A DNA stretch of 64,000 nucleotides from Candidatus Multivoradales bacterium. Its GTDB lineage: Bacteria > Acidobacteriota > Thermoanaerobaculia > Multivoradales > J023. Below the pieces are notes generated by a model that was not told where the DNA came from, made no database searches, and was given only the letters and a program-made list of their open reading frames with translations. Of this stretch, positions 1-64,000 are shown piece after piece. Numbering within the stretch: the stretch's first letter is position 1; each line of letters opens with the position of its first letter. The position numbers and the translations under genes were made by a program. Location: contig CBDFLE010000006.1 in NCBI GenBank assembly GCA_965248925.1, positions 4,160,001-4,224,000 on the forward strand. The letters are read 5' to 3'.

Positions 1-2531
1 AAGGAGCGTCCCACGACTTGCTGATCACCTACGAAGGTATCCGCCGAACGACCCGTCAGGTCAAAGTGGCGACCGCCGCCGGCGAGGTCTATCAGCCGGT
101 GATTCAGGAATCCGACCGCTATGGCCGCCTGCGTACTCTGCTGGAGGCTTCCGGCGCTGGCGGCGTGAGCATTCCCACTTCCTACTTCTACGATGTCGGC
201 AGCAGGATGACCAGCCTGTCGACGCCTTCGGCCCCCGCCATCGGTCCACCGCAGGGCACTGTCGTGGTGCAAGATCGCCTGTTCAACTACGACAACCGTG
301 GCTTCCTGTTGTCCGAAACGCACCCCGAGAAGGGCCTTTCGGGGAATGGCGCCGTGCTGTACGAGGATTACGATTCCTCGGGGCTCGCCCACCGGGTGAT
401 TGACGGCCCCGATGATCTCACCAAGGAATATGATTTCCTGGGCCGCCTAACCGCCGTCCGGGATCAAAGTCATGGCGGTCGATTGTTGTTGGAAGCGGAG
501 TTCGACGGAGCGTCCGGGGCGGGTCTCGGGCGACCGTGGAAATCGACTCGCCACAACTGGCTCGACTTGCCCTGGGACGGCCCCGGCGAGGTCGATGCCT
601 GGGTGCGGCAGACTCTCAGCTTCGAGGGGCCTAACGGTGCGCTGTCTATGACCGAAATGAAGGTCGCCCTCGAAGGGGTCAAGAGCTTCGAAACCCTCTA
701 TGACTACAACGAGCAGGGGTTGGTCTCGTCCCTGCGTTATCCAGAGTGCGTGGCCGGCACCTGTGCCGGCGCCGGAGCGCCGGCGCGAACCATCGCCGCG
801 ACCTACGACCAGGGCCTGCTGAAGGAAATACCGGGTTGGACCGGTGGCCCCATGACCTACCATCCGAGCGGTCTTTGGGCCACCATTCCCCACGCCAACG
901 GAGTCACCGACGAGCTGGTAGCCGACCCCGTTCGCCCTGGCCGGCCGCTACAGCTCAAAGTACTCGCGACGGACGGCACCGAACTCTGGAACAAAGGAGC
1001 CTACAGCTACGACGGCGCTGGCAACGTCGAAGCCATTGGCACGAGCTCCTTCGCGTACGACGAGGTCAGCCGGTTGGTCGAGGCTGCGGTGGAGGGCTAC
1101 GAGCAGCGCTTCACCTACGACACCTTTGCCAATTTGACCTCGTTCCTCACCAAACCACCCCAGGGACCTACTCACCAATTGCAGATTCCCGTCGATCAGG
1201 CGTCCAACCGACTCACCTCGGCGAGCTACGACAGCGCCGGCAATACGACCAATTGGAGCGCCAACCACTACGAGTGGGATGCGCTGGGGAGAATGACGTC
1301 CCTCAACGACCGGTTCTTCTATCTCTATGACAGCGGTGGCGAGCGGGCCGTGGCCATCGACTGGACCGGCACCTTGGACGCTAGGACGATGACTTTCACG
1401 CTCCGAGGTCTGGCGGGCGAGGTGTTGAGCCAGTTCGAAGTCGCCGGGGACGACAGCAGCGCCAATTGGCAACACCGCCGCGATTGGATCTTGGCTGGCG
1501 GACGGCTGCTGGCGACAGCGGATGCCGAAGGCACAGTGGCTCACCTCCACCTCGATCATTTGGGAAGCGTTCGCCTACGCACTGACGAGAACGGCTTCGA
1601 GCTCAGCCGACACGATTACCTACCCTATGGTGAGGAGATCACCCTGCCGGCGGATGGACTGCTCAAATTCACCGGCCACGAGCGCGACGGGGACGCCGGC
1701 CATGACTTCATGCATGCCCGCTACTACACCTGGGACCTGGGGCGTTTTCTCAGCGTCGATCCGGGTCGAGGACAGGCGGGAAGCCCTCACACACTGAATC
1801 TATATTCCTATTCCAAAGGAAACCCGCTTCAATTCGTCGACCCGGACGGCAGGAGCTTCAGGACTTTCTTGATAGAGGTTGGCGCCCTCGGAGGTTCCTT
1901 CTATCTCGGCGGCAAAGTCTTGCTTGCCGAACAAGCTGGTATGGCTGCCGCCGGGGTGGCCGGCGGCGGCGCTGCGGCCTTTGTCGGTGCCGGTATTTCG
2001 GGGTACGCGATCGGAACGGAAATCAATGGCGCTATGACCGCTTTCACCAGTCAGCCCGATTGGGCCCTGAGAACCTCTGGCCTACTGAATCCCGGGTTAG
2101 CCTGGCTATATCGGGCACTGACAGTAGCTGAGAATCCTCTTGAGTGGCAGGCAGGGCATGTGCAGGTCGATGACAAGGGTCGCCTAGTCTTCATCGATGG
2201 TGCCAACCCTCAAACCGAGTGCCCGGCAGGCCGATTTTGTGCGGATATCGAAGTTACTGCGGAGGGGGCTGAAAAGAGCCTTTCGGAGGAAATCGCGGAA
2301 AAGCACGAGGCCACCAAGCACCCAGACTCGTTGCTGCTGCCGACAGAACCCATTGGCGGCCAGGAAGTCTCGGAGTTCTGGATTGAGCTGCTCAACTTTC
2401 TGGACGTGAGCGGCTCGAGATCCTTCGCCAGCACTTACTTGCACGGTGGCCTTCTTCGGATTCAGATGGATGGCGGCTGGGGAGATTTCACCTGCGCGAC
2501 GGATATCACCTGCGATCCTTACGCCAAGTAA
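1..2531 (+). CDS. Rhs/YD-repeat protein, 3' part (5' end outside window), with Rhs core and unknown C-terminal domain
   Basis: YD repeats (YSYDGAGNV, YEWDALGRM). Rhs-core motifs HLDHLGSVR, YLPYGE, KFTGHERD, HARYY, GRFLSVDP, GNPLQFVDPDG. Frame is open to the window edge. Confidence 0.95.
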   Translation, partial: GASHDLLITYEGIRRTTRQVKVATAAGEVYQPVIQESDRYGRLRTLLEASGAGGVSIPTSYFYDVGSRMTSLSTPSAPAIGPPQGTVVVQDRLFNYDNRGFLLSETHPEKGLSGNGAVLYEDYDSSGLAHRVIDGPDDLTKEYDFLGRLTAVRDQSHGGRLLLEAEFDGASGAGLGRPWKSTRHNWLDLPWDGPGEVDAWVRQTLSFEGPNGALSMTEMKVALEGVKSFETLYDYNEQGLVSSLRYPECVAGTCAGAGAPARTIAATYDQGLLKEIPGWTGGPMTYHPSGLWATIPHANGVTDELVADPVRPGRPLQLKVLATDGTELWNKGAYSYDGAGNVEAIGTSSFAYDEVSRLVEAAVEGYEQRFTYDTFANLTSFLTKPPQGPTHQLQIPVDQASNRLTSASYDSAGNTTNWSANHYEWDALGRMTSLNDRFFYLYDSGGERAVAIDWTGTLDARTMTFTLRGLAGEVLSQFEVAGDDSSANWQHRRDWILAGGRLLATADAEGTVAHLHLDHLGSVRLRTDENGFELSRHDYLPYGEEITLPADGLLKFTGHERDGDAGHDFMHARYYTWDLGRFLSVDPGRGQAGSPHTLNLYSYSKGNPLQFVDPDGRSFRTFLIEVGALGGSFYLGGKVLLAEQAGMAAAGVAGGGAAAFVGAGISGYAIGTEINGAMTAFTSQPDWALRTSGLLNPGLAWLYRALTVAENPLEWQAGHVQVDDKGRLVFIDGANPQTECPAGRFCADIEVTAEGAEKSLSEEIAEKHEATKHPDSLLLPTEPIGGQEVSEFWIELLNFLDVSGSRSFASTYLHGGLLRIQMDGGWGDFTCATDITCDPYAK

Positions 2532-2554
2532 GAAAGGAACGCTATCGACCCACT

Positions 2555-2585
2555 AGGCCCCTTCCGAAGGGGCCTTCTTCTCTTG
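2555..2585 (+). terminator. Intrinsic terminator after Rhs
   Basis: AGGCCCCT-TCCGA-AGGGGCCT stem-loop followed by TCTTCTCTT, about 25 nt after the stop codon. Confidence 0.7.
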
Positions 2586-2770
2586 ACCGGCCAGCCATTA
2601 GCCGTCTAGGTTTGGCGACATCTTGACTCTTGAGCCAAGTTTCGCCAAACGAGACATCTTAGCTGGGGAGCGCATCGCGCGACCCACTAGAGCTGTGTCG
2701 CGACAACGCCGCCCGCTTACGAATGCCACCGGAGCGAAAGATGGCCGGCCGGCTCGTCGCAAGCGCCGGG

Positions 2771-2827
2771 GGATTGGGGTGCGGATTGGGGTGCCACCTT
2801 GGATTGGATTGGGGTGCCACCCATCTC
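2771..2827. repeat. Short nested repeat array (GGATTGGGGTGC...)
   Basis: Units GGATTGGGGTGC / GGATTGGGGTGCCACCTT / GGATT / GGATTGGGGTGCCACCCATC share the same start. Confidence 0.8.
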
Positions 2828-2854
2828 GGGGACGGGCCCTTACTGGTTGTCTGC

Positions 2855-4228
2855 CTAGTCTTTGAGCGCCACATGCCCGGCTTTGTGCAGCTTCCAGAAC
2901 AGTAGCTGGGCGTCGAGCTTGGGCATCGGGCATTGTTGCAGGATGGACTTGATGTCGTAGCGGCCATCGACCCTGGTCAGCATGAAGCCTTCTTCAGGTG
3001 AGATGGGGAGGTTGGCGAGATCGCCGAGGTCGCAGGTCAGTTTGGGCACGGACTTCAAGCCGATTCCAGCTTTTTGCAGCTCTTGGTGTACTCGCTCCTC
3101 GATCATCTTGGCGCGCTGCTCGGTGGTTGGGTTGGCACCCGCCGCCGTGGCAGCTTGCCGCAGGGCGGCGATGGCTTCGTCCAGGTGGCCATTGCCGGTC
3201 AAGGTCTCGGCTCGTTGCAGCAACTCATCGGCGGCGCTGAGCTGCGGCGGCGCGCTGGGAGGTGCCGAGGACGCCAGCGAAGTGCCGTCCGCGGCAGCGA
3301 ATTGCAAGGTCCGGCCGCCACCGACATTGACCGACTCATCGCCAGCTGCCGGGGGTCCCTGCACCACTGCTGGTGGCTGCTGTGCCGGTGGCTGAAGGTA
3401 GACCTGCTGCGGATAGGAGATCGTTGGCGGCGGCGCCACTAACTGCACCAACGGTTGAGTGGCAGTAGGGCGTTGGCTGCCGGGGGTTTGTTCGGCGACG
3501 GGCACCTCGACCCGGACCTCGATCATCCGCGGTCGCACCATCTTCAAGTAGCCTTGGCTGGCGACGTCGGACAAGGTCTGGGAAACTCGGAAGGCGCTGA
3601 GGGCGGCGCCCTCGGCGATTTCTTCGACCGTGCGGTCGTCGTCGATCAGGCCAAGAATTCGGCGGTCGATCTCTTCAGCCTCGAGTTCCCCGAGGTCTTT
3701 GATGATCACCGGCACCGCCATTGACGACGGGATAACCTCGCGAATCCGCGACCACTCGTCGACCCGCCGACTGCCTTCGAGAATTATCCACTGGGCGTCG
3801 AGCTGCATGCTGCGCACTGAATCGTCTTCCGGCAGCTCTTGATCGAGGAAGCGGAACTCGCCCTCGTCCCAGCTGAAGATCTCGTAGATGGTTTCTTCGG
3901 TTTTGAGCTGCAGGTGCTTGTTGAGCTGCTCTTCGTCGAGCAAGCCCATGCCGACCAAGATCTGGCCGAAGAGCTGGTGAGTTTCTTGTTGCTGTTCTAG
4001 GGCCTGATCGACATTCTCACGAGTGATCAGGCCGTGGCCGATCAGGAAGCGGCCGAGGTACTCGGAAGGACTGGTGGAGGCCGACGAGACGATGGAACCC
4101 TGGTCGAAGAAGATCTTTTTTTCAAGGTCGTCTTGCTCGAACACCAAGGTGCCGGTCTTCTGGCCCTGCGACAGCCATTGCAGCAGGTCCGCCAGGACCA
4201 TGGTCTTGAGATTGCCGCTGATACCCAT
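2855..4228 (-). CDS. DUF4388 (PATAN-like) domain protein with C-terminal TPR-like and winged-helix-like region
   Basis: N-terminus MGISGNLKTMVLADLLQWLSQGQKTGTL...IFSWDEGEFRF is typical of DUF4388. True start taken at ATG 4228 within the longer ORF. Confidence 0.85.
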   Translation of the reverse strand: MGISGNLKTMVLADLLQWLSQGQKTGTLVFEQDDLEKKIFFDQGSIVSSASTSPSEYLGRFLIGHGLITRENVDQALEQQQETHQLFGQILVGMGLLDEEQLNKHLQLKTEETIYEIFSWDEGEFRFLDQELPEDDSVRSMQLDAQWIILEGSRRVDEWSRIREVIPSSMAVPVIIKDLGELEAEEIDRRILGLIDDDRTVEEIAEGAALSAFRVSQTLSDVASQGYLKMVRPRMIEVRVEVPVAEQTPGSQRPTATQPLVQLVAPPPTISYPQQVYLQPPAQQPPAVVQGPPAAGDESVNVGGGRTLQFAAADGTSLASSAPPSAPPQLSAADELLQRAETLTGNGHLDEAIAALRQAATAAGANPTTEQRAKMIEERVHQELQKAGIGLKSVPKLTCDLGDLANLPISPEEGFMLTRVDGRYDIKSILQQCPMPKLDAQLLFWKLHKAGHVALKD

Positions 4229-4338
4229 AGGATTGGACAGCGCCCGCGGCGCCGGCCCATGACTATATCCGAATCTGCACCAATCTCTCTGTAGGCTGAA
4301 TCGGTGGTCTTTCTCTGTGCTCGATGAACCGCAGGCGA

Positions 4339-4827
4339 TCAATCGCGGGCCAGGGTGGTGCCGCGCTGCCCCTGGTAATGGCTCGACGAACCAGGATCGC
4401 CATAGGCCACTGTGGGCTCTTCTTCCATGCGCATGAAGATCAGCTGAGCGATGCGCCGCCCGGCTTCTAAGACGAAGGGCACCGGACCGAGGTTTTGCAA
4501 CTCGAGGGTGATGTTGCCTTCGAAGCCGGGGTCGCACCAGCCGGCCAGCGAGTGGTTGATCCACAGCCGGCCGAGGGTCGACTTGAGCTTCAGGTCGCAA
4601 GCTACGTCGCGGGGTATGCGGACGTATTCGAGGGTCGAGGCCAGCACCACTTCACCGGGGAATAACTTGATGTGCGGCGCGGTGGACTCGGCGGGTTCGC
4701 GGGTCGGACAGATCCAATGCTCGCTCACCCGGACATCGTAGCTGGCGGCGTTGACTTGTTCTTCGATGAAGGGCTCGGCGCCGCCGCCCAGGCCCCACTG
4801 ACGGATCCATCTGTCGGATTTGATCAA
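4339..4827 (-). CDS. dcd: dCTP deaminase
   Basis: ASYDVR, KSTLGR, AGWCDPGFEGNITLEL, RIAQLIF, YQGQRG motifs. Confidence 0.93.
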   Translation of the reverse strand: MIKSDRWIRQWGLGGGAEPFIEEQVNAASYDVRVSEHWICPTREPAESTAPHIKLFPGEVVLASTLEYVRIPRDVACDLKLKSTLGRLWINHSLAGWCDPGFEGNITLELQNLGPVPFVLEAGRRIAQLIFMRMEEEPTVAYGDPGSSSHYQGQRGTTLARD

Positions 4828-4872
4828 TGTCTTGGGCTCCGGGTCGGCGGTTGGCTAGTCAGCGGTGGGTGC

Positions 4873-5853
4873 TCAGCGGAAGTTGACCGGGCTGTTGACG
4901 TCGTCGCGGTGAATGGTGTCGACGAATTGGATCATCCGCCGTTTGAGCGACATCAGCAGGGTGGAGCTGCGGGCGCCGCCGCCGAAGAATCGGACGCCGC
5001 GGATCAGCTCGCCATCGGTGACCCCAGTACAGCTGAAGACGATGTCTTCGCCCGGCGCCAGCTCCTCGGTGGAGTAGATCTTGCTGGTGTCGTTGTAGCC
5101 CAATTCCGCCAATCGTCCCTCTTGATCTTGGTCGAGGGCGACCAGGCGGGCTTGGATTTGGCCACCTAGGCAACGCATGGCGGCGGCGGTCAGCACTCCC
5201 TCGGGAGCGCCGCCGGTCCCCATCACTGCATGGACGCCGGAGCCGCGCACCGCGGCCGAGATACCAGCCGCCATGTCGCCGTCCGAGATCAGCCGAATGC
5301 GGGCACCAGCGGAACGAATGTCAGCGATCAGTTGCCGGTGGCGCTTCCGCTCGAGCACCACCACCGTTAGATCACTGACCTCACGGCCGAAGGCTTGGGC
5401 GATGTTGCGCAGGTTCTCGGCCACCGGGGCGTCGATATGCACTACGTCGCGGGCGGTCGGGCCGACGACGATTTTCTCCATATAAGTATCGGGGGCGTGC
5501 AGCAGGCCGCCGCGCTCGGCCGCCGCCAGCACCGCCACCGCGCCGGGGCCGCCGGTGGAGCAGAGGTTGGTGCCTTCGAGGGGGTCGACCGCGATGTCGA
5601 CTTGCAAGGCCTCTTGCTGGCCCTTGCAGGCGCCGACCTCTTCGCCGATGAAGAGCATTGGCGCCTTGTCGCGTTCGCCCTCGCCGATCACTACCCGGCC
5701 GGCGATGTCCACCGACTCGAGGGTTTGGCGCATCGCCTCGACGGCAACGTGGTCGGAGTGCACGCCATCGCCGTAGCCCATGGTCTGGGCGGCGGCCAAA
5801 GCGGCTTTTTCGGTGACAGCAAGGAAGTCCTGCTCGATTAGTTGGCGGCTCAT
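4873..5853 (-). CDS. glpX: Class II fructose-1,6-bisphosphatase
   Basis: [45 protein letters not shown] motifs. Confidence 0.96.
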
Positions 5854-7073
5854 CCGCTGGTCCTCTGGCTAGCCGCGGGCGCCGGTTGGGCTGTCCGCTG
5901 CGGCGGGTTGAAGGCTTGGATGCCAGTGATGGCGGCACCGATCACCAAACCGTGAATGTCGTGGGTGCCTTCGTAGGTGTAGACCGACTCGATGTTGAGC
6001 ATGTGTCGGATCACCGGATAGTCGTCGACGATGCCGTTGGCGCCGAGGATCTCCCGCGCCAGCTTGGCGCTCTCTCTCGCCACCCAGACGTTGTTGCGCT
6101 TGCCGAGGGAGACGTGCTGATGCTTGAGCCTGCCTTGATCCTTGAGTCGGGCGAGCTGTAGCGCCAGCAGCTGGCCCTTGGAGATCTCGGAGATCATCCA
6201 CACCAGCTTCTCTTGCACCAGCTGATGGCAGGCGATCGGCTGGCCAGCGAACTGGATGCGCTCTTTGGAGTACTCGAGGGCGGTGTGGTAGCAGTCCATG
6301 GCGGCGCCGAGGCCGCCCCAGGCAATGCCGTAGCGGGCCTGGTTGAGGCACATCAGCGCGTTCTTCAAGCCGACCGTCTTGGGCAAAATGCTGTCCCCCG
6401 AGATGCGGCAGTCCTGGAAGCTGAGTTCCGAGGTCACCGAGGCGCGGAGGGAGAACTTGCCGTGCTGGTCGGAGGAAGTGTAGCCAGCGGTGCCTTGTTC
6501 GACCAGGAAGCCGCGTACGCCGTCGTCGGTCTGGGCCCAGACCACGGCAATGTCGGCCAGCGAGCCGTTGGTGATCCACTGCTTGGAACCGTTCAAGATC
6601 CAGTCGTTGCCGTCGCGCTTGGCGTGGGTCAGCATACCGCCGGGATTGGAGCCGAAGTCGGGCTCGGTGAGACCGAAGCAGCCGATCGCTTCGCCACTGG
6701 CCAGGGCCGGGATCCAGCGATCTTTCTGCGCTTGCGAGCCGAAGGCGTAGATCGGATACATGACCAGCGAACTCTGCACCGAGACGAAGCTGCGCAAGCC
6801 TGAATCGCCGCGCTCGAGTTCTTGCATGATCAGCCCGTAGGCCACCCCGCCCAGCCCCGGTAGGCCGTACTCGTCGATCGAGGCGCCGAATAAGTTGAGC
6901 TTGCCCAGTTCCGGCACCAGGTGCATCGGGAAGGTGGCCTCGCGGTGGCACTCTTCGATCAGCGGCATGAACATGTCATCGACGAATTCGCGCACGGTGT
7001 CGCGCACTAGGCGCTCTTCGTCGGTCAGGAGCGCGTCGAACTCCAGGAAGTCGACGCCGTTGAAGCGGTTCAC
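5850..7073 (-). CDS. Acyl-CoA dehydrogenase, glutaryl-CoA dehydrogenase-like
   Basis: [53 protein letters not shown]. Confidence 0.9.
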
Positions 7074-7374
7074 GGGGTATCCTCCTTCAGCAAGGTGTCA
7101 GCGGGCTTGAAGCGGTAAGCGGCTGGCGTTCTCTGGGTGATGAATGCCCGGCTCCAGCCATGGTGTCCACCTGTTCAGCGGCCGCATCTGACCGCGGGTC
7201 GAACCCTATTGCCGAAACCCTGTATTGCAACCCTACTGTTGGAACTCGATGTTGCCAATTCGATGTCAGAATTCAGCGGAGCGTTGGCAGCGGAGCGCTC
7301 GGAAATGTCGAAATATTGGCCAGCCACGAGTCCGCAGCATAGCACGGTGAAAGCGCCGGTAGTATCATGCCGCC

Positions 7375-7641
7375 ATGAGTAATTTCGCGGGCGGTAGCGC
7401 CTTTTCCATGGCCCAGCAGGTGGCCATGGGAGTACTTTTGGTCACCGAGCGTACCCTCCGCCGCATGCGCCGTCCGGACCTCGACAAGCTGGGCTTCGAG
7501 ATCGATCGGCTGCTACGCGATATCCGTAGCCAACCGGCGTCGCTGGATGACACCTTGGCGATTCAGCAGCGCAACCGCAAGATCCAACGTCTGAACACCA
7601 GTCGCATGATGTTGCAGGCCTTTCGCCTGCACCGCCGTTAG
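7375..7641 (+). CDS. Small basic hypothetical protein
   Basis: ATG-started 88-aa ORF with coding-like composition, first of a + strand gene run. Confidence 0.7.
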   Translation: MSNFAGGSAFSMAQQVAMGVLLVTERTLRRMRRPDLDKLGFEIDRLLRDIRSQPASLDDTLAIQQRNRKIQRLNTSRMMLQAFRLHRR

Positions 7642-7657
7642 CTCTCGGAGGCGACGG

Positions 7658-8599
7658 ATGGGGTGGCAAGTCGTGGTGTTGGCGGGGGTAGCGGTGTTTT
7701 CGCCCCCGGCGGGGTCGGCAGAGGATATTCAAGCTCTGGCGCCCGCGATCGACGTCACCAGGATCGGCGGGGCGATGCTGGCTACCCTGCTGGCGGTGTG
7801 GTGGGTGGACCGGCGAATAGCGAGCGGGCGCTTCTTTCCTCCTGGTTTCCACCAGCCGTGGCGGCGGCTGGCAGCGGCGGCGGCCCTCTTCGTGGTTTTT
7901 CTAGTGGGCATTTTTGCTCCGGCGGCGATGTTGGGGCTGGATCTCGGTCTCGATCTGGAAGCACTGCAGGAGCTGAGCAGCTGGGATCTATTCGCCATGG
8001 CCAGACTGCTGACTCTGGCACTGGGGGCTTGGTATTTGCTCGGCTACGTCGGCGTCGGAGTGCGCGGCGCGGCCTGGGGGTGGTTGGGGCAATTCGGCCT
8101 GCGCGCCCGGCGGCCGCAGAGCGAGCTGGTGGTGGGGGTGGTGGCTGGGCTGGGAGCGTGGGCGGCGGCACTGGCCGCCGCGCTCTTGCTGGCCGCCGTG
8201 GTCGGGATCTTTGCCGGCGAGGACTTTCTTCAGGCCCGCGAGTCGCCCGAGGAGATCGTCTGGATGGCGGGGCTGCCGGTGGTGATGCGGATCCTGCTGT
8301 CCCTGTCTGCCGGAATCTTCGAGGAGATCTTCTTTCGTGGCTTCTTGCAGCCGCGTGTTGGCGTTGGGTTGTCCGCCGCCTTTTTCGCCGCCGCTCACCT
8401 GGGCTATGGCGAGCCGATGATGCTCGCTGGGATCATCGTGTTGTCGTTGATTTACGCTGCTTTGGCGCGTTGGCGCGGCAACATCTTGGCGGCGATCACC
8501 GCCCACGTCCTCTTTGATCTAGTGCAGCTCTTGGTGGTGATCCCCGCGGCTCTGGCTGGTCTGGAAGCCAGCGGCGCGGCGGTAGCCGTCTTGCCCTAG
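7658..8599 (+). CDS. CPBP (CAAX/Abi) family intramembrane metalloprotease
   Basis: Multi-TM protein with EEIFFRG, FAAAH and AHVLFD motifs. Confidence 0.88.
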   Translation: MGWQVVVLAGVAVFSPPAGSAEDIQALAPAIDVTRIGGAMLATLLAVWWVDRRIASGRFFPPGFHQPWRRLAAAAALFVVFLVGIFAPAAMLGLDLGLDLEALQELSSWDLFAMARLLTLALGAWYLLGYVGVGVRGAAWGWLGQFGLRARRPQSELVVGVVAGLGAWAAALAAALLLAAVVGIFAGEDFLQARESPEEIVWMAGLPVVMRILLSLSAGIFEEIFFRGFLQPRVGVGLSAAFFAAAHLGYGEPMMLAGIIVLSLIYAALARWRGNILAAITAHVLFDLVQLLVVIPAALAGLEASGAAVAVLP

Positions 8600-8630
8600 G
8601 ACCGTCCACCGATCTGCTACACTGCGTCCG

Positions 8631-9062
8631 ATGCCTCCCGAGAAGCCACAGGTTCGCATCACTATCGATAGTCGATTCGAGCACATCGACCTGATTCAGG
8701 TCGTGTTAGACGATGCCATGGACCGCCTGGGACTCGACGAGGACGCTCGCCATTGGGTGGGGATCGCGGTTCGCGAGGCAGTGGCCAACGCTATCAAGCA
8801 CGGCAATCGGCAAGACCCCGACAAGGAGGTTGATGTTGAGCTGGCGCTGGTCGGCGAGCAGGTCGTGATCCGCATCGAGGATCGCGGCGAAGGGTTCGAT
8901 CCGGAGTTGGTGGACAATCCTGTGGCGCCGGAGAATCTGCTCAAATCCAGTGGCCGAGGCATCTTCTACATGAAGAATTTCATGGATGAGATCGAGTACA
9001 GCTTTCGGCCGGGCGGCGGCACGGTGGTTACCTTGCGCAAATGTCTGGTCCGGCCGGAATGA
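8631..9062 (+). CDS. Anti-sigma factor Ser kinase (RsbW/SpoIIAB-like, HATPase)
   Basis: EAVANAIKHGN, DRGEGFD, SGRGIFYM, GGGTVV. Confidence 0.92.
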   Translation: MPPEKPQVRITIDSRFEHIDLIQVVLDDAMDRLGLDEDARHWVGIAVREAVANAIKHGNRQDPDKEVDVELALVGEQVVIRIEDRGEGFDPELVDNPVAPENLLKSSGRGIFYMKNFMDEIEYSFRPGGGTVVTLRKCLVRPE

Positions 9063-9138
9063 GAATGTCCATTGCAGCGGCAACTAAAGCAGCGCGGCGA
9101 TAACCAAGCAGCGGCGGAGATGGAAAGGAGCTGATCGG

Positions 9139-9474
9139 ATGAAGATTTCAGTGAGTCAGAAAGAAGGTGTCACGGTGCTGGCGCCGAAAGGCAAGATCAC
9201 CATTGGCGTCGGCGACGTGGCCCTGCGCGAAGCGGTGTGCCAAGCCCTGGAAGCGGGGGCGCAGAAGATCTTGTTCGACCTCGCCGGAGTTACGACCATG
9301 GACTCCTCGGGCATTGGCGAGTTGGTCAGCGCCTACACCACGGTGACCAACCGAGAGGGCCAGCTCAAATTGGCCAGCTTGCCGAAGAAGGTCACCGACA
9401 TTCTGCAGGTCACCCAGCTGATCACCGTATTCGAGGTCTTCGACACGGTCGATGAAGCGGTCGCGGCGTTCTAG
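9139..9474 (+). CDS. Anti-sigma factor antagonist (STAS, RsbV/SpoIIAA-like)
   Basis: MDSSGIGELV phosphoacceptor motif; GGAG RBS. Confidence 0.93.
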   Translation: MKISVSQKEGVTVLAPKGKITIGVGDVALREAVCQALEAGAQKILFDLAGVTTMDSSGIGELVSAYTTVTNREGQLKLASLPKKVTDILQVTQLITVFEVFDTVDEAVAAF

Positions 9475-9492
9475 ACGTCGAGGGGCTGAGAC

Positions 9493-9608
9493 CGAGGGGT
9501 TAGAACCCCTCGCTAGTACATGACGTCCCTGTGGGACGGGGAATTGGCGGCCTTCGTCCGCCCCGCTGGGGCGGACGTTGTACAATAGCGAGGGATTTTA
9601 ATCCCTCG
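9493..9608. repeat. Inverted pair of REP-like double-hairpin elements
   Basis: CGAGGGGTTAGAACCCCTCG-CTAG-N-ACGTCCCTGTGGGACG (9493-9538) and an inverted copy at 9555-9608. Same family occurs at 27334-27471. Confidence 0.8.
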
Positions 9609-9627
9609 TCTCTTCGCGCCCGTTCTC

Positions 9628-10572
9628 ATGCCCAGGCTGCTGGCCATGTCCACCGATTCCGCTGAGCACCACCCAGTCCCACAACCCAAGCTGCGTTTAT
9701 CACCGCGGTTGATCGAACTTGCTGGCCAAGTGGAGCGCCGCCTGCCGCAGTTGATCCCTCCCGCCGACCATCGGCCCGAGGCTGTGCACGGGGCGATGAG
9801 CTACGCTCTGACCGGCCGCGGCAAGCGGCTGCGACCGGTGCTCACCCTGGTGGTGGCCGAGATCTTTGGCCGACCGAGCCCGGTGATTCTCGATCTGGCC
9901 TGCACCATCGAGATGATTCATGCCTGCTCATTGGTGCTCGACGACCTGCCGATGATGGACGACGCCGAGCTGCGTCGTGGTCGGCCCAGCACCCATCTGG
10001 TGTATGGCCAAGACATCGCCACCTTGGCGGCCTTTGCTTTGCTCAATCGGGTGTTCGAGGTGGTCGCCGAAGGTAGCCATCGGCTGCGGATGAAACGCTA
10101 CGCGCCGGAGGATTTGATTCACCTGCTGACCGACGCCATTGGCAGCCGCGGTCTGATCGGCGGTCAAGCCCTCGATCTGGAGCGCCGCCTGGATCTCGAC
10201 CTCGAGCGGCTGGAGTACATCCACTCGCACAAGACCGGCGCGCTGTTTACCGCCGCCGCTGAGTTGGGGGCGATGGCTGCCGACGCCCGGCGGCGCGAGC
10301 TGGCGGCGGTCACTCGCTATGCCAAGAACCTGGGCCTCTCGTTCCAGATCACCGACGATCTGCTAGACGTCACCGCGAGCAGTAGCGAAACCGGTAAGGA
10401 CAGCAATCAGGATCGAGACAAGATGACCTTCGTCAAGCTGCTCGGCACCGCTGGCGCCAGCGCCTTGGCTAGCGAGTTGATCGATTTCGCGATCGACTCC
10501 TTGGCGCCTCTCGGTCGCCGCGCCGACCCGCTGCGCGAACTCGCCGAGGCGGTAGGCGGACGGAGCGTCTAG
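9628..10572 (+). CDS. ispA: Polyprenyl (farnesyl/geranylgeranyl) diphosphate synthase
   Basis: GKRLRP, SLVLDDLPMMDDAELRRG (FARM), GGQALD, HKTGALF, FQITDDLLD (SARM). Confidence 0.88.
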   Translation: MPRLLAMSTDSAEHHPVPQPKLRLSPRLIELAGQVERRLPQLIPPADHRPEAVHGAMSYALTGRGKRLRPVLTLVVAEIFGRPSPVILDLACTIEMIHACSLVLDDLPMMDDAELRRGRPSTHLVYGQDIATLAAFALLNRVFEVVAEGSHRLRMKRYAPEDLIHLLTDAIGSRGLIGGQALDLERRLDLDLERLEYIHSHKTGALFTAAAELGAMAADARRRELAAVTRYAKNLGLSFQITDDLLDVTASSSETGKDSNQDRDKMTFVKLLGTAGASALASELIDFAIDSLAPLGRRADPLRELAEAVGGRSV

Positions 10573-12407
10573 TGGGCTCGCAGGACAATCTCGACCAGGT
10601 GCGCTTGGAGCTGCGGCGGATGGGCTACCTCGACCACAGTGTCGAGCGCCTGCTCTTGCAAGATGCCCTCAAGCCGGCCGGCTCGGTGCGTACCTGGCTG
10701 GCCCTGGCGGGTCGTGTGGGTCTGATCGGCGGTGGCTTGGCGGCGTTGTTTTCTACCTTGGTGCTGGCGGCTTGGAATGGTCATCTATCGAGCAGCCCTT
10801 TCGATCTGCTGCCGCTCTTTCTGCATCTGGCACCGCCGATGGTGCTGGGGCTGGCCTTGGTTTTCTTGGGCTTGGCGGCGCTGCTGATCGTTGTGTTGCG
10901 GCTGTCGCATTGGCGCCGGATCGGTACCTTGAGCACGACGGTGGCGGCGCTGGCGGTGGCCACGCTCTCTGCCGCCGGCTTGTGGCAAGGGCAAGATTTG
11001 TGGGGCTCGGCGGCGGCCTGGCAGCTGGGATTGCTGGTGCTGGCGTTGCCAATGGTGGCTTATGGACTGTTTCAAGTCATCCATGGTGGCCTGCTAGCGT
11101 TGTCGGTGCGGATGACCGAGCGGGCTCCGAGCCGGCCCAGTTCGCCCCATGGGTGGATCGCCCTGGTGCTCTTGTTGCTCACTCTGCTGACCCTGCTTCC
11201 GGCGATTTTGGATCTTGGAACAGGCCTGGATCCGCTCCCTTCGAGTTTGCCGATGCTGCCCCTCGAACGAGTCTTGCTGATCGGGGTGGATGGTGTCTTG
11301 CCGGGTGAACTCGACTACCTGTTGGCCAGTGGCGAGCTGCCGGAGATTGAGCGACGGCTGGATCACGGCGGGGTGCTGTTGTCCTATCCCCGGCCCGAGG
11401 GGCCGCCGGCCGCCTTCTGGACCACCGTCGGCACCGGTTTACCGGCAGCCGGGCATGGTTTGGTGTCCTTGGATAGCTTCCGTCCGGCCGGTCTCAGCCG
11501 GCCTCTGTATCGCAGCGGTTGGCTGCGGCCCTGGTGGGCCCTGGTGGCCGAGCCGCTGGGGTTGGCGGAGTATCGCGCGGTGCTGTCGCAGAGCCGTCGT
11601 GGCTGGGCCTTTTGGGAGTTGGCGGCGAGTGGCGAAGCGCCGGCCGTCGTGGTCAATTGGTGGGGGACCTTTCCGGCTGAGCCACTCGCTGGCTTAGTGG
11701 TGGCTCATGGTGCTTATCAGATGCTCGGCGATGCTACCGCTGGCGCGGTCGAGCCGGCAATGGCAGAGGCCGGCCTACGCCAGTTGCGCGACGACCTCGA
11801 GTTGGAGGCTTCCGCGCCACGTCTCGCCGCCGCCCTGCCAGGGCTGCGAGCAGCGTTGCCTAAGTCGTCCTACGCTGAGCTGGTCGCAGCGGCGCTAAAG
11901 CCCGACGAGTTCTATCGCCGGGTCTTCGCCCGGGCTTTGTCTGCGGATCGGCCGCGGGCGGCTGCGCTTTACCTGCCGGCTCTCGACATTGCCGCCACCT
12001 TGACTGGAGCAGATGGGGTCGCACAGGCTGACCTGCTGCGTTGGCAGCTCGAAGCTGTGGATCGCCTGGTCGCCGAGGCTGGCGACATCGGGACGGTGGT
12101 CCTGGTTTTCGATCCTGGTCGCCGCGGTGTCGGTCGCGGTGGTGTCGATCAAGGCCGAGTGCTGCTGTGGCGGCGGGATGGCTGTGCCGCCGAGAATTTG
12201 CCGAGCATCGAACCAGAGGTGATCGCCGCCAGTCTGCTGCGTGCCCTGGGGCTGCCGCAGAGCCGCGAGCTGCCCGAGCCGCCAGCGCTATGCAACTGGC
12301 CCGCCGCCAGCCTGACCCTCGACACCTTCGGTCACCGTCGGGCTACGGATGCGGTGGAGCGGAGCGAGGAGTACCTCGAGAACCTGCGTTCGTTGGGTTA
12401 TTTGTAG
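10572..12407 (+). CDS. Membrane protein with alkaline-phosphatase/phosphodiesterase-superfamily domain
   Basis: N-terminal TM helices, LLIGVDG, FWTTVGTG, VVNWWGTFPAE, C-terminal LRSLGYL. Confidence 0.75.
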   Translation: MGSQDNLDQVRLELRRMGYLDHSVERLLLQDALKPAGSVRTWLALAGRVGLIGGGLAALFSTLVLAAWNGHLSSSPFDLLPLFLHLAPPMVLGLALVFLGLAALLIVVLRLSHWRRIGTLSTTVAALAVATLSAAGLWQGQDLWGSAAAWQLGLLVLALPMVAYGLFQVIHGGLLALSVRMTERAPSRPSSPHGWIALVLLLLTLLTLLPAILDLGTGLDPLPSSLPMLPLERVLLIGVDGVLPGELDYLLASGELPEIERRLDHGGVLLSYPRPEGPPAAFWTTVGTGLPAAGHGLVSLDSFRPAGLSRPLYRSGWLRPWWALVAEPLGLAEYRAVLSQSRRGWAFWELAASGEAPAVVVNWWGTFPAEPLAGLVVAHGAYQMLGDATAGAVEPAMAEAGLRQLRDDLELEASAPRLAAALPGLRAALPKSSYAELVAAALKPDEFYRRVFARALSADRPRAAALYLPALDIAATLTGADGVAQADLLRWQLEAVDRLVAEAGDIGTVVLVFDPGRRGVGRGGVDQGRVLLWRRDGCAAENLPSIEPEVIAASLLRALGLPQSRELPEPPALCNWPAASLTLDTFGHRRATDAVERSEEYLENLRSLGYL

Positions 12408-12437
12408 AAGCTCCATGGCATGGCCATCGGGGGGTGG

Positions 12438-12860
12438 TTAGACGGTGAGGGGGTTGATGACCTCGACCGGTCCATATTTCTGGCTGCTCGACAAGTCCTC
12501 GGAATAGAGGACTTTGGCTCCGCATTGCTGTGCAGCTTGGACGATGAGCGCATCCCAAAAGGAAATGGCGTAGCGAGCCTCGACGTCGAGCGCTCGGAGT
12601 ATTGAACTTCCATCGTTCACCACCACCTGCCAGGTCAGGTAGTCTCCGATCACTTCTCGTGACTCTGTCAGGGAGATCGGATTTGCTGCTTTACGCCGAA
12701 TATTGACGTAGAGTTCTTGCAACACCTGGGTGCTGATTGCCCCTGTGCGGTCGAGCCAGAGGCGGCCGACGAGCGCGCTGGCCCGGTCGTGTTTCTCCCC
12801 GGAGCCACGATCGTGGGCGTAAACCAGAATGTTGGTGTCGACGAAGAGCTTATCGCTCAT
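12438..12860 (-). CDS. PIN-domain toxin (VapC-like)
   Basis: FVDTNILVYA, STQVLQE, SFWDALI, LYSED. Confidence 0.92.
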   Translation of the reverse strand: MSDKLFVDTNILVYAHDRGSGEKHDRASALVGRLWLDRTGAISTQVLQELYVNIRRKAANPISLTESREVIGDYLTWQVVVNDGSSILRALDVEARYAISFWDALIVQAAQQCGAKVLYSEDLSSSQKYGPVEVINPLTV

Positions 12861-13086
12861 GAAGTTCGGCGCGTGAGGAAGGACGGGTCCAGTGGAGATC
12901 GAAACCGCGCTCCAGGCGCTGGATCGAGCGTGCCTGTGCCGATTCGTACTGCCAGTCGGCGTGAATCAGCGCCTCGAGGTTCTTGCTCATCATTCGGCTG
13001 ACCGAGGTGCCTCGCCGAGCAGCCAGGATCTTCGCCTCGCGGACGAGATTGGAATCCAGGCTCAGTGTGATGTTGGTCGTTCTCAT
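12850..13086 (-). CDS. Antitoxin (ribbon-helix-helix/CopG-like) of the PIN toxin
   Basis: NITLSLD...AKILAARRGTSVS; overlaps toxin start; GGAGG RBS. Confidence 0.85.
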   Translation of the reverse strand: MRTTNITLSLDSNLVREAKILAARRGTSVSRMMSKNLEALIHADWQYESAQARSIQRLERGFDLHWTRPSSRAELHER

Positions 13087-13236
13087 CTGATGCCTCCACG
13101 CAAAGAGTGTAGCACGGTTTTCGTGGATAGGTTGCTGGCGTCAGGAAGTGGGCTAGCTGGATGATCGAGAGGGATCTCCAGCTCCGTTTGCATGACTTGG
13201 CGACCTGCCGGCGGTGCAAATGGGGCTGAGAGAAGC

Positions 13237-13265
13237 TTGACATGTGAACCACATACAACTAGCGT
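13237..13265 (+). promoter_or_regulatory. Sigma70-type promoter with overlapping palindromic operator; probable leaderless mRNA
   Basis: TTGACA(13237)-17 nt-TAGCGT(13260). Palindrome ATGTG-AAC-CACAT at 13242-13254. ATG 13272 follows the -10 after 6 nt with no RBS. Confidence 0.6.
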
Positions 13266-13271
13266 TTAGGC

Positions 13272-13502
13272 ATGTCGGTGATGATCCAAATCCGCAATGT
13301 TCCAGACCCACTGCACCGCATTCTCAAAGCTCGTGCCGCCCTCGAAGGCAGGTCGCTCTCTTCCTATTTGCTGGCCGAGATCGAGCGCAGCGCCGAGCGC
13401 CCGACGACGCGCGAGCTGCGCCAGCGCCTACACCAGCGCCAACCGGTGCGTCCTAGCATCCCTCCGGCCAGTATGGTGCGTGCCGAGCGCCAATCGCGAT
13501 GA
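13272..13502 (+). CDS. FitA-like ribbon-helix-helix antitoxin
   Basis: IQIRNVPDPLHRILKARAALEGRSLS. Confidence 0.9.
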   Translation: MSVMIQIRNVPDPLHRILKARAALEGRSLSSYLLAEIERSAERPTTRELRQRLHQRQPVRPSIPPASMVRAERQSR

Positions 13503-13897
13503 TCGTCGTCGACGCTTCGGCCATGCTGGAGGTGCTCCTACTCACTCCAGCCGCCAGCGAGATCGAAGATCGCTGCTTCGCCCCTGGCGAGACTCTTCAC
13601 GCCCCGCATCTCATCGATCTTGAGATCACTCAGGTACTTCGGCGCTACTGCGCCATCGGCGACTTGGCTCCGCTGCGCGCTCAGGAGGCGATGGACGATT
13701 TGGCCTTCTTCGGTCTCAGCCGTTACCCGCACGATGTCTTCTTGCCGCGAATCTGGCAGCTACGACACAATGTAACCGCCTATGACGCGGCTTACCTCGC
13801 CCTCGCCGAAGAGCTAGCCGCACCATTGCTGACTTGCGACCAGCGACTGGCCGCGGCTCCTGGGCACCACGCTGTGGTCGAGGTCTGTGGCAGCTGA
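13499..13897 (+). CDS. vapC: VapC-family PIN toxin
   Basis: MIVVDASA, APHLIDLE, TAYDAAYLALAE, LLTCD; ATGA overlap with antitoxin. Confidence 0.92.
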   Translation: MIVVDASAMLEVLLLTPAASEIEDRCFAPGETLHAPHLIDLEITQVLRRYCAIGDLAPLRAQEAMDDLAFFGLSRYPHDVFLPRIWQLRHNVTAYDAAYLALAEELAAPLLTCDQRLAAAPGHHAVVEVCGS

Positions 13898-14095
13898 GGG
13901 CCGTCTGCCACGAGCGACGGTGCGACTGCCCGAAGGTCGAGGGCTTGTCGTCTGAGGCAAGGCGCTGTTTGCTATGATGCGCCGCGGCGGCGCGATTTGG
14001 ACCCGAGAGTCGCGTTGATCGTCCCTCTGGCTGAATCAACCCCGGACTGTGGGGCGTGCGGTTGGCAGATATTCTCGACGGAGATCCCCCTGATC

Positions 14096-16261
14096 ATGGA
14101 TAGTTCACAGATTCGTACTCGCAACTGGCTCGTCCTGTGTTTTCTGGTCGCCGGGGCGTGGGCCCTGCCGCTGTTGGCGGCGGAGCCGGCACCGGTGGTC
14201 ATCCTGGGCTTTGATGGAGTCGACGCCAAGCTCACCGAGCGGTGGATGGACGAAGGCCAGCTGCCCAACCTGGCCAAATTACGCGACCAAGGCACTTTCA
14301 GCCCGCTGCGCTCGACGGTGCCGTCGCAGACGCCGGTGTCGTGGTCGACTTTCTCGACTGGACTCGATCCGGGCCGGCATTCGATTTTCGATTTCCTCAA
14401 GCGCGATCCCGAGACTTATGTGCCGGGTTTCGCCGCCTTCGATCAGGGTAAGGAGCCGTTCTTGTGGGGCGAGCGCACGCCGCTGATCCTCGGCTTGGGT
14501 TGCGCCGTGGTCTTGTTGCTGCTGGTTTTCGCGCTGCTCAAGCTTTTGCGCCGTTCGACCCGGCTGGCGCTGGCCGCCGCCTTGGTGTTGGCGATCACCG
14601 GGGGGGTGGTTTCTAACGTCGCCGCGGCGCGCTATCTGCCCAAGGAGCAGCCGATCGCGATCAATCGTCAGCAGGGCGACACCTTCTGGGAGGTACTCGG
14701 TGCCGCTGGCAAAAAGGTCAAAGTGGTGCGGGTGCCGGTGACCTTCCCGCCGACTCCCTTTGAGCATGGCGAGCTGCTCACCGGTCTCGGCACCCCGGAT
14801 ATGTCGCTGCGTATTGGCAAGCCGTTCTACTTCACCTCGGAGCTGTTTTTTCAGCCCAAGGGGGGCGGTGATTTTTCGATCGAGGTGGTCGAGCTGATCG
14901 ACAACAGGGGGGAAATACCCACCGAGATCAAGGGGCCGCCGAACGAACTTTTCCCCGACCTGGAACGCTACATCAAGATTCCGATGACTTTGACCGTCGC
15001 CGAGGACCGCTCCAAGTTGTCGATCGAGCTGCCGGACAGCTCCCTCGACCTGCGCCCCGGCGAGTGGAGCGATTGGCAGCACTTTACCTTCCCCTTCAAT
15101 CCACTGGTCAAGCTGTACGGCATTGGTCGTTTCCGTCTGCTGTCGATCGATCCAGAGGTACGGCTTTATCTGTCGCCGATCAACTTCGATCCCGAGAGGC
15201 TGCCGCCCAATCTGCAGATCACCACGCCGAAGAAATTTGTCGACCGGCTGACCTCGCGCTTTGGTCTGTTCAAGACCATGGGCTGGTCGGTCGATACCTG
15301 GTCGATGAACGAAGGCACTCTCGACGAGGCCGCATTCTTAGAAGATATCGACTTCACCGTCGACAAATACCAGGAGATCCTGAACGGCCACCTCGACGAT
15401 GCCGATTGGGACCTGATGGTGCACTACTTCGAGTTCCCCGACCGAGTGCAGCACATGATGTGGCGCTTCTTCGACGAGCAACATCCCCTTTACGACGCCG
15501 AGGAGGCCGCCAAATGGGGGGGGTCGATCCTGGAGTCGTATCAGCGGATGGATGAGATCGTCGGTGAGACCCTCAGCCGGATGCCCGAGAACGCCATGCT
15601 GATGGTGGTCTCGGACCACGGTTTTGCCTCCTTCCGCCGCGGTATGAACTACAACACCTGGCTGGCCAAGAATGGCTACATGACCCTGACTGGCGAGGAT
15701 GCGGACCGCAAGAACCTCGAGGACCTGTTCGACAAAGGCGATTTCTTTGTCAATGTCGACTGGTCCCAGACCCGCGCCTACGCCCTTGGCCTGGGGCAGA
15801 TCTACATCAATCTGAAGGGGCGCGAGGGCCAAGGTGTGGTCGAGCCCGGGGCCGAGTACGAGGCTTTGGTGGTGGAACTCAAGGCCGGGCTAGAAGCGTT
15901 TGTCGATGAGCAGACGGGCGAGCATCCGGTGGCCTATGTGTGGACTCGCGACGAGATCTACGGCCAGTACGATCCGCAGCTGATCCCTGATCTAATCCCC
16001 TCGAACGCGGCCGGCTACCGGGTCGGCTGGCAGGATGCCCTGGGTGGCATCGGCAAGGCGATTGTCGAGGAAAACGAGAGCATCTGGAGCGGCGACCACT
16101 GCTCGGTCTACCCACCGTTGGTCAACGGCATTTTATTCAGCAACTCGCCGTTGGTCGGCGAGGCACCCTACATGGCCGACATCATGCCGACCTTGCTGCA
16201 GCACTTTGGCGTGACCTCGGCGACCGAGTTCGACGGCAGCAGCCTCTTGCCGGGAAGCTAG
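14096..16261 (+). CDS. Type I phosphodiesterase/nucleotide pyrophosphatase (AlkP superfamily) membrane protein
   Basis: Signal peptide, GFDG, QTPVSWSTFSTG, VSDHGF, WSGDH. Confidence 0.85.
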   Translation: MDSSQIRTRNWLVLCFLVAGAWALPLLAAEPAPVVILGFDGVDAKLTERWMDEGQLPNLAKLRDQGTFSPLRSTVPSQTPVSWSTFSTGLDPGRHSIFDFLKRDPETYVPGFAAFDQGKEPFLWGERTPLILGLGCAVVLLLLVFALLKLLRRSTRLALAAALVLAITGGVVSNVAAARYLPKEQPIAINRQQGDTFWEVLGAAGKKVKVVRVPVTFPPTPFEHGELLTGLGTPDMSLRIGKPFYFTSELFFQPKGGGDFSIEVVELIDNRGEIPTEIKGPPNELFPDLERYIKIPMTLTVAEDRSKLSIELPDSSLDLRPGEWSDWQHFTFPFNPLVKLYGIGRFRLLSIDPEVRLYLSPINFDPERLPPNLQITTPKKFVDRLTSRFGLFKTMGWSVDTWSMNEGTLDEAAFLEDIDFTVDKYQEILNGHLDDADWDLMVHYFEFPDRVQHMMWRFFDEQHPLYDAEEAAKWGGSILESYQRMDEIVGETLSRMPENAMLMVVSDHGFASFRRGMNYNTWLAKNGYMTLTGEDADRKNLEDLFDKGDFFVNVDWSQTRAYALGLGQIYINLKGREGQGVVEPGAEYEALVVELKAGLEAFVDEQTGEHPVAYVWTRDEIYGQYDPQLIPDLIPSNAAGYRVGWQDALGGIGKAIVEENESIWSGDHCSVYPPLVNGILFSNSPLVGEAPYMADIMPTLLQHFGVTSATEFDGSSLLPGS

Positions 16262-16267
16262 GCCGGG

Positions 16268-17443
16268 TTGCGGCGCCGGGTTGGCAGCGGGTGGGTGGCC
16301 GCCAGCAGAGCGGTGGCGATGCTGCTGGCCCTTCTCTGGGTCACTCAACTGCTGCTCGCCCAGCCGGCTGGCACTGATCACCGCGGTGCTGAGGAAGACG
16401 CCAGTCGTGAGGTCGAACTGGCTCGCTTGCGCCAGGAAATTGCCCGCCTCGACATTCGAGTGCGGGCGATGCGGCAGCGGGAACAAGGTCTCGATTCCAC
16501 CGTCCGGCGGGTGGCCGCCGAACTCGAACTGCAACAACGACAGCTAGAAGAAGCTAGCGCCGCCTTGGCTTTGGTGGCTCAGCGCGCCGCCACCACCCAT
16601 CAGCGAGTGCAGTTGCTCGAGGGCGATGTGCTCTCTCTGCGGGACGATTTGCGCCGCCGTTTGGTGGGCCTCTACAAGCTTGGCCACCAGGGGTATTTGC
16701 GCCTCTTTTTGTCGGTCGGGCCGAGCGAGGATCTCTTGCCGGCGATTCGTCAGCTGCGCTTCATGGCCTTTCGTGATCGCCAAGTGCTCAGTCTTTACAG
16801 CGAGACCCGAGACCGTCTGGCCGCCGAGCGCGAGCGCTTGCGGGCCGAGGTGGCCGAAGCTGAGGGATGGCGGGATCAGGAGCAGCAACGCCGCGATCAG
16901 TTGGCCGATATGCGCCGCCAGCACCAGCGGCTGCTGCGCCGGGTGGAGCGCGAACGCCGACAGTTGGAAGCCGAAAGCAGTGAACTCAACGACCGAGCGC
17001 TGAAGTTAGCGAAGTTCATCGAGGTGCTGGTCAGCGGCAATGGTGCCGCCCTTGCCGGGGCGCCGATCGACGGCTATCGTGGGGTGCTCGACTGGCCGGT
17101 TCGCGGCCAGGTCACTGGCGAGTTCGGCCCGCGGCTCGACCCCCGCTACGGCACCGAAGTGCCGCACAATGGGGTCGAGATCAGTACCGGTTTGGGTTCG
17201 CGGGTGCGGGCGGTATTTCCCGGCCGGGTGGTCTTCGCCGACCGTTTCGAGGGTTATGGACCGATGGTGGTGCTGCACCATCCGGAGCGCGTCTTCACCC
17301 TTTACGCTGGATTGGGCCAAGTGCTGGTGACAAAGGGCGATGTGGTATCATTAGGAGGTATGTTGGGGACTGCCACGGACCGACTTTATTTCGAGATTCG
17401 CAACGAGCAGACCCCCGAGGACCCTCGCCGGTGGTTGCGCTGA
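16268..17443 (+). CDS. envC: Murein hydrolase activator EnvC-like (coiled coil + degenerate M23); start uncertain
   Basis: Long coiled coil, LDWPVRG, HNGVEI, LYFEIR; upstream of S41 and divergent deacetylase genes. Confidence 0.8.
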   Translation: MRRRVGSGWVAASRAVAMLLALLWVTQLLLAQPAGTDHRGAEEDASREVELARLRQEIARLDIRVRAMRQREQGLDSTVRRVAAELELQQRQLEEASAALALVAQRAATTHQRVQLLEGDVLSLRDDLRRRLVGLYKLGHQGYLRLFLSVGPSEDLLPAIRQLRFMAFRDRQVLSLYSETRDRLAAERERLRAEVAEAEGWRDQEQQRRDQLADMRRQHQRLLRRVERERRQLEAESSELNDRALKLAKFIEVLVSGNGAALAGAPIDGYRGVLDWPVRGQVTGEFGPRLDPRYGTEVPHNGVEISTGLGSRVRAVFPGRVVFADRFEGYGPMVVLHHPERVFTLYAGLGQVLVTKGDVVSLGGMLGTATDRLYFEIRNEQTPEDPRRWLR

Positions 17444-17539
17444 CTCCCGCCTGACACCGTTCCTACCGCGAGATTTCTACCATGAGATTTCTGCTGTGAG
17501 GCATTCGTACCCACTCACCGTAAAGCAGGTGGATTGTTG

Positions 17540-18754
17540 ATGATAAGCCGAGGCCGGTTGATTTTCATTGCTTGTTCTCTGCTGACCGTGGTCACCCTGC
17601 TGGGCGGCACACTGTTGGCTTCGACTCCCCGCCATCGGGACGACGGTGCGGATTCGCTCTACAAGTACTTGTCGGTATTCACCGATGTGTTCGGCCTGGT
17701 GCGGCGCTCCTACGTCGACGAGACCGACCCCGAGGAGTTGATGGCGGGTGCTTACGAGGGTGCCACCGAGGCCCTCGGTCCCTTCGCTCTCTATGTTCCT
17801 CAAGGACAGCTCGAACGCTACCTGGCCGGGCGCGAGATCGGTGCCGGTCGCAGTGGTCTGTTGGTGCTCAAGGAACGGGGCATGGCCTATGTCATCAGTG
17901 TGGTCGAGGGCTCGCCGGCCGACACCGCCGGGCTTGAGGCGGGCGATCTGCTGGCCTCGCTCGATGGCCGCTCGACCCGCGATCTGCCCCTGTGGGAGAT
18001 CCATACTCTGCTCTCCGGCGAGATCGGTCGCGAGATCGGGATGGAGCGCATTCGCCTCGGCCAGAGCGAGGAGGTCAGCTTGACCCTGGCGGAGTACCCG
18101 TCGCCTGGAGTCGGCCTGCGAGCCGAGCAGGGAGTCGGGGTTTTGCAGATCCACCGCTTTGACGATTCGACCTTCGCGGATATCGATCTCAGCCTGCAGA
18201 CTCTGTTGGGCGCGGGCGACCAGCTGCCCGAGCTGACCGAGCGCGACCGGTTGCTGATCGATCTGCGCGGAGTTACGGGTGGCGACAGCGCCGTTGCCTA
18301 TCGCGTGGCGAGTCTTTTCGCCACCGGCGAGATCGGTGTCTTGAAGAATCGCCAAGAGACCTTCAAGACTTTCAACGGAGCCTTGCAGGCCCGCTGGCAA
18401 GGCCGCCTGGTGATGCTGACCAACCGCGGTACCCAGGGAGCCGCTGAAGTGTTCGCGGCGGTACTCAAGCAGGCTGCCGGGGCGCTGTTGGTGGGGGATC
18501 GCACTTTTGGCCACAGCGGGCGCTTGAGCTTGCGTCAGCTGTCCAGCGGTGGCCATCTGCAAATTACCGACGCCTTCTTCACCGGCCCCGACTTGGAGCC
18601 GTTGAGTTCCAGCCTGATGCCCGACCATCGGGTGCCGGTGTGGGTCGCTGCCGAGGAGGACGACGAAGACGGTTCGCCGGTCGACCCGGTGCTCGAACGT
18701 GGTCTTGAGGTGCTGCTCGAAGAGGAGCCGGAGGCCGTCGAGCAAGCCGCTTGA
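17540..18754 (+). CDS. S41 (CtpA-like) PDZ protein, catalytic residues apparently substituted
   Basis: YVDETD, PDZ (VVEGSPADTAGLEAGD), LIDLRG; TQGAAE and TFGHS where TASASE and TFGKG are expected. Confidence 0.8.
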   Translation: MISRGRLIFIACSLLTVVTLLGGTLLASTPRHRDDGADSLYKYLSVFTDVFGLVRRSYVDETDPEELMAGAYEGATEALGPFALYVPQGQLERYLAGREIGAGRSGLLVLKERGMAYVISVVEGSPADTAGLEAGDLLASLDGRSTRDLPLWEIHTLLSGEIGREIGMERIRLGQSEEVSLTLAEYPSPGVGLRAEQGVGVLQIHRFDDSTFADIDLSLQTLLGAGDQLPELTERDRLLIDLRGVTGGDSAVAYRVASLFATGEIGVLKNRQETFKTFNGALQARWQGRLVMLTNRGTQGAAEVFAAVLKQAAGALLVGDRTFGHSGRLSLRQLSSGGHLQITDAFFTGPDLEPLSSSLMPDHRVPVWVAAEEDDEDGSPVDPVLERGLEVLLEEEPEAVEQAA

Positions 18755-18788
18755 ACGGCACCTTTCCGGTGCCGGCTGATGTCCGACC

Positions 18789-19781
18789 ATGGCGGCAAAG
18801 AAAAAATCCTCACGGGCGCGAGTTTCGCGTCGTCGGCGGCTGGGGTTTGCCCTCGGCGCGGTGTTGTTGTTCGCCGTTGTGCTCTACTTCGGCGTTGAAC
18901 TGGCGAAGCCGCCTGCCGTTCCGGATCTAACCCAGCTGACCGAGGTCGAGCCCGCAACCGAGAGCCTCGCAGAGGGCCCTGTTCAGTCGTCGGAGCCTGC
19001 TCCTACGGCGGCTGCGGCAGCACCGAGCGGCGCCGCGGCCAAATCCCTAGCGCCGCCATCGCGAAAACCGTTCGAAGTCGTTCGCCAACCCCCTCCGGCA
19101 GCGGCCGAGCGACCGCGAATCGCATTAGTGATCGACGATCTGGGACGCAGCTTGCGCGATGTCGAGGCTCTGGCTGCGTTGGGCATCGAGATCACCTACG
19201 CCGTCTTGCCCTTCGAAACCCGGACCCGTGAAGTGGTGGCGGAGCTGAACGGTCGCGGCGTCGAGTACATCTGTCATATGCCGATGCAACCTCGGGGTGG
19301 GGCCAATCCCGGTCCCGGGGCTCTGACCTTGGCGATGAGTCACGAAGAACTGCGCCAAGCCGCTCGGCAGGCGCTGGCGGCGGTGCCGGGAGCCCGCGGG
19401 GTCAACAACCACATGGGGTCGAGCATTTCCGCCGAGCGCCAGGCGATTTCACAGGTGCTCGCCGTGGTGTCCGAAGCCGGGCTGTATTACCTCGACTCGC
19501 GCACTAGCGCCGACACCCTGGGCTACAGTGTCGCCCGCCAGTTCGGCGTGCCAGCCGGCGAGCGGCAGGTGTTTCTCGACACCGAGCGCGATCCGCGGTT
19601 CATCGAGCAGCAATTCGAACGACTTCTGCGTCTGGCTCGTCAGCGCGGCGGGGTGATCGTCATCGCCCACCCCTACCGCGAAACCCTCGAGATCCTCGCC
19701 CGCGAGATTCCCCGCGCGCGGGCCGCGGGTGTGGACTTTGTGCGGCTCAGTGAGTTGCTCGATAGCGGCGGGGTCAGCTGA
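18789..19781 (+). CDS. Divergent polysaccharide deacetylase (YibQ/DUF610)
   Basis: IALVIDDLG, HMPMQP, GVNNHMGS, LDSRT, VFLD, IAHP. Confidence 0.92.
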   Translation: MAAKKKSSRARVSRRRRLGFALGAVLLFAVVLYFGVELAKPPAVPDLTQLTEVEPATESLAEGPVQSSEPAPTAAAAAPSGAAAKSLAPPSRKPFEVVRQPPPAAAERPRIALVIDDLGRSLRDVEALAALGIEITYAVLPFETRTREVVAELNGRGVEYICHMPMQPRGGANPGPGALTLAMSHEELRQAARQALAAVPGARGVNNHMGSSISAERQAISQVLAVVSEAGLYYLDSRTSADTLGYSVARQFGVPAGERQVFLDTERDPRFIEQQFERLLRLARQRGGVIVIAHPYRETLEILAREIPRARAAGVDFVRLSELLDSGGVS

Positions 19782-20170
19782 GCTGGCGAAAGACCTCCGC
19801 GGGCCGCCGTTGCAGAGCCCGCAGGCTGGCCGCCAGGCCGGTGGTGACCGCTAGCAGGGCGGTGAGCAGGGGTGCCGCGACGAGTTCGCTGAGGGGCCAT
19901 AGCCAGTCGATCTGCATGCCGAAGTGCAACACCGCCCAGCCCAGAGCGGCGCCTCCGAGGGTCTTGTAGAGCGCTCCTTCGGCGCCGCGGTGCAGGGCTC
20001 CGGCGCTGATCGCACTGGCGAGGATGGCCAAGCCGGCGAGCACCGACAGGCCGCCTAGTAGGCGAACCCCCAGGGCCAGTCGGCGGAGAATGGCGGCGAT
20101 CCGTTCGAGTACCTCGCGAATGCGGATCAAGGTGATGTTGGGGAACTCGGCGGCCAGCCGGTCTTGGACC
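19774..20170 (-). pseudogene. 3' remnant of FtsX-like ABC permease (YbbP-like) with internal deletion
   Basis: QDRLAAEFPNITLIRIREVLERI...GALYKTLG then jumps to GAALGWAV...LQRRPAEVFR; no 5' portion. Confidence 0.65.
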
Positions 20171-20226
20171 GCCTGATCTGCGGCGGCTGCTCGATGCGGT
20201 GGACGAAGAGCCGGTCGCCGCCGAAG

Positions 20227-21033
20227 TCAAGACTGCTGCTCGCGGCTCTTGACTTCTTCCCACAGCCGGTCGAGCTCGGCCAAATCGGTGTCGGACAGTT
20301 CGCGGCCGCTGGTCTCGACCGCCTGCTCGACGGCCTGAAAGCGGCGCCGGAACTTACCGTTGGCTTGGGCGAGGGTGGCTTCGGGGTCGAGTTCGAGATG
20401 GCGCGCCAGATTGGCGAGCGAGAACAGCAGGTCGCCGAGTTCTTCCTGCACCGCTGCCCGGCTGGCGCCATCATCCTGCCGCCGTTCGGCGAGGGCTTGT
20501 TCGAGTTCGCCAAGTTCTTCGTAGACCTTGCCCAACACATCGTCCAGCTGCGGCCAGTCGAATCCGACAGCGGCAGCTTTCTGGGTCATGCGATAGGCGC
20601 CGACTAGCGCCGGCAGGGAGGTGGGCACCCCGGCCAGAGTCGAGCGTCGCCCCTCGATTTGACGCTTGCGTCGCTCCCAGGACCTGGCCACCGCCGCGGC
20701 GTCGGCCAGACGCTCGCCGCCGAAGACGTGCGGGTGGCGGTCGATCATCTTTTGGTGGATACGGTCGATCACTGAGGCGAGATCGAAGTCACCGCCCTCG
20801 GCGCCGAGCTGGGCGACGAAGACGACTTGAAAGAGCAAATCACCCAGCTCGCTGGCCAGCTCGTCGAGGTCGCCGCCATCGATGGCCGCCGCGACCTCGT
20901 GCGCCTCCTCGATCAGATAGGCGCGCAAATCTTCGAGGGTCTGGCGGCGATCCCAAGGGCAGCCGTCGGCAGCCCGCAGCCGGGTTATCAGCTCTACCAG
21001 TTTGGTGATGTCGGCGGTGCTTGCGCTAGCCAT
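20227..21033 (-). CDS. mazG: Nucleoside triphosphate pyrophosphohydrolase MazG
   Basis: GCPWDRRQT, EEAHE, ELGDLLFQ, RHPHVFG, GFDW, second EELGDLLF. Confidence 0.95.
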   Translation of the reverse strand: MASASTADITKLVELITRLRAADGCPWDRRQTLEDLRAYLIEEAHEVAAAIDGGDLDELASELGDLLFQVVFVAQLGAEGGDFDLASVIDRIHQKMIDRHPHVFGGERLADAAAVARSWERRKRQIEGRRSTLAGVPTSLPALVGAYRMTQKAAAVGFDWPQLDDVLGKVYEELGELEQALAERRQDDGASRAAVQEELGDLLFSLANLARHLELDPEATLAQANGKFRRRFQAVEQAVETSGRELSDTDLAELDRLWEEVKSREQQS

Positions 21034-21262
21034 CTCGGAGACTCTGAAAGCGGTCTGTCGCTGTCGTCGGCCGAGAATTCACTCTGACTCGCTCGCCAAC
21101 CGGTGAAAACCACTTTCTGTTAAGTTTGCGAGTAAGATATCGGGGGATTCGCATCGCTACCAAACCGGAAGCGGATCCACTCTCGGGTTGCGCGGATCAT
21201 CTCTCGCCGGGCAGCGACGCGCAAGGCCAGGGCGGGCATCCGCAGTGCCGATAGACGAAATC

Positions 21263-23011
21263 ATGCAAACAACAACAGCGGCAGCAACCAGGCGGGGGTG
21301 GGTGAACGTGGCGCTGTTCATCGGCCTGGCGGTGATCGGCGCCGCGCCGTCTGCCACCGCGCAGGGTGAGGAAATCGAACTCCTATCACCCACCCGGCAG
21401 AGCTTGCGCCGGGTCCAAAATGCTTGGCAGCGGTGGGTCAAAGCCTATTACGCCAGTGATCGTCACGCTGCCGATGTGGCGATCGAAGAATCGCTGACCA
21501 TCTGCAACTACTTGGGTATGGAGCGCTTACCGGACCTCAGTCTGGCGGCGGGAGTCTACGCGGTGCGCAGTGCCGCGGCGGGTGACCCGGCGATGGCCAA
21601 TTGGGCGCTGTTGGCCGCACGACGGTTCGATCCCCAAAGGCCGGAGACTGAGTTTGCCGCTGCTGAAGTGGCGCGTCATGAAAACCACTTCCTGGATGCT
21701 GCCCTCGGGCTTGGCCGCGGCTACTTTCGGCTGTTGCGGCAACCTTCAAGCCGCCGTCTGTGGTTTAGCAACGGGCTGCTCTTCATCTTGTACGTGCTGC
21801 TGGTCAGTGGTGGGCTGTTTATCGCCCTACAGATGTTCTCCAAGGGCCAAGCTCTGATGGCCGACCTACAGCAGCGTTTTCTACCCGCTGATTGGCCGGT
21901 GGTGGCGTTGTGGCTGGTGCCGATACCCATGTTGCTGTGGCCGCTGGTTTTGCCCAACGGACTGCTGTGGTTGTTGCTCTATTGGAGCCTCTTGCTGTGG
22001 GGCTACCTCTCTTCTAGCGAGCGCTGGGTGTTGTCGGCGGTCTGGCTGCTCGCCGGCTTGATGCCGGTCGTGTTGCCACTGCAACAGCGCATCGTCCAAC
22101 GCCAACTGTCGCCGTCGGTGCGGCTGCTCGATAGCCTCGCCGAAGGCAGCCTCTATGGTGACTTGTTCATCGATCTAGAGGCTCTCAAGACGGTCTTGCC
22201 CGAGAGCCTGGCAGTCGACGAACTTCGGGCCGACCTCTACCGTCGCTTGGGACAGTGGGAGCATGCCAAGGCTCTCTACCAGCGTCTCACGGAGGCGGAG
22301 CCGGACAACGCCTCGGTACTGATCAATCTGGCGGTCTACGCCCATCGCGAACGCGACTTCAGCCAGGCGATCCAGCTCAATCAGGCCGCCACCGAAATCG
22401 ACTCGAGCTTGGCTGAGGGGTTCTACAATCTCAACCAGGCTTATGCTCAGACCTATGAATTCTCGCGTTCCAATCTGTCGTTGGCACAGGCGCGGGCGCT
22501 CGACAGCGATCGGGTGAGTTCATGGATTGAAGACGAGTCGCGGCGCGAGAAACCGGTGCCGGTCGATGGCAGCCTGCAGCGAGCGCCCGAGATTCGCCAG
22601 GCATTGGATAGCTATTGGGATACCCAGAACCCCACCTTTGCTCGGTGGACGGACTGGCGATCTTGGCAGTCGCTGGTGGCTTTCTTGGTGTTGATGGTCG
22701 GCGGTCGTTGGCTGCGCAGGCTGTTGCGAGATGGAGCAGGGCGGCGCTACTCTCGGGCGGCGCCGGCACCGCACGCGGCCTGGCTGCGGGCTCTCTTGCC
22801 AGGGGCGGTTGCGGCTGAAGACGGGCATGGTACGCGGGCGTTTCTCGCCTTGGTGATACCGGTGGTCTGTTTGATGATTCCCTTGCTTCGGCGCATAGGC
22901 TGGCGTTTGCCGCTGGGTTACGAGCCGGCAGGTTGGCTGTTGGTGATTTTTGCCGCGGCGGCGCTGGCGATACTCTGGTTGATCCGTTTGCGCATCGAGC
23001 TGGCGGACTGA
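21263..23011 (+). CDS. TPR-containing membrane protein
   Basis: Signal-like N-terminus, TM block, TPR-like helices (EPDNASVLINLA, AEGFYNL). Confidence 0.75.
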   Translation: MQTTTAAATRRGWVNVALFIGLAVIGAAPSATAQGEEIELLSPTRQSLRRVQNAWQRWVKAYYASDRHAADVAIEESLTICNYLGMERLPDLSLAAGVYAVRSAAAGDPAMANWALLAARRFDPQRPETEFAAAEVARHENHFLDAALGLGRGYFRLLRQPSSRRLWFSNGLLFILYVLLVSGGLFIALQMFSKGQALMADLQQRFLPADWPVVALWLVPIPMLLWPLVLPNGLLWLLLYWSLLLWGYLSSSERWVLSAVWLLAGLMPVVLPLQQRIVQRQLSPSVRLLDSLAEGSLYGDLFIDLEALKTVLPESLAVDELRADLYRRLGQWEHAKALYQRLTEAEPDNASVLINLAVYAHRERDFSQAIQLNQAATEIDSSLAEGFYNLNQAYAQTYEFSRSNLSLAQARALDSDRVSSWIEDESRREKPVPVDGSLQRAPEIRQALDSYWDTQNPTFARWTDWRSWQSLVAFLVLMVGGRWLRRLLRDGAGRRYSRAAPAPHAAWLRALLPGAVAAEDGHGTRAFLALVIPVVCLMIPLLRRIGWRLPLGYEPAGWLLVIFAAAALAILWLIRLRIELAD

Positions 23012-23027
23012 AGGGCGGTGCTCGACG

Positions 23028-24419
23028 ATGGCGCTCGAAGGTGACCTGCGAAGTTCCTCATTAGGCGACGTGCTGCGGCGGGTGGCCGGGGACCGTGCCA
23101 CCGGCATCCTCACCATCCAGGGTGAAGGCGACATTGTCGCGGTGTCCTTTCTTGGCGGCGAGATCGTCTCAGCCGATGCCTTGAACGAGACCGTCGAAGA
23201 AGGGCTTGGCCAGATTCTCATCGGCGACCTGATGCCGCGAGCCGACTTCGACGCCGCGGCGCGTGAGCACCAGGCCGGTAGTGGTGGCAGTCTGGGTGAC
23301 TTGCTGGTGGGCAAAGGTCTGCTCGATCGAGAGCAGCTACTGCAGGGGATTCGCCAGCAGATCTACGCTCTGCTGCTGCGCGTCCTGCCCTGGCGCCAAG
23401 GTGAGTACAAGTTCTACGGTGGCAACGAGGTTTCGTTCGAGGAGGGCTTCGCCCCGATCTCCATCGAAGAGCTGCTGGTGCGCTTTCGCCGCGACTTGGG
23501 CGGACCCGAGCAAGAAGGGGAGTTGCCAGATCTCGACTCTGTTTATGGCCGAGTGCGGCAGGAGCAAGCGCCGCGAGTCTTGGGCCGTGATGGCGATGGC
23601 AGTGGCGGCGGAGTGTGGATTTCCGAGGACGAGGCGGTGGTCTTGCACAACATCGATGGGCGGCGGCGTGCCCAATCGGTCGGCAAGACGCTGAAATTTG
23701 GCCACTACAAGATGGTCTACAGTCTGCATCGTCTACGCCAGCGGGGCCTAGTTGAAAAGCTGTCCTCGGGGCAGGAGGGTAGCTCTCTGTTGGGCAAGAC
23801 CCTGGACGAGGAGCTAGCGCCTCTGTTGCGCGAGCCTGAGGGGTTTGGGCCCGACGTATTTCGCCCTCCCGATCAGATTCCGGGACCCATCGACCTACAG
23901 TTCGATTTTGGTTCTGAGGAAGCGGATCCTGCCGAGGATCCGGTGGTCGTCGCCGAGCGCTTGGCCGCCGTGACCAGCATGTGGCGTGGCTGGTTGGCGG
24001 GAGTCATGGCGGCCTTGCTGGTGGTGGCGATCCTCGCGTTGCTGCTCGAAAGACCTACCATCCTGCTGTTGCCTTTCCCATGGCAGGCTAGCGATCGAGC
24101 GGCTCATGAACGACAACAGCTGCAGACCCGCTACGCCAAGATCGATCGCGCCGCCAGCACTTTTTTCCTGATGGACGCCTACTTTCCCGACTCGTTGGAC
24201 AGTCTGCGGGGTTTGGGCTTGCTTTGTCGGTCGGATCTGCGCGATACCTCCGGGCGACCACTGCTCTACACCGCTGAAGATGTGGCCTATCGTCTCGAGC
24301 CGCTCAGCCCGGTCGGCGCTCCGTCTCGCCACGGATCAATTACCGACAACCTGCATCTCGACCCGCACTTCTTGCCGGCCACAGTCTCCAGCATTCCCCC
24401 TCTCTTTCTCAAAGACTGA
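23028..24419 (+). CDS. DUF4388 domain membrane protein
   Basis: MALEGDLRSSSLGDVL...TGILTI, WRQGEYKF; single TM near C-terminus. Confidence 0.8.
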   Translation: MALEGDLRSSSLGDVLRRVAGDRATGILTIQGEGDIVAVSFLGGEIVSADALNETVEEGLGQILIGDLMPRADFDAAAREHQAGSGGSLGDLLVGKGLLDREQLLQGIRQQIYALLLRVLPWRQGEYKFYGGNEVSFEEGFAPISIEELLVRFRRDLGGPEQEGELPDLDSVYGRVRQEQAPRVLGRDGDGSGGGVWISEDEAVVLHNIDGRRRAQSVGKTLKFGHYKMVYSLHRLRQRGLVEKLSSGQEGSSLLGKTLDEELAPLLREPEGFGPDVFRPPDQIPGPIDLQFDFGSEEADPAEDPVVVAERLAAVTSMWRGWLAGVMAALLVVAILALLLERPTILLLPFPWQASDRAAHERQQLQTRYAKIDRAASTFFLMDAYFPDSLDSLRGLGLLCRSDLRDTSGRPLLYTAEDVAYRLEPLSPVGAPSRHGSITDNLHLDPHFLPATVSSIPPLFLKD

Positions 24420-24493
24420 GTTGCCGGCCGCGAGCCGAGTTCCGGTGGCGGCTCAGGCGCCGGATCTCAGCGTATTTCTCGGTGCCGGAATAA

Positions 24494-24561
24494 ATATGAG
24501 TCGAGGATTGTCATATATGGTGAGTTCGGTATTGACATCAGCCGACTAAGGTTTGTAGAGT
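24494..24561 (+). promoter_or_regulatory. dnaK promoter with two HAIR-like (HspR) operators
   Basis: TATGAGT-N7-TGTCATA (24495-24515) and ATTGACA-N7-ACTAAGG (24531-24551), compared with HAIR CTTGAGT-N7-ACTCAAG. TTGACA(24532)-18 nt-TAGAGT. Confidence 0.55.
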
Positions 24562-24711
24562 TTGCAGGATCTCGCAGGTCGCGGCCCTGTGGCCTATCGG
24601 TCAAGTGGCCCATCGGCCCATCGGTTTCTTGGGTCGCCCGCCCTCAGCCAGACATGCCACCGCGTGAGATCCCCACGGAGCAGCGAATTTCAGCGTTCAA
24701 GGAGACGTTTT

Positions 24712-26616
24712 ATGAGCAAGATCATCGGTATCGACTTGGGTACGACCAACAGTGTCGTAGCGGTCATGGAAGGATCGGAGGGCAAGGTCATTGCCAACTC
24801 AGAGGGCGCCCGTACCACCCCCTCAGTAGTTGCTTTCACTGACAGCGGCGAGCGCCTGGTGGGCCAAGTGGCCAAGCGCCAGTCGGTGACCAATCCTGAG
24901 AACACCGTCTATTCAGTCAAGCGTTTCATGGGTCGTCGTCACGACGAGGTGTCCGAAGAGCTGAAGATGGTGCCTTACAAAGTCGAGAAGGCAGACAACG
25001 GCGATGTCCGAGTGCGGGCCGAGGGCAAGCTGTTCTCGCCGCCAGAGATCTCGGCGATGATCCTGCAGAAGCTCAAACAGGCGGCTGAGGATCATTTAGG
25101 CGAGAAGGTCGAAGAGGCGGTGATCACCGTTCCGGCCTACTTCAACGATGCCCAGCGCCAGGCGACCAAAGATGCCGGCAAGATTGCCGGGCTCAAGGTC
25201 CGCCGGCTGGTTAACGAGCCCACCGCGGCGGCCTTAGCTTATGGCTTGGACAAGAAAACGGATCAGAAGATCGCGGTCTATGACTTTGGTGGTGGCACCT
25301 TCGACATCTCGATTCTCGAGGTCGGCGAAGGGGTGGTTGAGGTCAAGGCGACCAATGGTGACACCCACCTCGGTGGTGACAACGTCGACCAGAAGGTGAT
25401 CGAGTGGCTGCTGGCCGAGTTCAAGAAGGATCAGGGCGTCGACTTGTCGCAGGACCCGATGGCGGTGCAGCGGCTCAAGGAGTCGGCGGAGAAGGCCAAG
25501 ATCGAACTCTCCTCGACCCAGCAAACCGAAATCAACCTGCCTTTCATCACCGCCGACGCTTCCGGCCCCAAGCACCTCAACATCAAGTTGTCGCGCTCCA
25601 AGCTTGAGCAGCTGATCGGTGATCTGGTCGAGCGCTCCTTCGGCCCCTGCCGCCAGGCGCTGAAGGACTCGGGCTTGAAGGCTGCGGAGATTGACGAGGT
25701 GGTGATGGTCGGTGGCCAGACCAGGATGCCGCTGATCCAGCAGAAGGTGCAAGAGTTCTTCGGCAAGGAGTCGCACAAAGGCGTCAACCCGGACGAGGTG
25801 GTGGCGATCGGCGCCGCCATCCAGGGCGGCGTGCTGCGCGGCGATGTCAAAGACGTGCTGCTGCTCGACGTCACCCCCCTATCGCTCGGCATCGAAACCT
25901 TGGGCGGTGTTTTCACTCGCTTGATCGAGCGCAACACCACCATTCCGACGCGCAAGAGCGAGACTTTCTCAACCGCCGCCGACAACCAAACCTCGGTCGA
26001 GGTTCATGTGTTGCAGGGGGAGCGCGAGATGGCCAAAGACAACCGCACCCTGGGGCGTTTCCATCTGGTGGGCATCCCGTCGGCACCGCGGGGCATGCCG
26101 CAGGTCGAAGTCGCCTTCGACATCGACGCCAATGGCATCGTCAACGTCTCGGCCAAAGATCTCGGCACCGGCAAAGAGCAGAACATCACCATCACCGCCT
26201 CAAGTGGTCTTGGTGAAAATGAGATCGAGAAGATGGTGCAGGATGCCGAGGCCAACGCCGGCGACGACAAAGAGCGGCGCAAGAAGGTCGAGGCTCGCAA
26301 CCAGCTCGACAACTTGGTCTACAGCACCGAGAAGAGCGTCGGGGAGAACAAAGAAAAGCTCTCCGCCGAGGACCTGGGCACCCTCGAAGGAGCCCTTGGC
26401 GATGCCAAGAAGGCGCTCGAGGACGGTTCTTTGGAGGCCATGGAGAAAGCCACTCAGGAACTTACCCAAGCCTCGCACAAACTAGCCGAGGCGATGTATC
26501 AGCAGCAGGCACAAGCGGCTGCCGAGGGCGGTGAGGCCGAAGCGGCGGCTGGCGGTGGCGACGACGAGGTCATCGACGCCGAGGTGGTCGACGTCGAGTC
26601 CGAAGAGAAAGACTGA
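24712..26616 (+). CDS. dnaK: Chaperone DnaK (Hsp70)
   Basis: [43 protein letters not shown]; GGAG RBS. Confidence 0.99.
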
Positions 26617-26627
26617 GGCACCTAGGT

Positions 26628-26664
26628 AGAACTCGGGCGGCGCCGGTCGCCCGAGTTCTTTGTT
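26628..26664 (+). terminator. Terminator/attenuator hairpin between dnaK and hspR
   Basis: AGAACTCGGGCG-N8-CGCCCGAGTTCT then TTGTT. Confidence 0.75.
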
Positions 26665-26687
26665 AGATCGGAGAAAGGAGGTAGCCC

Positions 26688-27083
26688 ATGGCGACCGGCC
26701 CGAAAAAGGCGAGCGCCCCGAGGAAGCTCCTGATGATCAGCGCGGTCTCCGAGCGCTTCGAGATTCATCCCCAGACTCTGCGCATGTACGAACGCGAAGG
26801 GTTGATCCAACCTCAGCGTTCCAAAGGCAACACCCGGCTCTATGATCCCGAGACCATTCGTCGTCTGGAGATCATCCTCACTCTGACCCGTGAATTGGGC
26901 GTCAACCTGGCCGGAGTCGAAGTCATCTTGCACATGCGCCAGCAGATGAGCGAGCTGCAAGGCGATCTCGATCGTTCCCTGGACCATGCCCAGCGAGAGA
27001 TCGTCGAACGTCGCGAAGGCGGCGTCCGCCGCCGCCACGCCCTGGTGCGATTGCGCAGCGGCCCGCTGGTGCGCCGTGAGTAA
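26688..27083 (+). CDS. hspR: MerR-family heat-shock repressor HspR
   Basis: MISAVSERFEIHPQTLRMYEREGLIQPQRSKGNTRLY...LGVNLAGVEVIL; directly after dnaK. Confidence 0.88.
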   Translation: MATGPKKASAPRKLLMISAVSERFEIHPQTLRMYEREGLIQPQRSKGNTRLYDPETIRRLEIILTLTRELGVNLAGVEVILHMRQQMSELQGDLDRSLDHAQREIVERREGGVRRRHALVRLRSGPLVRRE

Positions 27084-27333
27084 GAGCCTGGTCAAGTGCC
27101 TCAGTTTTTTACCCCGGCTGGAGCCTGCCTCTGCCGGAGATTTTCGATTTCTGATGGGCGTTGGCTCGCGGACGCGAGCGGCGGCGTTGGCTCGGTAGGG
27201 GAGAACGAGCGATGAAGGCGAAACTGCTCGAAGACGATCAACAACCCACACCTACTCAGGCGCCTGACGGTGCGAAGAGCCACGGCGCGGCCGAATTCGG
27301 CGCTTCGCGCATCTTCGGGGCGCATAGAATCCC

Positions 27334-27471
27334 CGTCCCGCGAGGGACGTTATCTTCCAGCGAGTGATTTCAATCACTTGCGGGGTACCGCAGCCTGCAG
27401 TCGGCGCATCATGCTGCGTTTCCACGAGGGATTGAAATCCCTCGCTAGGGCGTGACGTCCCTGTCGGGACG
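27334..27471. repeat. Inverted pair of REP-like double-hairpin elements (same family as 9493-9608)
   Basis: Inverted copy at 27334-27380 and CGAGGGATTGAAATCCCTCG-CTAG-N-ACGTCCCTGTCGGGACG at 27425-27471. Confidence 0.8.
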
Positions 27472-27608
27472 AAGAGCAATGCGCCTGTTTTTAGGCATTT
27501 GTGTAGCTTCCGAGATGTTGTTGGGGCGGGGGAGTTACCCTCTGAGCTAGAGCGAATGGCTCGGTGACAGGGTGCGGAGGGTCAAAGGTCGAGGGTTTAG
27601 AACCGCGT

Positions 27609-28226
27609 TCAAACCGTGCCGACGCGGGCTTTTTCGATCGCCGCGCGCAAGGTCGACACGTTGCTGACCCCGGGGCGGAAGAAGGCGATCTGGCCTTGGG
27701 GGTCGACGACCATCATCGTCGGCAGGCTGTAGATCTCGTAGCGTTGGGTGATGGTGTCTGCGGGGTCGATCAGCACTGGGTAAGGGAAGGGCCTTTTGGC
27801 GATGTAGCGCCGGACGGTTTCTTCTTTCTCGCCCAGGCTGACGGCGAGGAATTGCACCCCGTGATCGCCAAATTCATCCCGCAGCTCTTCGAGGTACTCG
27901 GCCTGCATGCGGCAAGGCCCGCACCAGGTGGCCCAGAAGTCCACCACCACCACCTGACCTCGAAAATCGGCCGGGCCGAGATCGCCGCCGTCGAGGTTGG
28001 CGGCGCGAAAATCTGCGGAGGCCAGGTCCCCACCAGTGCCGCCGGCAGCGGGTGCCGTGCTAGCGGTTGAAGTCAGGGGTGAACTCAGCCGGATTGATTT
28101 GGCAGCCCAGTTCATTCCCACCACCACCAGCGCGAAGCCAGCGACCGTAAAGAGCAAGAACTTGCCCAGCGAGACCGCGTGGGTCTGCGGGGCGGGTGGC
28201 AGGCTGGTGCTGGAAATCTCGCTCAT
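27609..28226 (-). CDS. TlpA/ResA-family thioredoxin-like disulfide reductase
   Basis: N-terminal [17 protein letters not shown]. Confidence 0.92.
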
Positions 28227-28347
28227 CTGGTTACCTATTTGCTGGCTCTGATCGGTTCGGGTTGGTGGCAGGCCAATCTCTCACAGCTACGGTCGTCGCA
28301 CAGCGACGGATTGGCCGCCGAGCCGCCGCTAGTCTTCGTCTTCGACC

Positions 28348-28419
28348 GACCGTCACCGTATGACCGTCACCGTATGACCGTCACCGTATGACCGTCACTG
28401 TATGACCGTCACCGTATGA
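28348..28419. repeat. 14-bp tandem repeat (GACCGTCACCGTAT) x5
   Basis: Five copies, one with a C>T change, in the intergenic gap. Confidence 0.95.
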
Positions 28420-28466
28420 ATTGACAGTATATGAGTCCGCTGGCGGCGAAGAAAGGCTGCGGCTTG

Positions 28467-29873
28467 CTACTCGCCACGGCTATCGGCCGGTTCGGCGGCA
28501 GCTTTGGCGTGGCGCAGCGCGCTGGCGGCGTCGAGGATCTGCTGGGCGGTCGCAGTCTCGATCATCAGCCAGGTCGAGCGCTCGCCGTCGGCCGCCGCGG
28601 CAGCTTCTCCAATGGGCTGCCAGAGGCGTAAGGTCTGCTGATCGAGATCACGACTGACCAGTTCTATCTCGAGGGCGGCGGTGCCCTGTCCGAGCCCGGC
28701 CGCGGTGGCTTGGGCCTGGTCCAGCAAGCGCTCGGCGCGGGCGGCGGTGACGAGGAAGAGGAGGTCGCTCACCAGCGCGTAGTCGAGAGCTTCTTCGCCC
28801 CGGTGCCAGTCGCCATCGCGCAGCTCGAAGGACATCACCCCGGCGCCATCGTGGAGTTTGAAGGCGGTGATCTGATACGACTCCAGAGCGCTCCACACCG
28901 GCGACCGCCAATCCGCGGCCGAACGGGCGAATGAATTGTCGAGTTGGGCGGCGGTCTCGAAGGTGAGGCCGCCGCTGCTCGGGGATTCGGCCAACAGGCG
29001 TCCGTACCGATGGCCGGACGGGGCCAAACTGCCCAGGGTGACGCGCCAGATCTGGCCGTCAGTGGTGGCGACTTCCAGCAGGTCGGCGCTGGAGTCGAAT
29101 CCTAGTTCGAGGGTCGCCGGCAGCCGGTCGAGAAAGCTCTCGGCGCGCAGGCCGACGACCGCGGCCAGGAGCCCGGCGACGGCGTCGCGATCGGCTCGGT
29201 CTTGCAGTGGAGAGTCGAGCCAGAAACGCTCGCCCTGGCGCCTCAAACTCACCCTTTCTCCTGCGTGTTCGAGGGTCAGGTAGTCGATCTCAGACCGTTC
29301 GAGGCCAAGAATCTGTGGGTCCCGCCAATCTCCGCTGGGCCGTTCCAAGTCGACGATCAGCGAGTCGCTGATCTGGTAGATCTCGGGTCGGCCGGTGATC
29401 GCCACCAACAGAGCCTGCGCGGCTGGCACCGCGGGGCCAAATTCGAGGACGGTTTCTTGATCACCGCTCGACACCCGCAGTCGACCTCGCGGCACCTCAA
29501 GTCCGGCGGCACCGCGATCGAGGTTCTCCAGTAGACGCTGGTGGCGCAGTTCCAGCAGCTTGGTGAGCAGGGTCTCGACCTGGCTCGCCGAGGCCCGCGC
29601 GGTGGTCGGCTCAGTCAGCAGCCACTGGCTTTTGGCGGGGCTTGCGGTCGCCGGGTCGGCGGTGTCGGTAGTTGGCCATTGGCGCACCAGCAAGGTCCGC
29701 TGCTGGCCCCATTCGAGGGTCAGCTGATCGATGGTGTCACCCTCCAGGGGCAAGACTCTGGCCTCTAGCTCGCTGCGCTCATCGGTGGAGGGCAAGTCGC
29801 GTTCGAAGATGAGAATGAACACGGCCAACACCAGCACCAGGCTGCCGAGGATCAGCAAAGTTCGCTGTTGCAT
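28467..29873 (-). CDS. DUF4340 domain protein
   Basis: N-terminal TM and repeated W.L..P...A...V..LL units; follows GldG-like gene. Confidence 0.75.
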   Translation of the reverse strand: MQQRTLLILGSLVLVLAVFILIFERDLPSTDERSELEARVLPLEGDTIDQLTLEWGQQRTLLVRQWPTTDTADPATASPAKSQWLLTEPTTARASASQVETLLTKLLELRHQRLLENLDRGAAGLEVPRGRLRVSSGDQETVLEFGPAVPAAQALLVAITGRPEIYQISDSLIVDLERPSGDWRDPQILGLERSEIDYLTLEHAGERVSLRRQGERFWLDSPLQDRADRDAVAGLLAAVVGLRAESFLDRLPATLELGFDSSADLLEVATTDGQIWRVTLGSLAPSGHRYGRLLAESPSSGGLTFETAAQLDNSFARSAADWRSPVWSALESYQITAFKLHDGAGVMSFELRDGDWHRGEEALDYALVSDLLFLVTAARAERLLDQAQATAAGLGQGTAALEIELVSRDLDQQTLRLWQPIGEAAAAADGERSTWLMIETATAQQILDAASALRHAKAAAEPADSRGE

Positions 29874-29892
29874 GCTTTCTCGCTCCCTCGGC

Positions 29893-31446
29893 TCAGCGGC
29901 GGCGCCGCAGGTAGATCATCACTCCCAAGGTTGCCGCCAATAGTGGCATCACCGCCACCACCAAGAAGGCCACCGACCAGATCTCGGAGGGAGTCATCTC
30001 GAAGCGGGTTTGGGTGGGAGTACGGGCTTCGATGGCAAGCAGCTGTTCGCGCTTGGCTAACCAATTGAGCGAGTTCAGCAGCAGAGTGGAGTTGATGCCG
30101 CCGGTGATCTGCGAGTCGGTGGCGAAGTCGATATCGCCGAACACCACCAGACGGGCTTCCGCGGCGGGATCGTCGCTCGACGCCGCGTCGTCTTGGGAAC
30201 TCTCGCCAGCTTGGCTGGCGTCGATCGGATAGGCCACCGCCACGGCCAGAGCTAAGGGTCCGTCGCGATCGACGTTGGCGGTCCGCTCAGCCGGATTGAG
30301 CAGATCGGTCTCGCCCCAAGCGTCGGCGGAGGTCGATAGTAATTCGGTGACCTGCCAGTCGGCGTTGGGGTTGGCGGCGGCCCGTAGCGAGCGCGCCATG
30401 GTGAAGTAGGCCGCCAACTTGGCTGCGGCGAAATCCTCGACGATCGGATGAAAGGCAAAATCGACGCTGTAGAGGAACTCGGGGCCGTAGAGTGGACGGC
30501 TCTGAGTGTTGTCGAGCACTACGTTGGCGTCGATCTCTACTCCCCGTTCGCCGAGCCAGCTGGAGAGGCCGAGATCGGCGAACACTCCAGCATCGTCGAA
30601 CACCGGGTCGAGCAGCATCAGCAGGCGGCCGCCTTGGTCGAGATAGTTCGCTAGCAGGGCCAGTTCCTCGGTTTCGAAGCGGCGGGTCGGAGCGGCCACC
30701 ACCACCAGGTCGGTACCGTTGGGAATGGCCTCGGCGCCGCGGGTGGAGAAGTCTTCGATGTCGAAGTTGTCCTTGCCCAGCAGGTCGGTGGCGACCCGCA
30801 GCGAGCGCCCCCCTTCGCTGGCCCGGTTGGGAGTCAGCTCGCCGTGGCCCACCGTGAACAGCGCTCGCGGCCGACGTTCTTCCACCAGCGCCAGGATCGC
30901 GCTGGTGATCACCTGCTCGCCCTTGAAGGAGGTCAGCTCCGGCCCTTGGCCGAGCTGCATGCCGGAGTAGTCGTACTCGGCCAGGTCGAGTTGGTCGATC
31001 ACCCGCCGATCCTCGCCCTGTTGCAAGACGATGACTTCGGCCCGCTCGATTTGAAATTCCTCCATCAAGCGCTGCGCCTCGAGTCGGTTACGAGCGGCGT
31101 CGACGTCGCGTACTCGGAGGTGTTCAGGCTGCGCCGCTTGATAGCGGGCGAGCAGTTCTTGCACCGCGTCGTAGTGCCGCGAGCCGGGTGATAGCAGTAC
31201 CGCGATGTCGATGTCCTCGGTCACCTGATCGAGCACTTTGAGGCTTTTATCCGACAGAGTGTAGAGCTGGCTCGAAGTCCAGTCGAAGCGTTGGTAGTGA
31301 CGCATCGCCAGATAGTTGAGCATCACCACTAGCACGGTCGCCAGGATCAAGCCGGCGCCCAACGCGGAGTTCTTGGCCAGCTTCATGTTGTCCGGCTTTC
31401 TCTTGTCCGGTCTCTCGTTGTCCGGCTCTTGGTTGTTCTCAGCCAC
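29893..31446 (-). CDS. GldG-like ABC-type uncharacterised transport auxiliary protein
   Basis: RFDWT...YTLSDKS, FTVGHGE, YLDQGGRLL, RLVVFGD, NWL; C-terminal TM + RRRR. Confidence 0.85.
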   Translation of the reverse strand: MAENNQEPDNERPDKRKPDNMKLAKNSALGAGLILATVLVVMLNYLAMRHYQRFDWTSSQLYTLSDKSLKVLDQVTEDIDIAVLLSPGSRHYDAVQELLARYQAAQPEHLRVRDVDAARNRLEAQRLMEEFQIERAEVIVLQQGEDRRVIDQLDLAEYDYSGMQLGQGPELTSFKGEQVITSAILALVEERRPRALFTVGHGELTPNRASEGGRSLRVATDLLGKDNFDIEDFSTRGAEAIPNGTDLVVVAAPTRRFETEELALLANYLDQGGRLLMLLDPVFDDAGVFADLGLSSWLGERGVEIDANVVLDNTQSRPLYGPEFLYSVDFAFHPIVEDFAAAKLAAYFTMARSLRAAANPNADWQVTELLSTSADAWGETDLLNPAERTANVDRDGPLALAVAVAYPIDASQAGESSQDDAASSDDPAAEARLVVFGDIDFATDSQITGGINSTLLLNSLNWLAKREQLLAIEARTPTQTRFEMTPSEIWSVAFLVVAVMPLLAATLGVMIYLRRRR

Positions 31447-31449
31447 CCA

Positions 31450-32193
31450 TCACCTCCACTTCTTGGCCGCCAGAACGCGGCTCGATAGAAACAACAACCA
31501 GGCGGTGACCGAGGTGTAGAACACTAGCCGGCGGCTGTCGATCACCCCCTTGCCGAAGTCGTCCAGATGGCCGATCAGGTCGACGTGTTCGAGCACTCTC
31601 TGGGCGACCTCGCTAGTCGCTAGACCTTGGAGGAAGCTCATCAGCATGATCAGTAGCAGCATCGCCAATGTAAACAGCGCGGCGCTGATCTGGTTGCGGC
31701 TGAAGGTCGATCCCAAGATGCCGAGAGCCATTGCCAGGGCGCCGAGACAGAGCACTCCGAGGTAGCCAGCGGCTACCGGGCCCCAGTCGAGGTCTCCATA
31801 GCGAGCGGTGATCAGCGCGTAGGCCAGGGTGGGTGACCAGAGAAAGGTGTAAAAGGCCATCGCGGCGAAGAACTTGCCCAGCACCACTTGGGTCTCCGAA
31901 ATTGGCGCGGTCATCAACATCTCGAGGGTACCCTGGCGCCGTTCCTCGGCCACCAGACGCATGGTCAGCAAAGGGGTGATGGTGATCAGCACGAACCAGA
32001 AGAAGATGTTGTTGCCCAAGAAGAGCTTCATCGGTGTGATGTCGCCGGGCACCCCTTGACGGTTGAGTTCGAAGACGATGGCGGCAAAGACGCAGCCGTT
32101 GACGAGCAAGAAGAACGCCAGTACCACGTAGGCCAGTGGCGCAACGAAGAACGCGCGCAGCTCGCGCAAGAAGGTGGCCCACAGACCGCTCAT
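31450..32193 (-). CDS. GldF-like ABC-2 permease
   Basis: RELRAFF..PLAY, LTMRLVAEERRQGTLEMLMTAP, GKF. Confidence 0.88.
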   Translation of the reverse strand: MSGLWATFLRELRAFFVAPLAYVVLAFFLLVNGCVFAAIVFELNRQGVPGDITPMKLFLGNNIFFWFVLITITPLLTMRLVAEERRQGTLEMLMTAPISETQVVLGKFFAAMAFYTFLWSPTLAYALITARYGDLDWGPVAAGYLGVLCLGALAMALGILGSTFSRNQISAALFTLAMLLLIMLMSFLQGLATSEVAQRVLEHVDLIGHLDDFGKGVIDSRRLVFYTSVTAWLLFLSSRVLAAKKWR

Positions 32194-33200
32194 TGCACGC
32201 TCTCCGGGTGGTCGGTCGGTGAGTCTTCGGCGGGCTTGGCAGCCGCCGGGGAGTCGCTCTCAGCAGGGTTGCTCTCGATGGTGCCGCTGATCAGACGAAC
32301 GAAGACATCCTCCAAGGAGGCCTTGCGTTCGGCCAGTTCGAGCAAGACCCAGGAGCGCTCGACGGCGGCACGGAACACCTCTTCGCGCAGGTCGCTATCC
32401 GGCTGGCAGAAAACTTCCAAGCGGCCCGCGGTGGTACTTGCCTCGACCCGTTCGACACCAGCAATCCCAGCTAGCACCTGAGCCGCCTCGGCCGGGTTGC
32501 CTTTGACGGTCACATAGAGCAAGACCTGTCCCTGAAAACGTTTGCTGAGTTCCTGCGGTGTGCCCTCGGCGACAATCCGCCCACGATCGATGATCAGCAC
32601 CCGGTGGCAGAGTTGCTCGACCTCGGGCAGGATGTGGGTCGACAGCATCAGGGTGCGGCTTTCGCCGAGTTCGCGCACCAATTCACGGATGGCGATGATT
32701 TGCTTCGGATCGAGGCCGACGGTGGGTTCGTCGAGCACCAGCACCGGGGGGCGGTGGAGAATCGCCGCGCCCAGCCCGACCCGCTGTCGAAACCCCTTGG
32801 ACAAAGTACCAATGATCTGCTTCTCGACTTCTTGCAGCAGGCAGCGCTCCAACACCTCGCCGATCGCTGTCCGGCCATCGGCCCGGCCCATTCCCTGGAG
32901 TCTGGCACGGTAGGAGAAGTACTCACAAACCCGCATGTCGGTGTAGAGGGCGACATTTTCCGGCAAATAGCCTATCCGTCGGCGAGCGGCGATTGGCTGA
33001 CTGTCGAGGTCAATTCCGTCGACCGTCACCGTGCCGCTCGATGGCGGCAGGAAGCCGGTCAGCATGCGAATTGTAGTGGTCTTGCCGGCGCCATTGGGAC
33101 CCAAAATGCCGACAATCTCACCCTCGTTGACGACGAAAGAAAGATCGTCGACGGCGGTGAAATCACCGTAGTGCCGCGACAGGCTGCGAGCTTCGATCAT
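32190..33200 (-). CDS. GldA-like ABC transporter ATP-binding protein
   Basis: GPNGAGKTT, LSKGFRQR, LDEPT, STH. Confidence 0.93.
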   Translation of the reverse strand: MIEARSLSRHYGDFTAVDDLSFVVNEGEIVGILGPNGAGKTTTIRMLTGFLPPSSGTVTVDGIDLDSQPIAARRRIGYLPENVALYTDMRVCEYFSYRARLQGMGRADGRTAIGEVLERCLLQEVEKQIIGTLSKGFRQRVGLGAAILHRPPVLVLDEPTVGLDPKQIIAIRELVRELGESRTLMLSTHILPEVEQLCHRVLIIDRGRIVAEGTPQELSKRFQGQVLLYVTVKGNPAEAAQVLAGIAGVERVEASTTAGRLEVFCQPDSDLREEVFRAAVERSWVLLELAERKASLEDVFVRLISGTIESNPAESDSPAAAKPAEDSPTDHPESVQ

Positions 33201-33494
33201 AGATGGAGGTGCTCCTTCGGCGGTGGACTCAGATCTGGGGCAAGGGATTTACAAGTTTGAGCTGGATCTCGGAAAAAAAGCGAGAAGCAAGACCGATGCC
33301 GGCTGTTGGGGCGCCTGCCTGGTGACGCTATGGGGTTGCTGGGCAAACTGTAAGGTGCCTGAAGGCCGAAGAGGGCGTCTAGACGACCGCCGGGCATGCC
33401 AGATTGACACCAGCAGCGAGCTTGGCACCGGCACCTTGGGGAATCGTGGTTTCACGATAGGCACCGGAGCCGCCGTCTAGTAAGCTCGGTGGCA

Positions 33495-33794
33495 ATGGCA
33501 AACGAAGACGGAATCAAATCTGCTTATGAATTGGCCCTCGAACGAATGGAACAGCAGGGCATCGAGCGGCCGCGGGAGGAGCGGCTGAGCGAGTCTGTGC
33601 GGGCCGCCATCGCGGAGGAGCGATCGAAGGCCAAAGCGAAAAAGGCCGAACTCGAGATCTTCCACCGCGAGCGGCTGACCAAGCTCCTCGAGCCGATGGA
33701 GCGACAGCGAGAGGAGCAGGAATTCCAGGCCGAGCTGGCGCGGATCGACAGCGGTTGCGACCGTCGGGTCGAGGACTTGCGCGCTAGCGCCTGA
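33495..33794 (+). CDS. Small coiled-coil hypothetical protein
   Basis: IKSAYELALERM N-terminus, charged helical sequence. Confidence 0.7.
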   Translation: MANEDGIKSAYELALERMEQQGIERPREERLSESVRAAIAEERSKAKAKKAELEIFHRERLTKLLEPMERQREEQEFQAELARIDSGCDRRVEDLRASA

Positions 33795-33893
33795 GCGATA
33801 GATGGGGTGCCGTTGGCCGCTCTGGTGTTGCTCCTCCCCTCGAAGCGGATGAACTTGCTTCTCCAAGCTATCTCTTGACCCCCTAGGAAGACA

Positions 33894-36218
33894 ATGCTCT
33901 CGCGTATCTCTGCAAGACTTGCACTCTTGGCAATAGCACTCTTGCTGAGTGCTGCTTGCGGTTCTGACGGCGGCGGCGAGGGTATCCCGCCGACCGGCTT
34001 GGAGCTGGCGCGGCTGTTTCCGGTGGCGGAGATCGAAGCCGAGACTTCCCGCATCGACTTCGGCCTCGGCGCCGCCCGTTACCAGTTGCTGACCGGTTGG
34101 AGTCACGACGAGACGACCACCGCTGGCGAGCCTTTTGTGTGGGGTGTTGGCGCGGCGTCCGAACTCGAACTCACCCTGCTGCGACCGCGACCGCTGACCC
34201 TGCAGCTCGAGGGTTCGGCCTTTCAAATCGGCGGTCAGGTCCAGGCAGTAGGGGTTGAACTCAACGGCCACGCGGTGGGCACGGTAACTCTGGGTGTGGA
34301 GTTTGGCCAGCATTCGTTGGCCCTGCCGCCCGCGGCGCAGCGCTATGGCGTCAATCTGCTGCGCTTGGCCTACGCCTACCACCGGCCATCTTCGCCACCA
34401 GGGGTCAAGCCGCGGCAGCGGGCGCTGGCGGTGCAATGGCACGCCTTGCGCTTGCTGGAGGTCGGCGGCGAGAGCCAGGCGCGAGCAGATGCCGAGGCGC
34501 CGGAATCGTGGATCGAGGTTTCACCACGGCAGCGGGTGAGTTTCTACCTCGATCTCGAGCCGGGCAGCGAGCTCTACTTCGCAGGCCTGCGGGCAGCTCC
34601 CGAGTTGGGTCGGCAAGCGGCGCTGATCGTCGAAGTGGCGACCGCCGAGACCGCCGATCAGCCCGAGCGGATCCGCTTGGAGATCGGCGAAGGTGCAATG
34701 CGGGTACCGCTGCTGAGCGGCGCTGGAGGTCGGCAAACAGTGCGGGTTTCGCTGGCCGCCGAGGCCGGCGAAACAGGCTGGCGGGACTCCCTGTCCGCGG
34801 CCTGGCAGGAGTTGTGGGGCGACGATTTACCACCCGACGTGGTGCGGGTGTTGCGACCGACCGTGGTCCAACCCCCAAAGCCCGCTACCACCGCCACGGT
34901 CGAGCCGGCGATGGCGGGCGAGCAGCGACCCAACATCATCTTGTACCTGATCGACACGTTGCGCGCCGACCACCTCGGTGTCTACGGCTACCACCGGCCG
35001 ACCAGTCCGTGGATCGATAGCTTTAGCGAGCGCGCGACCTTATTCACCAACACCCAAGCGCAGTCCTCTTGGACCCGCGCCGCGGTGGCTTCGATCATCA
35101 CCGGACTCAATCCGCAGACCCACCGGGTCAACGGACGGCTCGACGCCCTGCCCGAAGCCCTCGACACTCTGGCTGAAGTGCTCAAGAGCGCTGGCTACAG
35201 CAACTTCGGCTGGGCCACCAATGGCAATGTCGATCCCAAATTCGGCATGCACCAGGGATTTGATCGCTACGAGCGAATGCGCGAGTCGCACAATCGGCCA
35301 AGCGTCCACTACCTATCGGACCAGGTCAACGAGAGGGTTTTCAAGTTTCTCGACAGTGCCGAGGCGGAACATCAGCCTTTCTTTCTCTATATTCATGTCA
35401 CCGATCCCCATGCTCCTTACGCCCCGCCCGAGCCTTTCCGGCAGCGCTTTGCCGCCGATGCCGACCTGGAACTCGGCACTCTCGACAACGTGCGAGCCTT
35501 TGCCAAAGGAGAGCGTCAAGCACCGCCGGGAACCCGCCAATCCCTGCTTGATCTCTACGATGCTGAGATCGCTTTCAACGACCACCACTTCGGCCGTCTA
35601 ATCGCGGATCTCGAACGACGGGGCCTGTGGGATTCGGCGCTGGTGATCTTGATTTCCGACCACGGCGAGGAGTTTCTTGAACGGGGGGGGTGGGAGCATG
35701 GCCGGACCCTCAATGGCGAGCAATTGCGGGTACCGTTGATCATCAAGCTGCCGCACGGAGTCGGCGCTGGCCAGCGGATCGATGGCCTTACCCGCCAGGT
35801 CGATGTGCTACCCACGGTGCTCGACTATCTCGATTTGGAGGCGCCGCGAGCCCTGGACGGGCGTAGTCTGCTGGCGCAGATGCGAGGTGAAGGGGGGAAC
35901 GACATCAGGGGCGTCTCCTTCTCCCTCTTGGCTCTCGATGAACGGGTTGTCGAAGCCGCTCAGGCGGGGGGTTGGAAGCTGATTCAGGATCGCTCGCGGC
36001 GCAGTGCGGCGTTGGGCGAAGAACTTTATCGGGTGTTCGACGATCCCACCGAGCAGATCGACCTCAAAGCACGCCACGTCTTCGAGCGTGGCTATCTGCG
36101 CCAGCTATTGCGCACTCAGCGCTTCGCCAGCCGACAGAATCGGGAAGATAGTCCGCCGACGGCCGAGATAGACGCCGAGCTCGAAGAGCAGCTGCGCGCC
36201 CTTGGCTACCTCAACTGA
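33894..36218 (+). CDS. Sulfatase-like lipoprotein
   Basis: Lipobox LSAAC, PNIILYLIDTLRADH, SSWTRAAVAS, DPHAPY, SDHGEEF, C-terminal LRALGYL. Confidence 0.88.
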   Translation: MLSRISARLALLAIALLLSAACGSDGGGEGIPPTGLELARLFPVAEIEAETSRIDFGLGAARYQLLTGWSHDETTTAGEPFVWGVGAASELELTLLRPRPLTLQLEGSAFQIGGQVQAVGVELNGHAVGTVTLGVEFGQHSLALPPAAQRYGVNLLRLAYAYHRPSSPPGVKPRQRALAVQWHALRLLEVGGESQARADAEAPESWIEVSPRQRVSFYLDLEPGSELYFAGLRAAPELGRQAALIVEVATAETADQPERIRLEIGEGAMRVPLLSGAGGRQTVRVSLAAEAGETGWRDSLSAAWQELWGDDLPPDVVRVLRPTVVQPPKPATTATVEPAMAGEQRPNIILYLIDTLRADHLGVYGYHRPTSPWIDSFSERATLFTNTQAQSSWTRAAVASIITGLNPQTHRVNGRLDALPEALDTLAEVLKSAGYSNFGWATNGNVDPKFGMHQGFDRYERMRESHNRPSVHYLSDQVNERVFKFLDSAEAEHQPFFLYIHVTDPHAPYAPPEPFRQRFAADADLELGTLDNVRAFAKGERQAPPGTRQSLLDLYDAEIAFNDHHFGRLIADLERRGLWDSALVILISDHGEEFLERGGWEHGRTLNGEQLRVPLIIKLPHGVGAGQRIDGLTRQVDVLPTVLDYLDLEAPRALDGRSLLAQMRGEGGNDIRGVSFSLLALDERVVEAAQAGGWKLIQDRSRRSAALGEELYRVFDDPTEQIDLKARHVFERGYLRQLLRTQRFASRQNREDSPPTAEIDAELEEQLRALGYLN

Positions 36219-36240
36219 TTCCCAATCCCTGGGAGGCAAG

Positions 36241-36624
36241 ATGGGCGAAGGCGTCCGACTCGACAAGTGGTTGCAGGTAGCACGGGTTTTCAAGACCCGC
36301 TCGCAAGCAACCCGTGCCTGCAACCTGAGCCGGGTGCGGGTCAATGGCGCGGTGGTCAAAGCGCATCGCAAGTTGGCGCTCGGCGACAGAATCGAGGTCA
36401 AACGGGGTGATCGGCAGCGGATTCTGGTGGTTGCCGAGCTGCGCGACAAGACGCTGCCCAAGGCCGAAGTGCCGCGGCTGTTCGAAGATCTGAGCCCGCC
36501 GCCGCCGCCCCGCGATCCACTCGAGCGCTTGCTGCGCCGCGCTCCGGTACGTCGAGACAGCGGCAGCGGTCGGCCGTCGAAGAAGGAACGTCGCGAGCTC
36601 GATCGCCTGCGCAGCGATCACTAG
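36241..36624 (+). CDS. hslR: S4-domain RNA-binding heat-shock protein Hsp15
   Basis: VRLDKWLQVARVFKTRSQA...GRPSKKERR. Confidence 0.88.
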   Translation: MGEGVRLDKWLQVARVFKTRSQATRACNLSRVRVNGAVVKAHRKLALGDRIEVKRGDRQRILVVAELRDKTLPKAEVPRLFEDLSPPPPPRDPLERLLRRAPVRRDSGSGRPSKKERRELDRLRSDH

Positions 36625-36829
36625 ATGGGCGCGGCAGCCCGCCAGCTTGGCGCTATCTGAGTCGTTTCCAGTGGCCTGAGGAAGATCGGTGGTGCGAGTT
36701 TTCTCCGCCTCCTTCGTGTACACTCGATGGGACTCTCCGATCCGAAGTAGGACTGAGGAGGTGCCAGTCATGCTGGGCCGGTGGCTCGGCTGCTTTGCCC
36801 GTTCTCATAACAACTTCTATTGAGCACTG

Positions 36830-38785
36830 ATGACGCGGTTCTCCATCCCCTTGTTGGGCAAAGTGGTTTTTGCCCTGGCCATTGTTGCCCTGATGCCTTT
36901 CGGTATCTTCTCCTACCTGACGCGCCAGGCCGGGGATGCCATGGTGTTGCAGGCTCAAGCGACCCATTTGGCGGCGGTGCGCTCAGCCGCCAGCCGGGTG
37001 AGTTCCTACGTCGAGCTGTTGGCCTCGCTCAGCCGCTCCGCAATTCGCACTCCGGTGATCTATCAGGCGCCGAGATCCGCGGCTGCTAGCGAGGTGTTGG
37101 CCAACTTGTTGCAAACCCGAGCGGATCTGTTCGCCGTGGCCACTTACCTTGACGAGGGCCATGGTCCGGAAATGGTATTGACCGCCAAGCTCCAGGTCGA
37201 AGGGCGCGATATCGGCGGTTTGTTGCGGCCGCAGGTGGACGATGATCTGCTGCTTGAGCAAGACGCTAGCGGCTTGTGGATCAGATTGCGCACGGTGCTG
37301 CCTGAGCATCCAGGCTTTAGCATGCTGCTGGTAGCCAACTTTGAGCGGGTAGACGACATTCTCAATCCACCGGAGTTGCAGGACGACGCTTCGCTGGTGT
37401 TGACCAACGGTGGCGGCGAGGTGATTGCCGGTGCCGGAGAGCTTGCTGAGTTTCCGGCCCTGCTGGTCGAGAGCGCCTTGTCGGGCAAGGTCGGCTATAG
37501 CGCCGAGGAGTCTACGATGGCGGACGGCCAGCGCTTGGTGGCCGCCTTCTCAGCGGTCGAGGGAACACCGTTTGCGGTGCTTTCGCGCCAGCCGGAGGAA
37601 ACTGTGCAGCAGGCAGCGGCGCAGATGCGCCGGCAAACCCTGAGGCTGTTTCTGGTAGTTCTTGTCTTGTCGGCCTTGTTGGCCGTAGGCACCTACTTGA
37701 CGATCGTCCGGCCAATTCGTGAACTAGCTCGCGCCCAGCGCCAGCTGGCCGGGCTCGATAGTGATGGCGAGGGGCTGCGCGGCGCCGAAATCGAACAGTT
37801 GCAAAGTTCGTTTGCCTTGTTGCAGCAGAATCTGTACGACCGCGAAGCACTGAGCAAGGTGTTTCTCGGCCGCTACCAAGTTGTCGAGGTACTGGCCGTC
37901 GGCGCCATGGGAACGGTGTTTCGTGGCTTCGATCCCCGTTTGCAGCGCACCGTGGCGCTCAAGACCTTCAAGGTCGGTGCCGAATTGGGTGAGAAGAGAC
38001 GTAAGGAACTCGCCGGGCGCTTGGTGCAAGAGGCGGTCACCCTGGCCCGCCTCCACCATCCCAGTATCGTTACTGTTTTTGATGTTGAGGAGGCTGGGGA
38101 AGTTGCTTTTATCGCCATGGAGTTGGTCGAAGGGGTAAGCCTTGAGGCTTATTTGATTCAGGAAGGTAAGTTACCGGCCGACCAGGTGATTGCCCTCGCC
38201 ATCCCGATGATGCAAGCGATCGCCGCTGCCCACCGGCAAGAGATTGTTCATCACGATGTCAAGCCAGCCAACATCTTGCTCGGCGAGGACGGCTCGGTGA
38301 AGGTCACCGATTTTGGTATTTCCGAAATGTTGTCGAACCCGCGAGAGCGGCCCGGCGTGGTCTGCGGCACTCCCGGATACCTGCCACCCGAAACCCTCGA
38401 AGGCAAGGGCTATACTCCACGCAGCGACCTATTCGCCGCTGGCGTGGTTCTCTATCAATGCCTCACGGGCCAACGGCCCTTCGCTGGCAGCGAGCCGCGG
38501 GAGATAATGGTTCAAACTTTGCTCGGCAAACTGACTCCCCTGCGCCTTTTTTTGCCGTCGCTGCGGACCGACCTGGAATTGTTGGTGCTGAGCCTGCTGG
38601 AAGCCGATCCTGAGCAGCGGCCGGCCGCTGCTCAGGCGGTGGTTGAAAGCTTGCAGGCGATGGCTGAGGATGATCTCTGTTGGTCGCCCAAACCTTTTCA
38701 AGCAAGGAATAGAAATGCTACCTACAAGGCTGCGGTGGAGCCGCACGCTACCGTTCATACTTCTATGTTGCACGGTCTCAGTTAG
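36830..38785 (+). CDS. Membrane Ser/Thr protein kinase with periplasmic Cache-like sensor and HAMP-like linker
   Basis: Two TMs flank an extracytoplasmic domain. Kinase motifs GAMGTV, VALK, HHDVKPAN, DFG, GTPGY. Confidence 0.9.
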   Translation: MTRFSIPLLGKVVFALAIVALMPFGIFSYLTRQAGDAMVLQAQATHLAAVRSAASRVSSYVELLASLSRSAIRTPVIYQAPRSAAASEVLANLLQTRADLFAVATYLDEGHGPEMVLTAKLQVEGRDIGGLLRPQVDDDLLLEQDASGLWIRLRTVLPEHPGFSMLLVANFERVDDILNPPELQDDASLVLTNGGGEVIAGAGELAEFPALLVESALSGKVGYSAEESTMADGQRLVAAFSAVEGTPFAVLSRQPEETVQQAAAQMRRQTLRLFLVVLVLSALLAVGTYLTIVRPIRELARAQRQLAGLDSDGEGLRGAEIEQLQSSFALLQQNLYDREALSKVFLGRYQVVEVLAVGAMGTVFRGFDPRLQRTVALKTFKVGAELGEKRRKELAGRLVQEAVTLARLHHPSIVTVFDVEEAGEVAFIAMELVEGVSLEAYLIQEGKLPADQVIALAIPMMQAIAAAHRQEIVHHDVKPANILLGEDGSVKVTDFGISEMLSNPRERPGVVCGTPGYLPPETLEGKGYTPRSDLFAAGVVLYQCLTGQRPFAGSEPREIMVQTLLGKLTPLRLFLPSLRTDLELLVLSLLEADPEQRPAAAQAVVESLQAMAEDDLCWSPKPFQARNRNATYKAAVEPHATVHTSMLHGLS

Positions 38786-40127
38786 TACGGCACGAGCCGC
38801 CGAAGACTTACTTTTGGGGCCTGGGGACCGGGTGGCCTTCGAGCCCGCGGAGCCTGGCGCGCAGGTCGAAGCGGCCATTGACGGCGGCCCTCTGCGGCCG
38901 GTGGATGGAATGCTCGACGTGCCTGGCGAGGGTGATCATTGGTTGGCGGTAGCTAGCCGCGACCGGGCGGGCAATCTGTCGCCGGTGCGCTGGCTTCGGC
39001 TGCGGGTGGACGCTCAGCCACCGGTCGTAGAGCTGGTTACCGAGCCACTGCCGATTGAGGCGGCGGGCAAGCTTTGGGTGCCGCCCGGTAGCCGTGCGGT
39101 TGCCCGCGCAGTCGATGCCCAAGCCGGCTTGGGCAGCTTAGAGTTGCGGGTCGGCAATCAGCGGTTCGAGGCTTCGCGGGGTGAGCTGGTTGGCGCGCTG
39201 CCGCTGGCTGGCGAAGTGCGGCTGCGAGCGTGGGCCAGCGATGCGGTGGACAACGACAGTGCTGCCGTAGAGCTGGTGGTGGAAGTAGATTCGGTGGCGC
39301 CAGCGGCAGAGATTCGGCTGCTTGGAGCAGTGATAGAGGTGGCCGAGGGCTGGGTCGTTGGCCCGCAGGCGAGTTTGGCAGCCACCGTGTCGGACGCAGA
39401 CAGTGGAGTCGATCGCTGGACGCCGCGACTCGAGGGTAACGAGGTCGACGCGCAGCGCTGGCAAGGACCTTGGCAAGCTGGCTCCTACCTCGCCGACTTG
39501 GAGGCGGTCGATCGGGTAGGCAATCGGGCGGTGGTTGGCGGCTTGTCTTTTCGCGTCGACGACGCCGGTCCGATGATCACTTGGCAAGTGCTCGATGACG
39601 GCGTTGAGGTCGATGGAGAATTTTTCTATGGTGGCCCAGTTCAGGTACAGGTCGCAGCGACGGATGACTTAGCCGGTGTCGCTAGCCTCGAGTGGATTTT
39701 GCCCTCAGAAAGCGCCCAGCCGGTGCGCGGGTTGATCGCGACCGATGCCGAGCAGATGCAGTTGCGCGCGGTCGATCGAGTAGGCAACAGTAGCCTGATT
39801 GAAGCGAACTGGCATATCGATACCGTGGGCCCGGAGTTGGCGATCCGTGATCCCGAAGGGCAAGCCGTGGCCCCCGGCGGCAGACTCGAGATCAGGCTGG
39901 GGCAGCAGCTGCGGCTGGAGGCTCGCGATGCCGGTTGCGGGGTCGCCGAGGTGATCTATCGATATGGTCTGGTGGGTCCGCGGCGGTCCATGCCGCAGCA
40001 GTTGGAGTTTCGCCATCCGGGCCGCTTCTGGCTCCGCCTGGTAGCGGTCGATCGGTTGGGCAATACTTCGCGAGGGAATTGGATTATCGTCGTCCGGCGG
40101 CCGCAAGCGGCAGGAGGCCAACGATGA
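38715..40127 (+). CDS. Secreted protein with tandem Ig-like repeats
   Basis: Signal peptide; repeated A.D.(A/V)GN...VD..(P/G)P units. Confidence 0.75.
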   Translation: MLPTRLRWSRTLPFILLCCTVSVSTARAAEDLLLGPGDRVAFEPAEPGAQVEAAIDGGPLRPVDGMLDVPGEGDHWLAVASRDRAGNLSPVRWLRLRVDAQPPVVELVTEPLPIEAAGKLWVPPGSRAVARAVDAQAGLGSLELRVGNQRFEASRGELVGALPLAGEVRLRAWASDAVDNDSAAVELVVEVDSVAPAAEIRLLGAVIEVAEGWVVGPQASLAATVSDADSGVDRWTPRLEGNEVDAQRWQGPWQAGSYLADLEAVDRVGNRAVVGGLSFRVDDAGPMITWQVLDDGVEVDGEFFYGGPVQVQVAATDDLAGVASLEWILPSESAQPVRGLIATDAEQMQLRAVDRVGNSSLIEANWHIDTVGPELAIRDPEGQAVAPGGRLEIRLGQQLRLEARDAGCGVAEVIYRYGLVGPRRSMPQQLEFRHPGRFWLRLVAVDRLGNTSRGNWIIVVRRPQAAGGQR

Positions 40128-41551
40128 CCAGGCGTGGCAGCCGACTGGGAGCAATGGTCTGGTGCGGACTGTGGGCGCTGATGGGTGGCGTCGCGCAAGG
40201 GGATGGCGGTGCTGATGCGAGCCAAGATACGGTGGGCGAGCATTTGGTCCAGCCAGGTGACACCCTGCGGTCGATCACCCGCCGCTATCTCGGCACCGAG
40301 AAATTGTGGCGCGACAATTGGCGCCTCAACCCGCAACTGCGGGACCCTCACGTTCTGCGGGTAGGACAGAGGCTCAAGGTGATCCTCAGCCGCGAGCTAC
40401 CGGCCCGTGGCGCGGTGGTCGAGACCGTCGCCAACCGGGTCGACAAGAATCAACAGCGGCGGGGCTGGCAAGACGCGGCACAGGGCGATGGTCTCAAGCC
40501 TCGCGATGGGGTTCGCACCTTGTCCCAGAGTTCGGCTGGGCTGCGTTTTGATGACGATACCAAGCTGACCCTGAGCGAATACTCGCAAGTTTTCCTGAAA
40601 GACATCTCGACCTCTCTGGCTGGCGTCAAGCAAGGCTCGATAGAGGTCGAGAGAGGGCAGGTAGACCTGGTCTTGATCGCTCCACGGCCAGATCTGAGCG
40701 AGATCGAAATCATTGTTGGCGCTACCGTCAGCCGGCCCCGGTCGGGGGGTGATGGGAAGGGCGAGACCCGTGCTCGCATGCCACCGGAAGGTGGCTCGCA
40801 ATTGATGGTCTACAGCGGTTCGAGTCGAGTAGAGGCTGGTGGCCAGGCGGTGGAGGTTGCGCGCGGCATGGGCACCTCGGTGCCCGAGGGCGGCACGCCG
40901 AGCCCGCCGGAACGTCTGCTGCCGCGTCCGGCTTTGCGCCAGCCTGGAAACGAAGAAAAGTTTGACTATTCCAACCCGACTTTCGCCTGGCGACCGGTAC
41001 GCGGAGCTAGCTCTTACACCCTCGAGGTGTGTCGGGACGCGACTTGCGACCAGCTGGTGGCGCGGGCGACGGAGATTGTAGCGCTCGAGTGGTCAGCGCC
41101 CGAGCTGCCGATCGGTGAACTCTTTTTTCGCCTCACGGCGGTCAGTGCCTCAGGTCTCGATGGCTATCCCAGCGCTACCCGGCGGTTTCACATCGAGCGG
41201 GCCCGTCCGGACCTGGAGCCACCGTGGGTGGTCGTAACGCGGGTCGGTGGCGGCTTTTTTCGCGCTATCCGCGGTACCACGGTGCTGGTGCTGAGTGTCG
41301 ACGCCCGTCTGCGTTTGCATGCTCACGACGATGCTTCGGGGACCGAGCAGGTCAGCTTCCGCTGGGACGATGGCGAGTGGCAGATCTGGCAAGGCGAGGA
41401 CTTGCAACCGCCAGCCGGTGCCGGCGAACACCAGTTGGAGGTGCTCGCCAGCGATCGCTTGGGACACCAAGGAGCCCCCTGGACCACGCTGGTGGAGGTC
41501 GATGGCGGGGCTCCGGGAGAGGCCCGCGCCGGGCGTCAGCCGGGGCGTTGA
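40124..41551 (+). CDS. LysM + FecR + Fn3/Ig-like protein
   Basis: HLVQPGDTLRSI...NPQLRDPHVLRVGQ (LysM); DGVRT..S.A.L.F.D.T (FecR); ATGA overlap with upstream gene. Confidence 0.82.
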   Translation: MTRRGSRLGAMVWCGLWALMGGVAQGDGGADASQDTVGEHLVQPGDTLRSITRRYLGTEKLWRDNWRLNPQLRDPHVLRVGQRLKVILSRELPARGAVVETVANRVDKNQQRRGWQDAAQGDGLKPRDGVRTLSQSSAGLRFDDDTKLTLSEYSQVFLKDISTSLAGVKQGSIEVERGQVDLVLIAPRPDLSEIEIIVGATVSRPRSGGDGKGETRARMPPEGGSQLMVYSGSSRVEAGGQAVEVARGMGTSVPEGGTPSPPERLLPRPALRQPGNEEKFDYSNPTFAWRPVRGASSYTLEVCRDATCDQLVARATEIVALEWSAPELPIGELFFRLTAVSASGLDGYPSATRRFHIERARPDLEPPWVVVTRVGGGFFRAIRGTTVLVLSVDARLRLHAHDDASGTEQVSFRWDDGEWQIWQGEDLQPPAGAGEHQLEVLASDRLGHQGAPWTTLVEVDGGAPGEARAGRQPGR

Positions 41552-41665
41552 CCGAGCGCCAGATTTCGCACCAGATCCGGTAGACTTGCCGCGGATTCCA
41601 CTGGCGACGGGTGAATGGCCAAGCGAAGCCTGGCGCCGGTTTGGCGGTTCGGAGAGGAATGATCG

Positions 41666-43021
41666 ATGGCTGACGATAGGTCCATTCGCATTCTGCTGGT
41701 CAAGGACGGCAGTCCGGTCAAGATCTTGCTCAACCACGGTTTGAGCGGTGCTGGGCCGACGGTGATCGCGGTGCGCGATGGCGAGGAAGCGGCCGAGTTG
41801 CTCGACAAACAGCGCTTCGACGTCTCCAAGCTCGACTTTGAGCTGCCCGGAATTGGCCGCATCGAGACCCGTCTTCGGCAGGCGGACGCGAGCTGCTCCG
41901 AGCTGTTGGTGGTGGTACCTGAGAGCCAACCAAGCACGGCGCGGACGATTGCCGAAGCGCTGGAGCCGGAAGGGGCCAAGACCGAGTTTCTAACCATGCC
42001 GTTGGCCACTTCGGATTTGACCGCGCTGGCCGCTGAGGCCGCGCGCCAGGCTGGCGAGCATGAGGCCGACAGCTTGCAGCCCAGTGATCCGGAGAAGATC
42101 TTCTTTGGCTCGAGCGCCAAAATGCGCGAGCTGATCACCATGATCAAGCGGGTTGCCAGGGGCACCGCTTCGGTGCTGATCCACGGTGAGACCGGCTCGG
42201 GTAAGAGCATTTTCGCGCGCGAGATCCACGCTGCTAGCCCGCGGGCCGAAGAGCGCCTAGTGGCGATCAACTGCGGCGCTTTTCAAGACCACCTGCTCGA
42301 GAGTGAGCTGTTCGGGCACGAGAAGGGCTCCTTCACCGGCGCGGTGGCTACCAAGCAGGGTTTGTTCGAAGTCGCCCATCGCGGCACCCTCTTCCTCGAC
42401 GAGATCACCGAGATGACCACCGCCATGCAGGCCAAGCTACTGCAGGTGCTCGACGAGGGCGAGCTGCGGCGGGTCGGTGGCACCAAGGTGGTGCGGGTCG
42501 ACGTGCGGATTCTTGCCGCCACCAACAAGAATCTCGAAAGCGAGGTCAAAGCGGGGCGTTTTCGCGAGGATCTGTTCTTTCGCCTCAATGTCATCCAGCT
42601 CTATGTGCCACCCTTGCGCGAGCGCCGCGACGATATTCCCGGCTTGGTGCAGTTCTTCCTCGACCGTTTTCAGCTACCGGGCTCAGCGGATCTCAAGACC
42701 ATGTCGCCCGAGGCGATGCAGCTGCTCCGGGCCTACAGCTGGCCGGGCAATGTCCGCGAGTTGGCCAACACGGTCGAAGGGTTGCTGCTGCTGGCGCCCA
42801 TGAGCATCATTCGTGGCGAAGACCTGCCGCGCAATTTGCGGCCGGTGGGCAAGCTAAGACTCGACGATGCCGAAGCGCCGCTACCACTGTCCGAGATCGA
42901 GCGCCTGCACATCATCAGCTCGATGCGCTACACCGAGGGCAAGAAGGCTCCCGCAGCGCGGCTCTTGGGGATCGACGTCAAAACTCTGACCAGCAAGATC
43001 CGCAACTACAACATCCGCTGA
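41666..43021 (+). CDS. Sigma54-dependent transcriptional activator with degenerate receiver domain
   Basis: [46 protein letters not shown]-terminal Fis HTH. Confidence 0.92.
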
Positions 43022-43033
43022 GGTATCGGTGCG

Positions 43034-44491
43034 ATGGGTGAGCTGCGGCAGATCTTGAAGTTGCGCGCCGTGCTCCTGTGGCGCTGGCTGATGGAGCATG
43101 CCTTTGTCCTCTTCGTGCTGGCGCCGGTGCCCCTGGGCGGAGCCCTGTGGATAGCCTCGCGGTATCTGCCCTTGTTGCGCCAGGACCTGGCGCCGCTGCT
43201 GTTCGGCGGTGGTGGACTAATGCTGGCGGTCGTCGCTACCGCGGCGCTATTGCCCGGGGCGCTCAGCGAACTCTTTCCGCGCCGCTCCTCCGCCGATCAG
43301 CTACTAGATATTCTGCCGATTTCAGAAGCCCTGCGCTTGCACGGCGCGTTGGCGGGGATGATGGTGCGGGCGCTGCCGATCGCTCTGCTGCTGTCAGCCG
43401 GCTGCTATTGGCTAGGGGATTCGCCGCCAGGGCGCCTGGTTGGCTGGGCCGGTTGGCTGGTGCTCGTACTGTGGAGCCTGGTGCCCGGCGTGCTGCTGCT
43501 GGCACTAGGGCTAGGGGTTTGGCGCCAAGCGCGAGCTTCGTATCGTCGTTGGCTGTTGCTGAGTGCTTTGGCCGCCAGCTGGCTGTTGTGGGTCCTCGAT
43601 CGGGGCGTGGCGGGCACTCTCTTGGCCAGCCCTTGGTTGCCGGCGGCGAAGATGATCGAGAGAGTGTTCGGCGAAGTGCTCGGAGAGGCTCAGCCGCCGG
43701 TCGCGCTTTGGCCCCTTGCCTTGGTGGCGGCGGCTTCGTACCTGCTCTGTCGCCTGTTGATCGGCACCTGGCGCCGGTCTGTCCTCGACAGCGCTCGGTG
43801 GGGCGCCAAAGCCGATTTCGGTTCCCGGTTGGCGCGGGTAGCGACGGCCTTCTTGCCGGCGCCACTGAGGGTGCAGGTGCGGCGTGATCTATTGCAGGTG
43901 CTGCGCCGCTTCTCACCGGCGGTTGGCTTGGCGGTGAGCGGTTCGGCCTTGCTGCTACTCGCTGCCGGAGCGGCGCTGTCGCAAGCGGCTCTCGAGCCCT
44001 ATTTGCGCGGTCGACTGGCCTTGTTGGCGGCGGCCGCGGCGGTATTACCGATCAGTGGGCTGGCCCCGCTATTGTTAGCTCGGCAACAGCCGCGGTTCTG
44101 GATCGAGCGGGCGAGCGGAGTGGAACGTCAGCTGGTGTGGCGCGCCAAGTTGTGGTCGGCCCGGCTGCTGGCGCTGCCGGCGGTACTGGGGGGTGCCGCT
44201 TTGGTGCTGGCCAGTCAAGCGGCCGCGGGGTGGCAGTTGGCGTTGGTGGTAGGGGAGCTGGTGGTGATCGCCTGGATGCTGTCGTCGATACTTGGGGTGG
44301 CGGGTTTCGAAACCGCTGAGCAGCCCTCCGTAGGACTGGTCTTTGGTGGTTTGCTGGGACTTGCGGTAGCTAGCTTTCTGATCTTTTATCGGCCGTTCTG
44401 GATTTTGGGCGTGGCGGGCTATTTCTATGTTTTCAATATGCTGGGTGAACGCGCCACCTTGCGGGTGTGGTTCATGGAGGCCGAGCGATGA
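43034..44491 (+). CDS. Putative ABC exporter permease (multi-TM)
   Basis: Many hydrophobic segments; overlaps downstream ABC ATPase. Confidence 0.7.
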   Translation: MGELRQILKLRAVLLWRWLMEHAFVLFVLAPVPLGGALWIASRYLPLLRQDLAPLLFGGGGLMLAVVATAALLPGALSELFPRRSSADQLLDILPISEALRLHGALAGMMVRALPIALLLSAGCYWLGDSPPGRLVGWAGWLVLVLWSLVPGVLLLALGLGVWRQARASYRRWLLLSALAASWLLWVLDRGVAGTLLASPWLPAAKMIERVFGEVLGEAQPPVALWPLALVAAASYLLCRLLIGTWRRSVLDSARWGAKADFGSRLARVATAFLPAPLRVQVRRDLLQVLRRFSPAVGLAVSGSALLLLAAGAALSQAALEPYLRGRLALLAAAAAVLPISGLAPLLLARQQPRFWIERASGVERQLVWRAKLWSARLLALPAVLGGAALVLASQAAAGWQLALVVGELVVIAWMLSSILGVAGFETAEQPSVGLVFGGLLGLAVASFLIFYRPFWILGVAGYFYVFNMLGERATLRVWFMEAER

Positions 44492-45234
44492 GTGATCTCC
44501 GAGATGCTCCGGCTTTGGTGGTCGACGGGGCGGTCAAGAGCTATGGCGAGTTGTTGGCGGTCGATCGAGTTTCTTTTACCGCAGAGGGTGAGATTTTCGG
44601 CCTCTTGGGTGGCAATGGAGCCGGCAAATCGACCTTGATGAAGGCAATTCTGAATTTGCTAGTGCTGGATTCCGGCAGCATTCGAGTGGCGGGCTTGGAT
44701 AGCAAACGGCAGAGCGTCGCGGCCCGGCGCCTGATTGGTTATCTGCCGGAAGAGCCGCGGCTTTACCAGCGTCTGACCGGCAATGAGCTGCTGGCCTTCG
44801 TCGCCGGAGTGCGTGGGCTCGACAATCCTACCGAACGCCGCCAGCTGCTGGCCGAACTCGATGGCGAGCGTGCTGGCCGGCTGCCAATCGGCGAGTGCTC
44901 ACTAGGCATGCGCAAAAAGATTGGGCTGGTCTCGGCCTTGATGGGCAAGCCTCGCCTGGTGCTACTCGACGAGCCCCTGAATGGTCTCGACACCGAGAGT
45001 ATGCGGCGTCTGCGGCTGATGATCGAAGAGATGGCTCAGGCGGGGACCACCTTCGTGCTCTCGTCGCATGTGATGTCGTTTGTCGAGCGGGTCTGCCAGC
45101 GCATGGCGGTGCTGCGTCAAGGCCGGCTGGTGGCGCTGGGCGATGGAGCTGAACTGAGGCGGGTCGCTGGGCTGCCCGAAGCTCTCTTCGAAGATGTCTT
45201 CCTTAAGCTGGCGGTCGATCCGCTCGATTCCTGA
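44488..45234 (+). CDS. ABC transporter ATP-binding protein
   Basis: GGNGAGKST, SLGMRKK, LDEPLNGLD, SSH. Confidence 0.92.
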   Translation: MSDLRDAPALVVDGAVKSYGELLAVDRVSFTAEGEIFGLLGGNGAGKSTLMKAILNLLVLDSGSIRVAGLDSKRQSVAARRLIGYLPEEPRLYQRLTGNELLAFVAGVRGLDNPTERRQLLAELDGERAGRLPIGECSLGMRKKIGLVSALMGKPRLVLLDEPLNGLDTESMRRLRLMIEEMAQAGTTFVLSSHVMSFVERVCQRMAVLRQGRLVALGDGAELRRVAGLPEALFEDVFLKLAVDPLDS

Positions 45235-45280
45235 GAGTCTGAACCCAACTCCTCGGCAACGCTAAATCGGCAACCGGGGG

Positions 45281-46465
45281 TCAGAGCAGCAGCTGTAGGA
45301 TCTCAAGGTAGCTCTCTGCGGTCATTGGTCGCGGGTTGGAGTCGTTAGAGCCGTTAGCTACCGCCCGTTCGGCGATCCGCGGATAGTCGGCTGTCGGTAT
45401 CGCGAAGGCGGCGAAAGTCGGCACCGCCAAGCGGTGCAGCAGTTCGGCCAGCAGCTCGATTACCCGCTCGGCGGCTTCGCCGGTCGGCCTACCGTCGGCT
45501 GCGGCGGGGCTCAGCCAGGGCAGCACGGAAGCCAGGGCGGCATCACTGTGCGGCCGGTTGTAGCGCAGAACCGGCAACAGCAGCACCGCGTTGGCCAAGC
45601 CATGGGGTACATCGTAGAGTCCGCCGAGGGTCTCCGACAAGCAGTGGACGGCGGCGACATCGGCGTTGCCGAAGGCGATGCCGGCCAAGGTGGCACCGCG
45701 CATCACCGCTTCGCGGGCACTGTCCTGGCCATTGATGTCGGCCGCCGCCGCCTCCAGGTTGTGGAACAAGAGGGCGAGAGCTCGGCCGGCAATCGCGTCC
45801 GAGACCGGATTGGACACCCTGCAGGTGATCGCTTCGAGGGCATGGGTCATCGCATCGACCCCGGTCCAGGCCACCAGATCGGCCGGTAGGGTGCGGATCA
45901 GCTCGGCGTCGACCAATGCCTGGTCGGGAAACATGCCGTCGCCCTTGACGCTGATCTTCGACTGCTGCTGCGGATCGCTCAGCACTGATACCCAGGTGAC
46001 TTCAGAGCCGGTGCCGCAGGTGGTGGGAATGGCGATCAAGGGCAGCGGTGGGTTGGCGAAGCGATTCTTGCCGACGAAATCGCTGGCTTTGCCCGAGTTG
46101 GTGGCCAGCATGGCGGCTGCTTTGGCGGCGTCCAGCACGCTGCCGCCGCCGAGACCGACCACCGCCTGCAGGTCTTGCTCACGGATGAGCTCGGCGGCGC
46201 GCTCGGCGGTGGTGGTGCGGGGGTTGGGCTCGACGGTGTCGAATTCCACCCGCCGGAGGCCGGCCTGATCGAGCACTCGGCGGGCCTTGGCCGGCCATTC
46301 GGTGTTGGCGAGGCCGCGATCGAGCACCAATAAAGTGCTGCTGGCGCCGACTGAGCGGACCACTTCACCGAGGCGCGCTAGTGAACCTTCGGCGATGTGG
46401 ACGTGGGTAGGTAGGCGAAATCCGATCATCGTTTGCATTCTCAAGCGGGCAGACTCTCTCTGCAT
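45281..46465 (-). CDS. Iron-containing alcohol dehydrogenase
   Basis: GLGGGSVLDAAK, IPTTCGTGSE, DAMTHALE, VHCLS, PHGLAN. Confidence 0.93.
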   Translation of the reverse strand: MQRESARLRMQTMIGFRLPTHVHIAEGSLARLGEVVRSVGASSTLLVLDRGLANTEWPAKARRVLDQAGLRRVEFDTVEPNPRTTTAERAAELIREQDLQAVVGLGGGSVLDAAKAAAMLATNSGKASDFVGKNRFANPPLPLIAIPTTCGTGSEVTWVSVLSDPQQQSKISVKGDGMFPDQALVDAELIRTLPADLVAWTGVDAMTHALEAITCRVSNPVSDAIAGRALALLFHNLEAAAADINGQDSAREAVMRGATLAGIAFGNADVAAVHCLSETLGGLYDVPHGLANAVLLLPVLRYNRPHSDAALASVLPWLSPAAADGRPTGEAAERVIELLAELLHRLAVPTFAAFAIPTADYPRIAERAVANGSNDSNPRPMTAESYLEILQLLL

Positions 46466-46478
46466 CTCAGGTCAGGGG

Positions 46479-47705
46479 TTAGTTCAACGGTCGCCGGATG
46501 ACCACCAAGGTACGATCGTCTGAGGACGGTTCCCCCGCGGTCCACTGCTCCAACTCAGCGAAGACCCGTTGGACGATTTCTTGCGCCGGCAGCTGGCGGA
46601 GGTCGGCGATTCTGTCGGCCAGCCGGCAAGCGCCGAATTCTTCGCCGGCCAACAAGCTCCCCGTAGCCGCCGCGGCTTCGGTGATGCCGTCGGTGTAGAG
46701 CACTACCAGGTCTCCTTTTTCCAGGCGCACGAAACCACGTTCATAGCGAGCGTCCCGCACCGGGCCGAGCACTGGGCCACCCTGCTCGAGGGTCAACGCC
46801 TCGCCCGCCGCGGTTAGGTAGAGCGGCGCCGGGTGACCCGCGTTGACGTAGATGAAGTTGTGGTTGAGTTCGAGTTCGCCGTAGAACAAAGAAACAAAAC
46901 GGCTGCTCAGTGTACTGCCGGCGATGATCGCGTTGAGCCGTTCGATGGTGAAGACCATTTTGAAGTCACGGCCCAAGCCCATGCGCAGTCCGGTGTAGAT
47001 GTCGCGCACTTGCATCGCCGCAGGCAAGCCGTGACCGGTGACATCGGCGACCATCAAACCGAGGATCTTGTCGGAGATCGGGATGTAGTCAAAAATGTCG
47101 CCGCCAACGCTTTCCATCGCCTCGCTGTGACCGCTGATGTCGTAAGCACCGAAGGCCGGCTGAGGGTCTGGCAGCAGCGCGTTCTGCAGCCGCCGGATCT
47201 CCCGCACTGAGTCATCCAGCTGCTCTTGGCGCAGGGTTTGATTGGCGATGTGGCGGATCACACCGAGGGTGTAGAGCACGTCCCGGCGATCCCGGCCTGG
47301 CTCGATATCGAAGCCCAGCAAGTAGGATTTTCGGCCCAGTTCGACGGCGGCGAAACCGGCCGCTCCCAACCGCTGTTCGAGCTGTGGATCCAGTCGCGGG
47401 TCGCCTGGGAGCATGTAGATGTGGCCGCGCTCCAGCACCAAAGCCACCGGCGGATAGGAGCGCGGTATCCGCTGCCCGTCCTCGACCACGCCGCCGGGGA
47501 ACCTCTCCAGCAGGATGAAACCGTCGCCCTCGCGGCCGTAAAGCCGCACGCCTTGCACGCCGAGTTCATCGCGAAAGTTGGCCAAGATTTCCTCGGCCAG
47601 ACGATGGATGATGGTCTTCGGATCGTCGCGTTCGATAGCCTGCGCGATGTTCTCTACTTTGATCATCAAGCGGCGATAGTCAACCGCGGTCTTTTTTCTG
47701 CTCAA
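46479..47705 (-). CDS. PP2C/SpoIIE-family phosphatase (RsbU-like) with GAF-like N-terminus
   Basis: VGGDIFD, ADVTGHGLPAA, NAGHP, YTDGITE, DDRTLV. Confidence 0.92.
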   Translation of the reverse strand: MSRKKTAVDYRRLMIKVENIAQAIERDDPKTIIHRLAEEILANFRDELGVQGVRLYGREGDGFILLERFPGGVVEDGQRIPRSYPPVALVLERGHIYMLPGDPRLDPQLEQRLGAAGFAAVELGRKSYLLGFDIEPGRDRRDVLYTLGVIRHIANQTLRQEQLDDSVREIRRLQNALLPDPQPAFGAYDISGHSEAMESVGGDIFDYIPISDKILGLMVADVTGHGLPAAMQVRDIYTGLRMGLGRDFKMVFTIERLNAIIAGSTLSSRFVSLFYGELELNHNFIYVNAGHPAPLYLTAAGEALTLEQGGPVLGPVRDARYERGFVRLEKGDLVVLYTDGITEAAAATGSLLAGEEFGACRLADRIADLRQLPAQEIVQRVFAELEQWTAGEPSSDDRTLVVIRRPLN

Positions 47706-47943
47706 GAATGCCTCCCTGGGTGAACGGCAGCGAGCCTATCCGATCGCGCACCGGGCGGTGAGCCCGCGGCGGCAATCTTTGTCTAGACTGGCCGCAGAGC
47801 GATCCTCGGTGCGCTGTAGAGAATAGGGCTCGAAAGACCGATCACGGAGAGCAGCCATGACCTCGAGCCTCAGCCCTGAGAAGACTCGGCGAAGCGTCCT
47901 GACCCCCGCGATGATCGGCTGTAGCTTCGGCTGTGGGGTGCCC

Positions 47944-48138
47944 GCCGTGCTCAAGGGTAGCCGGTACCTCTTGCTCAAAGGACTGGACAAGCTCAAGCCC
48001 TCCTCCCTGGAGCACCTCGCCCTCCTCATGGAGTTGAGCCAGCCCCTCTACCAGGCCTATCTGCTCAAAGAGGAGCTGCGATGCTGCTGCAGCCTACCGA
48101 ACGAGGCGGCCGGCGAGGACTTCCTCGACGGTTGGACT
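47944..48138 (+). mobile_element. ISL3-family transposase internal fragment
   Basis: VLKGSRYLLLK...LMELSQPLYQAYLLKEELR...FLDGW resembles the ISL3 central region. Confidence 0.7.
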
Positions 48139-48145
48139 ACTCAGC

Positions 48146-48370
48146 GACGTCACCCTCGATTTCTTGACCAGCGACAAAAAGATGCCACAGGCCTGCAAGG
48201 ACCCGGAGAAGATCGAGCGCTGGCGATCCCTCGATGGTCTGCCCACCAGCGACCGAGACAAGATCCCCTACGTCGTCGATGGGCTGATCCGCGACGCGCG
48301 AGCTAGAACAGGCGTATAGCGCTCCCTGAGCCCAAGTACACCAAAGCCCGGCCGAGACCGGGCTTCTGCG
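48146..48370 (+). pseudogene. 3' remnant of XRE-family regulator plus downstream hairpin (copy of 56099-56323)
   Basis: Clear nucleotide similarity to 56099-56323, including AAGCCCGGCCGAGACCGGGCTT. Confidence 0.8.
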
Positions 48371-48476
48371 AATCGGCTGGTACCTATGCTGGGCGACTTG
48401 GCGAATCGGCTGGCACCTATTTAGGCGCCGACTTGGCGAATCGGCTGGCACCTATTTAGGCGCCTATTTAGGCGCC
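48368..48476. repeat. Nested repeat array upstream of the HUH transposase
   Basis: 35-bp unit GACTTGGCGAATCGGCTGGCACCTATTTAGGCGCC x2, plus a diverged partial copy and a 12-bp TATTTAGGCGCC. Confidence 0.9.
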
Positions 48477-48579
48477 TCAGAACTGAGGGAGTGCTCCGGC
48501 CGTCAGGGAGTAGAGCCGTAGATCGTCGCGCTCGAGGTCGGAGGCAAGAACCGAAGATCGTTTCGCGTCTCTGTAGAGT

Positions 48580-49521
48580 ATGGGACGAAATCTACGCTAC
48601 TTGCCGCGCTCCGGGATGCTTGTCGAAGTCACCTGCCGAACCATCCAGGGCCGCTTTCTGTTGCGACCAGGACAGGCATTGAACGAGATCTTCATTGGCT
48701 GCCTGGCCAAGGCTCGCGGTCTGTTCGCCGTCGACATTCACGCTGCCGTGGTGGTCTCCAGCCACTATCACCTTCTAGTTTCGCCAGCGGATAGCGAACA
48801 GTTGGCAAACTTCATGAGGCACCTCAACACCAACCTGTCGAAAGAGGTCGGCAGGATTCATGACTGGCCGGGCACAATTTTCAGCCGTCGCTATCGCGCG
48901 ATTCCAGTGGCCGATCAGGCAGAGATCCAGATTGCTCGACTTCGATACCTGCTGAGCCATGGTGCCAAGGAGGGAGTGGTTTACTCACCAGCGTGTTGGC
49001 CTGGAGCGAACTCGGTCGAGGCGCTTCTGACCGGCGAGCCTCTACGTGGCACCTGGTTCGACCGGAGTCGGGAATGCGCCGCCCGCCAACGGAGGGAATC
49101 TCCATCTCCGAGAGCCTTCGCCACAGAGATGGAGGTCACGCTCCAGCCGCTACCTTGTTGGCGGCATCTGCCACCAGAGGCACGGCAAGCTCGAGTGCGG
49201 AGCTTGATTGAGGAGATCGAAAAGCAGACCCTGGCCATGCACGCCGAACGCGGCACTGAGCCGATAGGTCCCCGTCGCGCTCGGAGAGTCCATCCCCACC
49301 ACCGGCCGAGTCAGGTAAGAAGGTCGCCGGCACCGCGTTTCCATGCTTGGAGCCGGCGACAGCGGCGGCGGCTGGAGAGCGCGTATGCTGAATTCGTCGC
49401 CGCGTATCGCGTTGCTGCCGAGCGCTGGCGAGCAGGTGATTGCTCTGCCAGTTTCCCCGACGGAAGTTTTCGGCCAGCGATGCCCTTTGTTCGGGCTCTG
49501 GAGTCCGTGGCGCCCGGATAG
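48580..49521 (+). mobile_element. HUH Y1 transposase, REP-associated (RAYT-like)
   Basis: VEVTCRT, HAAVVVSSHYHLLV (HUH), FSRRYRA, LRYLLSH (catalytic Tyr), WPGANS; flanked by palindromic repeats. Confidence 0.85.
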
Positions 49522-49666
49522 GCGAAGCGCCTTGATCGCCACCGGGGTCATCGCCAGGCCAGGAAGTTTTCTGAGGACCACCGAGTGGGTGGTCGGTGCC
49601 AACGGCTTTTCGGAAAGTACCCGTAGGGGTGATTTTGGGTCTCTCGGAGCGGGAACCAGAGATTCC

Positions 49667-50055
49667 GGTTCAGCTTGCCCTCCTAAATCGTTCGGAGGAG
49701 TAGGTGGCTCAGCCGATTCCAGGAGCGCAGGTGGTTACCAAGCTCACCTCTTCCAAGAGATGTTTGGCACCTTCTTGGTTCAGCACCTTCTTGGTTCAGC
49801 ACCTTCTTGGTTCAGCTTGCCCTCCTAAATCGTTCGGAGGAGTAGGTGGCTCAGCCGATTCCAGGAGCGCAGGTGGTTACCAAGCTCACCTCTTCCAAGA
49901 GATGTTTGGCACCTTCTTGGTTACCAAGCTCACCTCTTCCAAGAGATGTTTGGCACCTTCTTGGCTCAGCCGATTCCAGGAGCGCAGGTGGTTACCAAGC
50001 TCACCTCTTCCAAGAGATGTTTGGCACCTTCTTGGCACCTTCTTGGCACCTTCTT
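49667..50055. repeat. Nested repeat array downstream of the HUH transposase
   Basis: Eight units (110, 16, 16, 110, 44, 71, 11, 11 bp), all ending CACCTTCTT and starting GG. Confidence 0.95.
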
Positions 50056-50579
50056 GGCAGCCGCCAAACAAGCAGTTCTTGGTTAGATTAGCAAAGCCCT
50101 TGAGCGTAGATCCAGCGAACTCATCCCGGCCTGCTGACTGGTCTGCCAATCGAGAGCGACTTGCTGCTCTGCGTAGGAGCGACACGGATAGAGGTTAGCG
50201 AGTTAGTCCTATTGCTAGCGTCTCGCCGCGTGCTAACCTAGAATTTCAGGTGAATCTCGCCTTATTCAGCTTTCAATCGACCAGGACCTCAAGGGTGCTT
50301 GAGGCTTCTGTATCCCAGGGGGGCCTGCTCTTCACTGAGCCCGGCCGTGGTGCGACCGGTTGTGACTTGGGACCGCATCTTCGGTCTATTTGGACAGCGC
50401 ACTGAGAGCCCCGGGGGAGGCGCCGAGTCGATTGGCCCTTGTTCCTGGGCACTCTTTCTTGCGGTACTTGAATCAGCCTCTGGAGCAGAACAGCATGAAG
50501 TTCTTCAAGATTAAGTACGCCAGAATGGAGAAGTTCCATTGATCACTGTACGCAGTTCCTCGGGCGGAAGGGAGTCGAA

Positions 50580-53500
50580 ATGGGTCAGCAAGTGCATCTC
50601 TTGATCGGTAGCGATCTCGATAGCAAAGCGAAGGGCGTTGAACGGACACCTGGACAAAGTGGGGCCTCCAGGCGCCTGCGGAGCGCTGCCGTGTTGGTTG
50701 CCTTCCTCGCCTTCTTTCCCTTGCTGCCGGCTGGCGCAGAAACCGTTGTCATCGACAACACCACCGCAGGCAGCATCGATGCCTCGACCACCTGTGGTGG
50801 CAGTGAGCTAACCCGTACCTTCACCGTATCCGAAAGTTTCCTGGTGGAAGATGTGGATCTTGGATTCAATGCCTCCCACTTCTGGCGGGGTGACATCCAG
50901 GTCACTCTGCAATCACCGGCCGCAACCTCCGTGGTCATCATCGCTTCGGACGGACTCAACTTCGACAACTACGACCTGGCTCTCGACGACGACGTCGCCG
51001 ACGCGGTCAACGACGGCGACGCGGATACCATCAGCGCCCCGCTCTACCATCTGGACCGTAGCGCCAGCCCGAGCAATCCGTTGGGCACCTTTGTCGGCGA
51101 GAACGTCAATGGCACCTGGACCCTGCTAATCTGTGACACTTTCTCCGGCGCCGATGACGGCACCTTCAACAGCGCTCAGCTGACCTTGCGAGGGCCGGAC
51201 TCAGCTGCGGCGGCCATCGACTGCGTCAACACCGGTAGTGACGGCGACGCGGCCGGCCTCTCGGGGGTCATCAACGCCTACTTCTCACCGGCCGCCAGCG
51301 CCGCCGCCGGAGATAGCTCTCTCCAGGTGACTTCTGCAACGGGACTGGCCGCCGGCGACAAGGTGCTGGTAATTCAGATGCAAGACAGCTCGATCGATTC
51401 CACTGACTCGAGTTCCTACGGCGATGGCTCCGCTGGCGACCCCGCAACCGGCAGCGTCACGGATCGCTGGAGCGGGTACTATGAATTTGTCGGCGTCACC
51501 TCAGTGACCGGCTCGGCACCCAGTATCACCCTAGGCCTTACCACCGCCCTGCAGAACAGCTATTGGTCTCGCGGGCGCTCCAGCTTTCAAGTCATCCGGG
51601 TTCCCCAATATGGAGACGTCACCTTGGGCGGCACCGTGACCGCCTCGGCGTGGAACGGCAGCACCGGCGGTGTGGTCGTTTTGGAAGCTGGCAGTACTCT
51701 GGACTTCAACGGCCAGAGCATCGTTCTCGATGGCCTTGGATTTCGTGGCGGGGTGAGCAACGACAGCGACACTCCGCCAAACTTCTCGGTCTACTTAACC
51801 ACTGACCTGGAAGTTGGAGCAGCCAAAGCAGAGGGTACTGCCGGCACCCCAGCGAGCTCTGGCGGCACCGGCTATCCTGCCGGCGACCTGGCCCGTGGTG
51901 CTCCCGCCAACGCTGGCGGCGGCGGCAACGAGCACAACGCAGGTGGCGGCGGCGGCGGCAATGGCGGCGCCGGCGGCCAGGGCGGTGACACCTGGATCGG
52001 ATTCGGCCAGACCCCCAACGGCGGGGTTGGCGGCGCGGTCTTTCCCGCTAGCCGAAACCGCTTGGTGCTCGGCGGCGGCGGCGGCGCGGGAGCCTCCAAC
52101 GATCTATCGTTCCCGGATGGAGGGAATGGCGGCGGCATCGTCATCATTCAGGCCTATGAAGTCGTCGGAACCGGAACGATTACCGCCGATGGCCTGGGCG
52201 GCGACCCGGCGGACTGCGATGCGGCGGGGGCCGGCGGAGCCGGTGGCTCGGTGCTGGTAGCGGCTCTCAATGGCTCCCTGGCCAATCTGGCTCTCGGTGC
52301 CGACGGCGGTAGCGGCGGCGATTCCACTTGCACAGCTGCCGACCTGCACGGCCCCGGTGGGGGCGGCGGGGGCGGCGCGATCTTCTACTCCACTGGAGCC
52401 GGCACGCCCACCACCTCCGTTGCCGCGGGATCGAGGGGTTCGTTTCTACCCGACATCGTCGCCTATGGTTCGAGCAGCGGACAGGCGGGTACTGTGTCCA
52501 CCTTCACCGCTACTGATTCGATCTGCACCACCTTGCCGGTGACGCTGGCGTCTTTCTCGTCGAGTCGCACCAGACACGGCTGGCAGCTGGAGTGGACCAC
52601 CGCCACTGAGACCTCGACGGTCGGCTACCAGATCTTCGGCCGGATCGGAGACCGTTGGCAGCCGCTCAACGACCCGCTCGTTCCTAGTCACCAAATCGAC
52701 TCCCTCGAGCCCCAACGGTATTCCCTGCAGAGCTACGCGGCTGAGGATTTCGAGGCTTTCAGCTTGGTCGACATTGACATCAAGGGGCGCCATGAGGCTC
52801 ACGGACCCTTCTTCCCGGGCCACCTAGAGGGTCGGGAGGTCGCGGCGAAGGCGATCGACTGGCGCTCCATCGCAGAACAGCGACCGGCCAATCGGCTTTC
52901 GGAAATAGCCCTGAAGAGATTTGACCGGGCATCTAGCGTGGCCGGCAAGATCGCCGGAGGAAAGACACCCACCGCCCTGTGGGTGGACACCGACGGCATC
53001 TACCGGTCGACTCATGAGGAGCTGCTGGCAGCGGGTTTCGATTTCCGCGGCGTGCCGGTGCACCAGATGGCCCTGGAAGATCCTTCCCATGGTTTGGTGC
53101 CGGTCTACATCCAGGGATCCAGGTCCAACCCGCAGGTGTTCGGCCCCGGCGGGTTCGTCGAGTTTCTAGGACGCGCGGTTCGCGACAGCCAGTACACTCG
53201 GAGTCGGGTGTACCACCTCAAGCGGACCCGGAGCAACCTGCCGGTCCGGGTGGTGTCTGCGACGCCTCAGCACCTCCCACCTGCCGTTGGATACGAGGAG
53301 TCGCGAGAGGTTCACCAACAGAATTTCTATAGTTTCGCCTCCCCCAACGGGGATCCTTGGTACCAGGCATCCATTCTTGCCAACGGCGGAGCGGCGAGCC
53401 GGACCTTCGACATCGAAATCGACGCCCTGGCACCGAATGGTGATGCGGTATTGGAAGTAGATCTGTGGGGCGTCACCAATTGGCCGGGATCGGAGCCGGA

Positions 53501-55031
53501 TCATCACCTCGAGATCCGCTTCAACGGTGAGCTGTTAGGCGAGGAGTGGTTCGATGGCCTAACTGCTCGTTCTCTTCACTTTCCGATTGCTATGTCCCGA
53601 TTGAGCGAAGGCCCCCAGCAACTAGAGATCCGCCTGCCTGGTGACACGGGCTTCGCCTTTGATCTTGTTCACCTCGACCGGTTCCGCCTGCGGTATCCCC
53701 GGAAATTCGTCGCCAGCGATGATCGACTCGAGTTCTCAGGTCGATTCCGCGAGGTCGAAGTCGCTGGTTTGTCGAGCCCGAATATCGTCATCTATGCCAG
53801 TGCCTCGACGCGCCTCGATCTGTTCGAAGTAGCCGCAGGCGATGGTGACACCTACACCGCGACCTTCTCGGCGCCTGGTTTTACCGAATTCATCGCAGCA
53901 GGAAGCGACGCTTGGCAGAGCCCTCGAATCGAACAAGTATGGGCACCTTCACCGAATCTTCTCCGCGGCCAGGCTGACTATCTGGTGGTTTCCCATGGTG
54001 ATTTCCTCGGCGAGCTCGATGACCTGATTTCGGCCAGGGAAAGGAGTGGCTTCGAAGTCAAGGTGGTGGATGCTAGAGATCTCTACGCCAGGTACTCTGG
54101 TGGAGTCTTCGATCCTCAGGCAATTCGTCGGTACATCGCGGAAGCCCATCGGCAACTAGGGGTACGTTTTGTGCTCCTGGTGGGCGGCGATACTTACGAC
54201 TACTTGGATCACCTGAGCCTCGGTTCGATCAGCTTTATCCCGACGTTGTATACCCAAACGGACGAGATAGTTCACTTCGCTCCGGCTGACCCGCTGTTCG
54301 GCGACGTCGACGGGGATGGGTTGCCAGATGTGGCCATCGGCCGTCTGCCGGTCCGCACCGCAGAGGAACTGGCAGCGGTGATCGCCAAGACACTGACCTA
54401 CAAGTCCTCCAGAGCAGCAGCCACCTTTGTCTCCGACGACACCCCAGGGCGGACCTTGACCAAGCTGAGCGAAGAGCTGGCGCAGTTCGTTCCGCGGTCA
54501 TGGAAAACGGAGCAGATCAGTCTCGACGACTTGACGGTAACAACAGCTCGAGAGCGGCTGCAAAAGAGCTTTGAGACCGGCCAAGCTCTGATCAACTTCG
54601 TAGGCCACTCCGGCCCCACCGCCTGGACCTTCGACGGCCTACTCGACAGCGCCGATATCGACCAGTTGGACCCTAACGGCAAGCCCTCGGTGGTGATCCA
54701 ATGGGGTTGTTGGAACACCTATCATGTGTCTCCGAGGTACGACACCTTGGGGCACCGTTTCCTGCTCGCTGAAGATGCGGGAGCAGCTGCTGTCATCGGC
54801 TCTTCGATGCTGTCGAAGCTAAGCTCCGATCGAGCTTTGGGCCCAGCAATGTTGGAACGGCTGATGCGGCCGGGCACCAGCCTGGGTCAAGCTATGCTGG
54901 AAGCCAAGCGGTCACTGGGAGCCGGCCAGCCTGAGCTGCTCGATGTCCTCCTCGGTTGGACTTTGTTGGGAGATCCCGCCCTGGTAGTCGTCGGAGGACT
55001 CGGCAGCGACACCGACTTGGCAGCGAATTAG
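50580..55031 (+). CDS. Large secreted C25 (gingipain-family) cysteine peptidase with P-proprotein-like and Gly-rich N-terminal domains
   Basis: SHFWRGDI/GTWTLLICD (P domain), Gly-rich repeats, TLPVTLASF, ADYLVV, LLVGGD, IGRLPV, NFVGHSG and WGC catalytic dyad, LLGDPAL. Confidence 0.85.
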   Translation: MGQQVHLLIGSDLDSKAKGVERTPGQSGASRRLRSAAVLVAFLAFFPLLPAGAETVVIDNTTAGSIDASTTCGGSELTRTFTVSESFLVEDVDLGFNASHFWRGDIQVTLQSPAATSVVIIASDGLNFDNYDLALDDDVADAVNDGDADTISAPLYHLDRSASPSNPLGTFVGENVNGTWTLLICDTFSGADDGTFNSAQLTLRGPDSAAAAIDCVNTGSDGDAAGLSGVINAYFSPAASAAAGDSSLQVTSATGLAAGDKVLVIQMQDSSIDSTDSSSYGDGSAGDPATGSVTDRWSGYYEFVGVTSVTGSAPSITLGLTTALQNSYWSRGRSSFQVIRVPQYGDVTLGGTVTASAWNGSTGGVVVLEAGSTLDFNGQSIVLDGLGFRGGVSNDSDTPPNFSVYLTTDLEVGAAKAEGTAGTPASSGGTGYPAGDLARGAPANAGGGGNEHNAGGGGGGNGGAGGQGGDTWIGFGQTPNGGVGGAVFPASRNRLVLGGGGGAGASNDLSFPDGGNGGGIVIIQAYEVVGTGTITADGLGGDPADCDAAGAGGAGGSVLVAALNGSLANLALGADGGSGGDSTCTAADLHGPGGGGGGGAIFYSTGAGTPTTSVAAGSRGSFLPDIVAYGSSSGQAGTVSTFTATDSICTTLPVTLASFSSSRTRHGWQLEWTTATETSTVGYQIFGRIGDRWQPLNDPLVPSHQIDSLEPQRYSLQSYAAEDFEAFSLVDIDIKGRHEAHGPFFPGHLEGREVAAKAIDWRSIAEQRPANRLSEIALKRFDRASSVAGKIAGGKTPTALWVDTDGIYRSTHEELLAAGFDFRGVPVHQMALEDPSHGLVPVYIQGSRSNPQVFGPGGFVEFLGRAVRDSQYTRSRVYHLKRTRSNLPVRVVSATPQHLPPAVGYEESREVHQQNFYSFASPNGDPWYQASILANGGAASRTFDIEIDALAPNGDAVLEVDLWGVTNWPGSEPDHHLEIRFNGELLGEEWFDGLTARSLHFPIAMSRLSEGPQQLEIRLPGDTGFAFDLVHLDRFRLRYPRKFVASDDRLEFSGRFREVEVAGLSSPNIVIYASASTRLDLFEVAAGDGDTYTATFSAPGFTEFIAAGSDAWQSPRIEQVWAPSPNLLRGQADYLVVSHGDFLGELDDLISARERSGFEVKVVDARDLYARYSGGVFDPQAIRRYIAEAHRQLGVRFVLLVGGDTYDYLDHLSLGSISFIPTLYTQTDEIVHFAPADPLFGDVDGDGLPDVAIGRLPVRTAEELAAVIAKTLTYKSSRAAATFVSDDTPGRTLTKLSEELAQFVPRSWKTEQISLDDLTVTTARERLQKSFETGQALINFVGHSGPTAWTFDGLLDSADIDQLDPNGKPSVVIQWGCWNTYHVSPRYDTLGHRFLLAEDAGAAAVIGSSMLSKLSSDRALGPAMLERLMRPGTSLGQAMLEAKRSLGAGQPELLDVLLGWTLLGDPALVVVGGLGSDTDLAAN

Positions 55032-55433
55032 CCAAAGGGGTAGCTCTCGACCGTCCCAGTGCGCTCGAACCTGGTGTAATGCGCCGGGCAAAGGAAGGCA
55101 CGAGCGCAGCGCTTCCCTGTCTCGTGAAGCCAGGAAAGAGGCCACTGCCAACGGTCACCCTAAACTAGCGTTGTGCTATCGGACGGCGGTCACGAAACCG
55201 CGTGGGACCCAACAGCTACCTCCTACCACCGAGCTGGCGTCTCAATCATCTCTTAGTCGGAATCCTTGCCACAGCCAGCAAGAAACCGAACTCACCGTCC
55301 AGGCGATTGCCGCCCTCTAGTAAAAGTTGGGACCCTGCCGCCATACGGAGGTCATCCCTCCGCGGTTTGCAGAGCCCCCTCTTCCAAACCAGGCGTGCGC
55401 CAGCCATAGCGGGCATTGATATCCCGCATGCGG

Positions 55434-55611
55434 GCACCTCGCCCTCCTCAGCTACCTCCGCCATCGCATCTCATCCGGACCTCTCGAAGGCCGCAACAAC
55501 AAGATCTCGGTCCTCAAGAGGAGAGCCAATGGAATCCGCGACATGGAGTACTTCAAGCTGGGGCTCTTCTTCCTCCATGACCAGCTCACCTCTCCAATTT
55601 CCGGATGACCC
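55434..55611 (+). mobile_element. ISL3 transposase 3' remnant with right terminal inverted repeat
   Basis: ISSGPLEGRNNKISVLKRRANGIRDMEYFKL...stop 55608, ending TTTCCGGATGACCC; 17-bp exact match (55434-55450) to 48012-48028. Confidence 0.75.
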
Positions 55612-55679
55612 AGAAATTAGGCGATCTGGCGGTAAAGTCGGGCTAGGGCCAGCCTCGAGGTTGCCAACACCGTTCCTGA

Positions 55680-55999
55680 TTGCCGGTCCAAGCTGTCGGT
55701 CTAAGCTGTCAGTCCAAGCTGACAGTCCGGCTGAGATGTCAGCCTTCTATCGGGATCAATAAGACCCGACGCGGGCCCTGGTAGCCCGCTGGGACGCCGA
55801 CCCTCGGCGACTCACGATTTTCACTGGCAAATCATGAAGTCCTCCCGCTGCTCCTCCAATCCGCAGCAGGCAAAATGAAGATTTCAGGCATGCATTGTTT
55901 TGCATGTTTCTTTGGTATCCCCGTTGCACTGGAGCTGAGCAGCACAGCTGAGAGCCGACAGGGAGTGAGTTTGATAGTGGAGCGACGGCTTTCATGGCT
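55680..55999 (+). repeat. ~320-bp direct repeat, copy 1 (13-bp iteron-like units, att-like core, operator)
   Basis: Aligns along its length with 61410-61740. Confidence 0.9.
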
Positions 56000-56282
56000 G
56001 GGGCGCAAGGTGGGGACTCGGACGCCATCATCGGGCGCTACGAGGGGGGCTGAAATCACGCCTTCCGTAGATGTCGCCAGCCGGCTTGCCGAAGCGTTCG
56101 ACGTCGGCCTCGATTTCTTGGCCAGCGACGAAGAGATGCCACAGGCCTTCAAGGACCCAGAGATGATCGAGCGCTGGCGATCCCTCGGCGGTCTGCCCAC
56201 CAGCGACCGCGACAAGATCCTCTACATCGTCGATGGGCTGATCCGCGACGCGCGAGCTAGACAGGCGTATAGCGTTCCCTGA
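55998..56282 (+). pseudogene. XRE-family HTH regulator, 5'-deleted and frameshifted
   Basis: LGRKVGT / SDAIIGRYE / EITPSVDVASRLAEAFDVGLDFL...LIRDARARQAY pieces lie in alternating frames; first HTH helix missing. Confidence 0.75.
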
Positions 56283-56453
56283 GCCCAAATTCACCAAAGG
56301 CCCGGCCGAGACCGGGCTTCTGCGGCTGCTAGGCTGGCAGCTCGCTTGAACGCTTCGAGTGCCCATACTAACTCACGACGATGAAGGCTAAATCCGGCGA
56401 ACTCGTTCAATGCATTGGCCGTGCGTGACTTAATCGGCACCTATATCGGGGAA

Positions 56454-56633
56454 TCAACGCTCGTCGGGCGCAGGAGGTCGATAACCCCCTCCGATCTGGC
56501 ATTCATTCTCCTCGGCCCACTCTATTATTCGATCGAGAAGAGCCTCAGCAAGCGCACGTCGAATCGGCGCGCCCGCTTCCCCTTCTAGTCCAAACCGAAA
56601 CAGCCATACGGATTGAGTCTCTTTCTTCGACAT
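56454..56633 (-). CDS. Putative Rhs immunity protein, 59 aa (not in ORF track)
   Basis: ATG immediately after the toxin-domain TAG; MSKKETQSVWLFRFGLEGEAGAPIRRALAEALLDRIIEWAEENECQIGGGYRPPAPDER. Confidence 0.65.
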   Translation of the reverse strand: MSKKETQSVWLFRFGLEGEAGAPIRRALAEALLDRIIEWAEENECQIGGGYRPPAPDER

Positions 56634-59600
56634 CTAGAATCCTGCCTCATTCATGATCGCTTCCGCGATTCTCTTGATCGTTCCCCGCGCATGAGGGCTA
56701 TGAGGAATCACGGTTACTGTATTCCCAGTCTCTGGGTTAATGACCTTCAAGTGCTTCCCTCCAGCCTTAACCTCGAATCCTGCCCTTTTCGCCATCCGCT
56801 GAAGGAGAGAGGACGCCTTTTTTCCTTTAGACCCAAATGCCTTATTTCCTAGTCTAGCAAGCCTCTGTTGCAGCTTGTTCCCAGCCGCACCCAGCGAGCG
56901 CGCAGCTGTGAATAACGACCCCCCTCTCGGCACCACCCTCGGCCCAATCTTCGAGTACAACCCAGAAGATATTGCCGAAGTGGAGATGGAAGCCGTGATG
57001 TTGTAGAAATACGTCGAAGCCTTCGCGTTCTGCCCGACAAGAGCCATGATCTGACAGTTGATGTTCCCCCCACTGCAGCCGACGGACTTCGGCTGCACAT
57101 TCTACATTAAGATCGGCGGTCCGGGATCAGTACCATCGTCCCAGAACCAGTTGTTGACCATCCAAAGGGGGATCTCTACTCCGGCGGAGTCGTCCACAGG
57201 AAGCGGTGTGGAAAAGACGAATATCTCGTCTGAAAAAGTCGCTGACGGCATCAGCCCAAAGAGGTCCACGAAGCCGATCGGACTGTTCATTACATAGGAG
57301 TAGCGATTGAAGCTCTGCGGGTTATCCTCAGAACCGCCAAACGGATCGATACTCAAGAACCGCCCCACGACCGGACTACAATGCCTAGCATGCATGTAGT
57401 CCAGCTCACTCTTCGCCCCCGCCCCGTTTTTACCCCGCTCATGACCGGTAAATTTCAGCTGAAACTCATCCGAGCTAGAGCTGGTCGCTTCCTGTCCAAA
57501 CGGATAGTAGCTGTGCAGCGCCAACTGGCTGCCGCTCTTCGTCACCTGCCGTGGGGTACCAAGATGATCCAGATGAAAGCTGTAAGTCTCCTCCACTCCG
57601 TTCGCGTCGGGGTCGACTGAAGCCAGCAGCAGCCCACGCCGATAGACGTAGTCCCGCTCCCACTGGAAGCTCTCCCCACATGGATGACTAAAGACCCGCA
57701 GCACTTCGTTGCCCAGCCCGCGCAGGGTCCAGGTCTCGCTGGCCGGGCTGCTGACGCAGCTGCCGCCGGCGGCGCTAAAGCAGCTGAAGGTGACGATGCG
57801 CTCGTCATCAGCGTTGTAGATGTACACGCTCGCCTGGTCGGTATTGGATTGCAGGTGCTTCATCATGTTGGCGGCGTCGTAGGTGTACTGGTAGATCTCC
57901 GAGCTACTGTAACGCACGCGGGTCAGGTTTCCCCCAGCGTCATGGGTGGTGCCGCTGAGGCCGAGGCGGTTGGTGCTGCTGCTCGGGCTCATGGTCTGGC
58001 TGGCGCCGTGGGTGACCATCTGGGTAAGGTTGCCGAAGTTGTCATAGCTCGCGGTCTGTAGGCGGTCGTTGCTGCCGACTTTTACCTCGCCGCTGACCAG
58101 GCGCTGGAATCGGTCGTAGCGATATTGCAAGGAGCCGATGCGGTGGATATTTCCGGCTCCGTCGTAGTCGAAGGTGCCGGTGTCCCAGCCTGCGTTGGTA
58201 GAGATGCGCTCGGGCCGGGCGAGGCCGGAGGGATCGACCTGGTAGGTTTCGGTGATGCCGCTCTGGTGGCTGATCTGGGTCAGCATGCCGCCGCTCTGGT
58301 AGCTGAGGTCAGAGGCGAAGCCGGGCACCGCGGTGAGGAAGCCCTTGTCGTAGGCGTAACTCACCAGCCACGGCGGGCTGACCTGGTCGCAGCTGTCGTT
58401 GCTGTGCAGGCAGTCAGGATAGTCGAGGGTCGCGAGGTTGCCTTGCAGATCGAAGGTGAAGCCGGCCTGGAAGGCGTAGTGGCCGACGCCGAGCTGGTAG
58501 CGGGTCTGGCGCTCGGACATCCGCCCACCGCGACCCGCGTAGACGAAGCTCTCGGAGATCCGGACATCGAGGAAGCCAGGGTTGGCGTTCAGCGGATTCA
58601 CCAGATCCACCCAATTGTGGCGGGTGGTCTGCACCAGCTTGCCGGCCCGCTTGTCACTGCCGATGTTCTGGCGGCCGTAGCGGAACTCCTTGAGCTTGCG
58701 CGGCGAGCCGCCGTTGTTCTCGTCGACGCGGATCAGGCGTCCGGCGGGATCATAGAGGTAGTCGAGGTCGAAGGCGGTGGAGCCGGTGATGCGTTTGCTC
58801 AAGACGTTCCCGCGACCGTCATACGAATAAGCCGAGGCGCCGTTGCCCACCGGGCCGACTTCGGGATGGGTCTCGGAGGTCAGGAAGCTGCGACCGTCAT
58901 AGTTGAAGAAGCGTTGCTGGCCACAGGTCGATCCAGTCCGATTCTGGCAGACGTGGGAAAGCCGCGAGCCGGCATCATAGGCATAGCGAGTCAGCAAGCC
59001 GTCGGCGTTGCAGCTGCCGTTCCAGGTTGCCGATCTGCCCTCGCAGACCGCGAACAATCGGCCCTGGCCATCTGAGATTTCGGTGTTGTAGGTGTCTTCC
59101 TGCACTCCGGAGGCGAGCATCACTTTGAACCGCCGCGTCTTGGTGCGTTCGCCCTCGTAGCTGAGGAATGTGGCCGGCTGGCTTGGTGGGGTGATCCTGC
59201 CGGGGCGGCCGAAGTTGTCGTACTGCTCGTACTTGGTGACGCGGGAATCGGCGCTAGAGCTGAGGGTCCTCACTGACTCCTCGGTCTTCCAGGCCCGTGG
59301 GTTGAAGCTCATGTGGCGGTACCAGCGCACTCCGCCGGGCAACTGCACCTGCTCTTTGACCCGGCGGCCGAGGCCGTCGAAAGTGTGCTGGCGGTAGGCC
59401 AGCAGGCCGGAGCCCGAGCAAGCGGCGGTGGTGACGCATTGCTCTTCGGTCAGCAGCGGCACCAAGTTGAAGTTGCTCTGGGTGGCCAGCCGGTAGGTGT
59501 AGCGGCGCACCGCCTCGCTCTCGGGAAACTCGTGGGTCAAGCGGCCCTGCCGGTCATAGAGGAAGTCGATCTTGACCCCGGCGCTGTCTCGGCTGCGTTT

Positions 59601-60580
59601 GACCAAGCCGGTGTTCTTGTCGAGATCGTAGTCGGCCAGTTTGAGTAGCACTTCGCTGGTGGCGCAAGGGTTGACCACCGTCGAGTTTCTCAGCACGCCG
59701 TACTGGTAGCCGTAGTTGGTGCGGTAAAGGGCGCCGGATTGGGCCGGGTTGATGCTGCCCAGGCTTGCGGTGCTGATCGCCTGGCTGTCGCCGCCGTATT
59801 GCAGCTCAGAGGCGACGAAGCCGGTGCTGCCAGCCTGCACGAAGATGCTCAGCAGGTCGTTCGACTGCCGCGAGCCACCTGCCAACACCCTGCGTTTGCG
59901 CAGGAAGCCGTTGACTAGCGCAAAGTCATACTCGGTGGATTCGGTGACGCCGTTCTCGGTCACCGATTGCGAGTTGAAGGTCTCCAGCACCCAGGGCTGG
60001 GTCTGGCCGAACATGGCGAAATCGGTGGCCGGATCGATGGCGCCGGTGTCGCTGTTGGCGATCAGATAGGAGCCGCGATTCTGGTTGTAGAAGGTCTCGC
60101 TCGCGCGCACGTTGCCACTGGCGAAGTTGCCACCGGTGGTGGTGGTGCGGAAATGGCCCAGGCCATCGAAGTCCGAGTGGGTGACCTCGCGGAACTTGTC
60201 GCCGTCGTCGTGGTAGATAACTTTGCGGTACTTCATCCGGTGGTTGCGGTCGGCGTAGGTCCCGGATGGACCGTCGTTCTCATACTCCAGGAAGATCGAG
60301 CGGCGCTTGCTGCCGCTGGCCACCGAGCCCTGGTAGATCTCTTGCGACAAATAGGGCGGGTTGTTGTTGAAGTAGTCGTTGGTGCCCGGCGTGCAGCGGG
60401 TGAAGGGCAGGCCGAAGCCTTGGCGATTAGCGCCCGCGGAGTTAAACCAGTGCTTCGTGTCGTTGCCTAGCGGGTCGGTCAAGGTGAGAGTGTGGTAGCA
60501 GGAGATCTGGCCGGGACCGAGCACTCCCTGGGGATCGTAGTCATAGGTCCAGATGCCGTGGGGCGAGTTTGGATAGTCGC
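56634..60580 (-). pseudogene. Rhs toxin gene: 5'-truncated, in-frame TAG at 57102-57104, HicA-like C-terminal domain (56634-57101)
   Basis: YD repeats; HLDHLGTPR, YPFGQE, KFTGHER, GRFLSIDP, FVDLFG core. Frame continues past a single TAG to AKRAGFEVKAGGKHLKV...VIPH...GTIKRI. No start codon or N-terminal region. Confidence 0.85.
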
Positions 60581-60986
60581 TCAGCAGCCGCTGCCGGGGC
60601 AGGTGCTATCCCATTGATTGGCGTTGCCAGTCTCGAAGTTGTCGCCAAAGAGCACGGCGATCGATTTGACTGCGACGGTGGCGGAGGTGCTGTGGTGGGT
60701 CTCGTCTTCGATGCGGTAAGTCAACGTGCAGTTGGCATCGATCGAGCACGATCTCGGTGCTCGCCGGGCAGGTGCTGGCGAGGACGGTGACGGTCAGGGC
60801 TTCACCGTCGGGCTCGGTGTCGTTGGCCAGGACGTCAATCAGGATCGGGGCGGAGGCGGCCTCTGCGTTGTCGCCCGAGGCGATGGGGGTGCCATTGCAT
60901 TGAGCGTGGGCGGTGGCGGCGGCGAGCAGGCCGAGAGCGAGCGCCGCTGCCGGCCACGCCATGCATCCAGAGATTCTTCGCTTCAT
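60581..60986 (-). pseudogene. Small secreted Ig-like (Big_9/cadherin-like) protein with C-terminal LFGDNFETG motif; frameshift near 60740
   Basis: GGAGGT RBS, signal peptide, IDVLANDTEPDGEALTV; a second frame gives CTLTYRIED...ATVAV...LFGDNFETGNANQWD...stop 60581. Confidence 0.7.
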
Positions 60987-61179
60987 TCGTACCTCCAGTC
61001 CAGATCGTTCTGTCTTCTTCCTGCAACTCGCAAAAGACCAGAAAGCGCTCACTCCACCACGGCACCCCGTCCCCGCAACAGCGCCACCACCCGAGCAACA
61101 CACCTCGCCAGATCATCTCCGACCTCCAGCGACTCAATCCAGCCGCTCAACCGCCGGCGTGCCCTTCCTGTCGGCCGAT

Positions 61180-61368
61180 GCGCCTGATGCCCAGCGTTTG
61201 GTCGACACCGCCTTCGACAGGCTCAAGCTGTCGGCCCGGGCCCTCAGCCGTATTCTCAAACTGTCACGCACCATCGCCGACCTCGACGGCGCGGCGGAAA
61301 TTCGTGTAGCGCATGCCGCCGAGGCTTTTCAGTACCGCAGCCTGTACTGGCGGTCGGAGGGCCGCTGA
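61180..61368 (+). pseudogene. comM: 3' fragment of comM/yifB (Mg-chelatase-like AAA ATPase)
   Basis: DAQRLVDTAFDRLKLSARALSRILKLSRTIADLDG...HAAEAFQYR is the ComM C-terminal signature; no 5' part. Confidence 0.82.
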
Positions 61369-61409
61369 TGCCACGTTTACCACACTACTCAGGCCCAGGC
61401 CATCCTTGA

Positions 61410-61740
61410 TGGCCGGTCCAAGCTGTCAGCTCGGACTGTCAGTCGAAGCTGACACTCCGAGCTGACAGTCCGGCTGACATGTCAGCTCTATCAGGATCGA
61501 TAAGACCCGACGCGGAGTCGGGCAGCCCGCTGCTCCTCCAACCCTCGGCGGTTCACCATTTTCACTGACAAATCGTGAAATTCTCCCGCTGCTTCTCCAA
61601 CCCGCAGCTGGCAAAACGAAGATTTCAGGCATGCATGTTTCTGCATGTTTCTCTGGTATACCCGTTGCAATATAGCTGAGCAGAACAGCTGAAAGGCGAC
61701 AGGGAGCGAGGTTGATAGTGGAGCTACGGCTTTCACGGCT
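61410..61740 (+). repeat. ~330-bp direct repeat, copy 2
   Basis: Aligns with 55680-55999; ends where the XRE gene would begin. Confidence 0.9.
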
Positions 61741-61792
61741 GTCGTGCAACGTGCACGAAAAGATTCTTTAAATGAATGAAGGGAGTTTGACA

Positions 61793-62779
61793 ATGCGACG
61801 AATTCTGATCTGTTTCTTGCTAGTAGCTTTGTTGCTGCCCATAGCGGTGGTAGCACAGGGCTCTGGCGATGCCTCGGTGGACCGACTCACCGTCGGCAAC
61901 CTATCTGTTCTGGCCTACCGTTTGGAATTCGAAGAAATTGTTTCGATCCTCGGCGAGCTTTCGACTCTGTTATCAAAAACCGAACAGACCGCCGCCGCCA
62001 CTCAGTTGGCGAATACGGCCGGACGGATGACGGATGAAGATCTCGCGCAGTGGATGGCCAGCGGCGTCGACTTGTCCAAGCTGCTTTCGAAATTGCGTGA
62101 CCTTCAGGTCATAGTCGACCATAACGAACGCCACCGGGATCGCAGCGCTACTGGTCTAAGCGGCAAAACGCCAGGTTTGCCAGATGCCGCCTATTCTGCG
62201 GTCTGTGGTAGCGAACGCGGCGACACCGACGCTGAGTTTGCCGCCAAGGTCGCCCTGCAGGTCGCCAAGGGCGTGTGGTCGGTCGCCAGTCGCGCTTGCG
62301 ACGAAACGATCGTCATCCTCGGCGAAGGCGGCAATACTTCTCTGTTGTGTATTGCCGCGGACGCGATCCTGTTCATCGCCGAGGCCGTGCTCGAGGACTT
62401 CTTCTTCTGCGACGACGCCGTCAACGCCGCCGAGATCGAAGGCTCCTACGAGCGTTTGGGCCATTTGCACGGTGACATGGACTTGCTGCAGGCGGACGTC
62501 ACCCTCGACATGATGTTGATGATCGAGCAGAACCTGATGATCATCTCACCCAATCAGATCATCGTCACCTATGCAATTCCAGCGTCGAGCGGTGGCCTCC
62601 TTGATCTGGTAGTAACCGTGATTGAAAACACCATTCAAGACGCCACAGACGCCGGCCTGGCAGTCAACTTTGCCCAGTCGTTCTTCGACCAGGCCGAGGT
62701 GCTCCGGGCCGACGAGAGTTACAAGCGTGCCTTCCTGATGTACAGGCGGGCCTATCAAGAAGTGGCGCGGCTGCCATAA
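61793..62779 (+). CDS. Secreted helical hypothetical protein with four Cys
   Basis: Signal peptide MRRILICFLLVALLLPIAVVA; long clean ORF with RBS. Confidence 0.75.
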   Translation: MRRILICFLLVALLLPIAVVAQGSGDASVDRLTVGNLSVLAYRLEFEEIVSILGELSTLLSKTEQTAAATQLANTAGRMTDEDLAQWMASGVDLSKLLSKLRDLQVIVDHNERHRDRSATGLSGKTPGLPDAAYSAVCGSERGDTDAEFAAKVALQVAKGVWSVASRACDETIVILGEGGNTSLLCIAADAILFIAEAVLEDFFFCDDAVNAAEIEGSYERLGHLHGDMDLLQADVTLDMMLMIEQNLMIISPNQIIVTYAIPASSGGLLDLVVTVIENTIQDATDAGLAVNFAQSFFDQAEVLRADESYKRAFLMYRRAYQEVARLP

Positions 62780-62850
62780 GGAACTGTCGTGACACAAAAA
62801 TGTTCCGATTCCTTAACCCAGTTGGAACACAACAACCACAGGAGAGAAGA

Positions 62851-63198
62851 ATGAAGAAAGCAATCCAGAATCAGAAAGCCAAGAACCTCCGCCAGCAAGC
62901 GGGCTTCATCGTCAGCGTCGAGATCATTTTCTTGGTCACGATCTGCGTTATCGGCCTACTGGTCGGTTGGGTTTCGATCCGAGACGCAGTCGTCTTTGAG
63001 CTCCACGATGTTGCCGAGGCTGTCGGTTCGGTGAATCAGTCGTTCTACTACCGCGGAGTCTACGATCTCGATCCGCTCGAGAACACGGAAACCGCTGGCG
63101 GCGCATACTTCGACGACATCGATACCAGTGACCAGATCGGTATAGTGGTCGAGGTGGCACCGCAGAACCCGTCTGAGTTCGGCTTGGCCTTCAACTAG
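62851..63198 (+). CDS. Flp/type IVb pilin-like protein
   Basis: Basic leader, QAG|FIVSVE (prepilin-like site with Glu) and hydrophobic helix; upstream of CpaB-like gene. Confidence 0.7.
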   Translation: MKKAIQNQKAKNLRQQAGFIVSVEIIFLVTICVIGLLVGWVSIRDAVVFELHDVAEAVGSVNQSFYYRGVYDLDPLENTETAGGAYFDDIDTSDQIGIVVEVAPQNPSEFGLAFN

Positions 63199-63277
63199 CT
63201 ACCTGATACCACCGTTATAACGTCGGCCGCCGGAGTCCTCGACCAGCGAAGGGTTCCGGCGGTCGTTGGGGAGCAGC

Positions 63278-64000
63278 ATGAATACTGTCGTTCTAACCGA
63301 TCGCCGATCGGCACTCAAAGCGGGAATTGTCGTCGCGGCTCTAGCCATCGTCGCCATCCTCGGCTACCGCCAGCTAGCGCGGATTTCGGCGATACCAGTT
63401 TGGACCACCAGCGCTGCTCTCGACCGCGGAACGACTCTTGGCGCCGCCAACCTAAAGCAAACGCGCCTGTTGAAGAAGGCCGTGCCCGCCGGGGCATTGA
63501 CCGACCGTCGCGCCATCGTAGGCCAGATTCTGCGCGCTGCCAAAGCTTCTGATCAGCCATTCTTCGCGCACGACTTTGCCGTCCCCAGCCGGCCGCCAGT
63601 GACACCACTCGCGGCGCACGTTCCCGCTGGCCGCGTGCTCACCACATTGACGATTGATCCGATGTCGATTCCTTATCCGCAGCTGCGCTTCGCCGATCGC
63701 CTCGAGATCGTCGCAGTCAAGGCCATGGGTACTACCAACGGCCACGGTCGGGTCGTGGCGCGGGACGTCTTCATGATAGGTTCCTTGGCGCCCAACCAAG
63801 GCAAGCAGGCCGAGTCGAAAAAGGGAGCCCTCGGCATGGATATCTCGCCGCCCAAACGTGCAGCCAAAGGAGGTGCGAAAGGCCTCGCGCTCATTCTGGC
63901 TCTGCACCCCCGAGATGTCTTGCCGCTCGCTGAAGCGGAAAGCGAGAACGCCACCCTCAAGCTCGTGCTGCACGGCAAGAACGAAGTGGACCGCGGTGCG
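63278..64000 (+). CDS. cpaB: CpaB/RcpC-like Flp pilus assembly protein (SAF domain), runs off window (not in ORF track)
   Basis: Own translation MNTVVLTDRRSALKAGIVVAALAIVAILG...VPAGALTD...VGQIL...HVPAGRVLTTL...ADRLEIV...VVARDVFMI; open to 64000. Confidence 0.7.
   Translation, partial: MNTVVLTDRRSALKAGIVVAALAIVAILGYRQLARISAIPVWTTSAALDRGTTLGAANLKQTRLLKKAVPAGALTDRRAIVGQILRAAKASDQPFFAHDFAVPSRPPVTPLAAHVPAGRVLTTLTIDPMSIPYPQLRFADRLEIVAVKAMGTTNGHGRVVARDVFMIGSLAPNQGKQAESKKGALGMDISPPKRAAKGGAKGLALILALHPRDVLPLAEAESENATLKLVLHGKNEVDRGA

Follow-up and report, generated by a model that had tools for sequence, protein, structure and literature searches.

A TIRYT-like Y1 transposase gene followed by a nested repeat array that ends at the right terminus of the element

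The stretch of DNA analysed here (64,000 nt, hereafter the window) comes from a Candidatus Multivoradales bacterium. A TIRYT-like Y1 HUH transposase gene was identified at 48580..49521 on the + strand by its open reading frame, by homology and by structure. It encodes a protein of 313 aa, composed of a TnpA_REP-like core of ~150 aa and a conserved C-terminal extension of ~160 aa. The first-pass annotation had described an intact Y1/HUH enzyme, and the protein comparisons agree: H62-Y-H64 and Y123 are invariant in 26/26 aligned family members, and these motifs align with the HVH and Y motifs of ISDra2 TnpA. A PDB profile search retrieved the ISDra2 TnpA structure 2xm3 (E 3e-6). The AlphaFold model of the protein (mean pLDDT 86) had TnpA_REP 4er8 as its best Foldseek match (E 6e-6, target TM 0.73, 154 aligned columns), followed by the ISDra2 and IS608 TnpA structures. 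The Pfam Y1_Tnp hit (E 4.2e-4, 20.9 bits) was below the gathering cutoff of 23, and many relatives carry a precomputed PF01797 assignment. At E <= 1e-3 there were 915 homologues. The tyrosine motif reads Y123-LLS-HG in the window and Y-[LIV]-[LF]-S-H-G, or variants with Q/N then G, in the family. The class-2 RAYT motif is described as Y---NP (PMC6006769), and its Pro is absent at that position in the window and in the aligned family. No helicase domain was detected in the protein with Pfam, and the C-terminal extension had no counterpart in Pfam or PDB. An Atlas search with this extension returned unnamed clusters only (top score 0.91, 161/256 shared features), at most a lead. At least three family members are encoded on the source contig; a second copy in the source genome is missing its first two codons and forms a fusion with a TPR gene. 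Another 313-aa ORF, at 7658-8599, was considered as a second copy and rejected as unrelated (BLASTP E 18).

Downstream of the gene, a non-coding 3' part of the element (49522..49666, +) extends from the stop codon to the repeated segment. It had no Rfam match and no significant fold (z = -0.04), and in relatives the distance from stop codon to terminus is ~215-300 nt. Greedy exact decomposition resolved the adjoining region, 49667-50055, into units of 110, 16, 16, 110, 44, 71, 11 and 11 bp, exactly the series that had been listed before. Every unit is 100% identical to a 110-bp master, with zero mismatches, and all share the end ...CACCTTCTT. In the same region TRF reported periods of 142, 44, 16 and 11, each with 100% matches. 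The order and number of units are as assembled, in a source contig of 5.2 Mb. The master (49667..49776, +) is the element's original right-terminal segment and keeps its native context on the left, where the neighbouring sequence runs into the 3' region of the gene. The remaining 279 bp, at 49777-50055, represent seven extra copies of this right-terminal segment, all on the + strand and delimited by the decomposition. Two 16-bp units (49777..49808; 49777-49792 and 49793-49808) consist of GGTTCAGC joined to ACCTTCTT, that is, master 1-8 joined to 103-110 with a GC/GC microhomology at the join, and were seen by TRF as period 16 x 3.1 at 100%. This confirms their earlier interpretation as start-to-end fusions of the master. 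They are followed by a second full 110-bp unit (49809..49918), a 44-bp unit equal to master 67-110 (49919..49962), a 71-bp unit equal to master 40-110 (49963..50033) and two 11-bp units GGCACCTTCTT, equal to master 100-110 (50034..50055; 50034-50044 and 50045-50055). Both the 44-bp and the 71-bp unit restart after AGGT. The novel junctions in the array are CTT|GGTTAC, CTT|GGCTCA, CTT|GGCACC and CAGC|ACCTT. The right flank, GGCAGCC (50056..50062, +), opens with GGCA, the same 4 nt that begin the 11-mer; in relatives the same terminus is followed by GGCAGGC (locus L002) or by GGCCAGC and GGCTGGCAGCC (locus L001).

The end common to all units is TGGCACCTTCTT (49765..49776, +), identified as the right terminus by decomposition, motif scan and comparison with relatives; the break falls after CTTCTT or after CTTCTTGG. 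When TGGCACCTTCTTGG was searched with up to 2 mismatches, all 8 matches fell within the array, against 0.54 expected. Decomposition and junction mapping thus bear out the description of one fixed end with variable restart points. This fixed end is simply the right terminus of the element. The four GG restart sites reported in the master were recovered at 49667, 49706, 49733 and 49766, and the circularised master contains exactly four TGG sites, which are the four junction points. One donor position serves four of the five distinct junction types, a pattern with P = 3.7e-6 if donors are uniform over the 110 positions and P ~0.016 if they are limited to the four TGG sites. All three TGG sites were used among four acceptors drawn from nine GG sites (P = 0.048), and every junction in the window shares 2-4 nt of (T)GG or GC microhomology. 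The restarts had been read as Y|GG sites. GG sites are used, but they can equally be read as YGG|, a microhomology of 2-4 nt. Since that reading serves equally well, and since no common restart motif was found among relatives, secondary enzymatic cuts are not needed and specific secondary cleavage is not indicated.

A second repeat array lies upstream of the gene (48368..48476, no strand assigned), delimited by TRF and motif positions. It comprises a diverged 33-nt unit (48368-48400), a 35-nt unit (48401-48435), a partial 29-nt unit (48436-48464) and a 12-nt unit TATTTAGGCGCC (48465-48476); TRF reported 48368-48464 as period 35 x 2.8 and 48447-48477 as period 12 x 2.6. The long units read GCGAATCGGCTG-GGCACC-TATTT-AGGCGCC-GACTTG. 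This array had been thought to follow the same logic as the right one. The TRF analysis shows that the repeats are real, but the proposed CCTATTT unit end depends on the phase chosen. Nor is the array a simple mirror of its counterpart, as it carries three copies of GAATCGGCTGGCACCT, which matches the family right-end consensus and faces the gene. The inverted partner of GAATCGGCTGGCACCT is a left-end-type TIR motif, TAGGTGGCTCAGCCGATTC, within the master (49701..49719, +); it recurs in the second 110-bp unit and, from GGCTCAG on, in the 71-bp unit, and is comparable to the left ends of L001 and L002, GGGGGYCAGRCGATTCC. The TIR geometry of the window is atypical in having this left-end-type motif inside the master at the right side. 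The 10-mer CAGCCGATTC occurs three times forward (49710, 49852, 49967) and three times reverse (48370, 48403, 48438), with no further occurrence in the 64 kb, in agreement with the earlier observation of a shared motif inverted between the two sides. Only 7-nt cores (AGGCGCC / GGCACCT) stand in TIR geometry, while the longer 10-mer part is oriented oppositely. Inversion of the gene between the TIRs was considered as a cause and rejected on logic, because an inversion between inverted repeats leaves their orientation relative to the gene unchanged.

The left terminus of the element was tentatively placed at 48465..48481 on the - strand, -116 to -99 from the ATG. There the bottom strand reads ...TCTGA-GGCGCC-TAAATA with the 12-nt terminal unit reiterated, the same grammar (GGCRCC plus tail, stuttered) as in the left ends of relatives, and in an alignment with L001 and L002 their conserved block CTCGGAAC falls opposite CTCAGAAC. 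We keep this placement tentative, as the core spans just 7 nt and differs from the right end at one position.

Hairpins of the REP or IS200 type were sought in the same sequences. Single-stranded folds of the master and both flanks were not clearly better than shuffles (z -0.94, -1.95, -2.29, -1.31 and -0.04, the first two for the master), and the only nominal signal, z = -2.29 for the upstream array, came from repeats pairing with each other. A subterminal hairpin formed with an internal inverted copy of the terminus, with the AGGT|GG restart sites as 5' arms, was rejected as a family feature; the inverted terminus hexamer was present upstream in 3/51 loci compared with 2/51 in a control zone. 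Neither the folds of the window nor the hexamer test in 51 loci revealed a guide hairpin for the Y1 enzyme. Dispersed solo TIRs or motif copies outside the locus were absent from the 64-kb window. No Rfam family reached its gathering score anywhere in the window, 48300-50600 had no match even at E <= 1, and a promoter scan found no promoter-like sites. The count of terminator-like sites (5 vs 2.3 expected) was uninformative.

To place the gene in its family, the loci of relatives were gathered through a 9-sequence alignment, and 80 loci were kept. The family is large, multi-copy and IS-like, derives from Acidobacteriota/Thermoanaerobaculia, and has short terminal inverted repeats (GGCACCT plus tail). 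Its left end reads tail-AGGTGCCA(G/C)CCGAWTC and its right end GAWTCGGSTGGCACC-tail. GCACC was found in forward orientation at +180 to +340 past the stop codon in 47/73 sequences (72 loci plus the window), and its reverse in 16/73 in the same zone (Fisher P = 3.5e-7); the left ends of relatives bear the reverse complement of this motif. The distance from GGCACC to the unit end varies from ~11 to 18 nt between loci, with no fixed cut offset family-wide. Loci L006 and L007 are 94.7% identical from -54 to +234 only, similarity between the genomes being confined TIR to TIR, and no target-site duplications were evident by eye around them. L001 and L002 likewise share their similarity (83% identity) only from -122 to +258, and their terminus, GGCACCTTCTTGG or GGAACCTTCTTGG at +246 to +258 past the gene, has the same tail as the window. 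Copies in different genomes thus share discrete TIR-to-TIR units. This contradicts the earlier suggestion that the enzyme builds its array rather than transposes, which is unsupported because the family also moves as whole units.

The first-pass annotation had also called the transposase RAYT-like, but it is not a REP-associated RAYT. REP hairpins and dispersed repeats are lacking in the window, the NCBIfam RAYT model REP_Tyr_transpos (NF047646) scored 32.4 bits against a cutoff of 80, and there are several copies per genome: RAYTs are described as typically present in one copy per genome (PMC5581495), whereas the source contig alone has at least three members and a single MAG contributes as many as 8 of the 80 kept loci. 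At the family level, a RAYT-like Y1 gene is flanked by TIRs without REPs. The best explanation for ~48.47-49.78 kb is a single copy of an IS-like, multi-copy element of TIRtron type, in which short inverted termini, GGCRCCT with a tail of a few nucleotides, enclose the Y1 HUH transposase gene. The TIR-associated tyrosine transposases (TIRYTs) of TIRtrons have been divided into four groups, one of them a sharply defined Acidobacteria group; their TIRs sometimes occur in dimers or clusters, and the proteins are longer than RAYTs (Di Nocera et al. 2013, PMC3733652; see also Quentin et al. 2018, PMC6006769). Our family matches this kind by likeness to the published description. In both, RAYT-like Y1 HUH genes lie between terminal inverted repeats and not REP hairpins, and RAYT length is exceeded. 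Furthermore, the left TIR of L002, GGGGGTCAGACGATTCC, contains GGGGTCAG, which fits the published GGGGWSAS motif. In contrast, the common core here, GGCACC/GGTGCC, does not fit GGGGWSAS, and the family is multi-copy. Nested terminus-anchored arrays and 5'-truncated tandem copies do not figure in the portions of the TIRtron descriptions available to us.

The element also differs from IS200/IS605. TnpA proteins of those elements are ~130-150 aa long, and the protein described here, at 313 aa, is about twice as long. The Y1 HUH catalytic core (as in IS608 and ISDra2 TnpA) and the small size with one transposase gene are common to both. IS200/IS605 elements are described as having subterminal hairpins, no TIRs and both cuts on one strand (PMC3333891), whereas the present family has TIRs and no conserved hairpin.

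We then asked whether the flanks of homologues carry nested arrays with a fixed end, and they do. In the 52 loci with a recognisable terminus, the terminal 10-mer recurred within 200 nt in 15 and did not recur in 37, compared with 11/260 recurrences for control 10-mers inside the gene (P = 6e-7). The density of tandem arrays per kb was 2.02 for the right-end zone and 1.48 for the left-end zone, compared with 0.26 elsewhere in the loci (Poisson P = 2e-19 and 5e-15, respectively) and 0.14 per kb inside the gene; the terminal motif was present in 19/34 right-end and 21/33 left-end arrays. Relatives have 10-16-nt "stutters" at both termini, as well as 5'-truncated copies of up to ~800 nt that end at the right terminus. 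The 11-bp units of the window correspond to the minimal stutter found across the family, with comparable cases in L001, L047, L044, L027, L040 and others. Large duplications are anchored at the right end only. When 14 relatives were decomposed greedily into segments of at least 7 nt, the result was noisy, and only the clear cases were used (L018, L021, L038, L040, L041, L044, L048); units with variable start and fixed end occur in L018, L038, L040 and L048. In L041 (2.56-Mb contig), 521 nt, from gene nt 662 to the terminus, are duplicated directly past the terminus at 99.6% identity with <=1 nt of microhomology. Two-copy stutters in L027 and L040 have no microhomology and start exactly at GGCACC, which argues for defined breakpoints. 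These findings favour an element-specific process anchored at one site.

Extra copies of the gene were detected in 14/80 loci. They amount to 19 extra HSPs, and every one of these shares the strand of the main copy. Twelve of the copies are 5'-truncated yet reach the C-terminus (binomial P = 1.2e-4); others include one that is 3'-truncated (L025) and two that are internally deleted. The extra copies are mostly closest to their neighbour, with up to 99.6% identity. Fragments in L027 and L030 have no recognisable terminus at their start, and in L025 and L079 a right end abuts a left end within ~20-40 nt. Unit composition varies from locus to locus, with no conserved array architecture. Array-like structures were present on contigs of 0.26 to 4.4 Mb (L027, L038, L041, L044, L045, L070, L073), and 11/80 relatives' contigs stop within 420 nt past the gene.

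The array of the window is nested, its fixed end is the terminus of the element, and the pattern recurs across the family. We give a probability of about 0.58 to a mechanism in which the transposase causes a break or block at the terminus and copying resumes from a point further inside the element. The transposase would bind the terminus and, on the strand whose 3' end points outward, would nick just past the tail or block replication there. The freed or stalled 3' end would re-initiate upstream, whether by priming again at 2-4 nt of (T)GG microhomology or through strand transfer by the transposase to a weak secondary site. The terminal segment would then be copied anew up to the same terminus, and repeated rounds would leave a stack of nested, terminus-anchored tandem duplications. 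The 16-mers would require one more switch at the GC microhomology, or a deletion. At the left terminus the same process would act in mirror image, and lengths in relatives would range from ~10 nt to ~800 nt. We infer the involvement of the enzyme, the position of the nick and the chemistry of restart from these patterns, and the nicking, strand transfer and rolling-circle re-initiation invoked in the first-pass annotation should be taken in the same conditional sense. An intact enzyme of the right kind supports a transposase-dependent explanation. Short stutters at both ends with large duplications at the right end only run counter to a symmetric nicking model, which predicts otherwise. The variable distance from GGCACC to the unit end, the 37/52 loci in which the terminus does not recur, the atypical TIR geometry of the window and the lack of a guide hairpin in the folds and the hexamer test also weigh against the proposed mechanism.

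A precedent is offered by the REPtron system of E. coli, in which TnpA_REP is associated with REP/BIME (Ton-Hoang et al. 2012, PMC3333891). That enzyme is reported to cleave up- and downstream of the bound repeat with low specificity, needing only a dinucleotide, and can cut at a distance; its strand transfer assembles tandem BIME copies in vitro, and a local-amplification model was proposed (PMC3333891). By analogy, such in-vitro behaviour could give arrays of the present type. The two systems also have in common that 4er8 is the best structural match and that the repeats flank the gene in inverted orientation. Unlike the REPtron, the locus has no GTAG-tagged hairpin and no dispersed repeat copies in 64 kb, its gene exists in several copies and travels together with its ends, and the protein has the extra ~160-aa C-terminal domain and an NCBIfam RAYT score below the cutoff. 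In mammalian cells, replication-converted nicks are reported to give small microhomology-mediated tandem duplications (PMC9314409), which would support the mechanism as an analogy only.

Plain replication slippage or microhomology-mediated template switching could also operate at the terminus, with the transposase uninvolved and the local sequence alone making a hotspot: CTTCTTGG adjoins several TGG sites, and GGCA is repeated 11 nt apart. Polymerase slippage by itself would also favour the pattern of the window junctions, which all share (T)GG or GC and among which each of the three TGG sites is used. The flank that opens with GGCA like the 11-mer is an ideal substrate, and the 10-16-nt units that dominate in relatives are of typical slippage size; short stutters of this length are a classic slippage product. 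However, slippage among four equivalent TGG sites should also give other donors, and none was seen (~0.016). The hotspot, moreover, is the element terminus in many relatives with unrelated tail sequences, and it has a mirror image at the left end. The 521-nt duplication and the exact two-copy units of L027 and L040 are poor slippage products, and the rarity of repeats in gene and flanks relative to the ends (1.5-2.0 per kb) does not fit either. We consider slippage alone unlikely. An assembly artefact or population composite, in which one terminal segment or fewer exists and variant junctions of a mixed population were threaded into one path, appears more improbable still. Identical nested repeats of 11-110 bp are hard for short reads, and the relatives' contigs that end shortly past the gene suggest that such ends trouble assemblers. 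Yet each novel junction must be in reads to get assembled, the contigs that carry the window and the analogous structures are long, and the older, diverged copies in relatives cannot be artefacts. Least credible is a selected structure, for instance a platform with multiple binding sites or an array acting as regulator or terminator for neighbouring genes, that is maintained and not a by-product. In other systems, host functions have been ascribed to clusters of TIRs and REPs, and the array lies ~520 bp upstream of a large C25-peptidase-like gene. Against this stand the lack of an Rfam match, a promoter-like site or a significant fold, the differing unit composition per locus, and the perfect identity of the units, which suggests recency.

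The extra copies might instead be separate insertions, arising by polar transposition from the right terminus with the element's own terminus as preferred target, so that abortive events deposit 5'-truncated copies head-to-tail. The predominance of 5'-truncated copies that reach the C-terminus, the common strand of 19/19 extra HSPs and the right-end to left-end abutments in L025 and L079 fit such insertions, as do the upstream array of the window, which resembles a right-end/spacer/left-end junction, and the second copy in the same genome that is fused to the TPR gene. On the other side, all window units are 100% identical to the adjoining master, and the extra copies in relatives are usually closest to their neighbour, which local duplication fits at least equally. 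Several fragments lack a recognisable starting terminus, and to our knowledge no known HUH mechanism gives 5'-truncated insertions. This explanation too we regard as doubtful, and equally doubtful is its wider form, in which the movement of TIRYT elements would be polar and coupled to replication, with copying from the right terminus leftward, a route so far undescribed for HUH transposases. Were it true, the 5'-truncated copies left by abortive rounds would parallel, at the DNA level, the 5' truncation of LINEs; the nested arrays would be a natural record, at base resolution, of where initiation and abortion took place, and the building of local arrays would be intrinsic to the mechanism and not a repair accident. 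IS91, ISCR and Helitrons also combine an HUH enzyme with one fixed and one variable end and with tandem or truncated copies; their enzymes are of the Y2 or Rep-helicase type, and their fixed end is the origin end, the termination end being variable. The present element differs in that, on the gene-sense strand, its 3' terminus is fixed and its 5' end variable, and in that its protein has no helicase domain.

TIRYTs were named in 2013, and in the searchable literature we found no biochemical characterisation of their cut site, strand or movement and no read-level evidence for this element or any TIRYT. The pattern described here may point to where and how this class of enzyme cuts DNA. Together, the array and the family-wide pattern propose as substrate GGCACC plus tail, with a break at or next to CTTCTT(GG) in the context ...TGGCACCTTCTTGGCAGCC, and they predict that, at each end, the enzyme acts on the strand whose 3' end faces outward. 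If the transposase-dependent reading is correct, the TnpA_REP idea of a (semi-)domesticated HUH enzyme that builds adjacent repeat arrays would extend to a second, IS-like branch, and the breaking of short-read assemblies of Acidobacteriota by these elements would be accounted for. If the enzyme is not involved, the locus is still a clean natural case of break-anchored, microhomology-mediated tandem duplication in bacteria.

Downstream of the Y1 HUH transposase gene (48580–49521), the stretch 49667–50055 decomposes into units of 110, 16, 16, 110, 44, 71, 11 and 11 bp by exact greedy matching to its first 110 bp (the master, 49667–49776), and every base of the array is identical to this master. 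All units share the end ...CACCTTCTT, after which GGCAGCC adjoins the array, and in the 16-mers positions 103–110 of the master are fused to positions 1–8 over a shared GC. TRF independently recovered the array with periods of 142, 44, 16 and 11, all at 100% matches. The unit list drawn up for this stretch in the first-pass annotation was thus reproduced exactly by the decomposition, with zero mismatches; the order and number of units are those of the assembly, in which the source contig measures 5.2 Mb. On the circularised master TGG occurs at exactly four positions, which coincide with the four junction points. The junctions all share GG, TGG or TTGG, with three of three TGG sites used, and one donor position serves four of the five distinct junction types (P = 3.7e-6 under a uniform null; P ~0.016 with donors limited to the four TGG sites). 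The downstream array is therefore real and non-random. The inverted 10-mer CAGCCGATTC / GAATCGGCTG has three occurrences on either side of the gene and is absent from the remainder of the 64 kb.

The gene encodes a 313-aa protein that scores below cutoff for both Pfam Y1_Tnp (20.9 bits, cutoff 23) and NCBIfam REP_Tyr_transpos (32.4 bits, cutoff 80). There were 915 homologues at E <= 1e-3, nearly all of 300–320 aa with full-length matches, mostly from Thermoanaerobaculia/Acidobacteriota and often labelled RayT at source. In a 26-sequence alignment Y123 (in RLRYLLSHGAKEG) and both histidines of the HUH motif, H62 and H64 (HYH in this family), were invariant; so were C193, W194, H240 and H255, among many other positions in the C-terminal half, and H196 was invariant in a 9-sequence alignment. 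A profile built from the aligned family matched ISDra2 TnpA (PDB 2xm3) at E 3e-6 and, at E 0.035, E. coli TnpA_REP (4er8), and both motifs were aligned. The AlphaFold model (mean pLDDT 86) gave 4er8 as its best match (E 6e-6, target TM 0.73, 154 columns), followed by the ISDra2 and IS608 TnpA structures. Residues ~150–313 had no counterpart in the TnpA structures and no Pfam family, and only unnamed clusters in the Atlas. Given the invariant motifs, the structure matches and the conserved C-terminal half, the protein is a Y1 HUH enzyme, intact, whose TnpA_REP-like core is joined to a conserved extension. This extension (window 48997–49518, residues ~140–313) may represent a DNA-binding module or a metal site.

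A scan of genome contigs returned 431 stretches encoding relatives, of which the best 80 were analysed (loci L001 to L080). The best identity among these was 55%, so the source genome of the window is not in the set, and several MAGs hold many loci (up to 8 of the best 80). Among 73 sequences (the window and 72 loci), forward GCACC was present at +180 to +340 3' of the gene in 47, compared with 16 for the reverse motif in the same zone (P = 3.5e-7). Motif-aligned right ends read ...GA(A/T)TCGG(C/G)TG-GCACC(T/C) and then run into a tail that is short and variable; in many loci the left end (about -50 to -130) shows the reverse complement, tail-AGGTGCCA(G/C)CCGA(A/T)TC. Similarity between genomes is confined between these terminal inverted repeat (TIR) motifs, at 94.7% over -54 to +234 for L006/L007 and 83% over -122 to +258 for L001/L002. 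Because it stops there, the family consists of discrete multi-copy IS-like units of ~1.2–1.5 kb with TIRs. The ends have no conserved hairpin: single-stranded folds of the window ends did not clearly outscore shuffles, and inverted copies of the terminus, sought 5' of it, occurred in 3 of 51 loci against 2 of 51 for a control zone. Neither dispersed motif copies nor Rfam families were found in the 64-kb window. The first-pass annotation had called the enzyme RAYT-like and suggested that it may build arrays rather than transpose. Both points are to be corrected: the element is not a REP-associated RAYT but TIR-bounded and multi-copy, without a conserved hairpin or dispersed motifs in the window, and the TIR-to-TIR similarity between genomes indicates that the family also moves as a unit.

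RAYT-like genes flanked by TIRs have been described as "TIRtrons" and their proteins as "TIRYTs"; a sharply defined group from Acidobacteria was noted, and TIRs can form dimers or clusters (Di Nocera et al. 2013, PMC3733652). Quentin et al. (2018, PMC6006769) later discussed TIRYTs in classifying the Y1 superfamily. In that classification, class-2 (TnpA_REP) proteins are given a Y---NP motif and low copy number, whereas the family of the window is multi-copy and has Y-LL-S-(H/Q/N)-G. In L002 the left TIR holds GGGGTCAG, which fits the GGGGWSAS published for TIRtrons, but the common GGCACC core of the family does not. By its architecture, the element is probably of TIRYT type. Our literature search found no biochemical study of TIRYT enzymes.

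Counted from the stop codon, the window's first GGCACC follows after 245 nt, within the family range, and the nearest relatives, L001 and L002, share the window's end ...GG(C/A)ACCTTCTTGG. For both reasons 49667–49776 is the native terminal 110 bp, and 49777–50055 comprises seven additional terminal segments. The fixed end of the array is then the right terminus of the element, which on the top strand ends ...TGGCACCTTCTTGGCAGCC. Contigs end at most 420 nt past the gene in 11 of the 80 loci (L001, L013, L017, L021, L023, L029, L053, L055, L065, L066 and L080), some within 2–12 nt, which suggests that right ends regularly break short-read assemblies. One subfamily (L027, L028, L029, L040, L045, L060, L062, L076) carries a 3' non-coding block ~40–75 nt before the right terminus, ...CTTGACA...GATTTT...GCTTATCCA..., and the block of another (L022, L025, L030, L035, L067, L079) reads ...TCGGCCGAGAGCGG...CGCACGAGGTTCGG.... 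A perfect 14-bp x 5.0 array of CGTCTTCTGGGATC at +200 to +269 in L050, at the expected right-end position and without the GCACC core, is a variant terminus.

The first-pass annotation had also suggested examining homologues for nested fixed-end arrays. The outcome was positive, as the 80 loci yielded stutters, longer units and extra copies. TRF detected short arrays of GGCACC plus tail ~220–320 nt past the gene in many loci, and mirror-image arrays (tail plus AGGTGC) 5' of the gene. Examples are L044 (GGCACCTCGTCT), L047 (GCACCTTCTTA x 2), L001 (GCACCTTCTTGG x 2), L021 (x 4), L018 (many, at both ends), L027 and L040; the length from GGCACC to the unit end varies between loci from ~11 to 18 nt. 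Tandem arrays per kb numbered 2.02 in the right-end zone and 1.48 in the left-end zone (Poisson P = 2e-19 and 5e-15, respectively), against 0.26 in the rest of the loci and 0.14 in the gene, and the terminal motif was contained in 19 of 34 right-end and 21 of 33 left-end arrays. The terminal 10-mer recurred within 200 nt in 15 of 52 loci and was without recurrence in the other 37, compared with 11 of 260 in-gene control 10-mers (P = 6e-7).

Longer units also reach the terminus. In L041, on a 2.56-Mb contig, a 521-nt segment that starts at gene nt 662 and runs up to the terminus is repeated directly past it at 99.6% identity, and the junction ...GGCACCGTGCATGGCGG|CGCCGAAGG shares at most 1 nt. 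L018, L038, L040 and L048 contain variable-start units, all reaching the terminus, with some divergence. No common motif was found at the restart sites of the relatives. Extra gene copies were present in 14 of the 80 loci (19 HSPs), all on the strand of the main copy (P = 1.2e-4). Twelve of them reach the C-terminus and are 5'-truncated, starting at aa 74–245; the others are nearly full length (L070), cut by the contig end (L014), 3'-truncated (L025) or internally deleted (L035, L079). Several fragments (L027, L030) start at no recognisable terminus. These fragments, the restarts without a shared motif, the variable unit lengths and the 37 loci lacking recurrence speak against a uniform picture. 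Extra copies are 70% to 99.6% identical to the neighbouring full copy, and because of this span the duplication process is both old and ongoing. On the source contig of the window, a second, 90%-identical copy known as protein only (P0122) has its first two codons replaced in frame by a TPR N-terminus (Pfam TPR_12, E 8.9e-11); its 5' truncation thus falls right where the ORF begins, and the copy lies inside a TPR gene. The same contig encodes a 63%-identical paralogue, P0003. Neither P0122 nor P0003 belongs to the 80 analysed loci. A 91% relative, P0001, is encoded on a contig of 2 kb.

These data require a repeated break or stall at the element terminus and restart further in, tied to the element family and not to one local sequence. 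The simplest candidate for such a terminus-anchored process is the element's own transposase, and we favour a transposase-dependent, terminus-anchored duplication process, with a probability of roughly 0.58. That the array records recurrent HUH-linked events at a single fixed site had been proposed from the window sequence; the family-wide pattern supports this indirectly, and the nick, its position and the restart chemistry are steps that we infer. The transposase would nick or, as a protein block, obstruct the terminus, and the freed 3' end would re-prime upstream on a few bases of homology; alternatively, the enzyme might join the 3' end to a secondary cut of weak specificity. Since all partners share GG, the break could fall either after CTTCTT or after CTTCTTGG. 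In L027 and L040 exact two-copy units begin precisely at GGCACC with no shared bases, a hint that another preferred breakpoint lies on the 5' side of GGCACC. With inverted ends, the same site falls on the top strand in the right end but on the bottom strand in the left end, which would explain the mirror-image stutters. Short stutters occur on both ends but large duplications on the right end only, and of this a symmetric nicking model gives no account.

HUH enzymes nick one strand to give a free 3'-OH and a 5'-phosphotyrosine, as established for IS608, ISDra2 and TnpA_REP (PMC3333891). According to the same report, E. coli TnpA_REP in vitro cuts on both sides of the bound repeat, for which a dinucleotide suffices, and can cut at a distance, and strand transfer assembles tandem BIME copies; its authors proposed local amplification (PMC3333891). 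Local array building thus has a published precedent in TnpA_REP/BIME. In mammalian cells, nick-derived one-ended breaks are described as leading to small microhomology-mediated tandem duplications (PMC9314409), which lends support by analogy only. As far as our searches show, terminus-anchored nested arrays and 5'-truncated tandem copies are undescribed for the TIRYT class; they predict the cleavage site in a form open to direct testing.

Pure slippage could produce the microhomologies at the junctions and the short unit sizes. It is nevertheless unlikely, as it sits poorly with the exclusive use of the terminal donor, with recurrence at both ends and at termini whose tails are unrelated, and with long duplications that have almost no homology. 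Similarly doubtful is a bolder reading, in which polar transposition lays down 5'-truncated copies at the terminus of the element itself. The units match the adjacent master perfectly and no HUH precedent is known, both of which count against this reading, although it would fit the strong 5'-truncation bias, the uniform orientation of the extra copies and the right-end/left-end abutments. An assembly artefact, as to the order and number of units, is quite improbable, since the junctions themselves must be present in reads and analogous structures occur on megabase contigs. That the array is a selected functional one is favoured by its location and nothing further, and we give this very little credence.

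The upstream repeat array reported in the first-pass annotation is likewise present, TRF giving 35 x 2.8 at 48368–48464 and 12 x 2.6 at 48447–48477. The longer part of the TIR in the window is oriented opposite to the family norm, and only short cores face outward. A right-end-type motif, GAATCGGCTG-GGCACCT, lies upstream of the gene at 48370–48453 with its tail towards the gene (the 10-mer being part of the TIR), and a left-end-type motif, AGGTGGCTCAGCCGATTC, lies downstream at 49701–49719 inside the 110-bp master. Because of this reversed geometry, the upstream array looks like a reiterated right-end/TATTT/left-end junction, or possibly remnants of a neighbouring copy. Directly 5' of it is a second, degraded mobile element, an ISL3-family transposase fragment at 47857–48306 (Pfam DDE_Tnp_ISL3, E 5.8e-9, profile positions 112–179 of 240). 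A GC-rich hairpin (GCCCGG-CCGAGA-CCGGGC plus TTCT, 48346–48367) stands immediately 5' of the first upstream unit; it looks terminator-like, yet was absent from the terminator scan output.

Elsewhere in the window, two related ~75-nt repeats with 13-nt periodicity (GTCCAAGCTGWCA...GTCCGGCTGA.ATGTCAGC) lie at 55680–55750, past a C25-peptidase-like gene, and at 61410–61490, near an RHS-repeat gene, and form a separate dispersed repeat family. Of the neighbouring genes, one (50580–55031) encodes a protein of 1483 aa in which a C25 peptidase domain and a proprotein-convertase P-domain are present, and the other (57102–60524, minus strand) an RHS-repeat protein of 1140 aa. TRF also identified a 14-bp tandem repeat, GACCGTCACCGTAT x 5.1 with 96% matches, at 28348–28419.
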